Shown here: one piece after another, positions 1 through 64,000 of the stretch | Position numbering within the stretch: the first letter of the stretch is position 1 | How the letters are laid out: every line of letters begins with the position of its first letter | Assembly (NCBI GenBank): GCA_041648975.1 | Contig: JBAZNZ010000009.1 | Location: 1,033 to 65,032 of the forward strand | Origin: Candidatus Omnitrophota bacterium | Lineage (GTDB): Bacteria; Omnitrophota; Gorgyraeia; 2-01-FULL-45-10 | DNA: 64,000 bases | Direction: 5' to 3' | Notes under the pieces: generated by a model | The model's database searches: none | What the model saw: the letters and a program-made list of their open reading frames with translations, nothing else | What the model was told of the DNA's origin: nothing | Translations under genes and position numbers: made by a program

Positions 1-1
1 C

Positions 2-208
2 GACAAGGGGCTTACCCGCAACGAGGCCTACGATAAGATACAGAAGGCGGCGTTCCTCGCGAAGCAGGAGAAACTCGATTTTAAGGAAGCGCTATTGAAG
101 AACGACGGGATGAGGTCGATATTGAGCGCGAAGGAGATAGAGGACGTGTTCGATTTCAAATATCATCTGAAGAATGTAGACAGGATATTCGGGCGGGTCG
201 GGATTTGA
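2..208 (+). CDS. purB: adenylosuccinate lyase, C-terminal fragment (5' end lies outside the window)
   Basis: Frame is open from the window edge to TGA at 206-208. The C-terminus ...FDFKYHLKNVDRIFGRVGI resembles PurB C-termini, and the gene lies immediately upstream of purC/purM/purD/purE. Confidence 0.5.
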   Translation, partial: DKGLTRNEAYDKIQKAAFLAKQEKLDFKEALLKNDGMRSILSAKEIEDVFDFKYHLKNVDRIFGRVGI

Positions 209-211
209 AGA

Positions 212-294
212 AGTAACCAGAAACCAGTTACCAGAATGGTCAGACTGTCGATTTTTTCTTTTTCTGGTTACTTTCTTTCTGGTTACTGGTAACT
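212..294. repeat. word-built AT-rich inverted repeat (GGTTACTGG/CCAGTAACC words)
   Basis: AGTAACCAGAAACCAGTTACCAG ... CTGGTTACTTTCTTTCTGGTTACTGGTAACT; lies downstream of purB'. Confidence 0.6.
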
Positions 295-314
295 ATTGAA
301 TAAATGGAGAATCC

Positions 315-1019
315 ATGCAGAAACTGAAACAGATCTACGAAGGCAAGGCGAAAAAGCTATATGAAACCGAGGACGCGGACCTGTTGATCCAGGAATTCAA
401 AGACGACGCGACGGCGTTCGACGCGACCAAGAGAGGCACCATCCTGAACAAAGGGGTGATAAACAATAAACTCTCCGAGAAGATATTCACGATGCTGGAG
501 AAGAAGGGCGTGCCCACCCATCTCGTGAAGCGCCTTAACGACAGGGACATGCTCATAAAGAAAGTGAAGATCGTCCCGATCGAGGTGACGATACGCAACA
601 TCGTCGCCGGCGGAATGGCAAAGCTCCTGGGGCTGGAAGAGGGGATCGTCCTGAAAGAGCCGGTCCTGGAGTACCATTATAAAGAGGACAAACTGCACGA
701 CCCGCTCATAAACGATTACCACATAAAAGCGCTCGATATCGCCACGGCAAAAGAGCTGGATGATATTAGTAAATATTCGTTCAAGATAAACGACGTGCTG
801 AAGGATTTCTTCGACTCGAAAGGCCTCATCCTGGTCGATTTCAAGCTGGAGTTCGGCAGATTTAAGAATAAGATTATCCTTGCCGACGAGATATCGCCCG
901 ATACCTGCAGGCTCTGGGACAAGACGACGAAAGAGAAGCTCGATAAGGACCGTTTCCGCAGGGACCTCGGCAACGTGGAAGAGGCTTATCAGGAAGTGCT
1001 GCGAAGAGTGATGGAGTAG
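315..1019 (+). CDS. purC: phosphoribosylaminoimidazole-succinocarboxamide synthase (SAICAR synthetase)
   Basis: 234-aa ORF with N-terminal MQKLKQIYEGKAKKLYETED typical of PurC; GGAG ribosome-binding site upstream; purine-cluster context. Confidence 0.9.
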   Translation: MQKLKQIYEGKAKKLYETEDADLLIQEFKDDATAFDATKRGTILNKGVINNKLSEKIFTMLEKKGVPTHLVKRLNDRDMLIKKVKIVPIEVTIRNIVAGGMAKLLGLEEGIVLKEPVLEYHYKEDKLHDPLINDYHIKALDIATAKELDDISKYSFKINDVLKDFFDSKGLILVDFKLEFGRFKNKIILADEISPDTCRLWDKTTKEKLDKDRFRRDLGNVEEAYQEVLRRVME

Positions 1020-1330
1020 ATGGAAAATTTTTCGCTTAATCCTTGCGCCAATGGCCGAACCGGCCAGTGGGCTTCGCCTAATTTCCCCGCCCGGAGCATA
1101 ACAGGGGGCGGGGTCCCGCCAAAGTGAAACGACGGCGGGATGATATCAAGGGTATTTAGGTATTATCTAGGTTATATCGGTTAGCTTTATTCTTATGGTA
1201 ACTATGGCGCTAAAGCGCTTTGGGTATTAGCTAGACGTTATCAAAATTTACGGCTCAACCCACATGGCCGATTTGCCATCGTCGCCACAATAAAGCGAAA
1301 AGATTTTACTTGAGAAACAGGTTAAAAGAT

Positions 1331-2329
1331 ATGAAACATGTTACTTACAAATCAGCCGGTGTCGATATAAATAAAGCGAACGCGCTCGTGAGGGACTATA
1401 AGCGTTTCGCGAGCGCGACGAAGATAAAAGGCGTAGTGAGCGACGTGGGGAGTTTCGGCGCGCTCTTCAGGCCTGACTTTAAATCGTTCAAGGACCCCGT
1501 ATTAGTCTCCTCCACAGACGGCGTCGGCACAAAACTTAAAGTTGCGTTCCTGGCGGACAAACACGATACGATCGGGATAGACCTGGTCGCTATGAGCGCG
1601 AACGATATATTGTGCTCGGGCGCCGAGGGATTATTTTTCCTCGATTACATAGCTACGGGCAAAGTCAAGCCGCGCGTCCTGAGGGATGTAGTTAAAGGGA
1701 TAGCCGAGGGCTGCCGCGAAGCGGGTTTCGCTCTCGTCGGCGGAGAGACGGCGGAGATGCCGGGCATATACAAAGAGGGCGAGTACGATCTGGCGGGATT
1801 CGGCGTCGGCATAGTCGACAGGCAGTCCGTAATAAACGGAAAAGAGATAAAACCCGGCGACATCGTGCTCGGCCTGGAGTCTAGCGGTATCCATTCGAAC
1901 GGATATTCCCTGGTCCGCAAGGTCTTCAGTGGGGCGGAACTTAAAGCCCACGCGGATGAGTTTTTAAAACCCACCCGTCTTTACGCGAGGCCTGTTCTGG
2001 CATTAAAAAAGAAGATTAAGATTAAAGGCATCGCCCACATAACGGGCGGGGCCTTTTACGATAAGATACCCCGCATAATCCCCAAAGGCATGTCGATCGA
2101 GATAGATAAATATTCATGGCGAGCGCCTCTTATATTTTCCATAATGAAGAAGAAGGGCAATATCGATGACCATGAGATGTACAGGACATTCAATATGGGG
2201 ATAGGGATGGTCCTGGTATTGGATAAACGGGATGTCGACAAGGCAATAGATATTCTATCGAAGTCTGGCCTCAAGTCGTATGTAATAGGCAGGGTTATCA
2301 AGGGTAAGAAAGAAGTTATAATAAAATGA
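1331..2329 (+). CDS. purM: phosphoribosylformylglycinamidine cyclo-ligase (AIR synthetase)
   Basis: N-terminal MKHVTYKSAGVDINKANALV matches the PurM N-terminus. The ORF-track start at 1310 is an in-frame extension; the ATG at 1331 is preferred. Confidence 0.85.
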   Translation: MKHVTYKSAGVDINKANALVRDYKRFASATKIKGVVSDVGSFGALFRPDFKSFKDPVLVSSTDGVGTKLKVAFLADKHDTIGIDLVAMSANDILCSGAEGLFFLDYIATGKVKPRVLRDVVKGIAEGCREAGFALVGGETAEMPGIYKEGEYDLAGFGVGIVDRQSVINGKEIKPGDIVLGLESSGIHSNGYSLVRKVFSGAELKAHADEFLKPTRLYARPVLALKKKIKIKGIAHITGGAFYDKIPRIIPKGMSIEIDKYSWRAPLIFSIMKKKGNIDDHEMYRTFNMGIGMVLVLDKRDVDKAIDILSKSGLKSYVIGRVIKGKKEVIIK

Positions 2330-3621
2330 GAGTGTTAGTTGTCGGTTCAGGCGGAAGAGAGCACGCGCTCTGCTGGAAGATAGCCCAGAGCCTCCAATGC
2401 GCAAAACTATACTGCGCTCCCGGTAGCGGCGGCATATCCGAAGTCGCCGAGTGCGTAAATATAAAAGTCGATGACATAGACGCGCTGCTAAAATTCGCAA
2501 AAGATAAACATATCGACCTTACGGTTGTAGGCCCCGAAGCGCCGCTCGTCAAGGGCATAGTAGACGCGTTCAAAAAGGAAGGGCTTAAGATATTCGGCCC
2601 CTCGAAAGACCTGGCGGCCCTGGAAGGCTCTAAGGTATTCGCGAAAGAGCTGATGAAGAAACTGGGCGTGCCGACTGCGGATTTCAGGGTATTCAGTAAA
2701 TTCGACGAGGCCTTAAAGTACGTGACGGAGGTGAAAGAGCCGCCTGTAGTGATCAAGGCGGACGGACTGGCCGCAGGCAAAGGCGTCATGGTCTGCGGGA
2801 CGATCGAGGAAGCAAGGTTCGCGCTAAAGAGCATAATGGTCGACAGGGCCTTCGGCGCGTCGGGCGACAGGGTGATCGTCGAAGATTGCCTTGTCGGCGA
2901 AGAGGCTTCGATAATAGTCATCTCCGACGGGAAAAATATTGTGCCGCTCGCTTCGAGCCAGGACCATAAGAGGGTGTTCAACAGCGACAGGGGAGCCAAT
3001 ACCGGAGGGATGGGCGCTTATTCTCCCGCGCCGGTGGTCACCGGTGAACTTTTTAAGAAGATACTCGACACAGTGATACATCCCGTAATAAACGGCCTTT
3101 CCAGAGAAGGGAAGCCGTATGTCGGGGCGCTCTACGCCGGCATCATGCTGACGAAGAGCGGACCGTATGTCCTGGAGTTCAACGCGCGTTTCGGCGATCC
3201 TGAAACGCAGGCGATCATGCCCAGGTTGAAGTCCGACCTGCTTGACGCGCTGGACAAAGCCGTTACAGGCTCTCTCGGCGGCTATAAGATGGAATGGGAC
3301 CCGAGACCCTGCGTCTCCGTAGTGATGGCGTCGGGCGGCTATCCCGGGAATTATGATAAAGGCGTAGAGATACGCGGGCTGAACGACGCCAGGAAGCTTA
3401 AAGATGTGGCCGTCTTCCATGCAGGCACGAAGATGGGAAGCCGCTCTACCGACGGCAAGAACCTCTTCATCACGAACGGCGGGAGGGTTCTGAACGTAAC
3501 AGCGCTGGGCAAGGATATGTCAGGCGCTATAGAGACCGTATATAACGCCGTAAGGAAGATCAATTTTGATAAGATGCATTTCAGGACGGACATAGGGCAT
3601 CGGGCGCTTAATAAAGCATAA
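2326..3621 (+). CDS. purD: phosphoribosylamine-glycine ligase
   Basis: 431-aa ORF with ATP-grasp motifs and [15 protein letters not shown] start; ATGA overlap with the purM stop codon. Confidence 0.9.
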
Positions 3622-3640
3622 AAGCAAAAAAGGAAACGAT

Positions 3641-4132
3641 ATGTCCAACAAGACTAAAGTAGCGATCATAATGGGAAGCGACTCGGATTTACCGGTGATG
3701 ACCGAAGCGGCGAAGATACTGGAAGAGAATAAGGCCGGTTTTGAGCTGAAGATACTCTCGGCTCACCGTTCGCCGGACGACGCCGCGAAATTCGCGAAGT
3801 CAGCGCGTAAACGCGGCATCAAAGTCATAATAGCGGGCGCCGGCGGGGCCGCGCACCTGGCGGGCGTCGTCGCCAGCCACACTACGCTGCCGGTCATAGG
3901 CGTTCCGATGGAGACGAGGGAGCTTAAAGGCATAGATTCGCTTCTCTCGACTGTGCAGATGCCGTCCGGCATCCCTGTCGCTACAGTCACTATAGGAAAG
4001 ACGGGAGCGAAGAACGCCGCGATACTCGCTCTGCAGATATTGAGCCTGTCCGACAAGGGCGCGGAGAAGAGGCTCGATGCGCTGAAAAAGCGGCTGGTCG
4101 AAGATATAAGGAATAAGAATAAAAAACTTTAA
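3641..4132 (+). CDS. purE: N5-carboxyaminoimidazole ribonucleotide mutase (PurE)
   Basis: 163-aa ORF with [15 protein letters not shown] and AGGAAHLAG PurE signatures. Confidence 0.9.
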
Positions 4133-4139
4133 GACGGTA

Positions 4140-4736
4140 GTGCTTAAGATCGATCCGGTCCATCCGGATAAGAAGGCGATAGCCGCCGCCGCAAAGGTGA
4201 TACGGTCAGGCGGCCTGGTCGCGTTCCCTACGGAGACAGTTTACGGCCTGGCGGCAAGTCTCCTGGATGAAAAAGCGCTCGATCGGCTTTACAGAGTAAA
4301 GAAGCGTCCGCGCGGCAAGCCGTTCACGGTCCACATTTCGGATCCGGCTTGCGTCAGGGACGCCGGTTACAAGATAACGAAAGAGGCGCGGCGCCTCATT
4401 AAGGAATTCTGGCCCGGCCCTCTTACTATAATATTGCGATCGCGCCGGGGTAAAAAAATCGGCTTCAGGATGCCGGACCATCGGGTGGCGCTCGAGCTGA
4501 TAAAAAAGTCCGGTGTGCCGGTCGTTGCGCCCAGCGCCAATATAAGCGGCAGACGCGCCCCTGTCAACGCGGAAGATGTCTTGCGCTCTCTCGGCGGCAA
4601 GATCGATATGGTACTCGACGCAGGTCCTGCCGATATAGGGATAGAATCGACAGTGATAGATATGACAGTGACGCCTCCTACGATATTGCGCGAAGGAGCG
4701 ATAAAAAAAGAAGATATTTTGAAAGCGGTATCATGA
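4140..4736 (+). CDS. tsaC: L-threonylcarbamoyladenylate synthase (YrdC/YwlC/Sua5 family, short form)
   Basis: 198-aa ORF with AFPTETVYGLAA and APSANISG motifs; GTG start. Confidence 0.8.
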   Translation: MLKIDPVHPDKKAIAAAAKVIRSGGLVAFPTETVYGLAASLLDEKALDRLYRVKKRPRGKPFTVHISDPACVRDAGYKITKEARRLIKEFWPGPLTIILRSRRGKKIGFRMPDHRVALELIKKSGVPVVAPSANISGRRAPVNAEDVLRSLGGKIDMVLDAGPADIGIESTVIDMTVTPPTILREGAIKKEDILKAVS

Positions 4737-5209
4737 GCAATATTAAATCGGTCCTCTTCGTCTGCACCGGAAACTCATGCAGGTCCGTAATGGCGGAAGG
4801 GCTCCTGAAAAAACGTTTAAAGGAACTTGGGAAAACCGGGATAGAGGTGAAGTCCGCCGGCGTAAGGGCGATCGCCGGATTCCCTCCGACCGACGAAACG
4901 ATCAGCGTCATGAAGGAATCGGGCGCGGATGTATCCGGCCACAAGTCGAAGAACCTGACAGACGAGATGATAAAGGCCTCCGACATTATACTGGTCATGG
5001 AACCGCTGCATAAATTCGATGTGATAAGACGCGTACCGGATGCTGCGTCCAAGACCTATATCCTGCAGGAATTCGCCGATAAAGGTAAGTCCGGCAAGCA
5101 TGAAAAAGAGTCCGGCGTGCCCGATCCGATAGGCAATACGATAGACTATTATAAAAAGTGCCTGGACGTGATCAATAAAGAGATAAACAAAATTGCGGAG
5201 ATGTTATGA
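4733..5209 (+). CDS. low-molecular-weight protein-tyrosine phosphatase
   Basis: VLFVCTGNSCRS P-loop (CX5R motif) and a downstream DP motif; 158 aa. Confidence 0.8.
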   Translation: MSNIKSVLFVCTGNSCRSVMAEGLLKKRLKELGKTGIEVKSAGVRAIAGFPPTDETISVMKESGADVSGHKSKNLTDEMIKASDIILVMEPLHKFDVIRRVPDAASKTYILQEFADKGKSGKHEKESGVPDPIGNTIDYYKKCLDVINKEINKIAEML

Positions 5210-5679
5210 TGAAAAAGATAGCGATAGGAAGCGACCACGGCGGTTATGAATTAAAACAGAAGATATCGGATTTCCTGAAGGAGGAAGGGTACGGCGTGGA
5301 AGATATTGGGACCCACTCCAAGGAATCCTGCGATTATCCGATGATAGGGTTTGAGGTGGCGAAAGCCGTCGGGGACGGCAAGGCGGGCCGCGGCATCCTC
5401 ATATGCAAGACGGGCGTCGGCATGGTGATAATAGCGAACAAGGTCCACGGCGTGCGGGCCGCGGCGTGTTACGATACGGATATAGCTAAATCATCGAGAG
5501 AGCACAACGACTGCAACATCATAGTCCTCGCCGCCAGTTACACCGATTTTAAAAAGGCGAAAGAGATACTGAAGATATGGCTTAAGACCGATCACGCGGG
5601 GGACCGCCACGCCAGGCGGGTCAAGCAGATCAGGGAGATCGAATCAACCCTTCGGCTGCGCCGGCCTAAAATTCGGTGA
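5206..5679 (+). CDS. rpiB: ribose-5-phosphate isomerase B
   Basis: KIAIGSDHGGYELK N-terminus and RpiB/LacAB fold signatures; 157 aa. Confidence 0.85.
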   Translation: MMKKIAIGSDHGGYELKQKISDFLKEEGYGVEDIGTHSKESCDYPMIGFEVAKAVGDGKAGRGILICKTGVGMVIIANKVHGVRAAACYDTDIAKSSREHNDCNIIVLAASYTDFKKAKEILKIWLKTDHAGDRHARRVKQIREIESTLRLRRPKIR

Positions 5680-5781
5680 TTCGCTCAGGGTTGATGCTGA
5701 GCGTCCCTCGGCTTCGCTCGGGGCTAGCCCTGAGTTTGTCGAAGGACGAAGTTGAAGCATCAAAAATAAAGGAACGCTGAA

Positions 5782-7044
5782 ATGGGTAATTTAAAGAAGT
5801 CCGATAAAGAGATATACGACGCGATACTGGAGGAAGCCAGGCGCGAGGCGGGCAACCTCGAGCTCATCGCGAGCGAGAATTTTGTAAGCGAGGAGGTGCT
5901 GGAGGCGCAAGGTTCGGTCCTCACCAATAAATACGCCGAGGGTTATCCGCGCGCGAGATGGTACAACGGATGCGTTAACGCGGACACGGTCGAAGACCTG
6001 GCGATAGCGAGGGCGAAGTCGCTCTTCGGCGCGGAGCATGTCAATGTCCAGCCGCACGCCGGCACGCCGGCCAACATGGTTGTCTATTTCGCTGCGCTTA
6101 ATGTAGGCGATACCGTGCTTGCCATGGATCTGGCCTGCGGCGGGCACCTTTCGCACGGCAACCCGCACAATTTCTCAGGCAAGCTCTACAATATCGTGCC
6201 GTACGGCGTCGATAAGAAGACCGAGATGCTCGATTACGACCGGATCGCGGAACTGGCCAAAGAGCACAAGCCGAAGATGATAGTCGCGGGCGCGTCGGCT
6301 TACGCCAGGGAGATAGATTTCAAGAAGTTCAGGGCAATAGCCGATTCCGTCGGCGCGCTCCTCTTCGTCGACATCGCCCACATAGCCGGGCTCGTCGCCG
6401 GAGGCGTCCACCAGAGCCCGGTCCCGTACGCGGAGTTCGTCACCTCCACGACGCACAAGACACTGCGCGGCCCAAGAGGCGCTTTTATAATGTGCAAAGA
6501 GAAGTTCGCCAGGGCCATAGATATCGGGGTCTTCCCCGGCGCGCAGGGCGGGCCGCTCATGCATATAATAGCCGCCAAGGCCGTATGTTTTAAAGAGGCG
6601 ATGCGGCCGGAATTCAAGGTCTATCAAAAACAGATCGTCGCCAATGCCAGGGTTTTCGCCGGCGAGATGGCGAAGCTCGGATACAGGATATGCACAGGCG
6701 GTACCGATACACACCTCTTCCTGGTCGATCTTACGGATAAGGATATGACCGGTAAGGACGCCGCCGGCGCGCTGGATCGCGCGCGCATCACCGTAAATAA
6801 GAACCTCATACCGTACGATCCTAAACCTGCGGCAGTGGCGAGCGGGATCAGGATAGGCACGCCCGCCGTTACGGCGCGCGGCATGAAAGAGGACGAGATG
6901 AGGCAGATAGCGCGCCTTATAGATACCGTCCTGAAGGCTCCGGAAGACGGGAAGAAACTGCAGGGCGTCAGGGATGAAGTGGCCTCGCTCGTAAAAAGAT
7001 TCCCGCTCTATAGTGATCTCATAAAAAAACTGGAGAAGGAATGA
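5782..7044 (+). CDS. glyA: serine hydroxymethyltransferase
   Basis: 420-aa ORF with LELIASENF and the [14 protein letters not shown]-lysine motif. Confidence 0.95.
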
Positions 7045-7047
7045 CCT

Positions 7048-7878
7048 ATGGCTAAAAATTTACGGCCTTCCTGGGATGAATATTTTCTGAGCATCGCGGA
7101 GCTTGTATCAAAACGATCGACGTGCCTGCGCCGCAGGGTAGGCGCGGTCCTCGTCAAGGACAAGAGGATACTCGCGACCGGCTATAACGGTGCGCCAAGT
7201 TCGATAGAGCATTGCGATAAGACTGGATGTATCAGGGAGAAACTGAAGGTACCGTCGGGCGAGCGCCACGAACTGTGCCGCGGGCTCCACGCGGAGCAAA
7301 ACGCGTTTCTGCAGGCGGCCCTGCACGGGACGAGCCTGAAGGATTCGACCCTTTATTGCACCACCCAGCCGTGCGTGATATGCGCGAAGATGATAATAAA
7401 CGCCGGCATAAAAGAGATAGCCATAAAAGGCGATTACCCCGATAAGATGTCTAAACGCCTTTTACGCGAAGCGAAGATAAAGGTCAGGATGCTGGGGGCC
7501 GCGTTAGTTTTCCTGGCGTTCTGCCAATCGACCTCAGCGGACGGCCTGGACGCGCTTATAGCGGTCGGGAAAAGCCAGGGGGAGATAGCCAGGTCCCATG
7601 CCCAGGAGACCAGGAACTACGAAAGCGTTAAGGCCGCGATAGAACGCGGCGCCCTGAAAAAAGGCATGCCTAAAGACAGCATACGCAAGCTTTACGGGGA
7701 TCCGGTAATAGAATTTAATGACGCGAACGCCGGGAAGGAGAAATGGGTATATAAGGACGCTGCCGGCACTTTTTTTGACGGAATGAAGATCTACCTGATA
7801 TTCGACGCCGCAGGGAACCTGGAAGATACCCAAATCGTGGAAAAAAAAGAAAGACGAAAAGAAGTGACCTCGATATGA
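7048..7878 (+). CDS. dCMP deaminase (ComEB-like) reading in frame into a BamE/SmpA-OmlA-like lipoprotein module
   Basis: Residues 1-~148 form a complete cytidine/deoxycytidylate deaminase ([18 protein letters not shown] zinc-ligand motifs). The frame continues with no stop into [12 protein letters not shown] (signal peptide and lipobox) followed by a BamE-like domain, with an internal ATG at 7489. Confidence 0.7.
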
Positions 7879-8024
7879 AGAGGCTTGCCCTCCTCTTAAT
7901 TGCTTGCGCGCTCCTGGCAGGATGCTCCGGTATCCCGCTGAATGAAGGCGGACTTGAGTTAAATAAAAATACCACCGCCACCCTGGATGGAGACGCTGTA
8001 GCCAGAGTCACGAACCATTTTTGA
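7875..8024 (+). CDS. small putative lipoprotein (49 aa)
   Basis: ATGA overlap with the upstream stop codon; [19 protein letters not shown] signal peptide with LAGC lipobox; below the ORF-track size cutoff. Confidence 0.35.
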
Positions 8025-8038
8025 GAAAGGAAGAACGG

Positions 8039-8581
<543 letters not shown>

Positions 8582-8592
8582 ACGAGGGGCAT

Positions 8593-9042
8593 ATGCGTTG
8601 CCCGTACTGCGGGAGCAGGAGAGACTGCGTTATCGATTCGCGCACCGCGAAGGACGGCTTGAATGTCCGTCGCCGCAGGCATTGCCTTAAGTGCAAAAGG
8701 CGGTTCACGACGTATGAACACGTCGAGCATATCCCGCTCATGGTAATAAAGAAAGACGGCCGCCGCGAGCCTTTTTCCAGGGAAAAGCTGATGAACGGCA
8801 TCATCGTCGCCTGCGAAAAGAGGCCCGTAAGCATTAAACGCATAGAAAAGCTTGTGGATGAGATCGAGCGCGACCTGGAGAAGAACCACGACAGAGAAGC
8901 CGGATCTAAAGAGGTCGGCGAGCTTGTCATGAAGGCGCTGCGAACGCTGGATGAGATAGCCTATGTGAGGTTCGCCTCCGTGTACAGGCAGTTCAGGGAT
9001 GCGGGCCAGTTCGTCAAGGAGCTGAAGAAATTTTTGAGGTGA
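8593..9042 (+). CDS. nrdR: transcriptional repressor NrdR
   Basis: MRCPYCGSRRDCVIDSR zinc ribbon followed by an ATP-cone domain; 149 aa. Confidence 0.9.
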   Translation: MRCPYCGSRRDCVIDSRTAKDGLNVRRRRHCLKCKRRFTTYEHVEHIPLMVIKKDGRREPFSREKLMNGIIVACEKRPVSIKRIEKLVDEIERDLEKNHDREAGSKEVGELVMKALRTLDEIAYVRFASVYRQFRDAGQFVKELKKFLR

Positions 9043-9054
9043 GAGGCGGACACT

Positions 9055-9906
9055 ATGCGCGAAGCCCTTTATTACGAAAAGCTCGATGCGCGGCGCGTCC
9101 ACTGCCACCTGTGCCCCAATGAGTGTGCGATCCCGCCGGGTGGGAGAGGGGCATGCGGCGTCAGGATGAACAAGTCAGGCGCGCTGTATACCGAAGTATA
9201 CGGGAAGACGACGGGCGTCGCCCTCGACCCGATAGAAAAGAAACCGCTGTACCGCTACCATCCCGGCGAACATATACTATCGCTGGGCACAAAAGGCTGC
9301 AATCTCCACTGCGATTTCTGCCAGAACTGGCACATATCGCAGGAGGTCGACAGCCCCACGCAGAATATCACATCCGAAGAAGTGATCGCGAAGGCTAAGG
9401 CCCTCGGCTCGTTCGGCATAGCCTATACCTATAATGAGCCGTTCATATGGTATGAATTTGTCCTCGACACCGCGCGCCTGGCGAAGAAGGACGGATTAAA
9501 GAACGTGCTTGTGACGAACGGGTATGTCAATATGGGGCCTCTCGAGGGCATGCTTCCGGTCATAGACGCGATGAACATAGACCTGAAGTCGATCGACGAG
9601 AAGTTCTATTCTAAGATATGCAGGGGGAGCCTCAAGCCGGTCCTGGATGTAATAAAGGCCTCGGCTAAACGTTGCCATGTAGAACTTACCAACCTTCTGA
9701 TACCTACCCTTAACGATTCCGAAGCGGATGTCGCGAAGATGGTCGACTGGATATATACAAACCTGGGGAGCGATGTGCCCCTTCACCTGTCCCGTTATTT
9801 CCCGTGCTACAGGATGAACCTGCCGCCGACGTCTTTAACGTCACTGAGCAGGGCGGAATCGATAGCGAAGAAGAAATTGAAGTATGTGTATGTGGGGAAC
9901 GTCTGA
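9055..9906 (+). CDS. AmmeMemoRadiSam-system-type radical SAM enzyme
   Basis: CNLHCDFCQNW radical-SAM CX3CX2C motif plus an N-terminal Cys cluster; 283 aa. Confidence 0.75.
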   Translation: MREALYYEKLDARRVHCHLCPNECAIPPGGRGACGVRMNKSGALYTEVYGKTTGVALDPIEKKPLYRYHPGEHILSLGTKGCNLHCDFCQNWHISQEVDSPTQNITSEEVIAKAKALGSFGIAYTYNEPFIWYEFVLDTARLAKKDGLKNVLVTNGYVNMGPLEGMLPVIDAMNIDLKSIDEKFYSKICRGSLKPVLDVIKASAKRCHVELTNLLIPTLNDSEADVAKMVDWIYTNLGSDVPLHLSRYFPCYRMNLPPTSLTSLSRAESIAKKKLKYVYVGNV

Positions 9907-9912
9907 CGCTTT

Positions 9913-11118
9913 TTATCGGTAGTACTTCTCGTAATCGCTCAGGTCTATATTCAATTTGGCCTTCTTTTTCAGTGAATTTATCCAGCCCTCCAAAACCTCT
10001 ATCCTCTTTTCGTTGATGAGCTTATTCTTATACTCTTCCTTCTCCTTATCGAATTTTTCAGCGTCATACGGTGCTATCTCGAGGATCTTGAATATTACGG
10101 CGCCTTTCCTGGCGTCGACGACCTCCGATATCTCATTCTTTTTCAATTTAAACGCGGCGTCTACCAGGGCAGAGCCTTCTCCGATGCCTTCGACATAGTC
10201 CGGTCTGGAAAACAGTTTCGTCTGCTCGAGCGAAAAGCCAAGCTCGGATACCGCGTCCTCGAAGCTCAAAAAATCCATGTTCATCTCTTCTACTATCTTC
10301 TCGCGGAGTTCCCACGCGTAATCCGTCGCAAGAGGTTTGGCCCGATCCAGCGCCAGGCGCGTCTTTACGCTTTCGTATACGTCCTTGAGTTCCGCGGTCT
10401 TCAACGTGATCTGCTTCGTCTCCGGATCCTTCGCCGGCATCAGGAACTCAGATCCGTGTTTTTCATAGTAATCGTTTATCTCGCTGTCTTCTACCTTTGA
10501 CTTGTCCATGAAATTCTCCGCGGGAATGATGACGTAAACAAGCGCGTATTTTTCGTTATTTTTCCGGTAGTCATCCAGCGCTTCCGCGTCGGCCACCTTA
10601 ATATCTTTCGCGACGATGTCGTGCATCTTCTGTATGGTGAGGTTCTCCCGCATGACCTCTTCGAAATTCCTAGGGTAAAGGCCCAGATTATTACGCAGGA
10701 CATATTCGTACAGCCTGTCGTCAAACTTGCCGTTCCTGACGAACATGGGATGCGTCTTTATGGCCTTTATCACCTCCGCGTCTGTTACCTTTATCTTATT
10801 CTTCCGCGCTTCCCCGGCCATCAATATCCTGTCCCATGCCAGCCTTCCCATCAGATCCTTGTCCTTCATGAACATATCAAGAGCCTGCGGCTGGTTGAAG
10901 TAATTCATAAGTATCTGCGCCTTTACGCAGTTGAGACTTTGGGCGAACTCATCAAAGGTCACTTTCTTATTGTCTACAAGGCCGGCGTATTTCGGCCCTT
11001 TACTTTTCCCGCCGCCAAGGTTGCCCGTTCCCCACAGGACGAATGCCGGCATTATCAGTATCACGAGCGCCCAGAATACTATCTTCGATATGTGTTTTTG
11101 TCTCAATATCTTAAGCAT
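9913..11118 (-). CDS. membrane-anchored periplasmic chaperone, PpiD/SurA N-domain family
   Basis: N-terminal transmembrane segment (IVFWALVILIMPAFVLWG) followed by a SurA_N-like chaperone region; 401 aa. Confidence 0.65.
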   Translation of the reverse strand: MLKILRQKHISKIVFWALVILIMPAFVLWGTGNLGGGKSKGPKYAGLVDNKKVTFDEFAQSLNCVKAQILMNYFNQPQALDMFMKDKDLMGRLAWDRILMAGEARKNKIKVTDAEVIKAIKTHPMFVRNGKFDDRLYEYVLRNNLGLYPRNFEEVMRENLTIQKMHDIVAKDIKVADAEALDDYRKNNEKYALVYVIIPAENFMDKSKVEDSEINDYYEKHGSEFLMPAKDPETKQITLKTAELKDVYESVKTRLALDRAKPLATDYAWELREKIVEEMNMDFLSFEDAVSELGFSLEQTKLFSRPDYVEGIGEGSALVDAAFKLKKNEISEVVDARKGAVIFKILEIAPYDAEKFDKEKEEYKNKLINEKRIEVLEGWINSLKKKAKLNIDLSDYEKYYR

Positions 11119-11237
11119 CGCTTCCCCCGATTTGCTACAGTTTTTGATAGAACTACATCTACATCATCCGATTATATGGCATAATACCTTTTTGTTCAAT
11201 AACTAATTTTTCTGCCCGTTCTGTCCCCAAACTTACC

Positions 11238-11266
11238 TTGACTTTTATACCCATATTATGTAAAAT
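11238..11266 (+). promoter_or_regulatory. hisG promoter TTGACT-17-TAAAAT positioned for a leaderless transcript
   Basis: The -10 hexamer ends 8 nt before the hisG ATG at 11275; no Shine-Dalgarno sequence present. Confidence 0.5.
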
Positions 11267-11274
11267 AATTCAAT

Positions 11275-12159
11275 ATGAAAGAGAAGAGCTTAAAACTTAA
11301 ATTGGGCCTGCCCAAGGGTAGCCTCCAGGAGGCTACCGTAAGGATGTTCCGCAAGGCCGGCTTCTATGTCGGCATAAGCGAACGGTCTTATTTCCCGTCA
11401 ATAGACGACGACCGGATAGAGTGCATACTCTTCAGGGCGCAGGAGATGTCCCGCTATGTCGAGGATGGCATACTCGACGTAGGCATAACGGGCAACGACT
11501 GGATACTGGAGAACTCTTCCAATGTCGTGAGGGTCGCGGAACTGATATACGCGAAACAGAGCATGAGGCCGGTGAGATGGGTGCTTGCGGTCCCCCAGGA
11601 TTCCAAAATAAAAAGCGTAAAAGACCTTAAGGGCAAATCTATCGCCACAGAACTTGTCAATGTGACGAAATCCTATTTGAAGAAGAATAAAGTGAAGGCG
11701 AATGTCGAATTCAGCTGGGGCGCGACCGAAGTCAAGGCCATTGTCGGAGTGGACGCTATCGTAGAGGTCACGGAGACGGGGTCATCGCTTCGGGCGAACA
11801 AATTAAGGGAGATCGCTACGGTGTGCGAGTCGACGACTCAGCTCATCGTCAACAGGAAGAGCTGGATGATACCGTGGAAGAGGGACAAGATAGAGAACCT
11901 GGCGATGCTCCTGAAGGGCGCGATACTGGCCGAAGAGAAGGTGGGGCTTAAGATGAACGTCGCGAAGAAAGACCTGAAGGTCGTTCTGGGGCTTCTGCCG
12001 GCGATGAAGAAACCGACGATATCGAACCTTGTAGACTCCGACTGGGTCGATATAGATACGATAATAGACGAGAAGGTAGTGAAGGACCTGATACCGAAAT
12101 TGAAAAAAGCAGGCGCCGAGGGAATCATCGAGTACCCTTTAAACAAGGTGATTTATTAG
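11275..12159 (+). CDS. hisG: ATP phosphoribosyltransferase (long form)
   Basis: LGLPKGSL and GITGND motifs plus a C-terminal regulatory domain; 294 aa. Confidence 0.9.
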
Positions 12160-12169
12160 TCATAAATTC

Positions 12170-12295
12170 TAAGCACGAAATCCGAAATTCGAAACAAATT
12201 CAATCTTTCGAATTTTCAAAACTGCTGTTTTGGTCGTTTGAATTTTGGTTATTTGATGTTGTTTCGTATTTCGATATTCGTATTTCGGATTTATA
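12170..12295. repeat. long imperfect inverted repeat built from CGAAAT/ATTTCG words
   Basis: ACGAAATCCGAAATTCGAAACAA ... TTGTTTCGTATTTCGATATTCGTATTTCGGATT; lies between hisG and the bS22-like ORF. Confidence 0.55.
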
Positions 12296-12317
12296 GTTTA
12301 CTAGGAGGTGATATCCA

Positions 12318-12407
12318 ATGCCTTGCGGACGTAAGCGTAAAAGAGCGAAGATGGCGAAGCATAAAAGAAAAAAAAGGATGAGAAGAGACCGCCATAAAAA
12401 GAAATAA
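12318..12407 (+). CDS. bS22-like ribosomal small protein (29 aa, extremely basic)
   Basis: AGGAGGTG Shine-Dalgarno sequence 7 nt upstream of the ATG. The peptide MPCGRKRKRAKMAKHKRKKRMRRDRHKKK resembles the mycobacterial/Bacteroidetes bS22 sequence ([23 protein letters not shown]...) as recalled from memory. Absent from the ORF track because it is under 60 aa. Confidence 0.5.
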   Translation: MPCGRKRKRAKMAKHKRKKRMRRDRHKKK

Positions 12408-12472
12408 GTCGTAAGCTGTAAGTTGTAAGTTTTAAGTTAAAAGCTTACAACTTACGACTTACAGCTTATAAC
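12408..12472. repeat. word-built hairpin (GTAAG/CTTAC words)
   Basis: GTCGTAAGCTGTAAGTTGTAAGTTTTAAGTT | AAGCTTACAACTTACGACTTACAGCTTA; directly follows the bS22-like stop codon. Confidence 0.65.
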
Positions 12473-12498
12473 TAAACCTCTGTTTAAGAGTCACTATA

Positions 12499-14034
12499 GT
12501 GCGCGCGACAAAATATATATTTTCCCTGGCAGTTCTCATTACACTTCTAATATCCACGGTCGATTTAGATGCTGTAATAGACATTTCCGCCAAAAAAAAT
12601 CCGCTCTCGTTATGGGAAACGGTCGTCCAGAAGGTCCGCCCGACGAATGCGTTTTCCAGGTCGCTAGCCCATTTCACGATGGGCGTTATCAACGATAACG
12701 AGTCCAAGCCCGAAGACGCTATCCGGGAATACAAAGAGGCGATAGAGTCCGAGCCCGGCGTAAGCTACCTGCATACGAGGCTCGCCATAGATTATATACT
12801 TCTTAAGAAAGAAGACGACGCCGTCGAAGAATTGAAGACGGCCAAATCGCTTGACCCCTCCGACGTGAGGCCGAAGTTCCTCCTGGCGTTGACATATACG
12901 TCGCTGGGTATGCTTGAAGAGGCGCGCAGAGAGTACGAAGAGATAGCGCGGCTCGACCCGAACTCCATATGGGCGCTAAGTTCTTTGGCGGACATATTTG
13001 TATTACAGAAGAAGATGGCTGAGGCTGCCGCTGTATACGAGAAGCTTCTCGAGGATAAGAAAGACTCCGCCGTCCTGTATTTCAACCTTGCGGTCATCTA
13101 CTCGAGGATGGAGAGGACCGACGAGGCCATAGAGATGCTTAAAGAGGCGGTCTCGGTAGACGGCGAATACGTCGAGGCGTATATAGGGCTCGGCATATTA
13201 TATGAGATGAAAAAAGACCTCCCCGGCGCCATCCGTAATTTCGAAACGGCTCTTGAGAAAGATCCTCTGAATACGAAGCTATATCACCACATCGGCATCT
13301 TATACTATAAAGATAAGAAGGTAGACAGGGCGATAAAGAAATACGAGCTCTTGCTGAAGAATAATCCCAACGATCTCGACGCTTACATAGAGCTTTCGAA
13401 TATATATCTGGGCGAAAAGAGGCCGCAGGACGCGATAAAGGCGCTCGACGCCGCGTTGGAGAGGGGTTCGAAGGAAGCGAGCCTGTATATAGCCCTGGGA
13501 TTTACGTATACTGTCCTGGAGAGATACGATGAGGCGCTGAAGTTCTATAACACGGCGCTTGAGATAGATAGAGATGACCCGAAAGTCCATTTTTATCTCG
13601 GAGTCCTTTATGAAAAGAGAGGCGACAAAGAATTGGCCGCCGGAGAACTCAGGGAAGCGATAAGATTAGACCCGGATTTCGCGGACGCCTGTAATTACCT
13701 TGGGTACATGCTGGTAGAAAAGGGGGGAGCCTTGGACGAGGCCATCCTCCTTATAAAGAAGGCGCTGGAGACAGATCCCGATAATGCCGCTTATATAGAT
13801 TCTCTCGGATGGGCGTATTTTAAGAATGGCATGACGGATGAGGCGCTTACGGAATTGGAGAAGGCGTTAAAGCTGGAACCGGGCGATCCCGAAATAAGGG
13901 ACCATCTCGGTGAGGCGTACCTTAAGAAAGGTATGAAGGGTAGGGCAAGGGAAGAGTGGAAGAAGGCGCTCGAACTTAAACCCAGCAAGGATATGCAGGA
14001 TAAAATTAGAGAGAAGCTGAGAAAGGCAAGGTAG
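12499..14034 (+). CDS. secreted TPR-repeat protein
   Basis: N-terminal signal-like hydrophobic segment followed by about ten tetratricopeptide repeats. Confidence 0.7.
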   Translation: MRATKYIFSLAVLITLLISTVDLDAVIDISAKKNPLSLWETVVQKVRPTNAFSRSLAHFTMGVINDNESKPEDAIREYKEAIESEPGVSYLHTRLAIDYILLKKEDDAVEELKTAKSLDPSDVRPKFLLALTYTSLGMLEEARREYEEIARLDPNSIWALSSLADIFVLQKKMAEAAAVYEKLLEDKKDSAVLYFNLAVIYSRMERTDEAIEMLKEAVSVDGEYVEAYIGLGILYEMKKDLPGAIRNFETALEKDPLNTKLYHHIGILYYKDKKVDRAIKKYELLLKNNPNDLDAYIELSNIYLGEKRPQDAIKALDAALERGSKEASLYIALGFTYTVLERYDEALKFYNTALEIDRDDPKVHFYLGVLYEKRGDKELAAGELREAIRLDPDFADACNYLGYMLVEKGGALDEAILLIKKALETDPDNAAYIDSLGWAYFKNGMTDEALTELEKALKLEPGDPEIRDHLGEAYLKKGMKGRAREEWKKALELKPSKDMQDKIREKLRKAR

Positions 14035-14140
14035 GTTACGTAATGTTACGTAAAGTTAGTGAATGTTACGTAAGGTTACAAAAGTCTACTAACCTTACGT
14101 AACCTTAATTAACCTTCACTAGCCTTATGTAACCTTTTAA
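14035..14140. repeat. word-built hairpin (TTACGTAA/GGTTAC words)
   Basis: GTTACGTAATGTTACGTAAAGTTAGTGAATGTTACGTAAGGTTAC ... ACCTTACGTAACCTTAATTAACCTTCAC...; lies between the TPR gene and tkt-N. Confidence 0.65.
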
Positions 14141-14152
14141 TAGCGAGACCAC

Positions 14153-14986
14153 ATGAATAAACCCAACATATTAACTCTGAAAAAGAAAGCAGTAGATATA
14201 CGCAAAGACATCCTGAAGATGTTGATGATTGCCGGTTCGGGTCATACTGGCGGCAGCCTTTCCATCGTCGAGATATTGATCTCGTTATACTATTATAAAT
14301 TAAAACATAATCCAAAAGATCCCGGCTGGCAAGGGCGGGACAGATTTCTTTTGTCAAAAGGGCACGGATGCCCGGCGCACTACGCCGTCCTGGCCGATCT
14401 AGGATATTTCCCTAAAGATATGCTCTGGACGCTTCGCAAATTCGGCAGTAAACTGCAGGGCCACCCCCAGATAGGCCTGCCGGGAGTGGAAGTGTCGAGT
14501 GGTTCTCTGGGGCAGGGGCTGTCGATAGCGAACGGTATGGCGCTCGCCTCCCGCCTCGACAAGACAGGCATGAGGGTGTATTGCCTGATGGGCGACGGCG
14601 AGACGAACGAGGGCCAGGTATGGGAAGCGGCCATGACGTCAGCCCACTACAAGCTCGATAACGTATGCGCTATAATAGATTTCAACAAGCTGCAGATAGA
14701 CGGTTTTTGCTGCGACGTGATGGACATGGGGCCGTATATCCATAAATGGAAAGACTTCGGCTGGCATGCCATCGAAACAGACGGCCATGATATTGCCAAG
14801 CTGATGGACGCGCTCGATGAGGCCTCCGGCGTAAAAGGCAAACCGACTATAATCATAGCCCATACCATAAAAGGTAAAGGCGTTTCATTTGTAGAGAACA
14901 AGGCGGAATGGCACGGCGTAGCCCCGTCGAGGGATCAGTATGAACGGGCCATTGAAGAGTTGGATAAGCAGTTAAAAGGGCTCTAG
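14153..14986 (+). CDS. transketolase, N-terminal (thiamine-diphosphate-binding) subunit
   Basis: 277-aa ORF with GSGHTGGSLSIVEIL and GDGETNEG ThDP motifs; split-transketolase architecture. Confidence 0.9.
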   Translation: MNKPNILTLKKKAVDIRKDILKMLMIAGSGHTGGSLSIVEILISLYYYKLKHNPKDPGWQGRDRFLLSKGHGCPAHYAVLADLGYFPKDMLWTLRKFGSKLQGHPQIGLPGVEVSSGSLGQGLSIANGMALASRLDKTGMRVYCLMGDGETNEGQVWEAAMTSAHYKLDNVCAIIDFNKLQIDGFCCDVMDMGPYIHKWKDFGWHAIETDGHDIAKLMDALDEASGVKGKPTIIIAHTIKGKGVSFVENKAEWHGVAPSRDQYERAIEELDKQLKGL

Positions 14987-14990
14987 TTTC

Positions 14991-15056
14991 TTGAGTTATT
15001 TGCGTTTGTTGCGTTCAACGCAATAAACGCAATGAACTCAATGAACGCAATAAACC
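14991..15056. repeat. word-built hairpin (AACGCAA/TTGCGTT words)
   Basis: TTGAGTTATTTGCGTTTGTTGCGTT | AACGCAATAAACGCAATGAACTCAA; lies downstream of tkt-N. Confidence 0.65.
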
Positions 15057-15081
15057 ATAGTCAATTTACAAGGAGTTAATT

Positions 15082-16734
15082 ATGTTATCCAGAAAAATGA
15101 AGATGTATATCAAGATGTATTGGGTGAGGATCGTCATCATACTTGCCGTGGTCCTGGTGGGATTCCTGGCGGTGTGGGGGCTCATGTCGCTCGAGTCTTT
15201 CTACAGGAAGATCACGCTCGCGACGATGCCGATCAACCTTATAATGGTAGCGCTGAACGCCACCATATTCGTGTTCATGTACATGATGTTCATGCAGGGC
15301 GGGCTTGCCAAGGTGTCGAAGTCGACGATAAAGGGCGAGCGCGTCAATGTGAAATGGGACGACGTCGTCGGCATGGAAGATGTAAAGGTGGAGGCCAGGG
15401 AAGTCGTCCAGCTCATATCGGACAGGGCGCGCCTGAAGAAGATAGGCGGGAAGATACTGCGCGGCATCCTTATGATAGGGCCTCCGGGGTGCGGAAAGAC
15501 CTATATGGCCAAGGCGATAGCGACCGAGACGGGCCTGCCGTTCCTGGCGATGTCGGGCAGCGAATTCGTCGAGATATTTGTCGGGGTCGGAGCCTCCAGG
15601 GTGAGAAGGCTGTTCAAAAAAGCCAGGGAGCTCGCGTACGGTTACGGCGGCTGCATTGTTTTTATAGACGAACTCGATGCCATCGCGAGAAAAAGAGTAT
15701 TCTCGGTATTCGGCGGGACGGAAGAGACGAACTCCACGCAGAACCAGCTTCTCGCCGAGATGGACGGCCTGCAGGAGATAAAGGATAAAGACGGAAATCC
15801 GTCGTCTGAGCAGAACGTCATCATCATCGGCGCTACCAACGCCCCTGAAGACAACCTCGACCGGGCGCTCTTGAGGCCCGGCAGGTTCGACAGAAAACTT
15901 TATATAGATAAGCCGGGGCTGGAGGATAGGGAGAAGCTCTTCAAGTTTTATCTCGATAAGATACAGCATGATCCTTCGATAGACGTAGCGCGGCTTGCTC
16001 GAAAAGCCGTATATAAATCTCCGGCAGATATTGAAAATATAATCAAGGAAGCGGCGCTCATCGCCACAAGAGATAATCGCGACGTCATAAAGCTGGAAGA
16101 CATCTCGGAGGCGATCGAGAGGGTCGACATGGGCATGAAACATAAGCGGACCATGCCCCCGCGGGAGCGCGAGATGGTAGCCTGGCACGAGACCGGGCAC
16201 CTCGTCACTACGTATCTCCTGCATCCGACTAAGGATGTCTTCAAAGCTTCGATCATAGGGCGGAAATCGTCGCTTGGCGTCGTCCACTCGAATTTAAGGG
16301 AAGAATGGCATGTGGACACCAGAGAAGTGCTTATCGCCGATATCAAGATATGCCTGGCGAGTTATGTGATAGAGAAGATGAAGTTCAATACGACCTCGAA
16401 CGGTGTGGACATGGATTTCAAACAGGCCATGACTATAGCCCATAATATGGTCTGGAGATGGGGCATGAACGACGCCGGCCTCGTCGGCGATTACACGCTC
16501 ATCCCGGAAACACAATTGTCCGAAAATACGAAAGACGCCCTGAATAAAGAGACCGACAAGATTATGCAGGCATGCGTAAAGAGCGTCGAAGAGCTGCTGA
16601 AGAACGAATGGACCATCGCGGAGAGATTTGCCAAAGAACTCCTCGCGAAAGATGAGCTGGATTACGACGATATAGAGGCGATCTTCAAGGAATACGGCAA
16701 GACGCACACGAACAGCGAATGGCAGAAGAAATAA
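15082..16734 (+). CDS. FtsH-family ATP-dependent zinc metalloprotease paralog lacking a periplasmic domain
   Basis: Two N-terminal transmembrane helices, Walker A GPPGCGKT, Walker B IVFIDELDA, SRH region, HETGH zinc site; 550 aa. Confidence 0.8.
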   Translation: MLSRKMKMYIKMYWVRIVIILAVVLVGFLAVWGLMSLESFYRKITLATMPINLIMVALNATIFVFMYMMFMQGGLAKVSKSTIKGERVNVKWDDVVGMEDVKVEAREVVQLISDRARLKKIGGKILRGILMIGPPGCGKTYMAKAIATETGLPFLAMSGSEFVEIFVGVGASRVRRLFKKARELAYGYGGCIVFIDELDAIARKRVFSVFGGTEETNSTQNQLLAEMDGLQEIKDKDGNPSSEQNVIIIGATNAPEDNLDRALLRPGRFDRKLYIDKPGLEDREKLFKFYLDKIQHDPSIDVARLARKAVYKSPADIENIIKEAALIATRDNRDVIKLEDISEAIERVDMGMKHKRTMPPREREMVAWHETGHLVTTYLLHPTKDVFKASIIGRKSSLGVVHSNLREEWHVDTREVLIADIKICLASYVIEKMKFNTTSNGVDMDFKQAMTIAHNMVWRWGMNDAGLVGDYTLIPETQLSENTKDALNKETDKIMQACVKSVEELLKNEWTIAERFAKELLAKDELDYDDIEAIFKEYGKTHTNSEWQKK

Positions 16735-16752
16735 GAGGCGGGCATCTTGGGA

Positions 16753-17757
16753 ATGAAAACAAAGCGGACCTGTTCTTTAATTTTACTGGTTACTGGTTAC
16801 TGGTTACTGGTTACTTTTTTAAACGGTTGCACCCCGACATACCCTAAAGAGAAATTTAAGGAATGCATACTTGAGGTATGTAAAAAGGAATATAAGGTAG
16901 ACGTCAAGGTCGGCGCGGCCGGCAAGACGGTGGCGATATACCTGCCGCTTGAGAATCTGCTCGATTTCACATTCGCCATAACAAAAGAGGCGAGCGAGCA
17001 TATAAACGACGTGCTGCTTAGCGTATCGCGCGTCTCGTTGTCGACGGACGCGGACTATGACTTTTATGTTATCATCGCCCATGATATCCGTATCCCGGAG
17101 ATACAGATAGTTATTATCAAGTCCGTGGACGATGTGAAGAGGTTCATGTTGAACGATATATCCAGGGGAGAATACGGCAAGAGGATGCTCATAGACCTGC
17201 GCATGAATCCCCAGGCGCAGAAAGAACGCGCCGTAAAAGAGATATTCCAGAAGATGAACCTCGATAAGAAGTGGCAGGAAGACGTGATGAACGACTTCTT
17301 CAGGGCCGAGCCGACGGCGCTTAGCGATATCGGGTACTGGAATAACAGGTTTTATGTTAAAGATATCGCGATGACCGAATTCCTGGCGGAACAGGTAGCC
17401 TCCAGGATCAAAATAGATTTCAGGGAGGACAAGAAATTATCGGACGCGTTTTCGGTCAAGTCGTCCAAGGGGCGGTATCTGGACAAAAACGGCAAACGTT
17501 ATTTCCAGTTCGACCTGTCGATAGGGCCCGGTTCGCCCGAAGCGTTGGTGGATGAAAATTACCCGGGCAGGATACTCGAGGAAGCCCTTAAGATCGCCGT
17601 AAACGTGCTCCGCGGTTACTTCTTCGAAGATTATGATTACATAGAGATAGTCAATCAGGCCGATAAGAAGATGATAAGGGTTTCCCGGGAAGACGCGGAG
17701 AGATTCAGGACGAAAAAGATAAAATTCAAGGATATACTTATAGAAGGTATCGCGTAG
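16753..17757 (+). CDS. hypothetical lipoprotein
   Basis: MKTKRTCSLILLVTGYWLLVTFLNGC signal peptide with lipobox; the hydrophobic h-region is encoded by the (TTACTGG)4 tandem repeat. Confidence 0.55.
   Translation: MKTKRTCSLILLVTGYWLLVTFLNGCTPTYPKEKFKECILEVCKKEYKVDVKVGAAGKTVAIYLPLENLLDFTFAITKEASEHINDVLLSVSRVSLSTDADYDFYVIIAHDIRIPEIQIVIIKSVDDVKRFMLNDISRGEYGKRMLIDLRMNPQAQKERAVKEIFQKMNLDKKWQEDVMNDFFRAEPTALSDIGYWNNRFYVKDIAMTEFLAEQVASRIKIDFREDKKLSDAFSVKSSKGRYLDKNGKRYFQFDLSIGPGSPEALVDENYPGRILEEALKIAVNVLRGYFFEDYDYIEIVNQADKKMIRVSREDAERFRTKKIKFKDILIEGIA
16783..16814 (+). repeat. tandem heptanucleotide repeat (TTACTGG) x 4.5 inside the lipoprotein signal-peptide coding region
   Basis: TTACTGGTTACTGGTTACTGGTTACTGGTTAC read directly from the sequence. 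Confidence 0.9.
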
Positions 17758-17777
17758 GGCATACAGGGGAGTCTAAT

Positions 17778-18731
17778 GTGAGCGCAGGCAACTTTAAGAT
17801 GGTCCCGACGAGAGACGGTTTCGGCGAGGGCCTGATAGAACTGGGGAAACGGAATAAGGATGTCGTCGTCCTGTCGGCCGACCTGACCGATTCGACAAGG
17901 GCGGCCTGGTTCAAAAAACAGTTCCCGGAGAGGTTCTTCGGTATGGGTGTTGCCGAACAGGACATGATCGGAACCGCGGCCGGATTAGCGCTAATGGGAA
18001 AGATCCCGTTCGCGTGCACATTCGGGGTTTTCGCGTCGGGCAGGGCGTGGGACCAGATAAGGATATCGGCCGCTTATATGAACATTAACGTGAAGATAGC
18101 CGGCACCCACGGCGGCATCTCCGTCGGACCGGACGGCGCCACTCACCAGGCGCTTGAGGAGATAGCGCTTATGCGGATCCTGCCTAATATGACCGTGATC
18201 GTCCCGTGCGACGCGCTTGAAGCTAAGAAGGCGACGATAGAAGCCGCCGGGACCAGGGGGCCTGTATATATAAGGCTGGGCAGAAGCGGGATGCCCGTCA
18301 TTACGCGTCCCGACGATGTATTCAAGATAGGCAAGTCGGTCATGATGAGGGATGGCAAAGACCTGACCATATTTGCCTGCGGCCAGATGGTATACGAGTC
18401 GATGCTGGCGTGCGATATGCTGGAAAAAGACGGCATAGGCGCGCGGCTTATAAATCTGCACACCCCGAAACCGATAGACAAGGACGCCGTCATTAAGGCA
18501 GCACGCGATACGGGGGCCATAGTCACGGCGGAAGAGCATTTGATCGCCGGCGGTATGGGCAGCGCCATAGCGGAGATCGTGGTCCAGGAATGCCCTGTAC
18601 CGATGAAGATGGTCGGCGTTAAGGATAAATTCGGCACATCCGGCGAGCCGGACGAGCTGTTCGAATACTTCGGCCTTACGGCGAAACATATTGTATCATC
18701 CGCGAGAGAGGTCCTCGCAAAAAAGCGGTAG
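17778..18731 (+). CDS. transketolase, C-terminal (pyrimidine-binding/TKC) subunit
   Basis: 317-aa ORF; GTG start preceded by a GGGGA ribosome-binding site; FGMGVAEQDMIGTAAGLAL motif. Confidence 0.9.
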   Translation: MSAGNFKMVPTRDGFGEGLIELGKRNKDVVVLSADLTDSTRAAWFKKQFPERFFGMGVAEQDMIGTAAGLALMGKIPFACTFGVFASGRAWDQIRISAAYMNINVKIAGTHGGISVGPDGATHQALEEIALMRILPNMTVIVPCDALEAKKATIEAAGTRGPVYIRLGRSGMPVITRPDDVFKIGKSVMMRDGKDLTIFACGQMVYESMLACDMLEKDGIGARLINLHTPKPIDKDAVIKAARDTGAIVTAEEHLIAGGMGSAIAEIVVQECPVPMKMVGVKDKFGTSGEPDELFEYFGLTAKHIVSSAREVLAKKR

Positions 18732-18741
18732 ACAGATCGAT

Positions 18742-19680
18742 ATGACATCCATAGAATTAACTGCGCCTGCTAAAGTAAACCTCGTCCTAAAGATCCTCGG
18801 CAAGCGAAAAGACTCCTATCACAATATCTATACTCTATTTGAGAAGATATCCCTTTGCGACCGTATACGGATAACAAAGATTCGGGAAGGCATTATCGTC
18901 TCTTCGGATAGATTTATTACGCGTAGCCCTAAAGATAACCTGGTGTATAAAGCCGCCAAGCTGTTTCTGGGGCGCCATAAGCTGAAATACGGCGTAAAGA
19001 TAGACATTAAGAAGAAGATACCGATAGCGGGCGGCCTTGGCGGAGGCAGTTCGGACGCCGCAAGTGTCCTTATGGGAATGGACAGGCTGTTCGGGTTGAA
19101 GATAGGCAGAGCCGGATTGTTAAGTCTTGCCGCCAGGCTGGGTTCCGACGTCCCGTTCTTTATCCTGGACGTACCGTTTGCCGTCGGCAGGGGCCGGGGA
19201 GAGCGTCTGGAGAAGGCTGATGTAAGAAAACGCCTCTGGCACTTGATAATCTATCCCGGTTTCAAGGTATCCACAAAGGATGTTTACGAGGCTTTTGACG
19301 CCCATCAAGAGGCCTTGGTCCCTCGCCGGGGCTCGGGATCAAGGCCTGAGCATTTGCCGAAGGCCTTGACAACACGCCATTGCGGTGATAGAATAATCCG
19401 TCAATCGGCGGGTTCTATGGACTTTGGCGAGATCGAATCTATGCTTTACAACGACCTTGAAGAGACGGTTATAGCTAAAAAAGAGACGATCGGTAAGGTA
19501 ATAGAACGCTTGGCTTCTTCTCTAAACAAGAAAGCGATTGTATCGGGAAGCGGGCCAAGCGTATTTTGTCTCTATAGGGACGGAAAGGAGGCGCTCGCCG
19601 CTAAAAGAAGGCTTTTGGGTAGCCTGCCGGCGCCTGAACGGGCAAGCTGGCAGGTATTTGTCGCGAAAACAGAGAAATAA
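18742..19680 (+). CDS. ispE: 4-diphosphocytidyl-2-C-methyl-D-erythritol kinase
   Basis: LTAPAKVNLVLKILGKR N-terminus and GHMP-kinase motif PIAGGLGGGSSDAA. The ATG at 18742 is preferred over the longer upstream ORF-track extension. Confidence 0.85.
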   Translation: MTSIELTAPAKVNLVLKILGKRKDSYHNIYTLFEKISLCDRIRITKIREGIIVSSDRFITRSPKDNLVYKAAKLFLGRHKLKYGVKIDIKKKIPIAGGLGGGSSDAASVLMGMDRLFGLKIGRAGLLSLAARLGSDVPFFILDVPFAVGRGRGERLEKADVRKRLWHLIIYPGFKVSTKDVYEAFDAHQEALVPRRGSGSRPEHLPKALTTRHCGDRIIRQSAGSMDFGEIESMLYNDLEETVIAKKETIGKVIERLASSLNKKAIVSGSGPSVFCLYRDGKEALAAKRRLLGSLPAPERASWQVFVAKTEK

Positions 19681-19775
19681 GGTAAGTAATGTTAATTTGA
19701 GGAATTTGCGCCTCGGCAATCAAAATATTGCCTCGGCATAAATTTTTCTTCGAAAAATTTAGGAGCTTATACACC

Positions 19776-20270
19776 ATGGAGATCACGGAGATAAAGATTT
19801 TTATGAAAGAAGGGCAGGACAAGAAGCTAAAGGCTTACGCGACGCTTACGCTCGATAACGCGTTCGTCGTCAGGAACGTGAAGGTCATAGAAGGCACAAA
19901 AGGCCTCTTCGTCGCTATGCCTTCCAGGAAGATAAAAGAGCCTTGCCCTAAGTGCGGTTTCAGGAATGCGGTGAGGAGCAAATACTGCAACCAGTGCGGC
20001 GGTAGCCTCCCGCAGAGCCACGAGCCCAGGCCGGTTCAGCCGGGAGAAGATATGGCAAGACAGTCGGAGCACAAGGATATCGCGCATCCGATAACCGCGG
20101 AATGCAGGGACTACATACAGAAGAAAGTCCTGGATGCTTACGAGAATGAAAAAACGAAAGGTCCTTCGACTCGACCGAGCGCTCCGTCAACCGTTCCACA
20201 GAGCGCCCCGCAGCACAGGGGCCCTCACGCTATCGGAGACGTCGAGGAGGATAACGATATAGAGTTATAA
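19776..20270 (+). CDS. spoVG: SpoVG-family protein with an inserted C4 zinc ribbon and extended C-terminus
   Basis: MEITEIKIF...GLFVAMPSRK ... DIAHPITAE match the SpoVG core. Roughly 42 extra residues carrying CPKC...CNQC lie between those blocks. An AGGAG ribosome-binding site sits 10 nt upstream of the ATG at 19776. Confidence 0.75.
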   Translation: MEITEIKIFMKEGQDKKLKAYATLTLDNAFVVRNVKVIEGTKGLFVAMPSRKIKEPCPKCGFRNAVRSKYCNQCGGSLPQSHEPRPVQPGEDMARQSEHKDIAHPITAECRDYIQKKVLDAYENEKTKGPSTRPSAPSTVPQSAPQHRGPHAIGDVEEDNDIEL

Positions 20271-20321
20271 GACAGTTCAGCAAGTCAGTTTGCAACATCC
20301 CGAGGCCTATGGCCGAGGGAT

Positions 20322-20546
20322 AAAATTTTTCGCTCCACCACAGGGCAGCTTAACGGCAGGCGCCCTTTCGGCTAATTTTGCCGTCAAGAGTATTTGAGTT
20401 TGATAGTAGTTATATATTTTTTTATCTTGCCGTTATGGATACAACGGTTTAAAGAGTTTAGATTATGGTGCAGCCTCGGCAAAATATGACGCCTCAAGGG
20501 CTACCTGCCGTTATCTGCCCTTGCAGTCAGAGTGAAGAAATTTTAC
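20322..20546 (+). mobile_element. MITE-like element copy A (~225 bp, ~65-bp terminal inverted repeats)
   Basis: Left end AAAATTTTTCGCTCCACCACAGGGCAGCTTAACGGCAGGCGCCCTTTCGGCTAATTTTGCC; right end is its inverted complement ...GGCAAAATATGACGCCTCAAGGGCTACCTGCCGTTATCTGCCCTTGCAG..GTGAAGAAATTTT. Confidence 0.6.
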
Positions 20547-20778
20547 TGGAGAGGCGGGGCGGCTGGTAAGACGTTATCAAAATTTACGGCTCCCGCCTGC
20601 CAGCGAGAGACTGCTTCAGGCGGGCAGGCAACCCACGTGGCCGGTTGCCGTCGTCGCCATAATAGAGCGAAAAAATTTTGTCTGGGAGGACAAGGAAAAT
20701 TTCGCTCCAGCAACGACCCAAAAGTTCTGCCATCTGACGGGCCGAAAAATTATATCGGAGGAACAAGTTGGATGGGAT

Positions 20779-20852
20779 TGCCCGGTGGTGTAATGGTAGC
20801 ACACCAGCCTTTGGAGCTGTGGGTCCTGGTTCGAATCCAGGCTGGGCAACCA
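20779..20852 (+). tRNA. tRNA-Gln (anticodon UUG)
   Basis: Cloverleaf folded by eye. Acceptor stem TGCCCGG/CTGGGCA with U1-A72 as in bacterial tRNA-Gln; anticodon loop CTTTGGA; T-arm GGTTCGAATCC; 3' CCA encoded. Confidence 0.85.
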
Positions 20853-20974
20853 AATTTCGCCTGAGTTAGACTACGACGAAATTTGATCCTGAGAACGCGA
20901 CGAATAGGAGCGTTCGAAGGACCTGATCAGTTCATGAGTAACTGTTGAAGTCGAAGAACAATAAAGAACATTTT

Positions 20975-22243
20975 ATGAAAAACATAACAGCGATTATACT
21001 TGCGGCGGGAAGAGGGACGAGGATGAAGTCCGACGTACCTAAGGTCCTTCATAAGATACTGGGGCGTCCTATCATCTCTTATGTGCTTGACGCTGTCGGG
21101 GACGCCGGTATTTCCAAGACGGTGACCGTCGCCGGATTCGGTATCGACAGACTTAAAGAGTTGTTAGGGGAAGAGACTAAAGTCGTTATCCAGAGGAAGC
21201 TCCTCGGCAGCGGCGACGCGGTCAAGACGGCAAAGAGGGTCCTTGGGAAACATCCCGGCGATATCCTCGTTATCTGCGGAGATACGCCGCTTATCAAGCC
21301 CCGGACGATAAAGGATATCATCGAAAGGCATAAGGCCGCCGGGGCAAGCGCCACCCTTCTGACGGTCAGGTTAAAAGATCCCGCAGGCTACGGCAGGATA
21401 ATACGGTCGAACGCCGGCAAGATAGTAAAGATCATGGAAGAGGAAGACGCCCATTCTTACGGCGAAGTTGTTAACGAAATTAACGTCGGCACTTATTGTT
21501 TTAAGGCAAAAGACCTTTTTGAAGCGCTATCCGGTATAAGGCCCAATAACAGGAAGAAAGAATTTTTCCTGACCGACGTAATAGAAATTCTGGGTAAAAA
21601 AGGTTTGCCGGTAGAAGCGGTTTCGGCCAAAGACGCGAGCGAGATGATAGGCATAAATACGAGAAAAGACCTGGCTGTTGCTACGGCTACAGTCAAGAGC
21701 AGGATATTGAACGAGCTTATGGACGCAGGCGTTACGATAGAAGACCCGCTATCGACCGTAATATATCCGGGCGCGAAGATCGGCCGCGATACGGTCATTT
21801 ACGCAAATACATATATAGAATCGGATGTGGAGATAGGCGCCTCCTGCCTTATAGGCCCTTTTACGCGGCTAAGAAAAGGCGTGCGTATAGGCAACCGTGT
21901 TGAGGTGGGGAATTTTGTGGAGCTTGTCAGGACAGAAGTGGGCGACGATACAAAGGTAAAACATCATACTTATCTTGGAGATACTAAGTTAGGGAAGTCA
22001 GCCAATATCGGCGCCGGCGTCATTACGGCAAACTACGACGGGAAGAATAAGAATAGGACCATTATAGAAGACGGAGCTTTCATAGGCGTCGGGGCCAGGC
22101 TGATAGCGCCCCTGTCGATCGGCAAAGGCGCAGTCGTCGGAGCAGGGGCAGTCGTGCCTAAGAACCACGATGTCCCGAAAGGCGCGACGGTGTTGGGCGT
22201 GCCGGCGAGGATATTAAAAAAAAGGTTACATAACGTTACGTAA
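20975..22243 (+). CDS. glmU: bifunctional UDP-N-acetylglucosamine pyrophosphorylase / glucosamine-1-phosphate N-acetyltransferase
   Basis: AIILAAGRGTRM nucleotidyltransferase motif followed by a C-terminal left-handed beta-helix hexapeptide-repeat domain. The ATG at 20975 is preferred over the TTG at 20945. Confidence 0.85.
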   Translation: MKNITAIILAAGRGTRMKSDVPKVLHKILGRPIISYVLDAVGDAGISKTVTVAGFGIDRLKELLGEETKVVIQRKLLGSGDAVKTAKRVLGKHPGDILVICGDTPLIKPRTIKDIIERHKAAGASATLLTVRLKDPAGYGRIIRSNAGKIVKIMEEEDAHSYGEVVNEINVGTYCFKAKDLFEALSGIRPNNRKKEFFLTDVIEILGKKGLPVEAVSAKDASEMIGINTRKDLAVATATVKSRILNELMDAGVTIEDPLSTVIYPGAKIGRDTVIYANTYIESDVEIGASCLIGPFTRLRKGVRIGNRVEVGNFVELVRTEVGDDTKVKHHTYLGDTKLGKSANIGAGVITANYDGKNKNRTIIEDGAFIGVGARLIAPLSIGKGAVVGAGAVVPKNHDVPKGATVLGVPARILKKRLHNVT

Positions 22244-22325
22244 GGTTAGCGAAGGTTACGTAACGTTAATAAAACTCAAGCAACCTTACATAACCTTAAT
22301 TAACTTTCACTACCATTACGTAACA
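22214..22325. repeat. word-built hairpin (TTACGTAA words) overlapping the glmU 3' end
   Basis: AAGGTTACATAACGTTACGTAAGGTTAGCGAAGGTTACGTAACGTTAAT ... AACCTTACATAACCTTAATTAAC..CATTACGTAACAT; the glmU stop codon TAA is part of a TTACGTAA word. Confidence 0.65.
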
Positions 22326-22336
22326 TAAAAAGGGGT

Positions 22337-23284
22337 TTGACCATGAAAAATCACCTGCTAATATTCAGCGGTAATTCAAACAAGAAGCTTACCGTCGACA
22401 TCTGTAAATATCTGGGGGTGGAGCTGGGCGACGCGTCGCTCGACACTTTCTCCGACGGAGAGATCCGATTCAAGATAAACGAGAACGTCCGCGGACATGA
22501 TGTATTCGTGGTCCAGTCGACGTGTTCCCCGACGAATGATTATCTCATGGAGCTCCTAATCATGATAGACGCGCTCAAACGGTCTTCGGCCCGGCGCATA
22601 ACCGCGGTATTGCCGTATTTCGGTTACGCCAGACAGGACAGGAAAGACCAGCCGCGCGTCCCGATAACGGCGAAGCTCGTCGCTAACCTGCTCACCCAGG
22701 CCGGCGCCGACAGGGTGCTTACGATAGACCTGCACGCCGGGCAGATCCAGGGCTTCTTTGACATACCGCTCGACCACCTCTTCGCTTTTAAATTAATGAC
22801 CGACCATATTAAAAAGATGAAATTGGATAAGAATATCGTAGTAGTCTCGCCCGACGTCGGCGGCATAAAGACTGCCAGGGCCTACGCCAAAGGGCTTAAA
22901 CGCAACCTCGCCATCGTCGATAAAAGGCGCGTCAATGATAAAGAGGCGGAAGTGATGCATATAATGGGAGACGTCAAGGGTAAGGACGTTGTGCTTGTGG
23001 ATGACATGGTGGCTACCGCAGGTTCTCTCGTTGAGGCCGTCGAAGCGCTGAAGAAGGAAGGGGCCAATGATGTTTACGCGGCTATTACCCATCCGGTCCT
23101 TTGCGGCCCGGCAATAGAGAGACTTAAGAGATCGGCGCTTAAAGAATTGATCGTTACCGATACCATACCTATAGGCAAAGAGAAGGCGATTAAGAACATT
23201 AAAGTCCTGTCTGTCGCCCCGCTTCTGGGGGAGGCGATAAAGAGGATACATGAAGAAGAATCGATAAGCGTGTTGTTTAACTGA
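22337..23284 (+). CDS. prs: ribose-phosphate pyrophosphokinase
   Basis: 315-aa ORF with the PRPP-binding motif VLVDDMVATAGS. Confidence 0.9.
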   Translation: MTMKNHLLIFSGNSNKKLTVDICKYLGVELGDASLDTFSDGEIRFKINENVRGHDVFVVQSTCSPTNDYLMELLIMIDALKRSSARRITAVLPYFGYARQDRKDQPRVPITAKLVANLLTQAGADRVLTIDLHAGQIQGFFDIPLDHLFAFKLMTDHIKKMKLDKNIVVVSPDVGGIKTARAYAKGLKRNLAIVDKRRVNDKEAEVMHIMGDVKGKDVVLVDDMVATAGSLVEAVEALKKEGANDVYAAITHPVLCGPAIERLKRSALKELIVTDTIPIGKEKAIKNIKVLSVAPLLGEAIKRIHEEESISVLFN

Positions 23285-23320
23285 AATTACCACTGATGGG
23301 TAAAAAGGAGAGAGTTACAC

Positions 23321-24040
23321 ATGGAAAAGGTGATACTGAAAGCGGAAGTCAGGACTGAAACAGGCAAGAGAATAGCGAAAGACCTTAGGGCAAAAGGCCT
23401 TATACCGGCAAATGTTTACAGGCAAGGCAAGGCGGCGCTGAGCCTCCAGGTCGCCAACGTCGAGTTGAAGGATGTCCTGCATACGTCGGCCGGAGAGAAC
23501 GTTATCATAACGCTGAAGATATCCGGAGGCGCGGTCACTATTAAGGATAAGACCGTGTTGATAAAGGAGATACAGCGTGAGCCTATAAAGGACAGTGTCC
23601 TTCATGTCGATTTCAATGAGATATCGTTGACAGAGACGTTGAAGGTTGACGTTCCCATTACCGCCCATGGCGAGCCTGTCGGCGTAAAAGTGGACGGCGG
23701 TATCCTGGAACACGTTATGAGAGAACTGCAGGTGGAATGTCTGCCTACAGATATACCCGAGAAGATAGAGGTGGAGATCTCGTCGTTGAAGATAGGGGAC
23801 GCCGTGTACGTGAAGAGCGTAAAGGTGCCTGATGGCGTCAAGGTCCTTAATGATCCGGAATTGATAGTCATGATAGTGAAGCCTCCTAAGGTAGAGGCTC
23901 CGAAAGAGGAAGTCGCCGCTGAAGGCGCGGCGGAACCGGAGCTTATCCGCAAGAAGAAAGAGGAAGAAGCCGGTGAAGGCGAGGAAGGGGCCGCTCCGAA
24001 AGAAGGCGAAAAAGGCCCGGCTAAAGAAGAGAAGAAATAG
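23321..24040 (+). CDS. rplY: ribosomal protein bL25 / general stress protein Ctc
   Basis: bL25 core followed by a K/E-rich C-terminal tail; 239 aa. Confidence 0.85.
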   Translation: MEKVILKAEVRTETGKRIAKDLRAKGLIPANVYRQGKAALSLQVANVELKDVLHTSAGENVIITLKISGGAVTIKDKTVLIKEIQREPIKDSVLHVDFNEISLTETLKVDVPITAHGEPVGVKVDGGILEHVMRELQVECLPTDIPEKIEVEISSLKIGDAVYVKSVKVPDGVKVLNDPELIVMIVKPPKVEAPKEEVAAEGAAEPELIRKKKEEEAGEGEEGAAPKEGEKGPAKEEKK

Positions 24041-24051
24041 AGGTTAAGTGT

Positions 24052-24630
24052 ATGAAATTCATAGTCGGCCTCGGTAATCCGGGGATGGAGTACCGTTCCA
24101 CAAAACACAATATGGGTTCTGCGGTAGTAAAGGCCCTGGCGAAAGAGAACCATATCAGGATAAACCAGAAACTCCACTTTTCGCTTGTGGGCAGAGGAAA
24201 AATATCCGGAGAGGATGCAGTGCTGGTCCTTCCCGAGACATACATGAACCTATCGGGCCATGCTGTCGGCGAGCTCTTCAGATGCGAGGTAAAAGACGTG
24301 AACGACCTCATTATCATATGCGACGACATAAACCTGGAGTTGGGTAAGATAAGGCTTAAGACGCACGGATCCTCCGGAGGGCATAAAGGACTGGAATCGA
24401 TAGTGGCCACTCTGCGCCGCGACGATTTTCCGCGCCTGCGCGTAGGAATAGCCACGGAAGTTCACAAAGGCGATATAACGAACTACGTCCTTAGTCCTTT
24501 CAAACGCAAGGAGATGCGTAATGTGACGCATGTGATATCGTTGGCATCCGACGCCATTACCTGCCTTGTCGGGAAGGGTATCGATATAGCTATGAATAAG
24601 TTCAATAAAAGGAAAGTCGGCACGTCATAG
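24052..24630 (+). CDS. pth: peptidyl-tRNA hydrolase
   Basis: FIVGLGNPG N-terminus and the catalytic His region; 192 aa. Confidence 0.9.
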   Translation: MKFIVGLGNPGMEYRSTKHNMGSAVVKALAKENHIRINQKLHFSLVGRGKISGEDAVLVLPETYMNLSGHAVGELFRCEVKDVNDLIIICDDINLELGKIRLKTHGSSGGHKGLESIVATLRRDDFPRLRVGIATEVHKGDITNYVLSPFKRKEMRNVTHVISLASDAITCLVGKGIDIAMNKFNKRKVGTS

Positions 24631-24656
24631 AAGTTGAAGAGCGAAGCAGAATGTCT

Positions 24657-24685
24657 TTGATTTCTTGTTTATGTTGTGGTAGTAT
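24657..24685 (+). promoter_or_regulatory. rpsF-operon promoter TTGATT-17-TAGTAT with TGn extended -10
   Basis: TTGATTtcttgtttatgttgTGgTAGTAT; followed by a 5' UTR carrying an AAGGAGAGG ribosome-binding site. Confidence 0.5.
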
Positions 24686-24716
24686 CATTGAATGATCAAT
24701 AAGGAGAGGATAGGTA

Positions 24717-24998
24717 ATGAATAATTACGAAGGGCTTTTCATAATAAAACCCGAGCTTAAAGAAGAAGACGTCAAGAACGTATTTAAGGCAATAGGCGAC
24801 GCCGTGGTAAAGAACGGCGGCAATGTAAAGAAAGAAGAAAGCTGGGGCAAGCGGCAGCTCGTCTATCCGGTTAAAAAACTCAAGGAAGGCTACTATTACA
24901 AGCTCGATTTTGAGGCTCCCGCAAGCGCTGTCTCAAAGCTGGAAGGCGTATGTAAGCTTAACGACGATATATTAAGGACGATGATAACGCGGAGATAG
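24717..24998 (+). CDS. rpsF: ribosomal protein bS6
   Basis: 93-aa ORF with N-terminal NNYEGLFII; AAGGAGAGG ribosome-binding site upstream. Confidence 0.9.
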   Translation: MNNYEGLFIIKPELKEEDVKNVFKAIGDAVVKNGGNVKKEESWGKRQLVYPVKKLKEGYYYKLDFEAPASAVSKLEGVCKLNDDILRTMITRR

Positions 24999-25000
24999 TT

Positions 25001-25480
25001 ATGGCAAATCTCAATAAGGTCTTTCTGATAGGGAATTTAACAAGGGATCCGGAGCTCCGCTACATACCCAGCGGATCGGCCGTAGCTACGTTTACCGTAG
25101 CCGTAAATAGGGTATTCAAAAGCCAGACAGGCGAAAAGAAAGAGCAGACCTCTTTTCTCAGGGTCGTAGTATGGGGGCGCCGCGCGGAGGTGTGCGGCGA
25201 GTATCTGTCGAAAGGAAGCCCCGTATTCGTGGAGGGGCGGCTGCAGTCGAGGGATTGGCAAACGCAGGACGGCCAGAAGCGGAATACCGTTGAGGTCGTC
25301 GCAGATAATATACAATTCTTAAGGATGGGCAAAACCGCGGGTCAGGGGACTTCAGAGGCGCCCGGACCTATGCCGGAGGATATCGCCACCATCAACCTCA
25401 GCGAAGAGGCTGAACCGCAGGCGAACGGGAAACCCTCCAGCCAGGCTAATTCAAGCCCAAGCGATGAAGTGCCGTTTTAG
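25001..25480 (+). CDS. ssb: single-stranded DNA-binding protein
   Basis: OB-fold region (NKVFLIGNLTRDPELRY) and an acidic C-terminal ...DEVPF tail. Confidence 0.9.
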   Translation: MANLNKVFLIGNLTRDPELRYIPSGSAVATFTVAVNRVFKSQTGEKKEQTSFLRVVVWGRRAEVCGEYLSKGSPVFVEGRLQSRDWQTQDGQKRNTVEVVADNIQFLRMGKTAGQGTSEAPGPMPEDIATINLSEEAEPQANGKPSSQANSSPSDEVPF

Positions 25481-25490
25481 AGTCAGACCG

Positions 25491-25570
25491 AGTTTAGTTA
25501 ATTGCGTTTATTGGGTTTGTTGGGTTAACGCAATGAACGCAAAAAACGCAACGAACACAATAAACTAACA
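25491..25570. repeat. word-built hairpin (AACGCAA words)
   Basis: AGTTTAGTTAATTGCGTTTATTGGGTTTGTTGGGTTAACGCAATGAACGCAAAAAACGCAACGAACACAATAAACTAACA; shares the word AACGCAATGAACGCAA with the hairpin at 14991. Confidence 0.65.
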
Positions 25571-25591
25571 AGGATATAACGAGGAGAAAAA

Positions 25592-25876
25592 ATGTTTAAA
25601 CCTTTCAATAAGCCGAAAACGGGTAGGGACGGTAAGCGCGTCAAGAAGGACCCTAAGAAGAAAAAGATATTTAAGAAGAGGCCGTGCAGATTCTGCAATG
25701 ATAAGGTAGAGAACCTCGATTATCTCGAATATATGAGGTTCCAGAAATTCCTGACTGAGAGAGGCAAGATCATGCCTTCGAGGATCTCGGGAAACTGCGC
25801 AAAACACCAGAGACAGCTTGCGAAGGCCATCAGGAAAGCCCGCATCATGGCGCTGCTGCCTTTTGTGGCTGAATAG
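25592..25876 (+). CDS. rpsR: ribosomal protein bS18
   Basis: 94-aa ORF containing the CRFC..IDY motif. Confidence 0.9.
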
Positions 25877-25908
25877 TAGAGTTAGAGCATAGATACAATG
25901 AGGAGAAC

Positions 25909-26352
25909 ATGAAAGTTATACTTACACAGAACGTCGATAGGATCGGTTCTATAGGGGACGTCGTTACGGTTAAAGAGGGCTTCGCCAGGAACTTTCTAAT
26001 CCCAAGTAACAAGGCAAAAGAAGCCACTCCGGGGAACATGAAGATACTCGATCTTTTGAAGAAGAAGAAAGCCTCGGAAGAGGCTAAGATAATAGACGCG
26101 GCCAAAAAGATAGCCGATAAGATCTCCAACCTCTCGCTTACTATAGCCGCGCAGGCGGGCGAAGAAGAAAAATTATTCGGATCTGTGTCGAATGACGATA
26201 TCGCCTCCGCTCTCGCCGGAGAAGGCATAGAGGTGGATAAGAGGGGCATCCAGCTGGAAGAGCCCATAAAGAAGCTTGGAGTATATCAGGTCATAGTCAA
26301 GGTCCATCCGGAAGTGAAGGCGAACCTTAGAGTGTGGGTAGTTAAAAAGTAG
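25909..26352 (+). CDS. rplI: ribosomal protein bL9
   Basis: MKVILTQNVDRIGSIGDVVTVKEGFARNFLIP N-terminus; 147 aa. Confidence 0.9.
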   Translation: MKVILTQNVDRIGSIGDVVTVKEGFARNFLIPSNKAKEATPGNMKILDLLKKKKASEEAKIIDAAKKIADKISNLSLTIAAQAGEEEKLFGSVSNDDIASALAGEGIEVDKRGIQLEEPIKKLGVYQVIVKVHPEVKANLRVWVVKK

Positions 26353-26356
26353 ACAG

Positions 26357-26498
26357 CTTTGTGTAAAGTTTTATGTGTAATGTGTAATGTTGGTGTAATG
26401 TAGCTATGTGTAATGGAAAATTCGCTCTGTCTAATCTTTTTACATTAAACAATAACCCATTAAACTCGCTTTACACATTACACATTTAACATTACACA
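26357..26498. repeat. word-built hairpin (GTGTAATG/CATTACAC words), ~140 bp
   Basis: GTGTAAAGTTTTATGTGTAATGTGTAATGTTGGTGTAATGTAGCTATGTGTAATGG ... CTTTACACATTACACATTTAACATTACACAAA; lies between rplI and dnaB. Confidence 0.65.
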
Positions 26499-26501
26499 AA
26501 A

Positions 26502-27893
26502 TTGTTAGAGAGTGCTATGGCTCAAGAGTCGATAGAAAAGGTCCCGCCGCAAAACGTAGAAGCCGAGATAGCGGTCATCGGATCCATGCTCTTAGATCAC
26601 GACGCTATTTCGCAGGCCGTAGAGATATTGAATTCGGATTATTTCTATAAAGAATCCCACAGGAAATTATACTCCGCGATGTTAAGGCTCTTCGACGAGA
26701 ACAAGGCCGTCGACATCATAACGGTCATGGAAGAGCTCAAGAAGACAAACTCACTTGATGACGCAGGCGGCCCGGCCTACATATCGAGCCTCGCGTCGGC
26801 CGTCCCTACCACAGCAAATTTTGTCCATTACGCTAAGATAGTCAAGGAAAAGGCCCTTCTCAGAAACCTCATTAATACAGCCACCCAGATAGTCACCGAA
26901 TGTTATGATACCACCATGGACGCCGATACGCTTGTGGACAAGGCGGAACAGCGCATATTCGACGTTACATCCAAGAAAGTGGAATCCAGGTTCGTCTCCC
27001 TTAGAGAAGTCATAAAAGATTCCATAGAGACCATAGACAACCTTTACCAGAGAAAAGAGAATATTACCGGCATAGCTACCGGCTACAGGGAACTCGATAT
27101 GAGGACCGCCGGGCTGCAGCCCTCTGACCTGGTGGTTATAGCGGGCCGTCCTTCGATGGGTAAAAGCGCGCTGGCTTCATGCATAGTGGAGCATGCGGGC
27201 GTTATCGAAAAAGAGCCGGTCGCGTTCTTCAGCCTTGAAATGTCCAAAGAACAGCTCGTCCAGAGGATGCTATGTTCGCACGCGAGAGTCGACGCGCATA
27301 AGGTCAGGACGGGTTTTCTGTCCCAGGCGGATTGGCCGAGGCTCGTCAGCGCGGCCGGAAAGTTATCGGAAGCGCCTATCTACATAGATGATTCACCGGG
27401 CATAACGGTCCTGGAGCTGAGGGCTAAGGCACGGCGGCTAAAGGCCCAGTTCGATATTAAATTGATAGTGCTCGATTATCTCCAGCTTATGCAGGGGCCC
27501 GCTAGATCCGAATCGAGGCAGCAGGAGATATCCGAGATATCCAGGTCGCTGAAGGCTATAGCCAAAGAGTTGAAGGTGCCGCTCATCGCTATAAGCCAGT
27601 TGTCGCGCGCTGTGGAGCAAAGGTCCGACCACAGGCCCCAGCTTTCCGACTTGAGGGAGTCGGGCGCTATTGAACAGGATGCCGACCTGGTGCTGCTTCT
27701 CTTGAGAGAGGAGTATTACAACCCGACCGATGAGAACAAGGGTATTGCGGAGGTCATAATAGCTAAGCAGAGGAACGGCCCAGTAGGGAGCCTGAACCTC
27801 GCGTTTCTCGGAGAGTATATGCGTTTTGAGAACATTGCCCAGAAGTCGGAAGATTTTGTCGACGTGGATATGGAAAAGATGGAGAGAGTGTGA
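26502..27893 (+). CDS. dnaB: replicative DNA helicase
   Basis: 463-aa ORF with Walker A GRPSMGKSA and RecA-like motifs; no intein seen. Confidence 0.9.
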   Translation: MLESAMAQESIEKVPPQNVEAEIAVIGSMLLDHDAISQAVEILNSDYFYKESHRKLYSAMLRLFDENKAVDIITVMEELKKTNSLDDAGGPAYISSLASAVPTTANFVHYAKIVKEKALLRNLINTATQIVTECYDTTMDADTLVDKAEQRIFDVTSKKVESRFVSLREVIKDSIETIDNLYQRKENITGIATGYRELDMRTAGLQPSDLVVIAGRPSMGKSALASCIVEHAGVIEKEPVAFFSLEMSKEQLVQRMLCSHARVDAHKVRTGFLSQADWPRLVSAAGKLSEAPIYIDDSPGITVLELRAKARRLKAQFDIKLIVLDYLQLMQGPARSESRQQEISEISRSLKAIAKELKVPLIAISQLSRAVEQRSDHRPQLSDLRESGAIEQDADLVLLLLREEYYNPTDENKGIAEVIIAKQRNGPVGSLNLAFLGEYMRFENIAQKSEDFVDVDMEKMERV

Positions 27894-30208
27894 GACGCTA
27901 CAAAATAATCGCGATCCTTATATTGCCTGTGATGCTGTGCGGCGTTTTTACGGCCGTTTCTTATTCACAAGGCGCCGCCGGGAACGAGGGAAGGACCATT
28001 GCAAGCGTAAATGTAAAGAATAACAGGGTCATCAGCACCGAGACCATATTAGCCAAGATAAAGACGAGGGCGCAGGAAAAATTCAGTCAGGATGTCGTTA
28101 ACGACGATATAAAAAGACTTTATGCGATGCAGTTCTTTACCGATATATCAATAGACGTGGAAGAGCGCGACGACGGCGTGGCCGTGACGTTCCTTGTGGA
28201 AGAGAAACCGGTCATCGAAGATATCGTTTTTAAGGGCAATACGGCCCTGCGGAGCCAGAAGCTTAAATCGACGATGAAATCGAAACCCAATGAAATGCTT
28301 AATCTCACTTTGCTGGCCCAGGATATAGCCGAAATAAAAGAACAATATATAAAGAAAGGTTATCCGCTCGCGGAGGTCGCGTATACGCTTGGTGTGGATA
28401 AAGAGACCAATAAGGCGACCATTAACATCGCGGTAGACGAAAAGACGCATATAAAGGTGGCGAGCATCAACATCTCCGGCAATAAGGCCGTACCTACAAA
28501 CAAGATAAAGAAGATATTGGGGACGAAGCCCGCATGGCTCTTCAACCCGGGAGTATTTAAAGAAGAAGTTTTACAGGAGGACCTCGACAAGATAAGGGCT
28601 ATGTACGACGATATAGGGTATCTTGACGTTGACGCCGTGCCGAGATTGGATTACATAGAGAACGGCACTAAACTCAACATCAATGTGGATGTGATAGAAG
28701 GCAAGCAGTATAAGGTCGGCGACATATCGGTAAAAGGCAACCTCGTCCTGCCCGAAAAAGACGTTAACGGCAGGATAACGATGAAGAAGGGGAAACCTTT
28801 TTCTACCAGGATGCTGCGCGATGATTCCTCGGCCGTAAGGCAATATTATTATAAATATGGGTATATGAACGTCATTGTCGATGTGGATCGGCAGCTGAAC
28901 CAGGATACGGGTGATATCGATATCGTATATAATGTCGACGCCAAAGAGATCGTGTATGTCGGCAAGATAGAGGTTAAGGGCAATACGAAGACCAGGGATG
29001 TCGTGGTCAGGAGGGAAGTCAGGCTGTACCCCGGAGATAAGTTCGACGGAGACAAGATAAGGCGTTCGAAGGAGAGGATATATAACCTCGGATTTTTCGA
29101 GAACGTCGGTTTCGATACCGAGGCGACCGGGAATCCGAATGTCCAGGATCTCGTAGTGAACGTCAAAGAGACGAAGACCGGCGAATTCTCCTTCGGCGGC
29201 GGGTATAGTTCGGTGGATATGTTATTGGGCTTCGTGGAGATAACGCAGAGGAATTTCGATCTCTTGAATTTCCCTTCATTTACCGGCGCCGGACAGAACC
29301 TGTCGATCAAGGCCGAGATAGGCATGGTCAGGAATAATTTCGATCTGGCATGGACAGAGCCGTGGATATTCGGATATCCCTACCTTTTCGGGTTCGACGT
29401 TTACAGGACGACCCATTACCAGAAAGGCGAGCTGGGATGGGCGTATGATGAGTCCAGGACGGGATTCAACATGAGGCTGGGAAAAGAGTTTACGGATTAT
29501 ATCAGGGCCGATCTTAACTACAGGATAGAGGAAGTACAGATATCGGATGTCATCGATAACGCGTCCCAGGACTTCAAAGACGAAGCGGGAAAGAATTGGA
29601 TATCGAAATTGACGTTCGACCTTACAGTAGATACCCGGGATAACATATTCAATCCTATGAGAGGTTACGTAGCCAACGGTTACGTAGAGAACGCCGGCGG
29701 CATCATAATGGGCGATAAGGATTTCGTAAAAGGCGGCGCCTCGGCGGCGTATTACCATACATTCTTCCAAAAAATAGTCCTCGAGGTAAAGGGAAGGCTC
29801 GGTCTCGAGAGCGCGTATAGCGATACGGCAAAGGTGCCCATATACGAACGGTTCTACGCCGGCGGAGCGAATACAATACGCGGATATAAGGAAAGACGCG
29901 TGGGCCCGAGAGATACCGGGTCCAATGAGCCCATAGGAGGCGAGAGCATGCTTATAGGCAACGCGGAACTTACCTTCCCTATATACGAGAGGGTGATAAA
30001 AGGGGCGGTATTCTATGACGTAGGTAATGTATGGGGTAAGATGGGAGATTTTGTCAGAGGCGGGGAATTTCGTTCCGGCGCGGGAGTCGGCTTAAGGGTT
30101 AAGACCCCGGTCGGTCCCGTGAAGGTGGATTACGGTTATCCGCTGAATAAGAATTATCAGGACGAAAGGACCGGAGAGTTCTATTTCAGTATGTCGAGGG
30201 GGTTTTAG
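27890..30208 (+). CDS. bamA: outer membrane protein assembly factor BamA
   Basis: 772-aa ORF with signal peptide, POTRA repeats and a C-terminal beta-barrel ending ...FYFSMSRGF. Confidence 0.85.
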   Translation: MRRYKIIAILILPVMLCGVFTAVSYSQGAAGNEGRTIASVNVKNNRVISTETILAKIKTRAQEKFSQDVVNDDIKRLYAMQFFTDISIDVEERDDGVAVTFLVEEKPVIEDIVFKGNTALRSQKLKSTMKSKPNEMLNLTLLAQDIAEIKEQYIKKGYPLAEVAYTLGVDKETNKATINIAVDEKTHIKVASINISGNKAVPTNKIKKILGTKPAWLFNPGVFKEEVLQEDLDKIRAMYDDIGYLDVDAVPRLDYIENGTKLNINVDVIEGKQYKVGDISVKGNLVLPEKDVNGRITMKKGKPFSTRMLRDDSSAVRQYYYKYGYMNVIVDVDRQLNQDTGDIDIVYNVDAKEIVYVGKIEVKGNTKTRDVVVRREVRLYPGDKFDGDKIRRSKERIYNLGFFENVGFDTEATGNPNVQDLVVNVKETKTGEFSFGGGYSSVDMLLGFVEITQRNFDLLNFPSFTGAGQNLSIKAEIGMVRNNFDLAWTEPWIFGYPYLFGFDVYRTTHYQKGELGWAYDESRTGFNMRLGKEFTDYIRADLNYRIEEVQISDVIDNASQDFKDEAGKNWISKLTFDLTVDTRDNIFNPMRGYVANGYVENAGGIIMGDKDFVKGGASAAYYHTFFQKIVLEVKGRLGLESAYSDTAKVPIYERFYAGGANTIRGYKERRVGPRDTGSNEPIGGESMLIGNAELTFPIYERVIKGAVFYDVGNVWGKMGDFVRGGEFRSGAGVGLRVKTPVGPVKVDYGYPLNKNYQDERTGEFYFSMSRGF

Positions 30209-30215
30209 GGGCGTA

Positions 30216-30247
30216 GTTATAAGTCGTAAGTTTTAAGTTGTAAGATA
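30216..30247. repeat. short word-built hairpin (GTAAG words)
   Basis: TTATAAGTCGTAAGTTTTAAGTTGTAAGATAA; lies downstream of bamA. Confidence 0.45.
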
Positions 30248-30256
30248 AAAAAATAG

Positions 30257-30790
30257 ATGCGAAATTTAAAAAAGGGGGAGAAGATGAAGAAGCTGATGGT
30301 TTTAGCGGTAGCGGCAGTTTTTGCATTTGGCCTTTTCACCGGCGTGGCGGGAGAGGTTTACGCTAAGGAATACAAGCTCGCTTATGTAGACCTGGCGAAA
30401 GTATTTGATGAATATAAGAAGACTAAGGATTCGGAAAAAAACCTAGAAGAAAAAGGCAAGGCGAAAGAGGCCGAACGGAATAAGATGGTAGATGAATTGA
30501 GGAAACTCAAGGATGAGCAGGCTCTTCTTTCGGAAAAAGGCAAGGCCGATAAGCAGAAGGTCATAGATGAGAAGATAAAAGTTCTGCAGGCATTCGATAG
30601 TAAGGCCCAGGCCGAGCTCATGAAGGAGAGGAACGATCTTCTTGGCGGCATCATGAAGGACATAGAAAAGGTCATCGGCGACTACGCTAAAGAAGCGGGT
30701 TACGACATAGTGCTCAATTCGCGCATGCTGTTATACGGCGGAGAACAGTACGACGTGACGGCTGAGGTACTCAAAAGGCTGAATAAGTAA
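30257..30790 (+). CDS. skp: OmpH/Skp-family periplasmic chaperone
   Basis: Signal peptide followed by a coiled-coil K/E-rich body; conserved position between bamA and lpxD. Confidence 0.75.
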
Positions 30791-30807
30791 ACCGCATCGA
30801 TAAATAT

Positions 30808-31836
30808 ATGTCTAAAAAAGTAAAGGAAATAGCGCGGTTCATCGGCGGCGAAGTCGTCGGCGACGGCGAGATTTTGATAAAAGGCATAAACGGCATTAAT
30901 GAGGCGCGCGAAGGGGACCTCTCTTTCCTGCTGAACATTAAATGCGACGGTCTGCTGGAGAAGACGTGCGCCAGCTGCGTAGTGGTGCCGAAGACCATAA
31001 AGAAGAGTTGTCAGAAACCTCTTATCAAGGTCGATGACCCGTCGACCGCTTTCTCTAAGATAATCGATGTCCTGTTCCCGGAAAGGATCCCGCATCCGAA
31101 AGGTGTCCATCCTACGGCGGTGATATCGAAGAGCGCCAGGCTCTCCCGCAACGCCGCTGTGGGGCCGTATGCTGTCATCGAGGACGGCGCCGAGATAGGC
31201 GATAATACCGCGATTTATCCATTCTGCTATGTAGGCAAAAATGCCAAAGTAGGTAAAGACTGTATTATATATCCCAATGTCACCGTCAGGGAAGAGGTGA
31301 TCATCGGGAATAGAGTCATAATACATTCCGGCACGATAGTCGGAAGCGACGGGTTCGGTTACGATGTCCAGCCGGATGGGACCTTTTTTAAGATACCGCA
31401 GGTAGGAACCGTCGTCCTGGAAGATGACGTCGAATTGGGCGCCTGCGTAACGATAGACCGCGCCAGATTTAATAAGACTGTAATAGGTAAGGGGTCCAAG
31501 ATAGACAATCTGGTCCAGATAGCGCACAATGTCATCCTGGGCCCGAATTGCGTTATAGCGGCTCAAACAGGTATATCCGGGAGCACCGAACTTGGCAGGA
31601 ACGTGATATTCGGGGGCCAGGTAGGAGTGGCGGACCATCTTAAGATAGGTGACTTTGTCCGCGCCGGCGCCAAGACCGGCATATCTAAATCTTTTCCCGC
31701 CAACACTACTTTGTTCTGGTATCCGGCAAAACCGGTAGATAAGGCGAGAGATATCATAGCGTCTATCGGGCTCTTGCCCAAACTCTATGAACGCGTCCGC
31801 GCGCTGGAATCCAGGATAAAAGAATTAGAGAAGTGA
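30808..31836 (+). CDS. lpxD: UDP-3-O-(3-hydroxyacyl)glucosamine N-acyltransferase
   Basis: 342-aa ORF with a left-handed beta-helix hexapeptide repeat domain. Confidence 0.85.
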
Positions 31837-32747
31837 TCCCTATTAGACAAAGGACGATAAAAGATCAGGTTGTGGTGGAAGGCGTCGGCCTCCAGACAGG
31901 CAAGCCGATAACATTAAAGCTTAACAGCGCCCCCGCAAATTCAGGCGTAAATTTCATAAGGACCGATCTTCCAAATAAACCCCTTTTAAACATACGATCT
32001 TTAGGCCCAACTATGAACCAGAACATTCTCCCCAAACACTCCGGGGGTTCGGTTCATAGTTGCCATGAACCGAACGAAGTTCTGGTTCATGGCAAGGCCC
32101 CGGAACGCAGGACTACTCTGGGCACAGGCCCACTCCAGATACAGACAACGGAACATTTTCTCGCCGCTCTTTCAGGCCTCGGTATAGATAATATAACCGC
32201 CGAATTGGATAATGTAGAACTGCCCGGCCTGGACGGAAGCGCATTAGGCTTTGTCGAGGCGTTGAAGAAGGCCGGGATGCGGGAGCAGGACGAGCCCCGG
32301 AAGGTATTGAAAGCGGAGAACGCTGTTTGGGTCAGGGGCGATGACAATATATTGGCTGTCTTTCCGAGCGATGAATTCAAGATCTCGTACACGATGTCTT
32401 ACAAGAACCCGTCTCTCGGGACCCATTTTTTTGAGATAGCCGTGAACGAAAAGTCCTTTGAAAAGGAGATAGCGCCGGCAAGGACGTTCTGCCTGAAAGA
32501 AGAGGCCCTCATACTTTTGAAGATGGGGTTGGGCAAGGGAGCCAATTACGATAACACCCTTGTAATAAGTAAAGAGGGCCCGGTGAAGAATAAACTGAGG
32601 TTCGCCGATGAACCTGTCAGGCATAAAGTGCTCGATCTCATAGGAGACCTCTATATACTGGGTATGCCGCTTATCGGTCATGTAGTAGCTGTAAAGAGCG
32701 GCCATAAATTGAATATGGAACTTGTGAAGAAACTTAAAAAGGAGTGA
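31833..32747 (+). CDS. lpxC: UDP-3-O-acyl-N-acetylglucosamine deacetylase carrying an in-frame ~27-aa insertion
   Basis: LpxC blocks are present ([29 protein letters not shown]). About 27 extra residues lie between the TDL and EHFLAAL blocks, encoded by the palindromic DNA at 32011-32092. Confidence 0.85.
32011..32092 (+). repeat. 82-bp double-palindrome inserted in frame within lpxC
   Basis: CTATGAACCAGAAC-[22 nt]-GTTCGGTTCATAG TTG CCATGAACCGAAC-GAA-GTTCTGGTTCATGG: two tandem hairpins with arms swapped. Confidence 0.8.
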
Positions 32748-32754
32748 GCTATAG

Positions 32755-33231
32755 ATGGGTGAAAAAGCGCTTGATATATTAGGGAAGACGCTGGATATAA
32801 ACCAGATACAGCAGATATTGCCCCACAGGTATCCGTTCCTGTTCGTCGACAAGATAGTCGAAGTAAGCGAAAAAAAGGTCGTCGGCATTAAGAATGTCAC
32901 TATAAACGAACCTTTCTTTCAGGGCCACTTTCCGGGGCATCCGATAATGCCGGGAGTCCTTATCATAGAGGCGATGGCCCAGGTAGGCGGCGTCGGCGCG
33001 CTCAATATGAGAGATAACCTGGGAAAGCTTGCGTATTTTTTAAGCATAAATAACGCCAGATTTCGGAAGCCGGTGCTGCCCGGAGACGTCTTGAGGATAG
33101 AGGTCGATCTCCTGAAGACAAAGCTTAGCGTCATGCAGGTACATGCGGTGGCAAAGGTCGGTGATGATGTGGTTGCCGAGGCAGACCTCATGTTCGCGTT
33201 CATCAGGTCGTCTGAAGAAGAGAAGAAATAA
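32755..33231 (+). CDS. fabZ: 3-hydroxyacyl-ACP dehydratase
   Basis: Hotdog-fold motifs [11 protein letters not shown] and [19 protein letters not shown]. Confidence 0.9.
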
Positions 33232-33237
33232 TATAAA

Positions 33238-34041
33238 ATGACAAGAATAGGTCTGGTCGCAGGTTCAGGTAAGCTTCCTTCTGTTTTTGCCCGCGTGGCG
33301 AAAGACAAAGGGGATATTGTGATAGCGTTCGCCCTTAAAGGGGTGACCGATTCGGGTCTGGAAGAGCACGTCCACAAGATACACTGGTTCGAATGGGGCG
33401 ATCTCAAGAAGGCTGTCCTATTGCTGGCTGCCGAGAGGATAAGGAAGATCGTAATGCTGGGCAAGGTAAAGAAAGAGACGGTCTTTAAAGACGACAAGAA
33501 TCTTGACGCCGACGCAAAGTCGATCCTGAATAAGATCGACGGAAAGCAGGACTACCAGATACTTAACGGGATAGCCGATTTTCTGGGTAAATTCGGCGTT
33601 GAGGTCCTCGATTCCACCACATATCTTAAAGACCTTATACCCTCTAAGGGCCTTCTTACCAGGAGAGAGCCTACAAAAAAGGAGCTGGAAGATATAGAAT
33701 ACGGTAGTTCTGTCGCAAGAACGATGTCCATGTTCGATATAGGCCAGACGATCGCCGTGAAAGACAGGTCTGTCATCGCCGTGGAAGCCGCTGAGGGGAC
33801 GGATGAGACGATCCTCCGCTCCGGCTCCCTTGTCAAGGGCGGATTCGTCGTAGTGAAAGTCGCGCGTCCTAACCAGGATATGCGGCTCGATGTGCCGCTT
33901 ATCGGGCCGGATACTCTTATGACTCTTATAAAGGCAGGCGGCAGCGTTCTCGCCCTTGAGGAAAAAAAGACCATCCTTATGGATAAGGATGGTCTTGTAA
34001 AGCTCGCCGACGAAAACGGAATATCCGTCGTAATAATTTAG
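33238..34041 (+). CDS. lpxI: UDP-2,3-diacylglucosamine hydrolase LpxI (DUF1009 family)
   Basis: 267-aa ORF with N-terminal IGLVAGSGKLP; located between fabZ and lpxB where lpxI/lpxH normally sits. Confidence 0.65.
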   Translation: MTRIGLVAGSGKLPSVFARVAKDKGDIVIAFALKGVTDSGLEEHVHKIHWFEWGDLKKAVLLLAAERIRKIVMLGKVKKETVFKDDKNLDADAKSILNKIDGKQDYQILNGIADFLGKFGVEVLDSTTYLKDLIPSKGLLTRREPTKKELEDIEYGSSVARTMSMFDIGQTIAVKDRSVIAVEAAEGTDETILRSGSLVKGGFVVVKVARPNQDMRLDVPLIGPDTLMTLIKAGGSVLALEEKKTILMDKDGLVKLADENGISVVII

Positions 34042-35564
34042 AGCAGCGGCAGGTACTTCTTGATCTCGTAGCCCGTTATCTGCGTCCTGTAGTCCTCCCA
34101 CTCCTTCTTCTTATTTATCAGGAACCTTGTGAATATATGCTCTCCGAGCGCCTCTTTTACCAGGGCGCTCTTTTCAGTCTCCGCTATGGCTTGATAGAGA
34201 TTCCCCGGCAACGCTACGAGGCCCCTGTGTTCCCGCTCGGACATCTCCATCTTGTATATGTTCGGCTCGACCGGCTCAGGCGCCTTATATTGTTTCTCTA
34301 TGCCGTCGAGTCCGGCGGCCAGCATGACGGCGAAGGCCAGATACGGATTGGCTGACGGGTCCGGGCACCGCAGCTCAGCCCTCGTTGCCTTCTCGTTCCC
34401 GGGCCTGTATACCGGCACCCTTATAAGCGCCGTCCTGTTCTTTTGCGCCCATGACGAGTATACCGGCGCCTCATATCCCGCGACAAGCCTCTTATAAGAA
34501 TTGACCCATTGCGCGGTAAGGGCGCATATCTCTCTGGAGTGTTTTATCTGCCCGGCTATGAAATGTTTCGCGATGGCCGACAGGTGGTGCTTGTCGTCTC
34601 TGTCATAAAAAGCGTTCTTGTCGCCTTTGAACAAGGATTGATGGACGTGCATACCGCTCCCGGCCACGCCGTATATGGGCTTAGGCATGAAGGTAGCGTA
34701 GACGCCATGAGCCTTTGCCACTTCCTTTATGCAGTATCTGGCCGTTATGATATTATCGGCCATAGTTAAAGCCTTGCTGTACCTTAAGTCTATCTCGTGC
34801 TGGGACGGGGCGACTTCGTGGTGGCTCGCCTCCATGGGTATGCCCATCTTTTCCAGTATCCCGACGGTCTTGTTCCTCAAGACGTCCGCGATATCATTAG
34901 GGATGAGCTCAAAATATGTCCCTTCGTCCAGGGTCTCAGGAGCTTTCTCGGATTTAAAGTAGAAATATTCAAGCTCCGGGCCTATGTAAAGGGTCAGCCC
35001 CATCTTTTCGGCCCTATCAAGCTGCCTTTTCAGCGCGTATCTGGAGTCGCCGGCATAAGGCGTCCTATCGGGGTTCAGTATGTCGCAGAATAACCTTGCT
35101 ACCGGTTCGGCCGATCCCTCCCACGGCAGTATCTGGAACGTCGCCGGGTCAGGCATCGCTATGATATCGGATTCCTGCGCCTCGGCAAAGCCCGTCACCG
35201 AAGAGCCGTCGAATCCCTTGCCGTGGTAGAGCGCCTCCTCGAGGTCCCTCGGCGTTATAGAAACGCACTTCAATATGCCGAGGATATCGACGAACCATAA
35301 TTGTATGGTGTTGATGTTATTGTCCTTTACCATCTTAAGGACTTTGGCTTCGCTTCCTTTTCCGCGCAGCATCTTCTTCATATCAGCCTCTTTATGGTGG
35401 CTTTCGCCCTTTTTAAGTTTTGCTGCCTCATCGTTGTCGATGATATATTGCCTGCCCGCCCTGGTAGCTTTTATCGTGCCCTTATTTATCCTGTCTATGA
35501 CGGCCTGTCTCGATATACCCATCACCTTGGCCAATTGTGTAGGGCTTATGTATCCTTGTGCCAT
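34038..35564 (-). CDS. glnA: type I glutamine synthetase fused to an N-terminal excisionase/MerR-like HTH DNA-binding domain
   Basis: N-terminal MAQGYISPTQLAKVMGISRQAVIDRINKGTIKATRAGRQYII (HTH_17 pattern), then a GS beta-grasp and catalytic domain (KPIYGVAGSGMHVHQSL). The ATG at 35564 with AAAGGAG ribosome-binding site is preferred over the TTG at 35585, which lies inside the operator palindrome. Confidence 0.8.
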   Translation of the reverse strand: MAQGYISPTQLAKVMGISRQAVIDRINKGTIKATRAGRQYIIDNDEAAKLKKGESHHKEADMKKMLRGKGSEAKVLKMVKDNNINTIQLWFVDILGILKCVSITPRDLEEALYHGKGFDGSSVTGFAEAQESDIIAMPDPATFQILPWEGSAEPVARLFCDILNPDRTPYAGDSRYALKRQLDRAEKMGLTLYIGPELEYFYFKSEKAPETLDEGTYFELIPNDIADVLRNKTVGILEKMGIPMEASHHEVAPSQHEIDLRYSKALTMADNIITARYCIKEVAKAHGVYATFMPKPIYGVAGSGMHVHQSLFKGDKNAFYDRDDKHHLSAIAKHFIAGQIKHSREICALTAQWVNSYKRLVAGYEAPVYSSWAQKNRTALIRVPVYRPGNEKATRAELRCPDPSANPYLAFAVMLAAGLDGIEKQYKAPEPVEPNIYKMEMSEREHRGLVALPGNLYQAIAETEKSALVKEALGEHIFTRFLINKKKEWEDYRTQITGYEIKKYLPLL

Positions 35565-35578
35565 AATATCTCCTTTGC

Positions 35579-35621
35579 TTGACAATTGTCAAGTCTATCA
35601 TACAGCTTGTCACTTGTCAAG
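35579..35621 (-). promoter_or_regulatory. putative operator of the HTH-GlnA fusion gene: perfect palindrome TTGACAATTGTCAA plus two further TTGACAA/CTTGTCA half-sites
   Basis: On the plus strand: GCTTGACAATTGTCAAG at 35577-35593, immediately 5' of the ribosome-binding site, and CTTGTCACTTGTCAAG at 35606-35621. Confidence 0.55.
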
Positions 35622-35633
35622 TGTAAAGTGGGG

Positions 35634-35860
35634 AAAATTTTTCTGCTCCACCACAGGGCAGCTTAACGGCAGGCGCCCTTTCGGCTAATTTTGCCGTCAA
35701 GAGTATTTGGGTTTAGTATTAATAATAAATTTTTCACCTTGCTGTTATGGAGACAGCGGCTTAAAAAGAGTTTGTGTTGCGGTGCGGCCTCGGCAAAATA
35801 TAACGCCTCAAGGGCTACCTGCCGTTATCTGCCCCTGCAGTCGGAGCGAAGAAATTTTAT
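35634..35860 (+). mobile_element. MITE-like element copy B
   Basis: Near-identical ends and internal hairpin to copy A; located upstream of the glnA operator. Confidence 0.6.
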
Positions 35861-36360
35861 TGAGGTGGCAGGTTAGAAGCATCTTCGGCAATCGCCCAAA
35901 AGTTCCCTGCCCGCCGGCATGAATCTAAGTCGGGCAGGCGGGCGCCATCTGAGACAGGGGTGAAGAAATTTTACTGGGGGGCAGGTTAAAAGTTGCTTCG
36001 GCTAGCGCCCGAAAGCACTGCCACCTGGGGAGCGAAAAATTTTCCAGGTGGAGCGAGTTGGAAATTTTTACAGCTGGGTAATGCTGTATGGCCACGAGGC
36101 CATGTGGGTTGAGCCGTAAATTTTGCTAAGATTATAGCTATTACCCAAAGCATATTGAAGCAGGGCACCCATAAGAACTGAATAAAGCGGATTAATTTCT
36201 ACAAAACTGATCATTCTTGAAAGCAAAATTAGGCGAAGCCCACGGCCGAGATGGCCATTGGGGATAGGGTGTAAAAATTTCATAAGGAGCGAATATTTTC
36301 AGTGCTCACATAACGAGGCTTAGGTTTGAGCTAAATACGTAAAAATTTCATAGTAGCGAA

Positions 36361-37488
36361 TTATTGAAGCAGAGGAAGGATGGATTTGGCGGCGCGGAGG
36401 CGCGCGCCGGGTCCGCCTAAAGAAACCTTGACGGCCTGCAGGTCGCTTAGCATGGCGGCCATCTTGCCGGCGTTTTCCATTATCTCGACGGACTTGGCGG
36501 CTATATTAGCCGGCGTTGCGTCGTACTGCAAGAGTTCCGGCACCACTTCTTTTCCGGCGATGACATTGACGAGACCCACGAAGGGAGACTTCATGACGGC
36601 CTTATATAATATATATGTCAGGAAGCTTGTCTTATACATCATGACAAAAGGCGTCCCTATTATGGCGGTCTCAAGAGTTGCCGTCCCCGACGCTACTATT
36701 GCGAAGTCGGAGGCGCCCACGATATTATATGTATCGCTTGTAGCGATCCTGACGTCGAGGCCTGAATTGCCGACCGCTTCTTCGTAGAAACGTAAGGGAA
36801 GGCCGGGATGGCGCGCTATTATGAATTGCGCGCCTTTCAGTTTGTCGTTCAGGATGCCTGCGGCGGACAGCATCACCGGAAGGAAAGACCTTACCTCGAG
36901 AGAGCGCGAGCCGGGCAGGAGGGCGATCGTCTTCTTTCCTTTTAAAAGATCGTACGCCTTCATTACGTCATCCTTGGGCAGAGTCATCTTAACTATATCG
37001 ACTAGGGGATGGCCCACAAATTCCGCGTCCACTCCGTATCTCTTGTACAGCTCCTCCTCGAACTTGAAAAATACGATCATCTTCTTTACGCATCTCTTAA
37101 TTATCTCGATCCTGTCGAGCCCCCACGCCCATATCTGCGGGCTTATGTAGTATACGACGGGTATCGACCTCTTCTTCAGGGCTTTTGCCAGTCTCAGGTT
37201 AAAGCCGGGGTAGTCGACCAGTATGGCCAGGTCCGGCTTTTGGGCTTCTATCTTCGACATGACCGCCTTATAGGCTTTTCCGACGGTAGCTATGTTCTTT
37301 ACCACCTCGACCGCGCCGACCAACGCCAGTTTCGATATGTCGAAGATGACTTCAACGCCGGCCTCTTTGGAGAGTTCGCCGCCGGGCCCGAAAAAACGCA
37401 AGCCCTGCCGCATAGATCTTAAGTCTTTTACGAGATTGGAAGCATGTAGGTCGCCGGACGGTTCTCCGGCCACTATGAGGATATTCAT
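36361..37488 (-). CDS. lpxB: lipid-A-disaccharide synthase
   Basis: 375-aa ORF with N-terminal MNILIVAGEPSGDLHASNLVKDL. Confidence 0.85.
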   Translation of the reverse strand: MNILIVAGEPSGDLHASNLVKDLRSMRQGLRFFGPGGELSKEAGVEVIFDISKLALVGAVEVVKNIATVGKAYKAVMSKIEAQKPDLAILVDYPGFNLRLAKALKKRSIPVVYYISPQIWAWGLDRIEIIKRCVKKMIVFFKFEEELYKRYGVDAEFVGHPLVDIVKMTLPKDDVMKAYDLLKGKKTIALLPGSRSLEVRSFLPVMLSAAGILNDKLKGAQFIIARHPGLPLRFYEEAVGNSGLDVRIATSDTYNIVGASDFAIVASGTATLETAIIGTPFVMMYKTSFLTYILYKAVMKSPFVGLVNVIAGKEVVPELLQYDATPANIAAKSVEIMENAGKMAAMLSDLQAVKVSLGGPGARLRAAKSILPLLQ

Positions 37489-38411
37489 GGTTTCTTGGAA
37501 GGTAGTATCTTTTCCGTTATTTGAAGCGCTACCTGAAGGGCGCGCTTTCCTTCTACGCCGGAAACCTTAGGCCGCTTGCCGGTCCTTACGCATTCGATGA
37601 ACGACTTCAACTCCCGCTTCAACGCCTCTTTCTTCTTTATCTTTATCTTCTCTTTTATTATCCTATCATCGGTCTTTTTGAATATCGCGGCGTCCTGGGT
37701 GACGTAGTCCAGCGAAACGTAGGAGTCTTCCTGGAATATGCGCATCTTCCTGACGACGTCTTTTGTGACGCGGCTCGCCGTTATGTCGGCGATCGTCCCG
37801 TCTTCGAATGTCAGTCGGACGTTCGCGACGTCTTCATGGTCCGATATTGTGCTAAGCCCCACAGCCTCTATATTGACTACATCCTGCTCCATCAGTCCCA
37901 GGACTATGTCTATATCGTGTATCATGAGGTCCAGGACCACGCCCACGTCCTTCACCCTCTTGTGAAACGGCCCAAGCCTCTGGCATTCTATGAATTTCGG
38001 TTTCTTGAGATAAGGCTCTATCGCGAGGACCGCCGAATTGAACCTTTCGATATGGCCCACCTGGATTATGAGGTTCCTGTCCCTGGCTATCTGGACCAGC
38101 TCTTCAGCTTCCGAAAGGGTCTTTGTGATCGGTTTTTCTATTAAGACGTGAATGTCGTGGTTCAGGAACTCTTTGGCTATGTTGTAATGCAGACTCGTGG
38201 GGACGGCTATACTTACGGCTTGGACCTTATCAAAAAGCTCTTCATAATCGGCATAACTGGAAGTATGGTACTTCTTACCGGCCTCCAGGGCCTGCTCCAG
38301 GTTGCAGTCGCATATGCCTACCAGTTTTACGTTGTCGAGCCTCGAATAGACCTTGGTGTGGAATGTGCCCAGACGGCCGACACCTACTACTCCGATTTTT
38401 ATCTTTTCCAT
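37485..38411 (-). CDS. Gfo/Idh/MocA-family NAD-dependent oxidoreductase (possibly GnnA-like, given lpx context)
   Basis: Rossmann N-terminus KIKIGVVGVGRLG; 308 aa; overlaps the lpxB stop codon. Confidence 0.7.
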   Translation of the reverse strand: MEKIKIGVVGVGRLGTFHTKVYSRLDNVKLVGICDCNLEQALEAGKKYHTSSYADYEELFDKVQAVSIAVPTSLHYNIAKEFLNHDIHVLIEKPITKTLSEAEELVQIARDRNLIIQVGHIERFNSAVLAIEPYLKKPKFIECQRLGPFHKRVKDVGVVLDLMIHDIDIVLGLMEQDVVNIEAVGLSTISDHEDVANVRLTFEDGTIADITASRVTKDVVRKMRIFQEDSYVSLDYVTQDAAIFKKTDDRIIKEKIKIKKKEALKRELKSFIECVRTGKRPKVSGVEGKRALQVALQITEKILPSKKP

Positions 38412-38616
38412 GCTATTTCCTCAGGTACACAAGGGTGGATTATATCACTAATGTACCGCTTTTGCAAGAAGTTAACCAATAATCTATGTTAGACCTACGA
38501 GGAGTGCCCCGCCGATTCTTTCACTCGGGGCGGGATCCCGCCCCGAGTCTTATTCCGGGCGGGGATTACTTAGGCTCGTCACACCTCGTAGGTGATAGGT
38601 CATCTTCAAATTTGCC

Positions 38617-38645
38617 TCGACAACCCGGTGCCATTGTGTTAATAT
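38617..38645 (+). promoter_or_regulatory. putative msbA promoter TCGACA-17-(TGt)TAATAT
   Basis: Extended -10 TGtTAATAT; a -35-like TCGACA lies 17 bp upstream. Confidence 0.35.
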
Positions 38646-38767
38646 ATGAAGCCGTTGTGGTCTAAGTTTGGAATTTTCATTCGCACTGGCGAAATCCCGC
38701 CCCTAATACCTGCATCCTAAAGACTGCGGTCTGAATTGGCGGGATGAATCCCCTGATTGGATAAAAT

Positions 38768-40591
38768 ATGAATAAATACGCGAGGCTCGTAAGGTTCGTT
38801 ATACCGCACGCATGGGAGCTTGTGCTGGCCGCTGTCTGCATGGTCATCACATCCGCATTCGGCGGCGTATCCATAAGCATGATAATACCGCTTGTGGATA
38901 AGGTAATAGCCGGCAAGAAGATAATGGTGCCGGGAAACGTGCCTTTGCCTGCCCCGATCCAGTACCTTTTAGATGCAGCTAACTCTATGTCAGCCATGGA
39001 GTTGTTGAACAGCATGATGATAATTGTCACGGTGCTGTGGCTATTAAAGAACTTCTTCGGATTCTACCAGACATATCTGATGAACGACGTATCCCAGCGC
39101 GTCATAAGGGATGTCAAGAACACCATATACAAGAAATTTCTCACCCTTTCCATGGATTTTTATTCAAGGAACTCTACCGGCAAATTGATGTCCAGAGTGA
39201 CATACGACGCCGCTATAATAAGGGATTCCATATCCTCGGGCCTCACGGACCTTTTTTACCAGCCTATCCAGCTCATCATCTACATGTCGATGTTGATAGG
39301 GATAAAGGTATACTTCTCCATATCCTGGGTGCTTATAGTCATAAGCATAGGGATATTCCTGCTGGTGGTATACCCGGTGATGCTGATAGGCAAGAAACTT
39401 AAAGCCATATCCAAGAAATCTCAGGAGAAGATGGGGGATATAACCACGACCCTGCACGAGACGATATCGGGCGTGCGTGTCGTAAAGGCCTTCTCCATGG
39501 AAGATTATGAAGCGAAAAAATTCGCCGACCAGAATAACTACTTCTATAAGCTTGAAATGAAATCGGTGAAGAGGATGGCCGTTGTCAGCCCGTTGACGGA
39601 ATTCGTCGGGATGATCTGCGTTGCGGTGATCCTGTGGATAGCGGGTAAGGAGATAGTCTCGGGTGCGTTGTCTGCGGGCGCTTTTGTCACGTTCCTCGCA
39701 TGCATGCTCTCCATATTGAAGCCAATCAAGCGTCTCACGAACGTATACAATATAAACCAGCAAGCGCTTGCGGCCGCCGACAGGATATTCGAGACTCTCG
39801 ACGCGAACCCTTCAGTAATGGAGAAGCCCGGGGCCGTAGAATTGCCAAGGATAAGAGAGCGCGTGGCATTGAGACACGTCTATTTCAGGTACGAGGATAA
39901 GGATATATTAAAAGATATAAATATTGAGGTGAAGGTCGGCGAGATCGCGGCGTTTGTGGGCCCAAGCGGCGTCGGCAAGACTACGCTGGTCAATCTGGTC
40001 CCGCGTTTTTATGATGTTACTGAGGGGCAAATCCTGGTCGACGGCATAGATGTCCGGGATTGTACGCTGAAATCGCTCATGGGCCAGATAGGCATCGTTA
40101 CGCAGGAGACGATATTATTTAATGATACGGTCGCCTCGAACATAGCCTACGGCACCAGGAGTTTCGATAAGGACGGCGTGATGAGGGCCGCCAAGATAGC
40201 TAACGCCCACGATTTTATAATGAGGATGCCAAAGGGTTACGAGACGATGATCGGCGAGCGCGGGTTCAGGCTTTCAGGCGGCGAGAAGCAGAGGCTTGCC
40301 ATAGCCAGGGCCGTCTTCAAAGACCCGCCGATCCTGATACTCGATGAGGCGACCTCCCAGCTCGATACGGAGTCCGAGATACTGGTCCAGGAGGCCATAG
40401 ACAGGATGATGAAGGGCAGGACGGTCTTCGTCATCGCCCACCGCCTGAGCACGATAAAACACGCCACATCAATATATGTATTGGACGCCGGCAGGGTGGT
40501 CGACAAGGGCTCGCATGAGGAGCTTATCGCGAAAGAGGGCCTCTATAAGCGCCTTTATGACATGCAGTTCAGGGATAATGTGTTGAGGTAA
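38768..40591 (+). CDS. msbA: lipid A export ABC transporter MsbA-like (fused permease and ATPase)
   Basis: Six-transmembrane N-terminal domain plus an ABC nucleotide-binding domain (GPSGVGKTT, LSGGEKQR, ILILDEATS); 607 aa. Confidence 0.8.
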   Translation: MNKYARLVRFVIPHAWELVLAAVCMVITSAFGGVSISMIIPLVDKVIAGKKIMVPGNVPLPAPIQYLLDAANSMSAMELLNSMMIIVTVLWLLKNFFGFYQTYLMNDVSQRVIRDVKNTIYKKFLTLSMDFYSRNSTGKLMSRVTYDAAIIRDSISSGLTDLFYQPIQLIIYMSMLIGIKVYFSISWVLIVISIGIFLLVVYPVMLIGKKLKAISKKSQEKMGDITTTLHETISGVRVVKAFSMEDYEAKKFADQNNYFYKLEMKSVKRMAVVSPLTEFVGMICVAVILWIAGKEIVSGALSAGAFVTFLACMLSILKPIKRLTNVYNINQQALAAADRIFETLDANPSVMEKPGAVELPRIRERVALRHVYFRYEDKDILKDINIEVKVGEIAAFVGPSGVGKTTLVNLVPRFYDVTEGQILVDGIDVRDCTLKSLMGQIGIVTQETILFNDTVASNIAYGTRSFDKDGVMRAAKIANAHDFIMRMPKGYETMIGERGFRLSGGEKQRLAIARAVFKDPPILILDEATSQLDTESEILVQEAIDRMMKGRTVFVIAHRLSTIKHATSIYVLDAGRVVDKGSHEELIAKEGLYKRLYDMQFRDNVLR

Positions 40592-40812
40592 AATTTTTCG
40601 CCTCGCCACAGGGCAGCTTAACGGCAGGCGCCCTTTCGGCTAATTTTGCCGTCAAGAGTATATAGGTCAATGTTTGTAATTAATTTTTATTTTGCTGTTA
40701 TGCAGACAACGGCTTTAAGGAATTTGGGTGTAGTGCGGTGTCGACAAAATATAACGCCTCAAGGGCAACCTGCCGTTATCTGCCCTTGCAGTTAAGAGCG
40801 AAGAAATTTTGC
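40590..40812 (+). mobile_element. MITE-like element copy C
   Basis: Near-identical ends to copies A and B; starts at the msbA stop codon. Confidence 0.6.
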
Positions 40813-41185
40813 TGAGGGGGCAGGTTAAAAGCCGCTCCGGCAATCGCCCAAAAGTTCTGCCACCTGAGTAGCGAAAAATTTTAGCTTGGGAACAGATTAA
40901 AACCTAAGCCGACGTTATGATGAGCACATTGAAAATATTAGGTCTTTGTGATGGAGAAAAACGGTTATATATAAGCATTTTTGCATATTAAAAGAGCCAA
41001 GGCTGTTCGAGGCCGGATCATCGTCCCGCCGAAAGCGGGACGCCGGCCGAGTTGCCGCAGGCTCCCGTTTTTCGACTGAACAAAGACCGACCCTATAGCT
41101 ATACTGAAGGGGGAATATTTTCAGTGCTCACATAACTAGGCTTAGGTTAGAGCAGTATCTGTAAAAATTTCATTCACAAATATCC

Positions 41186-41214
41186 TTGCAAAATAGGGTC
41201 GGACAGCGTATAAT
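41186..41214 (+). promoter_or_regulatory. rpsB promoter TTGCAA-17-TATAAT
   Basis: TTGCAAaatagggtcggacagcgTATAAT, about 78 nt upstream of the rpsB ATG. Confidence 0.55.
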
Positions 41215-41292
41215 ATCGAGACTTAAAATCGCATAAAGTAGTATATACAATGGACATAACACAATGAGAAGGAAGGAGAAAGAAAGTAAAAT

Positions 41293-42147
41293 ATGGTAGA
41301 ATCTGCGTTGATGAAGAACTTATTAGAGGCGGGGGTGCACTTCGGTCATGAGACGAAGAGGTGGAACCCCAAGATGAAGAAGTATATATTCGGCGAAAAG
41401 AACGGCATCTACATCATAGACCTTTCCAAGACCGAAGAATGCATAAGGAAGGCATGCGATTTCCTGAGATCCATCGCCACGAGCGGCGGCTACGTCCTGT
41501 TTATCGGAACGAAGAAACAGGCCCAGGATATAATCAAAGAGGACGCGTCGAGATGCGGCATGTTCTTTGTGAACCAGAGGTGGCTCGGCGGTATGCTGAC
41601 CAATTTCCAGACGATAAAGAAGAGCATCAAGCGTCTGACTGAGATTGAAAGGCTCAAAGAGGATGGCACCCTTGCCAAGCTGTCGAAGAAAGAGGCTTCC
41701 AAGCTGAATAAAGAGATGTTCAAACTGAATAAGAACCTCGAGGGCGTCAGGGCCATGGATAAATTGCCAAAGGCCGTATTTGTCGTGGACTCTAAAAAAG
41801 AGGACATAGCGGTAAAAGAGGCGAAGTTATTGAAGATCCCTATAATAGCGCTCGTCGATACGAACTCCGATCCGGATATGGTCAATTACATCATACCCGG
41901 CAATGACGACGCGATCCGCTCGATAAAGCTTGTCACCGGCATCATAGCCGACAGCCTTATGGAAGGTAAACGGGCTTTTGCGGCGAGCGAGGCCAAGGCA
42001 AAGGAAGAGGCTGAAGAAGAGGCTGAAGATGGGATAAAGGTCGTTGATGAGAAGATAGAGGAACTTGTCGAAGGAGACCTCAAATTAAAAGAAGACGAGT
42101 CTCTGCCTAAAGACGTTCCCATAAAGAAGAAGAAGAAAGTTAAATAA
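41293..42147 (+). CDS. rpsB: ribosomal protein uS2
   Basis: [20 protein letters not shown]-terminus; K/E-rich C-terminal extension; 284 aa. Confidence 0.95.
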
Positions 42148-42161
42148 GCGTGATGACTGAG

Positions 42162-42255
42162 GTAGTGATTAAGCAATTAAGTTATTAAGCGATTAAGTTT
42201 TACTTAATCACTTAATCGCTGAGAGGATATAAAGCATAGAATCGCTTAATTACCA
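42162..42255. repeat. word-built hairpin (ATTAAG/CTTAAT, AATCGC words)
   Basis: GTGATTAAGCAATTAAGTTATTAAGCGATTAAGT TTT ACTTAATCACTTAATCGCT ... ATCGCTTAATTACC; lies downstream of rpsB. Confidence 0.65.
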
Positions 42256-42278
42256 AGTCAACTTTACGAGGAGAAACG

Positions 42279-42863
42279 ATGATAGACGCGATAAAGAAAC
42301 TCAGGGAAAAGACGAACGCCGGCGTTGTGGATTGCAAAAAGGCGCTCCGCGAATCGGGCGGGGATATCGATAAAGCGGTTGAGGTATTGAGAAAGCAGGG
42401 AGTGGCCCTGGCATCCAAGAAGATCGGGCGCGCGGCTAAAGAGGGACGGATAGAGAGCTATATCCACCTCGGCGGTAAGATAGGGGTCCTGGTCGAAGTA
42501 GATTGCGAATCGGACTTCGTAGCGAGGAACGACGACTTCAAGACATTCGTGAAGAACCTGGCCATGCAGGTCGCCGCGTCCAATCCGATATATGTGAAGA
42601 GAGAGGATGTGTCGGACGCCGCCATAAAGAAAGAAACAGAGATAATAAAGGCGCAGCTGGTGGGTAAACCGGCCGCCGCCGCGGATAAGATAATAGACGG
42701 CAAGCTGACTAAATTCTACGAAGAGGTCTGCCTTCTTGAGCAGCCTTTCATAAAGGACCCAAGCCTGAAGGTCAAGGATGTCTTGACGTCGATGATCGCC
42801 AAGATAGGCGAGAATATCATAGTGCGCAGGTTCACGAGATTTCAGGTTGGGGAAGAGCTATAA
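42279..42863 (+). CDS. tsf: elongation factor Ts (short form)
   Basis: 194-aa ORF with the UBA-like N-terminus IKKLREKTNAGVVDCKKAL. Confidence 0.9.
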   Translation: MIDAIKKLREKTNAGVVDCKKALRESGGDIDKAVEVLRKQGVALASKKIGRAAKEGRIESYIHLGGKIGVLVEVDCESDFVARNDDFKTFVKNLAMQVAASNPIYVKREDVSDAAIKKETEIIKAQLVGKPAAAADKIIDGKLTKFYEEVCLLEQPFIKDPSLKVKDVLTSMIAKIGENIIVRRFTRFQVGEEL

Positions 42864-42865
42864 AA

Positions 42866-42934
42866 CAGTTGTAAGCTATAAGTTGTAAGTCATAAATTTT
42901 TGTCTTACAACTTAAAACTTACGACTTACAACTA
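42866..42934. repeat. word-built hairpin (GTAAG/CTTAC words)
   Basis: AGTTGTAAGCTATAAGTTGTAAGTCATAAA | TTTTTGTCTTACAACTTAAAACTTACGACTTACAACT; runs right up to the pyrH ATG. Confidence 0.65.
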
Positions 42935-42937
42935 ACT

Positions 42938-43654
42938 ATGTCCAAGCCAGTATTTAAACGTGTAGTTCTGAAACTTTCGGGCGAGGCGCTTCAGGGACGC
43001 ATGGGTTCCGGCATCGATTACGAAGTCATCGCCTCGATCGCCAGCCAGATCAAAGAGGCCAGGAAGCTCGGCGTAGACATAGCTATAGTTATCGGCGGCG
43101 GCAATATATTCCGCGGGGTCTCCGGCAACGTTAAAGGCATAGACAGGGTCAGCGCCGATTATATGGGTATGCTCGCGACGGTGATAAACGGCCTCGCCCT
43201 GCAGGACGCGCTCGAAAAAGTCGGGGTATTTACGAGGGTACAGACCGCTATAGCGATGCAGGCCCTCGCTGAGCCGTATATAAGACGGCGCGCCATAAGA
43301 CATCTCGAAAAGAACAGGGTAGTGATATTTGTCGGCGGCACCGGTAACCCTTATTTCACTACCGATACTACGGCGGCGCTGCGAGCGATAGAGATAGGCG
43401 CTGATGTCATATTGAAAGCCACTAAAGTAGACGGGATATATTCGTCCGACCCGGTCAAGAACAAGAAGGCCCGGAAATTCGAGAGCTTAAGGTATATCGA
43501 TGTCCTGAAAAAAGGATTGAAGGTCATGGACGCGACGGCCACAAGCCTGTGCATGGACAACAAACTTCCCATAATAGTCTTCAATCTTCTCAGGGAAGGG
43601 AACATAAAAAGGGTTTTACTCGGGGAAAAAATAGGGACTGTAGTAAAAGGATGA
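42938..43654 (+). CDS. pyrH: UMP kinase
   Basis: Amino-acid kinase motif [12 protein letters not shown]; 238 aa. Confidence 0.9.
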
Positions 43655-43671
43655 ACTAACGGGGTGAAGAT

Positions 43672-44229
43672 ATGACGCTTAAAGAGATTGTTCACGATAC
43701 GGAAATGAAGATGAAGAAGACCGTTGAGGCCACGCAGAGAGAATTCTCTGTAATAAGGACAGGCAGGGCGTCAACAGCTCTTGTAGAAGGCATAAGGGTG
43801 GATTATTACGGCACGTTGACGCCTATAAGACAGCTGGCCGCGATATCGACACCCGACGCCAAGAATATAGTCATACAGGCCTGGGACAAGAACGCGCTGG
43901 GGGAGATCGAAAAGGCCATACTTAAATCGGAAATAGGCATCGTTCCAACAAATGACGGCAAGGTCTTAAGGCTCACGGTCCCGTCGCTTACACAGGAGCG
44001 TAAGCAGGAATTGGATAAGATATTGAAGAAGATAGCCGAGGACGGCAGGGTATCGCTCCGCACCGGAAGGCACAGCGCGGTAGAGCACGTGAGGAAAGCG
44101 GAAAAAGACAAGTTGATCACCGAAGACGAGAAGTTTAAGGGGCAGGAAGACATCCAGAAGCTCACCGATAAGTACATTAAAGATATAGATAACCTCCTCG
44201 CCGGTAAAGAGAAGGAAATCCAAGGATAG
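43672..44229 (+). CDS. frr: ribosome recycling factor
   Basis: 185-aa ORF with the RRF fold signature. Confidence 0.9.
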   Translation: MTLKEIVHDTEMKMKKTVEATQREFSVIRTGRASTALVEGIRVDYYGTLTPIRQLAAISTPDAKNIVIQAWDKNALGEIEKAILKSEIGIVPTNDGKVLRLTVPSLTQERKQELDKILKKIAEDGRVSLRTGRHSAVEHVRKAEKDKLITEDEKFKGQEDIQKLTDKYIKDIDNLLAGKEKEIQG

Positions 44230-44320
44230 CGATTAAGCAATTAAGTGATTAAGTAGCTTATCCTTAAACTTAATAACTTAATCGCCAAAGTCAATTTAAG
44301 TATATAATCGCTTAATTACT
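44230..44320. repeat. word-built hairpin (ATTAAG/AATCGC words)
   Basis: GCGATTAAGCAATTAAGTGATTAAGTAG ... ACTTAATAACTTAATCGCC ... ATAATCGCTTAATTACT; shares the 15-mer ATTAAGCAATTAAGT with the repeat at 42162. Confidence 0.65.
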
Positions 44321-44339
44321 GACTCAATTTGACTCACTA

Positions 44340-44415
44340 GGGCCACTAGCTCATCTGGCAGAGCACCACACTTTTAATGTGGTTGCGGTTGGTTCGAGTC
44401 CAACGTGGCCCACCA
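44340..44415 (+). tRNA. tRNA-Lys (anticodon UUU)
   Basis: Acceptor stem GGGCCAC/GTGGCCC, D-arm TAGCTCATCTGGCAGAGCA, anticodon loop CTTTTAA, T-arm GGTTCGAGTCC, CCA encoded. Confidence 0.85.
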
Positions 44416-44804
44416 TTTTTTGCCTGTAACCTTCGTCATGGCAAAAAATGATCCCGAGGAGATGTAGTTAAACTGAGGCGACGAGGGACTACCTACTAAA
44501 GGACGCCAGCCCGGGCAAAAAATGTTCAAAGGGGAAAACGTAGTTTTCCCCTTATGACGTTCGCTCGCCGACCCAATATCTATAGCTCGCTCTCTGTATC
44601 CCTTTTCCTTATAGGAATATCTCGCCACAACCAAACTTAACCTATAGAAGGGAAAAGGAGGAGAATGTCCTCCTTTTCCCTTACTAACCCATATCCTCCA
44701 AAAGTTGTGTCGCCTTCGGCGACCTTAATCGATTTTTCTTTTCACTGTAAGCGCGACGTGAGGGTCCTCGTGGCTTATCTTTTTAAAAATCCAGCTATTA
44801 ACAA

Positions 44805-44833
44805 TTGACAAACCTATGGATTTACGGTAAATA
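44805..44833 (+). promoter_or_regulatory. promoter TTGACA-17-TAAATA upstream of the AsmA-like genes
   Basis: TTGACAaacctatggatttacggTAAATA; the ATG at 44862 follows. Confidence 0.5.
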
Positions 44834-44861
44834 ATAAGGTACAAGAAATGGAGGCGGCACA

Positions 44862-45698
44862 ATGAAGAAAATTATCACCATCGCTGCAGTTGTTTTAGTC
44901 GTGGTCTTTGTCGCGGCGTTTACCAAAGACGCTGTAATAAAGATGTCTGTCGAAAAGGGCGTTGAGCTCGTGATGGGCCTTAAACTTAATATCGGAGGCC
45001 TTAGCGTAGGGATCCTCAGGCCAATAGTCCATATCAAAAACCTCAAATTACTGAACCCCCCGGGTTTCCATGACAGGACTATGATAGATATGCCGGAGAT
45101 ATATGTAAATTATGACCTTCCCGCAATTATGGGAGGCAAGATACACCTTCCCGAGGTCCGTCTGGCGTTAAGAGAATTTGTCGTAGTGAAGAACGCCAAC
45201 GGTAAACTTAATCTCGATTCCTTAAGGATGGTCCGGGCGCAGAAAGAAGGCAAGGCACCCTCCGAAGAAACGCCCGGCAAGGCCCCCGAAATACAGATAG
45301 ACTCCCTTAATCTCAGTATAGGTAAAGTCGTATACAGGGATTACTCAAAAGGCGGCGCGCCGATAGTAAAAGAGTTCAATGTCAATATCAATGAGAGTTA
45401 TACCAACGTCGATGATCCATATTCGCTGGCAAGCCTGATCGTCGTAAAGGCCCTGATGAACACGTCTATAGCGTCTCTAACGAATTTTGACCTAAGGGGG
45501 ATGCAGGGCACTATAGGAGATACGCTGGCTTCCGCGCATAAGATGGCCGCCAACGTTATGGAGAATGTCGCTGCCTCACAGGAAACGGCAAAACAGGCCG
45601 CTAAAGCGGCGACCGAAGCCGCGGCGAAGGCGCAGGATGTCGCAAAGCAGACCGCGGATACGGTAAAGAACGTCTTTAAGAATCCTTTCGGTGAGTAA
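44862..45698 (+). CDS. AsmA-N-terminal-like secreted protein
   Basis: Signal/transmembrane N-terminus; N-domain resembles the start of AsmA-family proteins; A/K/Q-rich C-terminus. Confidence 0.45.
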   Translation: MKKIITIAAVVLVVVFVAAFTKDAVIKMSVEKGVELVMGLKLNIGGLSVGILRPIVHIKNLKLLNPPGFHDRTMIDMPEIYVNYDLPAIMGGKIHLPEVRLALREFVVVKNANGKLNLDSLRMVRAQKEGKAPSEETPGKAPEIQIDSLNLSIGKVVYRDYSKGGAPIVKEFNVNINESYTNVDDPYSLASLIVVKALMNTSIASLTNFDLRGMQGTIGDTLASAHKMAANVMENVAASQETAKQAAKAATEAAAKAQDVAKQTADTVKNVFKNPFGE

Positions 45699-45706
45699 GA
45701 TCCAAC

Positions 45707-47410
45707 ATGATCGGCATAGTAAAAATGAAGCGGATCATTGCGGCGAGTCTTATTATTATAATCCTGCTTGTTGCCGGAGTTACGCTGTTTATTGCGACAT
45801 TTAATATTGACTCATACAGGGCCGCACTTGCAAAGGCTATAGGTAAGGCAATTGGCGCGCGGGTGGAAATAGGAAAACTATCTCTTGTCTGGAAAGACGG
45901 GATATCGATCAAGGCTGAAGACTTTGTCATCTATTCCGCCGTTGGTAAGCAGGAGAAGGCCGGCGCGCGCGCGAAATCAGGGTCTTTTTCGGTTGAGCTC
46001 ATGCCGCTCTTGAAAAAAGAGTTCAGATTCGGAGTTGTGGCGCTCTCAAAGCCTCATATCGAGATACAGCGAAATCCAGACGGCGCGATAGTCATAGCCG
46101 GCATGAAACCGCAGATCGATGCCGCAGCCAAGAAGGCCGGAGGCAGTGAGGCGGCCATACCGCTATTCTTCGTAAAGACGATAGAGTTGAAAGACGGTGA
46201 GGTTATATTTACCGATATGTCGAAAACGCCGCTTTCAGTTGTATCCGTACGGCACATTGATGTCCGTGTAAATGGAGTATCCCTGGGCGCCTCGGCCCCT
46301 TTTAGCGCCGCAATGGCGTTGTTCGCCCGGCGGCAGAATGTAGAGATAAGAGGGTCGGTAAATTTCTCGCAGGCAGGGTCGCCCATAGATATGATAAACG
46401 GGAATGTAAAGATCGATATGGGCGCGATCGATATCTATGAAGTCGTAAAAGCTTTTCCGGAGGCCAAAAATGCCGGGTTCAGGGAGAACCCGAAAGGCAT
46501 TATAGGCTTAGATGTAAAAAAGTTTTCTTTCACATCGCCTCTTAAAAGATCGGATCTCACCTTTCAATATAAGAACGGCAGGATCGCTGTTTCCCATCTG
46601 CCGGACGCGCTGAACAATATTACGGTAAAAGGCGCCCTTAAGAACGACACGCTTAAGGTCGATAGCTTCTCAGCGGGATTTGCGGACGGCGCCATTTCCG
46701 GGTCGAGCAACGTCTCGGACCTGTCCGGGGCCAAGAGGTCGGCTTTAAAGCTGTCACTCAAAGACCTTGCCCTCGCCAAAATGCTGCCGCAGCCTACACA
46801 GGGACAGCCGTTCCTGTCGGGCCATGTGAATCTAGTCTTTGAAGGAGGCTCGCGTGGGTTTACCGCTGAGGAGCTGCAGGACTCTCTCACCGGCCGGGGC
46901 AGCCTGTCGGTCAACGACGGAGTTATCGTTAATATGAATGTTGTGCGTGACGTTTTCCGGCAGATTTCGATGATACCGGGCCTTGTCGAGCTGTTCGAGG
47001 ACAGGATGTCGGACGCCTATAACGCTAAGATACGATCCAAAGACACCGTCCTATATCCTATTGAAGTGCCGTTTATATGCGAGGGAAGGTTCTTGAAATT
47101 CCCAAAACTGTCGCTAAAGACCGACCATTTTAATATCTTCGGTGTCGGCGAGGCCGGATTTGACCGGTCGATAGGCGCAAATGTTATCTTGCAGATAAAC
47201 AGCGACCTTTCGAACGCGTTCATGAGGAGCATAAACGATCTCCAGTATCTTATGAATAGATCAGGGCAGTTGGAGATACCGATAAAAGTAAAAGGGTATC
47301 TTCCCGAGGTGAATATCATCCCGGATCTGCAGTATGTAGCCAAAAAGTACGCGGCGGCAAAGGCCCGGGAGGTTGTGACCGAAGCCCTCGGCAAGATGAT
47401 GAAAAAATAA
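45707..47410 (+). CDS. AsmA-family outer-membrane biogenesis protein
   Basis: 567-aa ORF with N-terminal transmembrane segment and a large periplasmic beta-rich domain typical of the AsmA/TamB-like superfamily. Confidence 0.65.
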   Translation: MIGIVKMKRIIAASLIIIILLVAGVTLFIATFNIDSYRAALAKAIGKAIGARVEIGKLSLVWKDGISIKAEDFVIYSAVGKQEKAGARAKSGSFSVELMPLLKKEFRFGVVALSKPHIEIQRNPDGAIVIAGMKPQIDAAAKKAGGSEAAIPLFFVKTIELKDGEVIFTDMSKTPLSVVSVRHIDVRVNGVSLGASAPFSAAMALFARRQNVEIRGSVNFSQAGSPIDMINGNVKIDMGAIDIYEVVKAFPEAKNAGFRENPKGIIGLDVKKFSFTSPLKRSDLTFQYKNGRIAVSHLPDALNNITVKGALKNDTLKVDSFSAGFADGAISGSSNVSDLSGAKRSALKLSLKDLALAKMLPQPTQGQPFLSGHVNLVFEGGSRGFTAEELQDSLTGRGSLSVNDGVIVNMNVVRDVFRQISMIPGLVELFEDRMSDAYNAKIRSKDTVLYPIEVPFICEGRFLKFPKLSLKTDHFNIFGVGEAGFDRSIGANVILQINSDLSNAFMRSINDLQYLMNRSGQLEIPIKVKGYLPEVNIIPDLQYVAKKYAAAKAREVVTEALGKMMKK

Positions 47411-47440
47411 GACCCGGTTTATACCGGGTCTTATTTTTTT
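47411..47440. terminator. bidirectional intrinsic terminator between the asmA-like gene (+) and cspA (-)
   Basis: GACCCGGTTTATACCGGGTC hairpin flanked by AAAAAAATAA on the 5' side and TTATTTTTTT on the 3' side. Confidence 0.8.
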
Positions 47441-47453
47441 GCAGCTATACTTC

Positions 47454-47654
47454 TTACAGCTTCACTACGTTTGTGGCCTGTTCGCCCTTAGGTCCCTGGG
47501 TTATCTCGAACTCGACATCCTGACCTTCTTTTAAAGACTTAAATCCATCACCCTGAATAGCGCTGTGATGTACGAAGACATCCTTACCATTCTCAGGCGT
47601 GATGAAACCATAGCCTTTGGCGTCATTGAACCATTTCACTTTCCCTTTTACCAT
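47454..47654 (-). CDS. cold-shock protein (CspA family)
   Basis: [21 protein letters not shown]1 motif; 66 aa. Confidence 0.9.
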
Positions 47655-47812
47655 TATTTACTACCTCCCTTCCATCGAACTAATAGTAAATAACAGGTGC
47701 TACCTAATTTACTATCGTCGGATATTATATCCTTTTTTTAATTCGTTGTCCAGTAATATGTTAAAAAATATGGAAGTAGGCCAATTTGACGTATTGTGGT
47801 AGAATATACCCT

Positions 47813-49129
47813 ATGGTCAAAGCAAAATTACCGAAAATAGCGATAGTCGGCAGGCCTAATGTCGGGAAATCCTCTCTCTTTAACAGGATAGTCGGCGCCA
47901 GGACCGCCATAGTCGAGTCTAAGAGCGGAACGACGCGCGACAGGCTGTATGCGGATATCAGGTTGAAGGACAGGTCCTTTACGCTTATAGATACGGGCGG
48001 GTTTGAGAAGGCGAAGCCCGGAGAGATGGCCGGGCTCATCCTGAAACAGCTTGAAAAAGCGATCCAGGAGGCCGACATAATAGCCTTTGTTACCGACGGC
48101 GCAGCCGGCATATTGCCTCAGGACAGGGATCTTGCGGCCGCTTTGAGGAAGACCTCAAAAAAGATATACCTTGTCGTGAATAAGATAGACGATGATTCGA
48201 AAATGTCATCCGCGCTCGAATTCTTTGAGCTGGGGTTGGGCGAGCCTTACGCCGTTTCCGCGGCGAATGGCGCAGGTGTAGACAGATTTCTCGAAGAGCT
48301 TTCGGGTTATACGGAGAAAAGCGACGCTGTCAGCGCGGCTAAAGGAGTGAAGGTCGCCATTGTCGGGAGGCCTAACGTCGGCAAGTCTTCATATATCAAT
48401 TTCATCCTGAGCGAGGATAGGGTAATCGTCCATCCTACAGCAGGGACCACCAGGGACGCCGTTGACACGGATTTCAATTATAAGGACCGCGATTATGTGC
48501 TCATAGATACCGCGGGCATCAGGCACAACACCAAGCTGAATGAGGCGGCGGATTTCTACGGGAGCGTCCGTTCGAAAGAGGCGATAAGGCGTTCCGATGT
48601 GGCCATAGCTATAATAGACGGTTGCGACGGCTTAAGGGAGGACGACGCGCGTATATTAGAGTTCATAATAGAAGAGGGCAAAGGGCTCATAATCGCGGTG
48701 AATAAATGGGACCTGGTCCGCGGCGCCGGTATGCCGGAATATAAAAATATGCTGATAAAAAAGATGAGCGCCATCAGGAACTATCCGGTGACATTCATCT
48801 CATGCAAATCCGGCAGGAATGTCAGATCGAGCCTCGATCTCATATGGCCGATCTACGAGAAGGCAGGTATGACCATCAGGCCCGGTATGCTTCACGGCAT
48901 CCTGGAATCGCTGAACAGCGCGCCGGAGATAAGGAACAGGCGGGTCAAATTTATCTTTCTCGCTCAGACAGGACAGCGTCCGCCGGCGTTCGTTCTGATG
49001 ACGCGGCCCAAAGATTTCAGGATGATGAACGCTAACCTGAAACGCTTCGCGGAGAATTTTTTAAGGATGGCTTATGATTTCGAAGGCGTCCCCTTGAGGC
49101 TGGCGATCGAGAAACCGTCGAAACATTGA
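47813..49129 (+). CDS. der: ribosome-associated GTPase Der (EngA)
   Basis: Two tandem GTPase domains (GRPNVGKSS twice) plus a KH-like C-terminus. The ATG at 47813 is preferred over the TTG-extended ORF-track start at 47786. Confidence 0.9.
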   Translation: MVKAKLPKIAIVGRPNVGKSSLFNRIVGARTAIVESKSGTTRDRLYADIRLKDRSFTLIDTGGFEKAKPGEMAGLILKQLEKAIQEADIIAFVTDGAAGILPQDRDLAAALRKTSKKIYLVVNKIDDDSKMSSALEFFELGLGEPYAVSAANGAGVDRFLEELSGYTEKSDAVSAAKGVKVAIVGRPNVGKSSYINFILSEDRVIVHPTAGTTRDAVDTDFNYKDRDYVLIDTAGIRHNTKLNEAADFYGSVRSKEAIRRSDVAIAIIDGCDGLREDDARILEFIIEEGKGLIIAVNKWDLVRGAGMPEYKNMLIKKMSAIRNYPVTFISCKSGRNVRSSLDLIWPIYEKAGMTIRPGMLHGILESLNSAPEIRNRRVKFIFLAQTGQRPPAFVLMTRPKDFRMMNANLKRFAENFLRMAYDFEGVPLRLAIEKPSKH

Positions 49130-49204
49130 TACCGCCGTTCATCATGTGCTTTTTGCTTGGGATTTGACGCTTTAGGATGTATAATTTTAGCAAAGGAGCC
49201 GGTT

Positions 49205-49660
49205 ATGCTTAGAAAGACGGTATTATTCTTACTTATAGGTTGTCTTGCCGCGGGAGGATGCGCGACCATGAAGTCGGAGAAGGCGTTTGAGAGCGCTTCG
49301 ATAGGCATGTCGAAAGCGGATGTTATAAAAAGGGTAGGCCCCCCCGCGCTTGTAAAGGGGTATATTAAGAACACCGCAGGCGAAAATATCGAAGTCTGGG
49401 AGTATAGGGTCGGGAAGGCCAAGTCTTTCGAACAGGTGACGACGGAATCGTTCTTCACGGCGATGACAGCAGGCGCCGGGGCGCCGATACTTCTTTCATC
49501 GGGGGACAGGGATAATTACTGGTTCTATTTTGTCGACGGTAAATTCGCCGGGTGGGGGCGCGCCGGGGATTGGGACCGTGACGGCGAAAAGATACGCGGG
49601 ATGACATTTAAGCCGGGGAAAGATATATCCCTGACCATAGCGCCATTAAAGGAAAAATAA
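49205..49660 (+). CDS. BamE/SmpA-OmlA-like lipoprotein
   Basis: MLRKTVLFLLIGCLAAGGC lipoprotein signal peptide; body resembles the BamE fold pattern (GMSKADVIKRVGPP ... YWFYF). Confidence 0.45.
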   Translation: MLRKTVLFLLIGCLAAGGCATMKSEKAFESASIGMSKADVIKRVGPPALVKGYIKNTAGENIEVWEYRVGKAKSFEQVTTESFFTAMTAGAGAPILLSSGDRDNYWFYFVDGKFAGWGRAGDWDRDGEKIRGMTFKPGKDISLTIAPLKEK

Positions 49661-49673
49661 GAGGAGGCGTGAG

Positions 49674-49934
49674 ATGAAAAAAGCGTTGTTGCTGGCGGTA
49701 TTCCTGATCTTTACCTCAATATCGGTTTTTGCCGGAGGCCCTGGATGCGGAAGCGTGAAAGAAGACAGGGTCGAGTCCAGGGAGCAGATGACTATGAAGC
49801 CGGATACGATATTCCAGAAGGTAGGGGATTTCATAACCGGAGATTACGACGTCAACGGCAAGCCGCTCAAAAAGGTGGGAATATTGCAGGCCACGGCCGA
49901 CGAGATAAATAAGATGAAGGCGGGCGGAAGGTAA
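49674..49934 (+). CDS. small secreted protein
   Basis: 86-aa ORF with signal peptide MKKALLLAVFLIFTSISVFA. Confidence 0.4.
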   Translation: MKKALLLAVFLIFTSISVFAGGPGCGSVKEDRVESREQMTMKPDTIFQKVGDFITGDYDVNGKPLKKVGILQATADEINKMKAGGR

Positions 49935-49944
49935 CGAGGACCTC

Positions 49945-50622
49945 TTGAAAGTCGATCCTATGTTTAAACCGGCGCTAACGATCGCTCTTATCGCATTGTC
50001 GGCGTATTTCGCGTGCGAAGGCCATGCTAAGGCCGTAGCCGAACATATATATATCGTCCCTGTCGGGGACGCGGACAGCAAAGTCGTAGCCGAGATTAAG
50101 GACAAACTTCCCTCATTCCTTTCCATGAGTTCAAATACGCTGGTGGACCCCGGGAAGGATCTGCCCGAGTCCGCTTACGATTCCTCGAGAAAGCAGTATA
50201 ACGCCCGGGTCCTTTTAAAAGAGATCTCGCGGCGCGTGACCGTCGATACCGCGAATGAAAGGGTGCTCCTTATTACGGACGTAGACCTGTATATGCCGGA
50301 GACGGACTTCGTCTTCGGGCTCGCCGACGCGAAAAGAGGGATCTGCGTAATATCTTCGGCCCGTCTTAAGGACGAATTCTACGGCCTGAAACCGAATAAA
50401 AGAGCATATTATAACAGGGCCCTGAAAGAGGCAGCGCATGAACTTGGCCATTCCTGGGACCTCGGGCATTGCACGAACCCGAAATGTGTAATGTGCCTTT
50501 CAAATACTCTTGCCGACATCGATAAACAGAGAGATGAGTTTTGCCATGCCTGCCGGGATAAACTGCGCCTCAGGTATGAAAAGGCATTGGTCGATACGAA
50601 GGCGTTAATGCAGAGGTGGTGA
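49945..50622 (+). CDS. archaemetzincin-like zinc metalloprotease (M54 family) with N-terminal signal-like segment
   Basis: HELGHSWDLGHCTNPKCVMC...CHAC matches the HExxHxxGxxHCx4CxM...CxxC archaemetzincin signature; N-terminal hydrophobic stretch ALTIALIALSAYFAC. Confidence 0.65.
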   Translation: MKVDPMFKPALTIALIALSAYFACEGHAKAVAEHIYIVPVGDADSKVVAEIKDKLPSFLSMSSNTLVDPGKDLPESAYDSSRKQYNARVLLKEISRRVTVDTANERVLLITDVDLYMPETDFVFGLADAKRGICVISSARLKDEFYGLKPNKRAYYNRALKEAAHELGHSWDLGHCTNPKCVMCLSNTLADIDKQRDEFCHACRDKLRLRYEKALVDTKALMQRW

Positions 50623-50637
50623 AAGGAGGTATCGAAG

Positions 50638-51003
50638 ATGTTGACACTTGTAAGGGCTATAGGGCTGATAGTTTTAGGGATGGGGCTTACCATTACGGCG
50701 GATCCGCGTGTGTTAAATATAGTGATAAACTTCTGGAAGGAGGGTAACAGGATATACGGCGCAGGCGCCGCGAGGCTTATCTTTGGGGTCATATTCCTTA
50801 TGGCCGCCTCGAGCTGCAGGCATCCGGTCGTCATTACCGCACTGGGTATATTGATGATCATAGGCGCCGCTCTAGTCTTCGCGCTTGGGCCGGCCAGGAT
50901 AAAGGCTATATTAGGATGGTGGGAACAGAAGCCGCCGTTATTTGTACGCCTCCTCGGCCTTGCGCCGGCGGCTATCGGCGCGGCCATACTGTATTCGGCA
51001 TGA
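50638..51003 (+). CDS. small integral membrane protein
   Basis: 121-aa ORF with 3-4 predicted transmembrane helices. Confidence 0.4.
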   Translation: MLTLVRAIGLIVLGMGLTITADPRVLNIVINFWKEGNRIYGAGAARLIFGVIFLMAASSCRHPVVITALGILMIIGAALVFALGPARIKAILGWWEQKPPLFVRLLGLAPAAIGAAILYSA

Positions 51004-51671
51004 TACGCGCCCTCATCAGTATCGCAATATCCTGCGTTATCGTATCCTGCGCCGCGGCATTGCCGGAGGAAAGGGACCGCTATGAGATCGAAGGGCTGAC
51101 CGGAGATATGCGCGGAGCTTCGGAGTTGATCCAGAGGCCCGACGGCAGATTATACGAGACCGGCAAACTGAAACTGGCGCTCATAAACAAGGGAGATATC
51201 ACCTATGCCAGCAGGAAGAGCGCGTTCAGCAAGCCGGAAAATAAGCAGGTCCTGGGTTCCATAGTCTTCGAGGTGGATATAGTCAAGGTAGACGATGAGA
51301 CTTATGATAACCAGATAAACCTCGGATTCGATTTTCCCGAAAAGGACGGCGCCGGCGCCGATACGGCATGGGCGCGCATGAAAGGCCGCGTGACCGTTGA
51401 CCAGATAGCCGCTTTGAAGAAGAACAGGAAGACCGCTTTTGAGGCGAACCGGAAGGTCTCCGAGCTATTGTGGATCAATATGGTAGAAGAAGGCACAAGG
51501 TCGGATTATCAATACAGTGAGATGTTCAGGGAGACGAGTTTCAAGGAGGCCATCATAGAGATCGGGGGAAAATACCTGGATTACATTCCGGAGATATTTG
51601 AATTATTAATAGAGAAATATCCGGAAGGCGAAAAGATATTAAAGATGAGGGGTGAAGTAGCAAAAATTTAG
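51000..51671 (+). CDS. hypothetical lipoprotein
   Basis: ATGA overlap with the upstream gene; signal peptide MIRALISIAISCVIVSCAA. Confidence 0.45.
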   Translation: MIRALISIAISCVIVSCAAALPEERDRYEIEGLTGDMRGASELIQRPDGRLYETGKLKLALINKGDITYASRKSAFSKPENKQVLGSIVFEVDIVKVDDETYDNQINLGFDFPEKDGAGADTAWARMKGRVTVDQIAALKKNRKTAFEANRKVSELLWINMVEEGTRSDYQYSEMFRETSFKEAIIEIGGKYLDYIPEIFELLIEKYPEGEKILKMRGEVAKI

Positions 51672-51805
51672 AGTTAGATATATTAAGGTATTCCCTCGCC
51701 GGGGGAGTGAGATAACAGCGTCTCGGGATGATTTGCCTGAGCAAAATAACGGCAAATCACGGGACGATTTGTCAGAGTCAGGCTACAACAAATCGGGGGT
51801 GTGCG

Positions 51806-51961
51806 ATGAGTCACGAAGAACATATAATACATCAGTTAAAGGAGATGCATAGCTCGCTTGCCCATACGGACAGGCAGGTGTCGAATGTGAGATGGCTTTT
51901 ATACATAAATATAGCCATAATGATTTCCGCTGTATTGATTATCCTGATGAAACAGTCCTGA
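51806..51961 (+). CDS. small single-pass membrane protein (51 aa)
   Basis: GGGGG ribosome-binding site upstream of the ATG; C-terminal transmembrane segment LLYINIAIMISAVLIILM. Confidence 0.3.
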   Translation: MSHEEHIIHQLKEMHSSLAHTDRQVSNVRWLLYINIAIMISAVLIILMKQS

Positions 51962-51969
51962 GGTATAGT

Positions 51970-52116
51970 ATGGCCGCGTATATTTATGACAGGGTGTTAT
52001 TGATCCTGACGCTGATCGTCGTGACTCCGCTCCTCATCCTCAGTTTGCTTTCGATAGTTATCGGGTATCCGCTTCATTTAATAAAAGAGTCCATAGTAGG
52101 CCGGCTCAAAAGGTGA
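51970..52116 (+). CDS. small single-pass membrane protein (48 aa)
   Basis: Lies directly downstream of the previous small ORF; transmembrane segment VLLILTLIVVTPLLILSLLSIVIG. Confidence 0.3.
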   Translation: MAAYIYDRVLLILTLIVVTPLLILSLLSIVIGYPLHLIKESIVGRLKR

Positions 52117-52125
52117 TGTTAAGCA

Positions 52126-52731
52126 ATGCATAACGTGGTAATACGCCGCGGCGCCCCCGAAGATTCGGAAGATTTTTCGCGGCTTATGCTGTTGACGGGA
52201 GAAGACCTATATACAGGGATCCTGGGTAAGGATGCCGGGATCGTCCTGGGCAGGTTATTTAAGGAAAAAAGGAATTACTTCAGCTACGAACACTCGTATT
52301 TCATGGAGATGGACGGCGAGGTTGCGGGAATGACGTTGTTATACGATTATAAAACTACAAAAACCGAGTTCTTCCGTTTCGGATTTTTAATATTTAAATA
52401 TATGAAATTAAGTTTCTTCCGCTATATTATTCCGCTGCTTAGGGCCGGCCGCGTATTGAACGGTTCAAGAGAAGGGGACCTGCATTCCAGCAACAGCGCC
52501 CTCTATCCGAAGTTCAGAGCTCAGGGCTTAGGCGAAAGGCTTTTCGGGATAGCCGAGGAGAAGGCCAGGCGCGAAGGCTTCAGGAGGATAGTCGTGAGCG
52601 TGAAGTACGACAATATCGCCGCGCTCTCTTTACGCAAGAAGCTCGGCTATAAAGTGGAGATGGAACTGCCGCCGCTCGATCTTGAGAACGGTGTTTTTAA
52701 GCATCTGCAGCTGGTGAAGGATATTATTTAA
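52126..52731 (+). CDS. GNAT-family N-acetyltransferase
   Basis: Acetyl-CoA-binding motif (RAQGLGERLFGIAEEKARREG); 201 aa. Confidence 0.75.
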   Translation: MHNVVIRRGAPEDSEDFSRLMLLTGEDLYTGILGKDAGIVLGRLFKEKRNYFSYEHSYFMEMDGEVAGMTLLYDYKTTKTEFFRFGFLIFKYMKLSFFRYIIPLLRAGRVLNGSREGDLHSSNSALYPKFRAQGLGERLFGIAEEKARREGFRRIVVSVKYDNIAALSLRKKLGYKVEMELPPLDLENGVFKHLQLVKDII

Positions 52732-52807
52732 GGTGTTCCCGGAATTTGCATTTTTTTCAATGTATGATATAATTAAAAGACGGGTTTTAATAAAAAAGGA
52801 GGCGGGC

Positions 52808-53065
52808 ATGAAGCGTATAGCGATAATGGCGATGGCTGTGTTATTCGCGTCAAGCGTGACGCTGGCGTTTGCCGAACAGCCGCAGAAAGAACAAAACCTG
52901 TTTAAGATAATCCAGGGCACGATTAAGTTCCCCCCGGCAAAGGAAAAGAACAGGGTAAAGATTCCGCCGATTAAAGTTAGTATGTTTCAGGACATGGCAA
53001 CCAGGATCGAAGAGGGTTCAGCCAAAGCGCGTACCCAGTCTTTGAGGACCGCAAAGACGAAATAG
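52808..53065 (+). CDS. small secreted protein (85 aa)
   Basis: Strong ribosome-binding site AAGGAGG; signal peptide MKRIAIMAMAVLFASSVTLAFA; followed by an intrinsic terminator. Confidence 0.45.
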   Translation: MKRIAIMAMAVLFASSVTLAFAEQPQKEQNLFKIIQGTIKFPPAKEKNRVKIPPIKVSMFQDMATRIEEGSAKARTQSLRTAKTK

Positions 53066-53096
53066 AGAAATCATAAAATAATAGTAACCTGTTATG

Positions 53097-53135
53097 CGGA
53101 TCCCGGGCGCATTTTGCCCAGGATCCGTTTTTTTA
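53097..53135 (+). terminator. intrinsic terminator after the small secreted-protein gene
   Basis: CGGATCCCGGGC..GCCCAGGATCCG stem followed by TTTTTTTT. Confidence 0.75.
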
Positions 53136-53136
53136 C

Positions 53137-53165
53137 TTGCATAGTGAACGATTGTTCACTATAAT
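53137..53165 (+). promoter_or_regulatory. lexA sigma70-type promoter (TTGCAT-17-TATAAT) with an embedded LexA box GAACGATTGTTC (53146-53157)
   Basis: Both hexamers with a 17-bp spacer read directly from the sequence. The GAAC-N4-GTTC (Cheo-box-type) palindrome AGTGAACgattGTTCACT lies in the spacer. Confidence 0.7.
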
Positions 53166-53176
53166 AGTATGTATAA

Positions 53177-53222
53177 AAGGTTACGTAACCTTAATTAACC
53201 TTCCCTAACATTACGTAACATA
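53177..53222. repeat. word-built palindrome (GGTTACGTAACC) in the lexA 5' UTR
   Basis: AAGGTTACGTAACCTTAATTAACCTTCCCTAACATTACGTAACAT; contains the perfect 20-bp palindrome TTAAGGTTACGTAACCTTAA. Confidence 0.6.
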
Positions 53223-53238
53223 AACAAGGGGCTCTATC

Positions 53239-53820
53239 ATGATTAAAAGAGACGCGGAACTCTACGCGCATAAGATAAATAATTTTTATATGAAGAACAG
53301 GAGGATGCCGTCTTACTCCGAGATGCAGTCCATCTTCGGGTTCGCCTCGAAGAACGCGGTATTTAAAAGAGTCCAGGCGCTTATGAAGAACGGATTTATC
53401 GATAAAGACGCTAAGGGCCGCCTCATCCCGAGAAGCCTTGTCAAGCCCGCGCGCCTTTTAGGAACCGTAGCCGCCGGGTTCCCGAGCCCCGCGGAGGAGG
53501 AGCTCGCGGACACGATGAGCCTTGACGAGTACCTGATATCGAATCCCCAGGCCACTTACCTGTTGAAGGTGGACGGCGACTCTATGATCGACGCCGGCGT
53601 GCATCCGGGAGATCTGGTCCTGGTCCAGAGGAACCTGACTCCGAAAACAGGGGATATAGTCGTGGCGCATGTAGATAATGAATGGACGTTAAAATATTTT
53701 GAAAAAAAAGGCGGCCGGGTCGTTTTGAAAGCGGCCAATAAGAAATATCCTGTAATAACGCCTAAACAGGAACTTACGATAGCCGGAGTGGTCATAGCCA
53801 ATGTCAGGAAATACAGATAA
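53239..53820 (+). CDS. lexA: LexA repressor
   Basis: N-terminal winged HTH plus a C-terminal S24 peptidase domain (VDGDSMIDAGVHPGDLVLV, GDIVVAHVDNEWTLK); 193 aa. Confidence 0.9.
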   Translation: MIKRDAELYAHKINNFYMKNRRMPSYSEMQSIFGFASKNAVFKRVQALMKNGFIDKDAKGRLIPRSLVKPARLLGTVAAGFPSPAEEELADTMSLDEYLISNPQATYLLKVDGDSMIDAGVHPGDLVLVQRNLTPKTGDIVVAHVDNEWTLKYFEKKGGRVVLKAANKKYPVITPKQELTIAGVVIANVRKYR

Positions 53821-55129
53821 GGCGGAAGAATTCTTTACTCTCCACTCATATCCCAAAGCCATAGCCCATATAGATTGCGACGCCTTCTTTGCTTCATGTG
53901 AAGAGGCGCGCGACCCGTCTCTCCGCGGGAGGCCTGTCGTTACAGGCAAAGAGCGGGGAATAATAGCGTGCGCGAATTACAAGGCCAAGGCCCTGGGGAT
54001 AAAACGGGGGGTGAGTCTGCGCGACGCTAAGCTCTTATGCCCGGAGCTCGTGATATTGCCCGGCGACTACGAGATGTATAGCGTATATTCCGAAAGGATG
54101 TTCGAGATAATAAGGCGTTTTACGCCAACCGTGGAAGAATTTTCCATAGACGAAGCGTTCTGCGACCTGACGGGCTTGAGGCGGCTATACAGAACGTCAT
54201 ATCAGGAGATAGCCCTGCGGATAAAGGACGCCATACATAAAGAGCTCGATATAACGGTTTCCGTAGGTCTTAGTCTCACTAAGACTCTCGCCAAGATATG
54301 CTCCAGGCATAAGAAGCCGGATGGCTTTACGCCAGCGCCCGGCTGCGAGCTCCACAGCTTCCTTAAGGGCATACCGCTGGACCGTGTCTGCGGATTCGGG
54401 CCGAACACGGTCAGTCTCCTTAATAAATGCGGTATATGCGATGTCTTTGGTTACGCGGAAAAATCGTTCGATTTCGCGGACAGGCTGCTCGGCAAGGTCG
54501 GCCGCGAGCTCTGGCAGGAACTGCGCGGCATACAGGTATACGGCATATCGGCAGAGAAGAAGGAGAAGTATCTCTCCATAAGCAAGACGAAGACTTTCAG
54601 CCCCGCCTCAAGCGACAGAGCCCTTGTAAAGGCGCACCTCATGCGCAACCTCGAATCCGCGTTCATAAAATTGAGACGGCATAAGTTGAGCGCCAAGGCG
54701 CTGTCGATATATCTGAGGACGAGGGATTTTAAAGGTATGGGCTTAAGCGGCGAGCTCGACAGGCATTCGTTTTCGACGCTCGATTTTACCCAGTTGTGCG
54801 GCCGCATGTTCGACAAGGTCTTTGAGGAAGGGGTCGTTTATAGAGCCACAGGAGTTGTTCTGTCAGATATAGTCCTTGAGGGCGCAGACTCGATGACGCT
54901 CTTTGACGATCCTGTTAAGATAGCCAGGATATCGGGCCTATCGAAAGCTGTCGACGAAATAAACGGGCAATACGGAAAATACGCCGTTCATCTCGCGTCT
55001 TCCGATCAGGCGCTCTCTGTAAAACGTCCGCATTCACGGAACGATACCGCGTGGCGCAAGACAACGCTCCTAAAAGGCGAGACATTCCGCCGCAGGCTCA
55101 GGCTCCCTCTTCTGAAAACGGCTGTGTGA
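53801..55129 (+). CDS. Y-family DNA polymerase (DinB/UmuC-like, catalytic residues present)
   Basis: IAHIDCDAFFASCE and SIDEAFCDLTG catalytic motifs; 20-nt overlap with the lexA 3' end; 442 aa. Confidence 0.8.
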   Translation: MSGNTDKAEEFFTLHSYPKAIAHIDCDAFFASCEEARDPSLRGRPVVTGKERGIIACANYKAKALGIKRGVSLRDAKLLCPELVILPGDYEMYSVYSERMFEIIRRFTPTVEEFSIDEAFCDLTGLRRLYRTSYQEIALRIKDAIHKELDITVSVGLSLTKTLAKICSRHKKPDGFTPAPGCELHSFLKGIPLDRVCGFGPNTVSLLNKCGICDVFGYAEKSFDFADRLLGKVGRELWQELRGIQVYGISAEKKEKYLSISKTKTFSPASSDRALVKAHLMRNLESAFIKLRRHKLSAKALSIYLRTRDFKGMGLSGELDRHSFSTLDFTQLCGRMFDKVFEEGVVYRATGVVLSDIVLEGADSMTLFDDPVKIARISGLSKAVDEINGQYGKYAVHLASSDQALSVKRPHSRNDTAWRKTTLLKGETFRRRLRLPLLKTAV

Positions 55130-55193
55130 CCCGCGCACATTTTGCTTTAGATTTGCGCTTTTAAGAGGTATAATCCTTGCCAGGAGGTGTAGC

Positions 55194-56045
55194 ATGAAAA
55201 AGACTATGATATGTGCGGCTGTTTTTCTATTGGCCGTTGCAACGGTCTTGACAAACAAAGCGTATTGCGAAACCCCCGAAGATTATTACAAGTCAGGAGT
55301 AGAGTTGTATGATCATAACAGGTTCGGAGACGCCCTGACAGAGTTCGAAAAGGCCATAAAACAGGATCCGGGCTATGCCCCCGCTTACTTTAAGACGGGA
55401 TGCGTATATGTGATACTGAACCGGTTCCAGGAGGCGGTCGACTATTTTAAGAAGGCGATCGAATTAAATCCGGGTTTTTCGGCCGCGTACCAGGCCATGG
55501 GCGAGGCATACTATTCCATGGGAAACAGGGAACTCGCGATTGCGTCGTTTGAAAAAGCAATAAGCATAAATCCCGGATTTTTCATACCTTACAACAGCCT
55601 TGCCGACATCTACGTATCCGATAATAAGCTAGACCAGGCAGTGCCATTCCTGGAAAAGGCCCTGCAGATAAATCCGTACGATTATTATGCTAACTACAAA
55701 TTAGGGAAGATATATCTGAAGCTGGCAAAGTATCAGGACGCGATAAAATATTTCCAGAGGACGTCGCAGATAAACCTGAGATTTGCCGGCGCGTACTTCG
55801 ACACCGGTGTCGCCTATAATATGCTGAACGATGCCCAGCAGGCTCTCCTGTATTTCCGCGAAGCGCTTAACCAGGATCCCAGCTACGCCGACGCGTATTA
55901 TGAGGCCGGTGTTGCGCATAATAAACTCGGGCAGTTCAAAGAGGCCAGGGAGAACCTGATAAAGGCGGAAGATTTGTATAAATTAAAAGAAGACCAGATC
56001 GGCGCCCGAAAGGCAAAAGAAGCTTTGAGTAAAATAAGCCGATAG
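55194..56045 (+). CDS. secreted TPR-repeat protein
   Basis: Signal peptide followed by about seven TPR units. Confidence 0.7.
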   Translation: MKKTMICAAVFLLAVATVLTNKAYCETPEDYYKSGVELYDHNRFGDALTEFEKAIKQDPGYAPAYFKTGCVYVILNRFQEAVDYFKKAIELNPGFSAAYQAMGEAYYSMGNRELAIASFEKAISINPGFFIPYNSLADIYVSDNKLDQAVPFLEKALQINPYDYYANYKLGKIYLKLAKYQDAIKYFQRTSQINLRFAGAYFDTGVAYNMLNDAQQALLYFREALNQDPSYADAYYEAGVAHNKLGQFKEARENLIKAEDLYKLKEDQIGARKAKEALSKISR

Positions 56046-56057
56046 GAGAAGCTATCT

Positions 56058-56450
56058 ATGGTCAGGAAAAGAGTTTTAATCGTCGATGATGAAGTAGATT
56101 TTATTGAAATATTAAAAGTGAGGCTTGAATCGAATAATTGCGAGGTCATAACGGCCAATAACGGGAAAGAGGCGCTCGAAAGGATAAAGAAAGACAAGCC
56201 CAACGCGGTGCTCCTGGACATAATGATGCCCGAACTCGACGGCCTGACCGTGCTGAAGCGGATACGCCAGACGGACGCTACGCTTCCGGTATTCTTCATT
56301 ACAGCGTTCTCTAATGAGGAGAGGATAAAGATAGCGGGCGGACTTAACGCGTCCGGGTATATCGTCAAAACGCAAGACCTGGGCGTGAAAGTGAAGGAGA
56401 TAGTCGATTTCATAGACATTGCCGAAAAAGCAAAGGGCAAAAGTGCCTAA
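56058..56450 (+). CDS. single-domain response regulator (CheY-like receiver)
   Basis: Receiver domain with the phospho-acceptor Asp region VLLDIMMPELDG; no output domain. Confidence 0.8.
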   Translation: MVRKRVLIVDDEVDFIEILKVRLESNNCEVITANNGKEALERIKKDKPNAVLLDIMMPELDGLTVLKRIRQTDATLPVFFITAFSNEERIKIAGGLNASGYIVKTQDLGVKVKEIVDFIDIAEKAKGKSA

Positions 56451-57294
56451 AATTTTTCGTGTAAACAGCAAAAAGTTTATACTTGTCCTATTACTGGCGG
56501 CTTTTCCTTTATACGCCCATGCCCGCGAGGAAGCCGGCACGGACCAGCTGATACGCCGGATGACCCCGCCTCGCGCAGTCGTGGAAGATCTAGTGGAGGC
56601 GAAGGATCAGTGGTATGTTGACTGTTTCTTTGAGCCGAGTGAGGTATTGCAGGGCAACAGGACAGGCAACTGGGATGAACTTACCACCAGTATCGCGTAT
56701 ATCCACCAAAATATCCGTCCTTATCTGTCAGTATCGCAATTAGAGAGATTCGATAATAAGGACTATACCGCGAACATAGGCTCCTACCTTAGTTTTAAAG
56801 ACTCCTACGCGCATTTAGAAGGGGGTTTCGGCTGGGATATCGACTATATCTATAAATTCATATCTATCGCGGAATACGGCCACAAGCTTTACGAGAATCT
56901 TCACTGGCAGATGGGCTACACCTACCGCGCCTACGGCACAGACGATACTCATCTCGTATATCCTATGCTTATCTACTATTTCGGCGACAGCTACATGAGC
57001 GCGCAATACGGCGTGTCGTTCATGGAGGGCCACGATACGGCTAATATGGGCTCCGTCAGAGGCGATTTCGCAATAACAAATTTTTTGCGATGGTCGTGCG
57101 GTTTAGCGGTCGGTGAGAGGCTCTATGACATAAACGGTTTTGACGCCCACGCCGAACGGGGATTTATACTCTTTACCGGGATTACGTGGAATCTCTATAA
57201 AGACATAAATATAAAGGCCGGCTATTCCCATGGTGAGGAAGCCCCCAAGTTCATAAAACGGGGGTACTATCTCTCCGCGTCGGTAAAAATGTAG
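56443..57294 (+). CDS. putative outer-membrane beta-barrel protein (YaiO/porin-like), start uncertain (TTG 56419 or GTG 56443)
   Basis: Signal peptide KKFILVLLLAAFPLYAHA; alternating aromatic/hydrophilic beta-strand pattern throughout; no ATG before the signal peptide. Confidence 0.45.
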   Translation: MPKIFRVNSKKFILVLLLAAFPLYAHAREEAGTDQLIRRMTPPRAVVEDLVEAKDQWYVDCFFEPSEVLQGNRTGNWDELTTSIAYIHQNIRPYLSVSQLERFDNKDYTANIGSYLSFKDSYAHLEGGFGWDIDYIYKFISIAEYGHKLYENLHWQMGYTYRAYGTDDTHLVYPMLIYYFGDSYMSAQYGVSFMEGHDTANMGSVRGDFAITNFLRWSCGLAVGERLYDINGFDAHAERGFILFTGITWNLYKDINIKAGYSHGEEAPKFIKRGYYLSASVKM

Positions 57295-57295
57295 A

Positions 57296-58561
57296 ATGTA
57301 CGGTTACCATGCCGACATAGTCTGGATGGTCAACGCCGCGCTCTTGATCGTACTTATCATTACGGGCGTGGTGATATTCTTTTGCGTCCTTATAAAAAGC
57401 CGCATCCAGGGCGCCCGGCGTTCCAGGCTTCTCGGAATAAAAAAGAATGTCTATGAAACCGTCATGTCGGGTAAAGGTGTGTCCGAAGGCGCTCCCTCTT
57501 CCGTATGTCCCATCAATGTCACCCCGGAACAATTTATAGATGTAGAGACTAATAGAGCGCGCTACGCCGCTTTTTTTAATGAAGCCGAGATAGCCTTCCT
57601 TAAGAAATGTTTCGTGAGTCCCGGACAGACAGCGAAGCTTGAAAAGCGCGCTAAAAGTTCATGGAACAAATGGCAAAGAGTGGAAGCTATTCTTTGTCTC
57701 GGCTATTCTCAAGCCCCTTCCGCTGTAGATATACTCGCGAAATTGGTTTCGAGTAAGGACGAGGACATATCCTATTATTCGATCGTGGCCTTAGGTCAGA
57801 TAAAGACAGTCCATTCAGCCAAGGTTCTTATGGATCATCTGCGCAAGGACCCCTCAAGCGGTTATAAGATAGCTCTGGTCTTTGACGGCTTTCCGGACGA
57901 GGCTTCCGATAACATCATACAACTGACGAATGACCCGCGCGAAGACGTTAAGCGTTGGGCGCTTGTCCTTCTGTCGAAGTTTCCTGTGGGAGGATACGTC
58001 AAGAAGCTCGAAACCCTTACTCATGAAGCCGCGCCGGAAGTAAGGGCGGCCGCGTGCGATTGCCTTGGTAAAGCCCTCCGAAGAGAGGCAAAACCGGCGA
58101 TATTAAGATGCCTTAAGGACGACAGCTGGCTGGTCAAGAGGCATGCGATAATGGCGCTTGAGAAGCTTATGGGCGATGACGCGCTTCCCGAAATAACAGG
58201 TTTTGTCGATGATGCTTCGTGGTCGGTCAGCGGCGCTGTGGCGGAAGTTATGGCATCCCACATAGAAGCCGCGCTTCCTTACCTCGCAAAATTTCTGGTA
58301 AGCGACAATGTAGTCGCGAAGAGGTTCGCGGCATTAGCATTAGAGGATTCCGGATACCTGACGAAGTTATTGAAGGACGTCATAAGCGGCAAGGCGAATG
58401 CCAAAGCCTCGGGCGTCTTAGAAGGAATTGTGAGGTCGGGTTTCCATTCCGGCCTTGAGGCGGCGATCGCCCCGCTTGAAGGGCCGGAGCGGGCCAAAGC
58501 CATCAAAGTCCTTTCGGGGATAGACGGCAAGACCGCCCAAAATTTACATAAGGCGCCTTAA
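57296..58561 (+). CDS. membrane-anchored HEAT/PBS-lyase-like repeat protein
   Basis: One N-terminal transmembrane helix, then repeated HEAT-like units (VRAAACDCLGKA.., VKRHAIMALEKL..). Confidence 0.55.
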   Translation: MYGYHADIVWMVNAALLIVLIITGVVIFFCVLIKSRIQGARRSRLLGIKKNVYETVMSGKGVSEGAPSSVCPINVTPEQFIDVETNRARYAAFFNEAEIAFLKKCFVSPGQTAKLEKRAKSSWNKWQRVEAILCLGYSQAPSAVDILAKLVSSKDEDISYYSIVALGQIKTVHSAKVLMDHLRKDPSSGYKIALVFDGFPDEASDNIIQLTNDPREDVKRWALVLLSKFPVGGYVKKLETLTHEAAPEVRAAACDCLGKALRREAKPAILRCLKDDSWLVKRHAIMALEKLMGDDALPEITGFVDDASWSVSGAVAEVMASHIEAALPYLAKFLVSDNVVAKRFAALALEDSGYLTKLLKDVISGKANAKASGVLEGIVRSGFHSGLEAAIAPLEGPERAKAIKVLSGIDGKTAQNLHKAP

Positions 58562-58562
58562 T

Positions 58563-59966
58563 ATGCTCACACCTAAAATAGTATATGCGGTATTTGTCGC
58601 CTGCCTGGGGTACTTCCTGTTCCTGACTATATATTATGCGTTCCTTGCCCTTATAGGGTCTTATGAGGGCAGGAAGAGATCTTTGCAGGGCGAAGAAGAA
58701 GATTATTCGCTCGTCTATTTTTCGAATTTCAATATCCCGGTGAGTTTTATAGTCCCCGCCCGTAACGAAGAAGAGTGGATAGCCGAATCGATAAAGTCGC
58801 TCTTGAACCTCAATTATCCGAAATTTGAGATAATAGTTGTGAACGACGGGTCTACGGATAAGACGATGGATATCCTGGATTCTTTACTGAAGCTAAGGCC
58901 CAGCGACATAATGTATATAAAACATTACAAAGACGGCATGCTGCGCAGGATATTGAAGAGCGAACTGCATCCGAACATCACCGTTATAGACAAAGAGGCA
59001 GGGACCAAAAAAGCCGGCGCCGCGAATGCCGGGCTTAACATAGCGAAATATAATCATGTATGCGTTGTAGATGCCGATACAATCTTTGAGCCCGACGCGA
59101 TTTTAAGAATCATGGCGCATGTCGCTAAGGATCCCGATAAGATAATCGGGATAGGGAGTTACTTCGGGCTATTAAACGGCTTCAAGATAAAAGAAGGCAG
59201 GATAATGGAGCATAGCCCAACATACAATCCGATAGTGGCTTCTCAGAATGTCGAATACATACGTTCCTTTATGGGCAACAGGCTGGCCTGGAGCAGGTTT
59301 AACGCTATGCCCAATGTCGCCGGCGGCTTCGGGGTATGGCGCAAAGACGTTCTATATGAGCTCGGCGGATATTCGGTCGACTTTACATGCGAGGACATTG
59401 AGTTTACGTTCCGCGCGCATGACTACGTCGTCAAGCATAAGGATAAGGGATACAGGATACTCATGATGCCGTATTGCGTCGGGTGGACGGAAGGGCCCGC
59501 AAATGTGACGTCTCTCATTTCCCAGCGCGAGCGATGGCAGAGGGTGACCGACGAAACGGTCTGGAGATATAAATACATGATGTTCAATCCGAGATTCGGA
59601 GGCTTTGGGTTCCTCGTATTTCCTTATTTTGTTCTGTATGAAGTCTTAGGCGTCTTCGTTGAAGTGGTAAGTGTGGCGTTCGTGGCCGCGGGCTGGGCGG
59701 CAGGCGTTCTGCAGTGGAATGTTTTTCTGGCGTTCTTCTCGTTCATGCTCCTTTCTCAGGCGTTCACCTCGCTGTTAGCTATCCTGACTTTCACGGAAGA
59801 GCAGAGGCTCTTCCGGTTAAGGTATATTATGTATCTTGTAATTCTGACGTTTACTGAATTTTTCTGGTACAGATGGATAATATCTATAGCGAAATTGGTC
59901 GGAACTTTTCGGTTCCTGTTCAGGATAAAATCATTTGACCGGTATGTGCGGTCGAAACATGTTTAA
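58563..59966 (+). CDS. processive family-2 glycosyltransferase (PgaC/BcsA/Alg8-like synthase)
   Basis: Two N-terminal transmembrane helices, GT-A domain with D..D motifs, the Q(R)xRW motif (ISQRERWQRV), and four C-terminal transmembrane helices. Confidence 0.75.
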   Translation: MLTPKIVYAVFVACLGYFLFLTIYYAFLALIGSYEGRKRSLQGEEEDYSLVYFSNFNIPVSFIVPARNEEEWIAESIKSLLNLNYPKFEIIVVNDGSTDKTMDILDSLLKLRPSDIMYIKHYKDGMLRRILKSELHPNITVIDKEAGTKKAGAANAGLNIAKYNHVCVVDADTIFEPDAILRIMAHVAKDPDKIIGIGSYFGLLNGFKIKEGRIMEHSPTYNPIVASQNVEYIRSFMGNRLAWSRFNAMPNVAGGFGVWRKDVLYELGGYSVDFTCEDIEFTFRAHDYVVKHKDKGYRILMMPYCVGWTEGPANVTSLISQRERWQRVTDETVWRYKYMMFNPRFGGFGFLVFPYFVLYEVLGVFVEVVSVAFVAAGWAAGVLQWNVFLAFFSFMLLSQAFTSLLAILTFTEEQRLFRLRYIMYLVILTFTEFFWYRWIISIAKLVGTFRFLFRIKSFDRYVRSKHV

Positions 59967-59977
59967 GGGGGTATAGG

Positions 59978-62303
59978 TTGGCCAGGATCTATCTCATATT
60001 TTTCCTTTCAGGCATAAGCGGACTTATATATGAAGTTGTTTGGCTGAGGATGCTTACCAGGGTGCTGGGCTGCACTGTATACGCGACCTCGATAATCCTC
60101 GCGGCTTTTATGGCGGGCCTTGCCATAGGAAGCTACCTGATCGGCAAGTACGGCGGCAAGGTGAAGGACCAGATGCGCCTTTACGCTACGCTGGAAGCCG
60201 GCATAGGTATCTCGGCGATGGCCCTGACATTTTTGCTTAATCTGCTCGTACCCGTTTACAAGGCCGTCTATTCGATGGCGGGCGGCCAAAGGCTTGGGCT
60301 GACTATCTTCCAATCAATAACGATGTTCCTGATATTCCTTATACCGACCATCTTGATGGGAGGGACGCTTCCCATAATCAGTTCTTATACGAGAAGATGC
60401 GAGAAGGCCCTGGCCAAAAGGCTGGGATATCTGTACGGGTTGAATACGTTCGGCGCGGTCGCCGGCGTATTGGCCGCCGGTTTTTACCTGATAGGTTCTT
60501 CGGGAGAGACACGGACATTGTTGATAGGCGCCTTAATAAACCTGGCCGTCGCTTTAACGGCTTTCGCGATAGCCCGGAACGACGATCTATCCGGAGGCGC
60601 GGCGCGATGCGCGCAGGAAGGGGCGTCTCCGGCGTCTTCATCTCCGTCCCTGCCTGATCATAGCGTCGGCGTAAGAAAATTAGTCCTCGCGGCATATTGC
60701 CTCAACGGTTTTATCATGATGGCTTATGAGGTCATCTGGACGCGTATCTTCCAGATCCAGGTGGGGACTTCCATATACGCGTTCAGTCTTATGCTTGCTT
60801 TCTATCTCCTGGGAATAGCCCTGGGCAGCGTCGCCGGAGGCAGGTTTGCGAACAGGATAAATAACCCGTTGGCCGTATTCGGCATATCCCAATTATTTAT
60901 TTCAACATACGCCGTATCGGGATTATATATATTTACGGTTTTTAGCGCGTCGTTCTCATGGTCTGAGATCATCCCGGCGAATGTGCTGCTGATGCCTCAA
61001 CTGATCATAGTGCCCATTACTTTTATATCCGGTTTTATCTTCCCGGTGATATCCCGCATCTATATTAAGGATGAAGCGGGCGTCAGCAGGGTGGTGGGCC
61101 TGCTCTATTCCATGAACACTCTGGGATGCATATTAGGTTCTCTGATATGCGGTTTCGCGCTCGTAGGGTCGCTAGGAACGCGAAATACGATACTGCTCTT
61201 ATCGGCTCTCGGCGCCTTTGCCGGAGTGACGGTCTATTTTAAAGCGTCATCCGGGATCAGGGGGCTGAAAATGAAGATTGCCATTGCAGGGTTATTGTCC
61301 GGAGCGCTCATTCTGGGCGCCATGTCGCCGGATCCGTTCATGACGGCAGTGCATGAACGGATGAAAATCTTCCTGCGGGGGCCTTCCGATGAAGCTACGC
61401 TCCTCTATCACAAAGAGGCCGCGCGCGCGACCACGACGGTCTTCAGTTATAAGCACGGCCCTTTATCAAAACAATTATTGATAAACGGGGTCGGGATGAC
61501 AAAATTATGCATAGAGACGAAACTGATGGCTCATCTCCCTATACTGCTTGCCCGTGATCCGGAAGATGTCCTCGTGATATGTTTCGGCATGGGGACGGCG
61601 CTCAGGTCGGCCTGGGCGCATAAGACGCTTAAATGCGACGTGGTCGAACTGGTAGAGGAAGAGTATGAATGCTTTAAATATTTTCACGCCGACGGTCCGC
61701 GGATCCTGGCGGATCCCAGGGTCCGTCATTTTACCGATGATGGGCGCAACTTCCTGCTCATGCGGGACAAGAAATACGATGTCATTACGCTGGACCCGTC
61801 GCCGCCGCTTTACAGCGCAGGGAGCGTAAATCTTTACAGCAAAGAATTTTTCGAACTTTGCAGAAGCCGCCTCAAGGAAGAAGGTATCATGTGCCTCTGG
61901 ATACCGCCTGACAGCGCCACAGAGGTCAGGATGATCATGAAGACCTTCTACACGGTCTTTCCGAATACTTATGTGTGCGGAGGGCCGTACTACGGCGGAT
62001 TTTTTATGCTTGGATTTATGAGCGAAAGCCGGCCCGACGTCAGCCGCCTTATCCGCGACGAAAAAGAAAAGGATGTAGTCGATGACCTGAATGAATGGGA
62101 TACATCGGACAAACCGTCGATGTCCCGTCTCCTGGTGCTGAAACCCCCGGAACTGGCGAAATTTGTCGAAGGCGCGCCGGTCATTACAGACGACCGCCCG
62201 TATACGGAATTTTTCTTATGGAGGGCATTATTTGACAAATTCTATAAGTACCAGCTCAACGCGAAATCTCTTGTTGACTGGAGGGACGATAGGTTGAAAG
62301 GCC

Positions 62304-62314
<11 letters not shown>
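59978..62314 (+). CDS. polytopic membrane protein fused to a spermidine-synthase-like (PABS) methyltransferase-fold domain
   Basis: About 12 N-terminal transmembrane helices, then a PABS-like domain (VLVICFGMGTA, DVITLDPSPP). Confidence 0.65.

Positions 62315-64000
<1,686 letters not shown>

Follow-up and report, generated by a model that had tools for sequence, protein, structure and literature searches.

An in-frame hairpin dimer in the lpxC gene of a Candidatus Omnitrophota bacterium belongs to a dispersed repeat family

Introduction

Palindromic repeats that lie in frame within functional genes were first described in Rickettsia, under the name RPEs. It has also been reported that intragenic REPs, which are frequently dimers, encode 20-30 amino acids in loops of functional and often essential genes (Di Nocera et al. 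2013, PMC3733652). A second described system is that of the Ssn proteins, single-domain GIY-YIG enzymes of about 94 amino acids that cut ssDNA beside their own NTS/SRM hairpins and recognise the hairpin as ssDNA in a strand-specific manner (Chenal et al. 2025, PMC11893778). The ssn genes are flanked by NTS/SRM repeats, which are also scattered through the genome, NTS elements being found only rarely (2%) within genes, and the comparison drawn by the authors of that work is with REP/RAYT (PMC11893778).

The locus considered here is a pair of hairpins inside lpxC in a stretch of 64,000 nucleotides of a Candidatus Omnitrophota genome (assembly GCA_041648975.1, contig JBAZNZ010000009.1), hereafter the window. 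This insert is a further, newly found case of a known type of selfish DNA, REP/RPE, and does not represent a new mechanism. It is considered about 80% probable that it is a head-to-head dimer of that type which inserted in frame, is translated and is tolerated as a loop, its spread being putatively mediated by a nuclease.

Like RPEs and the intragenic GTAG/CGTC REPs, the family to which the insert belongs places frame-preserving hairpins in open reading frames, here as a dimer encoding 27 residues in lpxC and as monomers in recR, metG and an iron alcohol dehydrogenase (Fe-ADH) gene. Unlike them, it has another sequence, is untagged and owes its asymmetry to an internal bulged A, and its hosts are Omnitrophota, Patescibacteria and Planctomycetota, whereas those of the RPEs and GTAG/CGTC REPs are Proteobacteria. 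With REP, BIME and REPIN elements it shares bulged imperfect palindromes, inverted doublets that can pair into a single long hairpin (arms 1:4 and 2:3) and covariation in the stem. It differs from REP/RAYT in that there is no GTAG tag and in that the gene observed in association with it encodes a GIY-YIG protein and not a Y1 HUH transposase. MITEs of the Correia/NEMIS kind are likewise small, non-autonomous repeats that may sit in transcribed regions, but the present element shows neither terminal inverted repeats around a body nor a recognisable target-site duplication.

The hairpin pair in lpxC

LpxC is an essential enzyme of lipid A synthesis and an antibiotic target. In the window its gene is part of an intact lpxD-lpxC-fabZ-lpxI operon, with fabZ and lpxI downstream of lpxC. 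The relevant features, all on the forward strand, are the following:

31833-32747, + strand: lpxC coding sequence, a single uninterrupted open reading frame of 304 codons whose GTG start overlaps the lpxD stop codon
32008-32062, + strand: hairpin unit 1 (bulged-A form), defined by inverted repeat I2 (12/12) and the ssDNA minimum-energy fold
32060-32095, + strand: hairpin unit 2 (bulged-T form), defined by inverted repeat I3 (12/12) and the ssDNA minimum-energy fold
32013-32093, + strand: 27 extra codons (M61-G87), 81 nt, given as codon limits and not as the exact DNA borders of the insertion
32013-32015, + strand: ATG inside unit 1, taken by gene callers as the lpxC start, which leads to a false 244-aa product

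Unit 1, CAACTATGAACC-A-GAAC / 22-nt loop / GTTC-GGTTCATAGTTG, is composed of an arm (32008-32019), the bulged A (32020), GAAC (32021-32024), the 22-nt loop (32025-32046), GTTC (32047-32050) and the second arm (32051-32062). Unit 2, TTGCCATGAACC-GAAC / GAA / GTTC-T-GGTTCATGGCAA, consists of an arm (32060-32071), GAAC (32072-32075), the loop GAA (32076-32078), GTTC (32079-32082), the bulged T (32083) and the second arm (32084-32095).

The first-pass annotation had described this insert as two tandem hairpins of 81-82 nt with 13-bp stems and with arm sequences swapped between the units. Two tandem hairpins are indeed found, abutting with three bases in common, but each stem is made of 12 + 4 bp with a single bulged base, and the extra codons amount to 81 nt and not 82. 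The swap of the arms is borne out: on the opposite strand, unit 1 takes the form of unit 2, so that the two are reverse complements in form and together make up an inverted dimer of a single unit. Covariance model R1 matches unit 1 on the + strand (26.9 bits, E 1.4e-6) and unit 2 on the - strand (53.2 bits, E 1.7e-15). When folded as ssDNA the insert forms the two tandem hairpins (-30.8 kcal/mol, z -9.4), and when folded as RNA it forms a nested structure in which arms 1:4 and 2:3 are paired (-52.5 kcal/mol, z -9.2); in both cases none of 200 shuffles folded as well. No convincing target-site duplication was found at the dimer, the GGCC present on both sides being part of the palindrome.

It had also been suggested that the GAAC and GTTC words of the stems resemble half-sites of LexA (Cheo box). 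This idea does not hold, as the words are spaced by 3 and 22 nt and not by 4, and the site lies inside a coding region. In the window as a whole the sole GAAC-N4-GTTC, at 53146, corresponds to the chance level.

Palindromes can confuse assemblers, and the insert could in principle be an artefact arising from a chimeric or fold-back join. This is very improbable, given that its DNA is base-for-base identical in the JGI contig, the ENA MEGAHIT contig (L001) and the Logan assembly of SRR8542065 (L114, 2477/2477 nt), three assemblies that may share the same reads, and that it is internal to long contigs and exactly in frame. Because the same sequence was recovered in the MEGAHIT and Logan assemblies, the insert is not the product of one assembler.

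Several other palindromes are present in the window. Four long intergenic hairpins (12404-12473, 42867-42933, 14033-14135 and 22222-22297) have arms made of tandem short words and represent two families with two copies each, one of AGTTGTAAG-type and the other of GGTTACGTAA-type words; comparable word-repeat flanks surround hairpins in the CPR loci L054, L081 and L092. A further intergenic palindrome (205-290), composed of GTAACCAGAAA / TTTCTGGTTAC words and located just upstream of an open reading frame starting at 316, has an ACCAGAA/TTCTGGT core in common with the lpxC hairpin and is undetected by model R1.

An otherwise intact LpxC with an extended surface loop

The presence of about 27 additional residues in an otherwise intact LpxC, as previously noted, was corroborated by comparison with relatives. 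In a set formed by the query and its best 120 database relatives, all of the Omnitrophota type, the segment from LLNIRS to ERRTTL measures 34 aa here as against 9-12 aa in 114 of the 121 sequences. The nearest orthologues (280 aa, 72% identity at 99% coverage) are devoid of the insert and have a loop of 11 aa, and none of the 120 best relatives has the 27 residues, on which ground an ancestral loop was rejected; the alignment of orthologues, from whose nearest members the insert is missing, likewise revealed no relative in which the same residues are encoded by non-palindromic DNA. The Pfam LpxC profile (PF03331) matches the product with an E-value of 3.7e-87, the match being split into two stretches, the second of which aligns residues 91-302 with profile positions 57-267. 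The catalytic and zinc-binding residues (the E-H of TxEH, HKxxD and SGH), namely E107, H108, H264, D268 and H291, fall in invariant columns of alignments of 14 and of 120 sequences.

Structural modelling (AlphaFold, AF2, with the 120-sequence alignment) gave a mean pLDDT of 90.1 and a pTM of 0.88, values below 50 being confined to residues 64-88, i.e. the insert. Foldseek aligned the model with P. aeruginosa and E. coli LpxC at TM 0.84-0.85, and superposition on the P. aeruginosa, E. coli and Aquifex enzymes gave TM 0.80-0.85. In the comparison with the P. aeruginosa structure, query residues 54-92 stand opposite chain residues 52-64. The insert is positioned in the loop after strand 51-53, and its end is about 8 residues ahead of the ERRTTLG strand, which we take to be the start of Insert I of solved LpxC structures, so that the extra residues would sit just before Insert I. 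As judged from this model, the fold of LpxC is predicted to be normal and the insert to be a disordered surface loop, which agrees with the surface loop anticipated by the first-pass annotation.

The position of the insert, a few residues ahead of the strand that presumably corresponds to Insert I and lines the active site, together with the fact that two pipelines start the gene at ATG 32013, might be taken to mean that the insertion damaged lpxC, leaving a pseudogene or only a 244-aa product translated from the internal ATG. Such an outcome is quite unlikely. No stop interrupts the frame downstream of the homologous start, and residues 1-56, which contribute strands to the domain I sheet of the model, show the same conservation as the remainder of the protein; moreover, a stop-free insert with a length divisible by three is the expected outcome of selection for function, and the lpxD-lpxC-fabZ-lpxI operon is intact. 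The 244-aa call, represented by a public LpxC entry (P0001) that is 100% identical across 80% of the query, drops 60 conserved N-terminal residues and is an annotation error due to the insert, the Logan gene call being of full length (304 aa). Gene calls on L001 (10001) and L113 (259) also start at the ATG within the repeat.

The same LpxC loop carries unrelated inserts of 12-32 extra residues in three other orthologues, the loop of LpxC P0089 measuring 41 aa, and for this reason it is a permissive site that has been used repeatedly. Two of these inserts, in lpxC genes of other Omnitrophota (L002 6184-6267; L003 6163-6225), likewise form hairpins and are built from dispersed repeats rich in GC (TTCGCCAAGGCTACGG and GCTTCGGCGGACAGGCC words), with 11-17-mers in common with repeats of this kind in many of the loci. 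In L002 gene callers split the neighbouring lpxD (~5300) into two genes at one in-frame TAG, which reflects either an error of sequencing or a nonsense mutation of recent date; another palindrome insertion was rejected as the cause of this split, which is due to the point stop codon itself.

A family of dispersed hairpins

Further copies of the hairpin were not found in the 64-kb window either by word search or with model R1, which was run with filters off and whose next best match scored 9.9 bits (E ~1). The family became apparent, on the other hand, in other genomes. An exact 23-nt pattern comprising two arms, ATGAACCGAAC-N(1-30)-GTTCTGGTTCAT, was found in 31 stretches of public metagenome contigs, as compared to fewer than one expected by chance, and a 21-nt pattern was found in 78 stretches when one genome per species was scanned, where about 8 would be expected, both expectations being our own estimates. 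About 6 of the 78 look like chance matches in unrelated taxa, judged from record titles, and copies are present on two or more contigs in 13 MAGs. The labels of the MAGs to which the 78 stretches belong include:

Omnitrophota: about 20 stretches of 78
Patescibacteria/CPR: about 26 stretches of 78
Planctomycetota: about 11 stretches of 78
'Gammaproteobacteria': 6 stretches of 78
Ratteibacteria: 2 stretches of 78

Each repeat unit is one hairpin, about 33 nt long, with the consensus RCC-N-TGAACC-A-GAAC-(2-30 nt loop)-GTTC-GGTTCA-N'-GGY, i.e. a 14-bp stem with one bulged A. On the strand with the bulged A the loops are mostly GAA, AAA or AGA, and about half of the units have an inverted partner 2-3 nt away, as is the case in lpxC. 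Stem columns 6/31, which are outside the search pattern, show compensatory changes (CG 19, AU 17, GC 3, UG 2); the covariation score of 0.144, versus 0.067 in shuffles, was reached by none of 500 shuffles, and slid registers all scored far lower than the true one.

The lpxC insert therefore belongs to a family of dispersed hairpins, whose core recurs in other genomes at over 100 unrelated sites. It could be argued that the palindrome was made locally, by replication slippage or template switching and without any mobile family, for template switching can perfect quasi-palindromes and there is no second copy in the window. Such an origin is scarcely credible, since the same 21-23-nt core, bulge and dimer layout is found at more than 100 places elsewhere as against fewer than 10 expected (our own estimate), and a local template switch was rejected as contradicted by the core scans of metagenome contigs and genomes.

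Neither a GTAG nor a CGTC end tag was detected in the flank profiles of 130 units. A comparison of the Rfam covariance models with positions 31900-32200 gave no match up to E = 10, and an Rfam scan of 14 hairpin loci returned only tRNA, rRNA and one group I intron, the hairpin itself being unmatched. In the searchable literature, two or more of four hairpin sequence words were not found together in any paper. No match to the hairpin core was obtained in viral contigs, and hence nothing points to phages as vehicles.

Copies inside other genes and the preservation of frame

Single units of the family are also found within the coding regions of other genes, as follows:

RecR (L064): one unit between the Toprim and C-terminal domains, gene intact
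MetRS, metG (L095): one unit, gene intact
Iron alcohol dehydrogenase (L068): one unit within the Fe-ADH domain, gene intact
BNR_2 protein (L096): one unit, gene intact
Membrane protein (L074): one unit, gene intact
Cys-rich protein of about 600 aa: one unit, gene intact, in five genomes (L017, L026, L029, L032, L047)

These units are read in both orientations and in several frames, yielding peptides such as LNQNKFGSG, LNRTCSGSG, PEPEQVRFR and MNRTSEASSGSW. In all nine coding-region monomers the hairpin loop is 2, 11 or 20 nt long (2 mod 3), as opposed to 28 of 88 units elsewhere (Fisher p = 8.7e-5; p ~1e-3 for six independent genes). With a loop of this length class the number of bases in the unit is divisible by three. 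Such a frame filter is to be expected where inserts are translated and only those that keep the frame are retained, and it speaks against removal at the RNA level. These frame statistics suggest that the lpxC insert, too, would be read into mRNA and then into protein, as a disordered loop of 27 residues.

An alternative in which the hairpins are cut from the transcript like introns, so that the protein would be made without the 27 residues, might draw on the strong RNA structure and on the position of some copies directly next to tRNA genes, which are sites of RNA processing. It was nevertheless rejected, and must be regarded as extremely unlikely, because the coding copies are all frame-preserving and stop-free (9/9 versus 32% elsewhere), which would be needless if they were excised, and because no ribozyme or intron family was matched.

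In two loci the start ATG of groEL is supplied by the 3' arm of the hairpin (GGTTCATGG), at L009 601-626 and L077 594-617.

It is also conceivable that the hairpins were co-opted as a cis-regulatory signal for lpxC, acting either as an operator bound by a protein or through mRNA structure (on translation or stability). Model bacteria keep LpxC dosage under tight control, the RNA fold of the insert is very strong (-52.5 kcal/mol, z -9.2), and a hairpin overlaps the groEL start codon in L009 and L077. A regulatory role of this kind is unlikely, however, as the unit is found both ways round within unrelated genes, between genes and next to tRNA genes, while the lpxC site contains no GAAC-N4-GTTC, has no Rfam match and carries an insert that is absent from orthologues.

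GIY-YIG and tRNA genes as neighbours of the hairpins

The surroundings of the family were surveyed at 144 strict hairpin sites in 109 stretches from two collections. A tRNA gene is located within 100 nt of 28 of the 144 sites, sometimes with the hairpin a few bases from the tRNA end, and a gene for an 84-87-aa single-domain GIY-YIG protein (PF01541, 5e-15 to 7e-17, the domain spanning the entire protein) within 100 nt of 38 of them. Seen from the 30 GIY-YIG genes, hairpins occur no more than 200 nt upstream of 21, typically 20-60 nt before the start codon, downstream of 9 and on both sides of 7, some hairpin being present within 200-250 nt in 23. The closest solved structures to the hairpin-linked protein are those of UPF0213 proteins and SLX1, and NCBIfam yielded only weak, sub-threshold matches to a group I intron endonuclease model.

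Hairpin dimer and GIY-YIG gene also recur together as tandem arrays with a period of about 400-490 bp (L007 6282-6792; L076 5595-6323; L055 1074-1954; L101 217-813). In four loci (L025 1569-1868; L027 170-469; L031 65-364; L034 1460-1759) a GIY-YIG open reading frame of 99 aa runs on into a tRNA gene (tail ...LTGSVTVAQQTLDL), and because of this extension the GIY-YIG gene abuts the tRNA with zero spacer. A group I intron (RF00028, 56.8 bits) adjoins a hairpin and a GIY-YIG gene at L010 899-1122.

This arrangement, as seen in related loci, resembles Ssn/NTS in that a gene for a small single-domain GIY-YIG protein, a putative nuclease and candidate member of the Ssn clade (cd10448), lies beside scattered hairpins and in that the loops are of the GAA/AAA type. 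It differs from Ssn/NTS in that the hairpins do not fit the SRM motif and in that the window is devoid of the nuclease gene. The degenerate SRM motif HGTCWY..YYVSBRH..WNVSBRG..RNCYNB, as a regular expression that matches the NTS control, was found in none of 116 units and not in the lpxC insert, and a tblastn search of the 64-kb window for a GIY-YIG gene of the hairpin-linked family gave chance-level matches only. Because the window lacks such a gene, the lpxC copy appears to be a solo, non-autonomous one. The link to a GIY-YIG nuclease is suggested by association in related genomes, an association that does not by itself establish Ssn membership, and hairpins, GIY-YIG genes and tRNA genes may instead lie together because they occupy the same safe havens, or because of homing beside hairpins, with no mobilisation involved.

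Proposed origin of the lpxC insert

It had originally been proposed that a small palindromic element inserted into the essential lpxC gene, kept its reading frame and was tolerated as a loop. This view is supported by orthologues of 72% identity that are without the element, by the occurrence of its core at more than 100 other places and by the normal fold of the model. In the sequence of events favoured here, one hairpin dimer landed in lpxC of the Omnitrophota bacterium and added a stop-free multiple of three bases in a loop of variable length; the rest of the enzyme is unchanged. The insert probably persists since its harm to LpxC is small or nil.

The way in which the repeats spread is a less secure part of this scheme. 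They might be recognised as ssDNA hairpins and then copied or maintained by the small single-domain GIY-YIG nuclease, a step to which we would give even odds. It would parallel the relationship of Ssn with NTS/SRM and of RAYT with REPs, because in related genomes the GIY-YIG gene is located 20-60 nt downstream of the dimers. A broader and more tentative proposal, for which the chances seem somewhat short of even, is that the TGAACC-A-GAAC hairpin and its 85-aa GIY-YIG partner constitute an undescribed, horizontally spreading Ssn-like element of Omnitrophota, Planctomycetota and Patescibacteria, whose nuclease would read the bulged hairpin as ssDNA and whose hairpins would seed beside tRNA genes and, if their length is a multiple of three, in loops of such essential proteins as LpxC, RecR and MetRS.

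Concluding remarks

In-frame hairpin repeats in essential genes, best known from Rickettsia, extend to Omnitrophota and the candidate phyla radiation, where they belong to a repeat family that was not found in Rfam or the searchable literature. Inserts of this kind lead gene callers to shorten real genes, lpxC being an example, and the copies retained in coding regions provide a natural experiment on which hairpin lengths survive within genes. The lpxC case also marks a permissive loop beside the active-site insert of LpxC. The GIY-YIG nuclease and the ssDNA hairpin may form a pair of new specificity that would be relevant to the Ssn toolbox and, if the proposed Ssn-like element is real, it would repeatedly give rise to loop insertions in the proteins of streamlined uncultured bacteria.

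Follow-up and report, generated by a model that had tools for sequence, protein, structure and literature searches.

The run of five genes at positions 55194–59966 of the window (the whole 64-kb stretch of DNA analysed, from a Candidatus Omnitrophota bacterium) raises the question of whether it encodes a machinery for making and exporting a polysaccharide and, if so, whether this machinery belongs to a known type. Judged by its sequences, the locus is probably a previously undescribed variant of the synthase-dependent polysaccharide synthesis and export systems. It is not a member of the Pga, Bcs, Alg, Pel or Nfr systems, and no publication describing this cluster was found.

Organization of the locus

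The initial annotation described five co-directional, tightly spaced genes, and all five open reading frames were confirmed on the + strand at the coordinates given there. Their domain assignments, detailed below, are well outside what chance would produce. A sixth gene, overlooked at that stage, and a promoter-like site complete the features considered here:

55146..55174, +, promoter-like site TTTAGA-17-TATAAT, 10/12 consensus matches
55194-56045, +, TPR gene, 283 aa, predicted periplasm-directed TPR protein
56058-56450, +, receiver gene, 130 aa, stand-alone CheY-like
56443-57294, +, barrel gene, YaiO family, 283 aa from a GTG start (alternative TTG at 56419)
57296-58561, +, HEAT gene, 421 aa, single-pass membrane protein
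58563-59966, +, GT2 gene, 467 aa, membrane-embedded synthase
59978-62314, +, MFS/spermidine-synthase fusion gene, 778 aa, membrane protein

From the TPR gene to the GT2 gene the successive spacings are 12, −8 (−32 with the TTG start), 1 and 1 nt; the length of 283 aa in public gene calls places the start of the barrel protein at the GTG at 56443. The promoter-like site lies inside the 64-nt gap 5′ of the TPR gene, is followed by a strong AGGAGG ribosome-binding site and may mark the start of the transcription unit, although it is suggestive by position alone: the region holds no more sites of this kind than shuffled sequence would lead one to expect. The sixth gene begins 11 nt 3′ of the GT2 gene with its own ribosome-binding site, and its product is recognized as an MFS/spermidine-synthase fusion (NF037959, 131 bits against a cut-off of 40; Spermine_synth, E 4e-16).

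Conservation of the gene order

Approximately 85 related loci from Omnitrophota, Elusimicrobia, Lentisphaerae and Actinomycetota were compared, and this comparison changes the set of genes to be counted as the system. The HEAT gene lies directly 5′ of the GT2 gene in every evaluable locus, usually overlapping it or separated by a gap of a few nucleotides, and these two genes form the deep core of the system. Directly 5′ of the HEAT gene follows the barrel gene, in 39 of the 40 evaluable loci outside the actinomycetes; the block of barrel, HEAT and GT2, which had been proposed as a unit, is indeed conserved across loci. Actinomycetota loci carry HEAT and GT2 without the barrel, as expected if those organisms have no outer membrane.

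The outer two genes are not part of this block. The MFS/spermidine-synthase gene is probably co-transcribed with the cluster here, but it is not a conserved member: among all loci it is found near the cluster only in L001 and L002, which represent the same organism. The nearest relative (L088, where BacA is located downstream of the cluster) lacks the TPR gene, and TPR genes occur near the cluster in 4 of the ~48 other non-actinomycete loci, where they are no commoner than elsewhere. The TPR protein matches TPR_1 (E 4e-40) and many other TPR models in Pfam, only generic TPR models in NCBIfam (every match below its cut-off), and its hydrophobic residues 1–25 constitute an N-terminal signal or anchor. 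We regard the gene as a lineage-specific neighbour whose membership of the system is uncertain. Of the initially proposed split between TPR protein and porin, comparable to AlgK/AlgE, the separate secreted TPR gene is real in this genome; since the gene is not conserved, the split reading rests on one genome together with TPR-barrel fusions among distant relatives.

In the relatives, the cluster is often adjoined by a gene for a UXS-like SDR, a sugar-nucleotide enzyme that in many cases carries a second receiver as a fusion. Among named structures UDP-glucuronate decarboxylase is its closest relative, and the motif ST[SA]E[VI]YG is present in 22 of 22 full-length copies. Neither this SDR nor a histidine kinase is encoded within the 64-kb window, so these two parts of the picture come from the relatives. 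No conserved periplasmic component joining the two membranes was found among the loci compared.

A putative processive synthase

The GT2 protein (Glycos_transf_2, E 3e-28 in the Pfam search) looks, as far as its sequence can tell, like a processive membrane synthase. An N-terminal TM segment precedes the GT-A domain, hydropathy peaks within residues 347–410 indicate C-terminal TM segments (residues 419–450 also appear hydrophobic by eye), and the protein stops after these segments at residue 467. The motifs D95, D170-A-D172, C276-E-D278 and Q321-R-E-R-W325 are invariant across 15 homologues. A processive-type GT2 with a QxxRW motif flanked by TM helices, as initially annotated, is supported by invariant motifs and by hydrophobic segments on both sides of the catalytic domain.

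In the HMM comparison of the GT2, set beforehand, the nearest NCBIfam model is PgaC_IcaA (TIGR03937, 9e-29), which it matches at 100.6 bits, far short of the cut-off of 422.3. The NodC model in the same collection gives 3e-7. The closest synthase in E. coli is PgaC (66.5 bits), in an alignment that reaches the C-terminal TM region, and some homologues have been named PgaC by JGI. Among solved structures, only the hyaluronan synthase of a Chlorella virus matches the GT2 through the catalytic domain and as far as the first C-terminal membrane segment (profile positions 59–390), albeit weakly (E ~1e-7); other PDB matches do not go beyond the N-terminal, nucleotide-binding part of this domain. Polyprenyl-phosphate GT2s of the non-processive GtrB/DPMS/ArnC type comprise a GT-A domain of ~310 aa and then two C-terminal TMs, and they do not have QxxRW. 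We rejected this type for the present protein because QRERW is present and because the matches are limited to the first ~60 residues of the GT domain, with GtrB (5ekp) and DPMS (5mlz) aligning to residues ~50–117 only. Identity among the best 120 matches of the GT2 is 58–72%, and the named ones are mostly from Omnitrophota.

A probable HEAT-repeat partner of the synthase

The single-pass HEAT-repeat membrane protein of the initial annotation was confirmed in both domain (HEAT_2, E 5e-29 in Pfam) and TM segment. Its AF2 model (pLDDT 88) consists of a helix at residues 6–57 and then a solenoid at 77–418, and the order of N-terminal TM, Arg/Lys-rich juxtamembrane stretch and alpha-solenoid is the same in Actinomycetota homologues. 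Five K/R follow the TM and none precede it, so the solenoid is predicted to face the cytoplasm. This predicted topology speaks against a role as periplasmic scaffold. The protein is a conserved partner of the GT2 that was not described before as a helper protein, and comparison with the PDB returned generic solenoid matches only.

A YaiO-family barrel

The protein encoded 5′ of the HEAT gene, initially a beta-barrel candidate for the outer membrane, is modelled confidently by AF2 (pLDDT 85) as a barrel of 14 strands across residues 56–282, after a signal peptide, and passes the cut-offs of both YaiO family models (PF19413, 29.3 bits vs. 23.9; TIGR04390, 39.9 bits vs. 32). NCBI likewise names it a YaiO family OMP. 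Its best structural match is OmpG by TM-score and FadL by E-value. Because the direct comparison with E. coli YaiO was not significant, the kinship with that protein runs via the family models; a sequence relation to PgaA, AlgE, BcsC or NfrA was not detected. With its 14 strands it is smaller than the known exopolysaccharide porins of 16–18 strands. All seven of the longer barrel relatives tested are fusions of TPR and YaiO barrel, an architecture resembling PgaA and BcsC. We found no demonstrated function for any YaiO protein, and this barrel is, according to its model, most likely an outer-membrane pore of uncharacterised type and a candidate exit for the polymer.

The receiver and proposed control of the system

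The receiver (PF00072, E 4e-27 in Pfam) has an intact phospho-acceptor set, with D10, D11, D54, T82 and K104 invariant in 30 orthologues, and these also share the family-specific motif TAFSNEER. No output domain, whether DNA-binding or GGDEF, was found in it with Pfam. In 27 of 38 evaluable loci, mostly from Omnitrophota, the receiver gene lies directly 5′ of the barrel gene, and receivers are generally abundant at Omnitrophota loci. Histidine kinases are encoded in the flanks of 17 loci, in four of them (L025, L046, L047 and L085) directly 5′ of the receiver; the 64 kb of the window gave no candidate for the cognate kinase.

Searches of the six genes with Pfam and NCBIfam models returned no PilZ, GGDEF, EAL or MshEN domain, and the cluster genes returned no polysaccharide-deacetylase domain. 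The reported lack of PilZ and deacetylase modules holds for these genes and that of GGDEF for the window, but four loci without the receiver have a GGDEF gene directly 3′ of the GT2 gene, which would suit a synthase controlled post-translationally by inputs that have been exchanged between lineages. Gating by a phospho-relay, as proposed in the initial annotation, gains from the conserved receiver, its intact phosphorylation sites and the adjacent kinases of relatives; direct gating is plausible, though unproven, and a phosphorylation switch apparently stands in place of the usual c-di-GMP signal.

Proposed mechanism and alternatives

The analysis established which genes are present, their motifs, folds and predicted topologies, and how far their order is conserved; that a polymer is exported, that the parts are physically coupled, what the receiver acts on and what kind of sugar is used are inferred from sequence and gene order. 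The GT2, of PgaC/hyaluronan-synthase type, would polymerise a cytoplasmic nucleotide sugar and thread the chain across the inner membrane, with the HEAT protein as obligate partner whose cytoplasmic solenoid would sit beside the catalytic domain. In bacteria having an outer membrane, the chain would leave through the 14-strand barrel. In Omnitrophota the receiver, phosphorylated by an often co-encoded histidine kinase, would control output; since it has no DNA-binding domain, its binding target would most likely be the HEAT protein or the synthase. The UXS-like enzyme, often itself fused to a receiver, would supply the sugar donor in relatives, which suggests a polymer containing a pentose or another non-housekeeping sugar. 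Both the TPR protein and the gene for the MFS/spermidine-synthase fusion would be organism-specific additions.

Four other explanations were weighed against this reading. That the GT2 makes a cell-bound product (a short oligosaccharide, glycolipid, periplasmic glucan or envelope polymer) and that the barrel is unrelated or loosely linked is unlikely, although the high identity among the best 120 GT2 matches suggests a housekeeping envelope role over a facultative biofilm matrix, makers of short oligosaccharides such as NodC are also found among QxxRW-type GT2s, a conserved periplasmic scaffold is missing, and BacA is downstream in L088. The barrel is nevertheless placed immediately 5′ of the HEAT gene in nearly all non-actinomycete loci and in none from Actinomycetota, its longer relatives are fused to TPRs as in known exopolysaccharide porins, and GtrB-, DPMS- and ArnC-type enzymes match the start of the GT domain only. 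A divergent Pga/Ica/Hms-type system for poly-beta-1,6-GlcNAc (PNAG) is less likely still. The best NCBIfam match, the JGI names and the position of PgaC as nearest E. coli synthase all point towards it; however, the TIGR03937 score is far below its cut-off, a PgaB-type deacetylase, PgaD and PgaA are all absent by domain and profile searches, the barrel is of YaiO and not PgaA type, and a dedicated UXS-like SDR, as in the relatives, would be needless for a polymer of UDP-GlcNAc.

As for control, we give little credence, about as little as to a cell-bound product, to the possibility that c-di-GMP or transcription governs the system as in known cases and that the receiver is an indirect or unrelated neighbour. 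PgaCD binds c-di-GMP without a recognisable domain, so the HEAT protein or the GT2 could do likewise, and the GGDEF genes adjoining GT2 in receiver-less loci and the general abundance of receivers at Omnitrophota loci would agree with this. Against it stand the fixed position of the receiver 5′ of the barrel, its TAFSNEER surface and intact phosphorylation sites, its lack of a DNA-binding or GGDEF output domain, the fusion of receivers to the pathway SDR and the adjacent histidine kinases. That the five genes are neighbours by chance and form no system is the least probable explanation by far: it is true that neither the TPR gene nor the MFS/spermidine-synthase gene is a conserved neighbour, but genes of the string are 1 nt apart or overlapping, and the order receiver–barrel–HEAT–GT2 recurs in dozens of loci from several samples and phyla with otherwise differing flanks. 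For these four core genes, chance adjacency is already contradicted.

Comparison with known systems

The reading as a new variant of a synthase-dependent system is sharpened by comparison with its closest counterparts. Pga/Ica/Hms systems likewise use a membrane GT2 of ~440–470 aa with an N-terminal TM, QxxRW and C-terminal TMs, and in Pga this enzyme needs a membrane partner (the small PgaD) and the polymer is exported via an outer-membrane barrel. The partner here is a 421-aa HEAT protein instead of PgaD, the deacetylase is absent, a stand-alone 14-strand YaiO barrel is found rather than TPR plus the 16-strand PgaA, and control is apparently exerted by a receiver rather than by c-di-GMP. In a search of nine sequences, neither the barrel profile against PgaA (E 0.57) nor the HEAT profile against PgaD (E 0.006) gave a match.

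The sole other YaiO context examined, the yaiS-yaiP-yaiX-yaiO locus of E. coli, also combines a YaiO barrel with a membrane GT2 (DAD, VED, RWRRW), and YaiP and the GT2 of the window share 26% identity. That locus encodes a PIG-L deacetylase and an acyltransferase, whereas the HEAT protein and the receiver are lacking there; in the searchable literature, yaiO was found to be used only as a PCR marker. NfrA/NfrB/YbcH of E. coli is, by annotation, similarly minimal, with one GT2 synthase and one TPR-barrel outer-membrane protein, but NfrB is larger (745 aa), is annotated as c-di-GMP-activated and scores 4.1 bits with the GT2 profile, and NfrA gave no reportable match to the barrel profile. The concept behind AlgK/AlgE and PelB/BcsC is a periplasmic TPR scaffold together with a barrel. 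The window has a TPR gene of its own for a secreted protein within the string, and distant relatives of its barrel are TPR-barrel fusions, but this TPR gene is not conserved with the cluster and the barrel has 14 strands and no detected sequence relation to those porins. Class I hyaluronan synthase, unlike the GT2 described here, works without a partner protein and without a dedicated porin; in the has operon, however, the sugar-nucleotide enzymes that form the precursors are encoded beside the synthase, as is the UXS-like SDR in relatives of the cluster.

Gene organization and flanks

In the window, DNA of an uncultured Candidatus Omnitrophota bacterium, open reading frame calling returned five co-directional genes on the forward strand, as the initial annotation had placed them. 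The first two are 12 nt apart, the second and third overlap, and the last two gaps measure 1 nt each; a plausible ribosome-binding site precedes every gene. The region includes the following genes, with unambiguous domain assignments for the five:

49945-50622, +, Peptidase_M54 (archaemetzincin-like) gene
53239-53820, +, LexA-like S24 peptidase gene
53801-55129, +, Y-family DNA polymerase gene (IMS, IMS_C)
55194-56045, +, TPR gene (TPR models, best E 4e-40)
56058-56450, +, receiver gene (Response_reg, E 4e-27)
56419 or 56443 to 57294, +, barrel gene (YaiO: PF19413, 29.3 against a cut-off of 23.9; TIGR04390, 39.9 against 32)
57296-58561, +, HEAT gene (HEAT_2, E 5e-29)
58563-59966, +, GT2 gene (Glycos_transf_2, E 3e-28)
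59978-62314, +, fused MFS/spermidine-synthase gene, membrane protein of 778 aa (NF037959, 131 bits)
62304-63935, −, cstA (carbon-starvation protein CstA)

Domain-model searches of the cluster proteins found no PilZ, GGDEF, EAL or deacetylase domain. The same genes are also present on contigs of the MAG GCA_028715235.1 and of two metagenome assemblies, and public records give their proteins no more than generic annotations. The MFS/spermidine-synthase gene, which has a TTG start and a ribosome-binding site of its own, begins 11 nt past GT2 and adjoins the cluster only in the window organism; cstA converges on it with an 11 nt overlap and closes the forward-strand string. Directly upstream of the cluster, the S24 peptidase and polymerase genes overlap by 20 nt and resemble an SOS-type mutagenesis pair, and the Peptidase_M54 gene (named from the Pfam matches of its identical copy in L001, a locus of the window organism) lies a few kb upstream. 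Promoter and terminator counts in the region did not exceed shuffled expectation, with a promoter-like site at 55146-55174 being suggestive by its position only. Across the full window, Rfam models matched two tRNAs only and no riboswitch.

Conservation of the gene neighborhood

Related loci (80 from a scan in which each species was represented by a single genome, plus more from look-ups of close homologues) were compared by searching the window proteins against all of their open reading frames. HEAT lies directly upstream of GT2 in all 45 non-actinomycete loci with enough sequence, and again in 35 of 35 evaluable loci of a group (L048-L083) that consists of Actinomycetota (mostly Gaiellaceae; GT2 approximately 40% identical) except for one Acidobacteriota MAG (L079). 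The barrel gene sits directly upstream of HEAT in 39 of the 40 evaluable non-actinomycete loci. In the exception, the Omnitrophota locus L006 (2-2970), the receiver gene is followed directly by HEAT and GT2, the barrel gene between them being missing. No barrel was found in any Actinomycetota locus, as expected if these organisms lack an outer membrane, and L079 gave a weak barrel-like match only (E 1e-5). In 27 of 38 loci, most of them labelled Omnitrophota, the gene immediately before the barrel gene encodes a small receiver.

The TPR gene, which had been assigned the scaffold half of a split TPR/porin export module, accompanies the cluster only in the window organism and was rejected as a core member: it is not conserved across loci and is missing in the nearest relative (L088; same sample, GT2 72% identical), where a saccharopine-dehydrogenase-family gene lies upstream of the cluster and bacA downstream. 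TPR genes occur near the cluster in only four other loci, a frequency that is background at most, since another TPR gene is present in the window itself, at a distance of 40 kb. The saccharopine-dehydrogenase-family gene of L088 and the MFS/spermidine synthase of the window may hint at a polyamine theme.

Some genomes hold the genes twice. One Omnitrophota MAG (JBAZIT01) carries two full sets of histidine kinase, receiver, NAD-dependent SDR, barrel, HEAT and GT2 genes (L019 and L027), and two HEAT-GT2 pairs each were seen in two Actinomycetota genomes (L056 and L059, contig CAWKLR010000024.1; L073 and L074, same MAG).

The synthase and its HEAT partner

The GT2 residues D95, D170-x-D172, C276-E-D278 and Q321-R-x-R-W325 are invariant among 15 aligned homologues, which share 58-72% identity. 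One hydrophobic segment followed by basic residues precedes the GT domain, an arrangement that puts the catalytic domain on the cytoplasmic side, and several hydrophobic segments follow it. Most matches to solved structures end within the first ~50 residues of the GT-A fold. The sole membrane synthase matched from the catalytic domain to the first C-terminal membrane segment was the Chlorella virus hyaluronan synthase (profile positions 59-390, E ~8e-8). Among E. coli synthases, the GT2 family profile scored PgaC at 66.5 bits, with an alignment reaching the C-terminal membrane region, YaiP at 48 bits, BcsA at 16 bits and NfrB at 4 bits; with the curated PgaC/IcaA model, which has a cut-off of 422 bits, the window GT2 reached 100.6. 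Judged by these scores and the structural match, GT2 is by sequence a member of the PgaC/HAS/NodC-like branch of processive GT2s, yet not a PgaC. Membership tests rejected a GtrB/ArnC-type transferase as its identity.

An AlphaFold2 model of the HEAT protein (pLDDT 88) consists of a long helix (6-57), a short disordered linker and an alpha-solenoid extending to residue 418. A PDB fold search with this model returned designed or generic alpha-solenoids and importins only, with no functional lead. Five basic residues follow the hydrophobic stretch of the helix and none precedes it, and homologues from Elusimicrobia, Lentisphaerae and Actinomycetota keep the same charge pattern (e.g. '...VVVGRLRYERRRR'). 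Because of this pattern, the solenoid is predicted to be cytoplasmic, tethered beside the catalytic domain of the synthase, and not a periplasmic scaffold, which departs from the location given to it previously.

The barrel and the YaiO family

The window barrel is named "YaiO family outer membrane beta-barrel protein" by NCBI. Its AlphaFold2 model (35 homologues, mean pLDDT 85) shows a signal-peptide helix and then 14 antiparallel strands (residues 56-282). The best Foldseek matches were the 14-strand barrels OmpG (TM-score 0.6-0.67, target-normalised) and FadL/TodX, and no EPS porin was among the first 50. PDB searches by sequence, with the single barrel and with the profile of its aligned homologues, detected no meaningful solved structure. 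Signals for outer-membrane insertion typically finish with an aromatic residue; the consensus of the aligned homologues ends in a nearly invariant F, and the window barrel ends in ...SVKM (57282-57294).

The family is a small one: a search of 1.8 billion proteins at E <= 1e-3 gave 99 representative clusters. Its members are mostly stand-alone proteins, 250-295 aa in length. All seven longer, distant relatives tested (414-1199 aa) combine N-terminal TPR repeats with a C-terminal YaiO barrel (P0359, 1191 aa; P0396, 1199 aa; P0374, P0381, P0394, P0404 and P0405), the same architecture as PgaA, BcsC and NfrA. A C-terminal YSHGEE.P.FI motif is common to the window barrel and one of two aligned fusions. 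A scan of metagenomes with the alignment of these two fusions drew its patterns from the TPR region and recovered generic TPR proteins only, with a YaiO barrel in none of 53 loci.

E. coli YaiO is the type member of the family, and its direct comparison with the window barrel profile was not significant. In E. coli K-12 (L084, 380069-384616) the gene order is yaiS (PIG-L deacetylase), yaiP (membrane GT2 with DAD, VED and RWRRW), yaiX (acyltransferase, disrupted by IS2) and, last, yaiO, which looks like an uncharacterised, partly decayed polysaccharide locus. In the literature searched, yaiO appears as a PCR marker only, with no description of YaiO function.

Receiver, diguanylate cyclases and a sugar-nucleotide enzyme

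The receiver has no output domain in Pfam, and its acidic pair D10/D11, phospho-acceptor D54, T82 and K104 are invariant in 30 orthologues. T82 is followed by a family-specific TAFSNEER stretch, on the face that receivers commonly use for target contact. No other receiver and no histidine kinase is encoded in the 64-kb window, which means that the gene for its cognate kinase has to lie in another part of the genome; among the related loci, 17 have a histidine kinase in their flanks, which in L025, L046, L047 and L085 is directly upstream of the receiver. In four receiver-less loci a GGDEF (diguanylate cyclase) gene begins directly after GT2 (L030:1474-2706; L037:9457-10362; L039:9396-11237; L040:9461-10357). 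These genes suggest an exchange of regulatory input between lineages, the phospho-receiver of Omnitrophota standing where other lineages have a diguanylate cyclase.

An NAD-dependent SDR is additionally encoded in about 25 loci. Its gene immediately precedes that of the barrel or, in Omnitrophota, is joined to a receiver in a ~465 aa receiver-SDR fusion (L019:4005-5408; L033:6212-7606; L089:4122-5498; ~10 other loci). Among named structures, human UDP-glucuronate decarboxylase is its closest relative (E 1e-51, 1e-48), and all 22 full-length copies contain ST[SA]E[VI]YG, which resembles the UXS/ArnA decarboxylase signature. As the SDR passes no curated model, the UXS-like identity is tentative. 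The fusion implies, at the level of domain architecture, direct phospho-control of a precursor enzyme; we know of no described example.

A model for the cluster and its alternatives

The reading with the most support, which we regard as reasonably probable, is a synthase-dependent polysaccharide system in which GT2 and its HEAT partner would form the invariant core, joined by a YaiO porin in loci from diderm phyla. Regulatory input would differ by lineage, with a two-component receiver and receiver-fused precursor enzymes in Omnitrophota and a diguanylate cyclase in some Lentisphaerae-like lineages. Polymer export and a HEAT-GT2 contact are what we infer from this arrangement. The initial annotation, a receiver-gated exopolysaccharide secretion locus, is supported in part: it stands for the synthase (motifs, flanking membrane segments, hyaluronan synthase and PgaC matches), the barrel (YaiO cut-offs passed, 14 predicted strands) and the CheY-like receiver with its conserved phospho-sites, and is wrong or lacks support for the role of TPR and the location of HEAT; the SDR and GGDEF genes of the relatives were not visible to it. 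With HEAT or GT2 as its presumed target, the receiver may gate the synthase directly, a step that we propose tentatively. A distinct class of machine, in which the phosphorylated receiver would dock on HEAT or the synthase and directly switch GT2 on or off, a receiver-SDR would in parallel gate the supply of a pentose donor, and a possibly xylose-containing polymer would leave through the 14-strand YaiO porin, seems to us rather unlikely.

The cluster could instead, though improbably, be a divergent Pga system. It is like Pga and Nfr in combining a small GT2 with a membrane partner and an outer-membrane barrel; the frequent UXS-like enzyme in relatives speaks against plain PNAG, and Pga was rejected on a failed family cut-off and failed PgaB, PgaD and PgaA tests. 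Nfr and Bcs likewise failed membership tests. Because the UXS-like enzyme is frequent in relatives, the polymer may not be plain PNAG and may contain a pentose, a reading taken from those relatives, as the window has no SDR. A less probable rival to the two-component input is that c-di-GMP is the true signal, for which the GGDEF genes after GT2 may be cited; no recognisable c-di-GMP receptor was found in the cluster. The product of GT2 might also, with lower probability, be cell-bound or short, an alternative to export through the predicted barrel. Adjacency by chance is very unlikely for the receiver, barrel, HEAT and GT2 genes, whose order recurs across loci.

If true, the distinct class of machine would be the first case of a processive glycan synthase gated directly by two-component phosphorylation, and would provide a function for the YaiO family, the orphan E. 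coli yaiSPXO locus included. Confirmation of the cluster as a secretion system would add a new family to the biofilm and capsule machines, place the YaiO family and yaiSPXO in a functional context for the first time, show that glycan-synthase inputs are exchangeable between c-di-GMP and two-component signalling, and indicate a surface polymer in uncultured, possibly host-dependent Omnitrophota.

Comparison with known systems

The literature searched contained no description of the cluster or of any GT2 synthase with a HEAT-repeat partner, and the system did not appear in searches on Omnitrophota glycosyltransferases or on single-domain response regulators in EPS production. Few synthase-dependent secretion systems are known (cellulose, alginate, Pel, PNAG and Nfr). 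To our knowledge, all of these are c-di-GMP-controlled and all exit via large TPR-linked porins. The cluster shares their logic but differs in three parts: it has a HEAT-repeat partner, retained even in the Actinomycetota loci without a barrel, a small YaiO-type barrel and, in Omnitrophota, a phospho-receiver.
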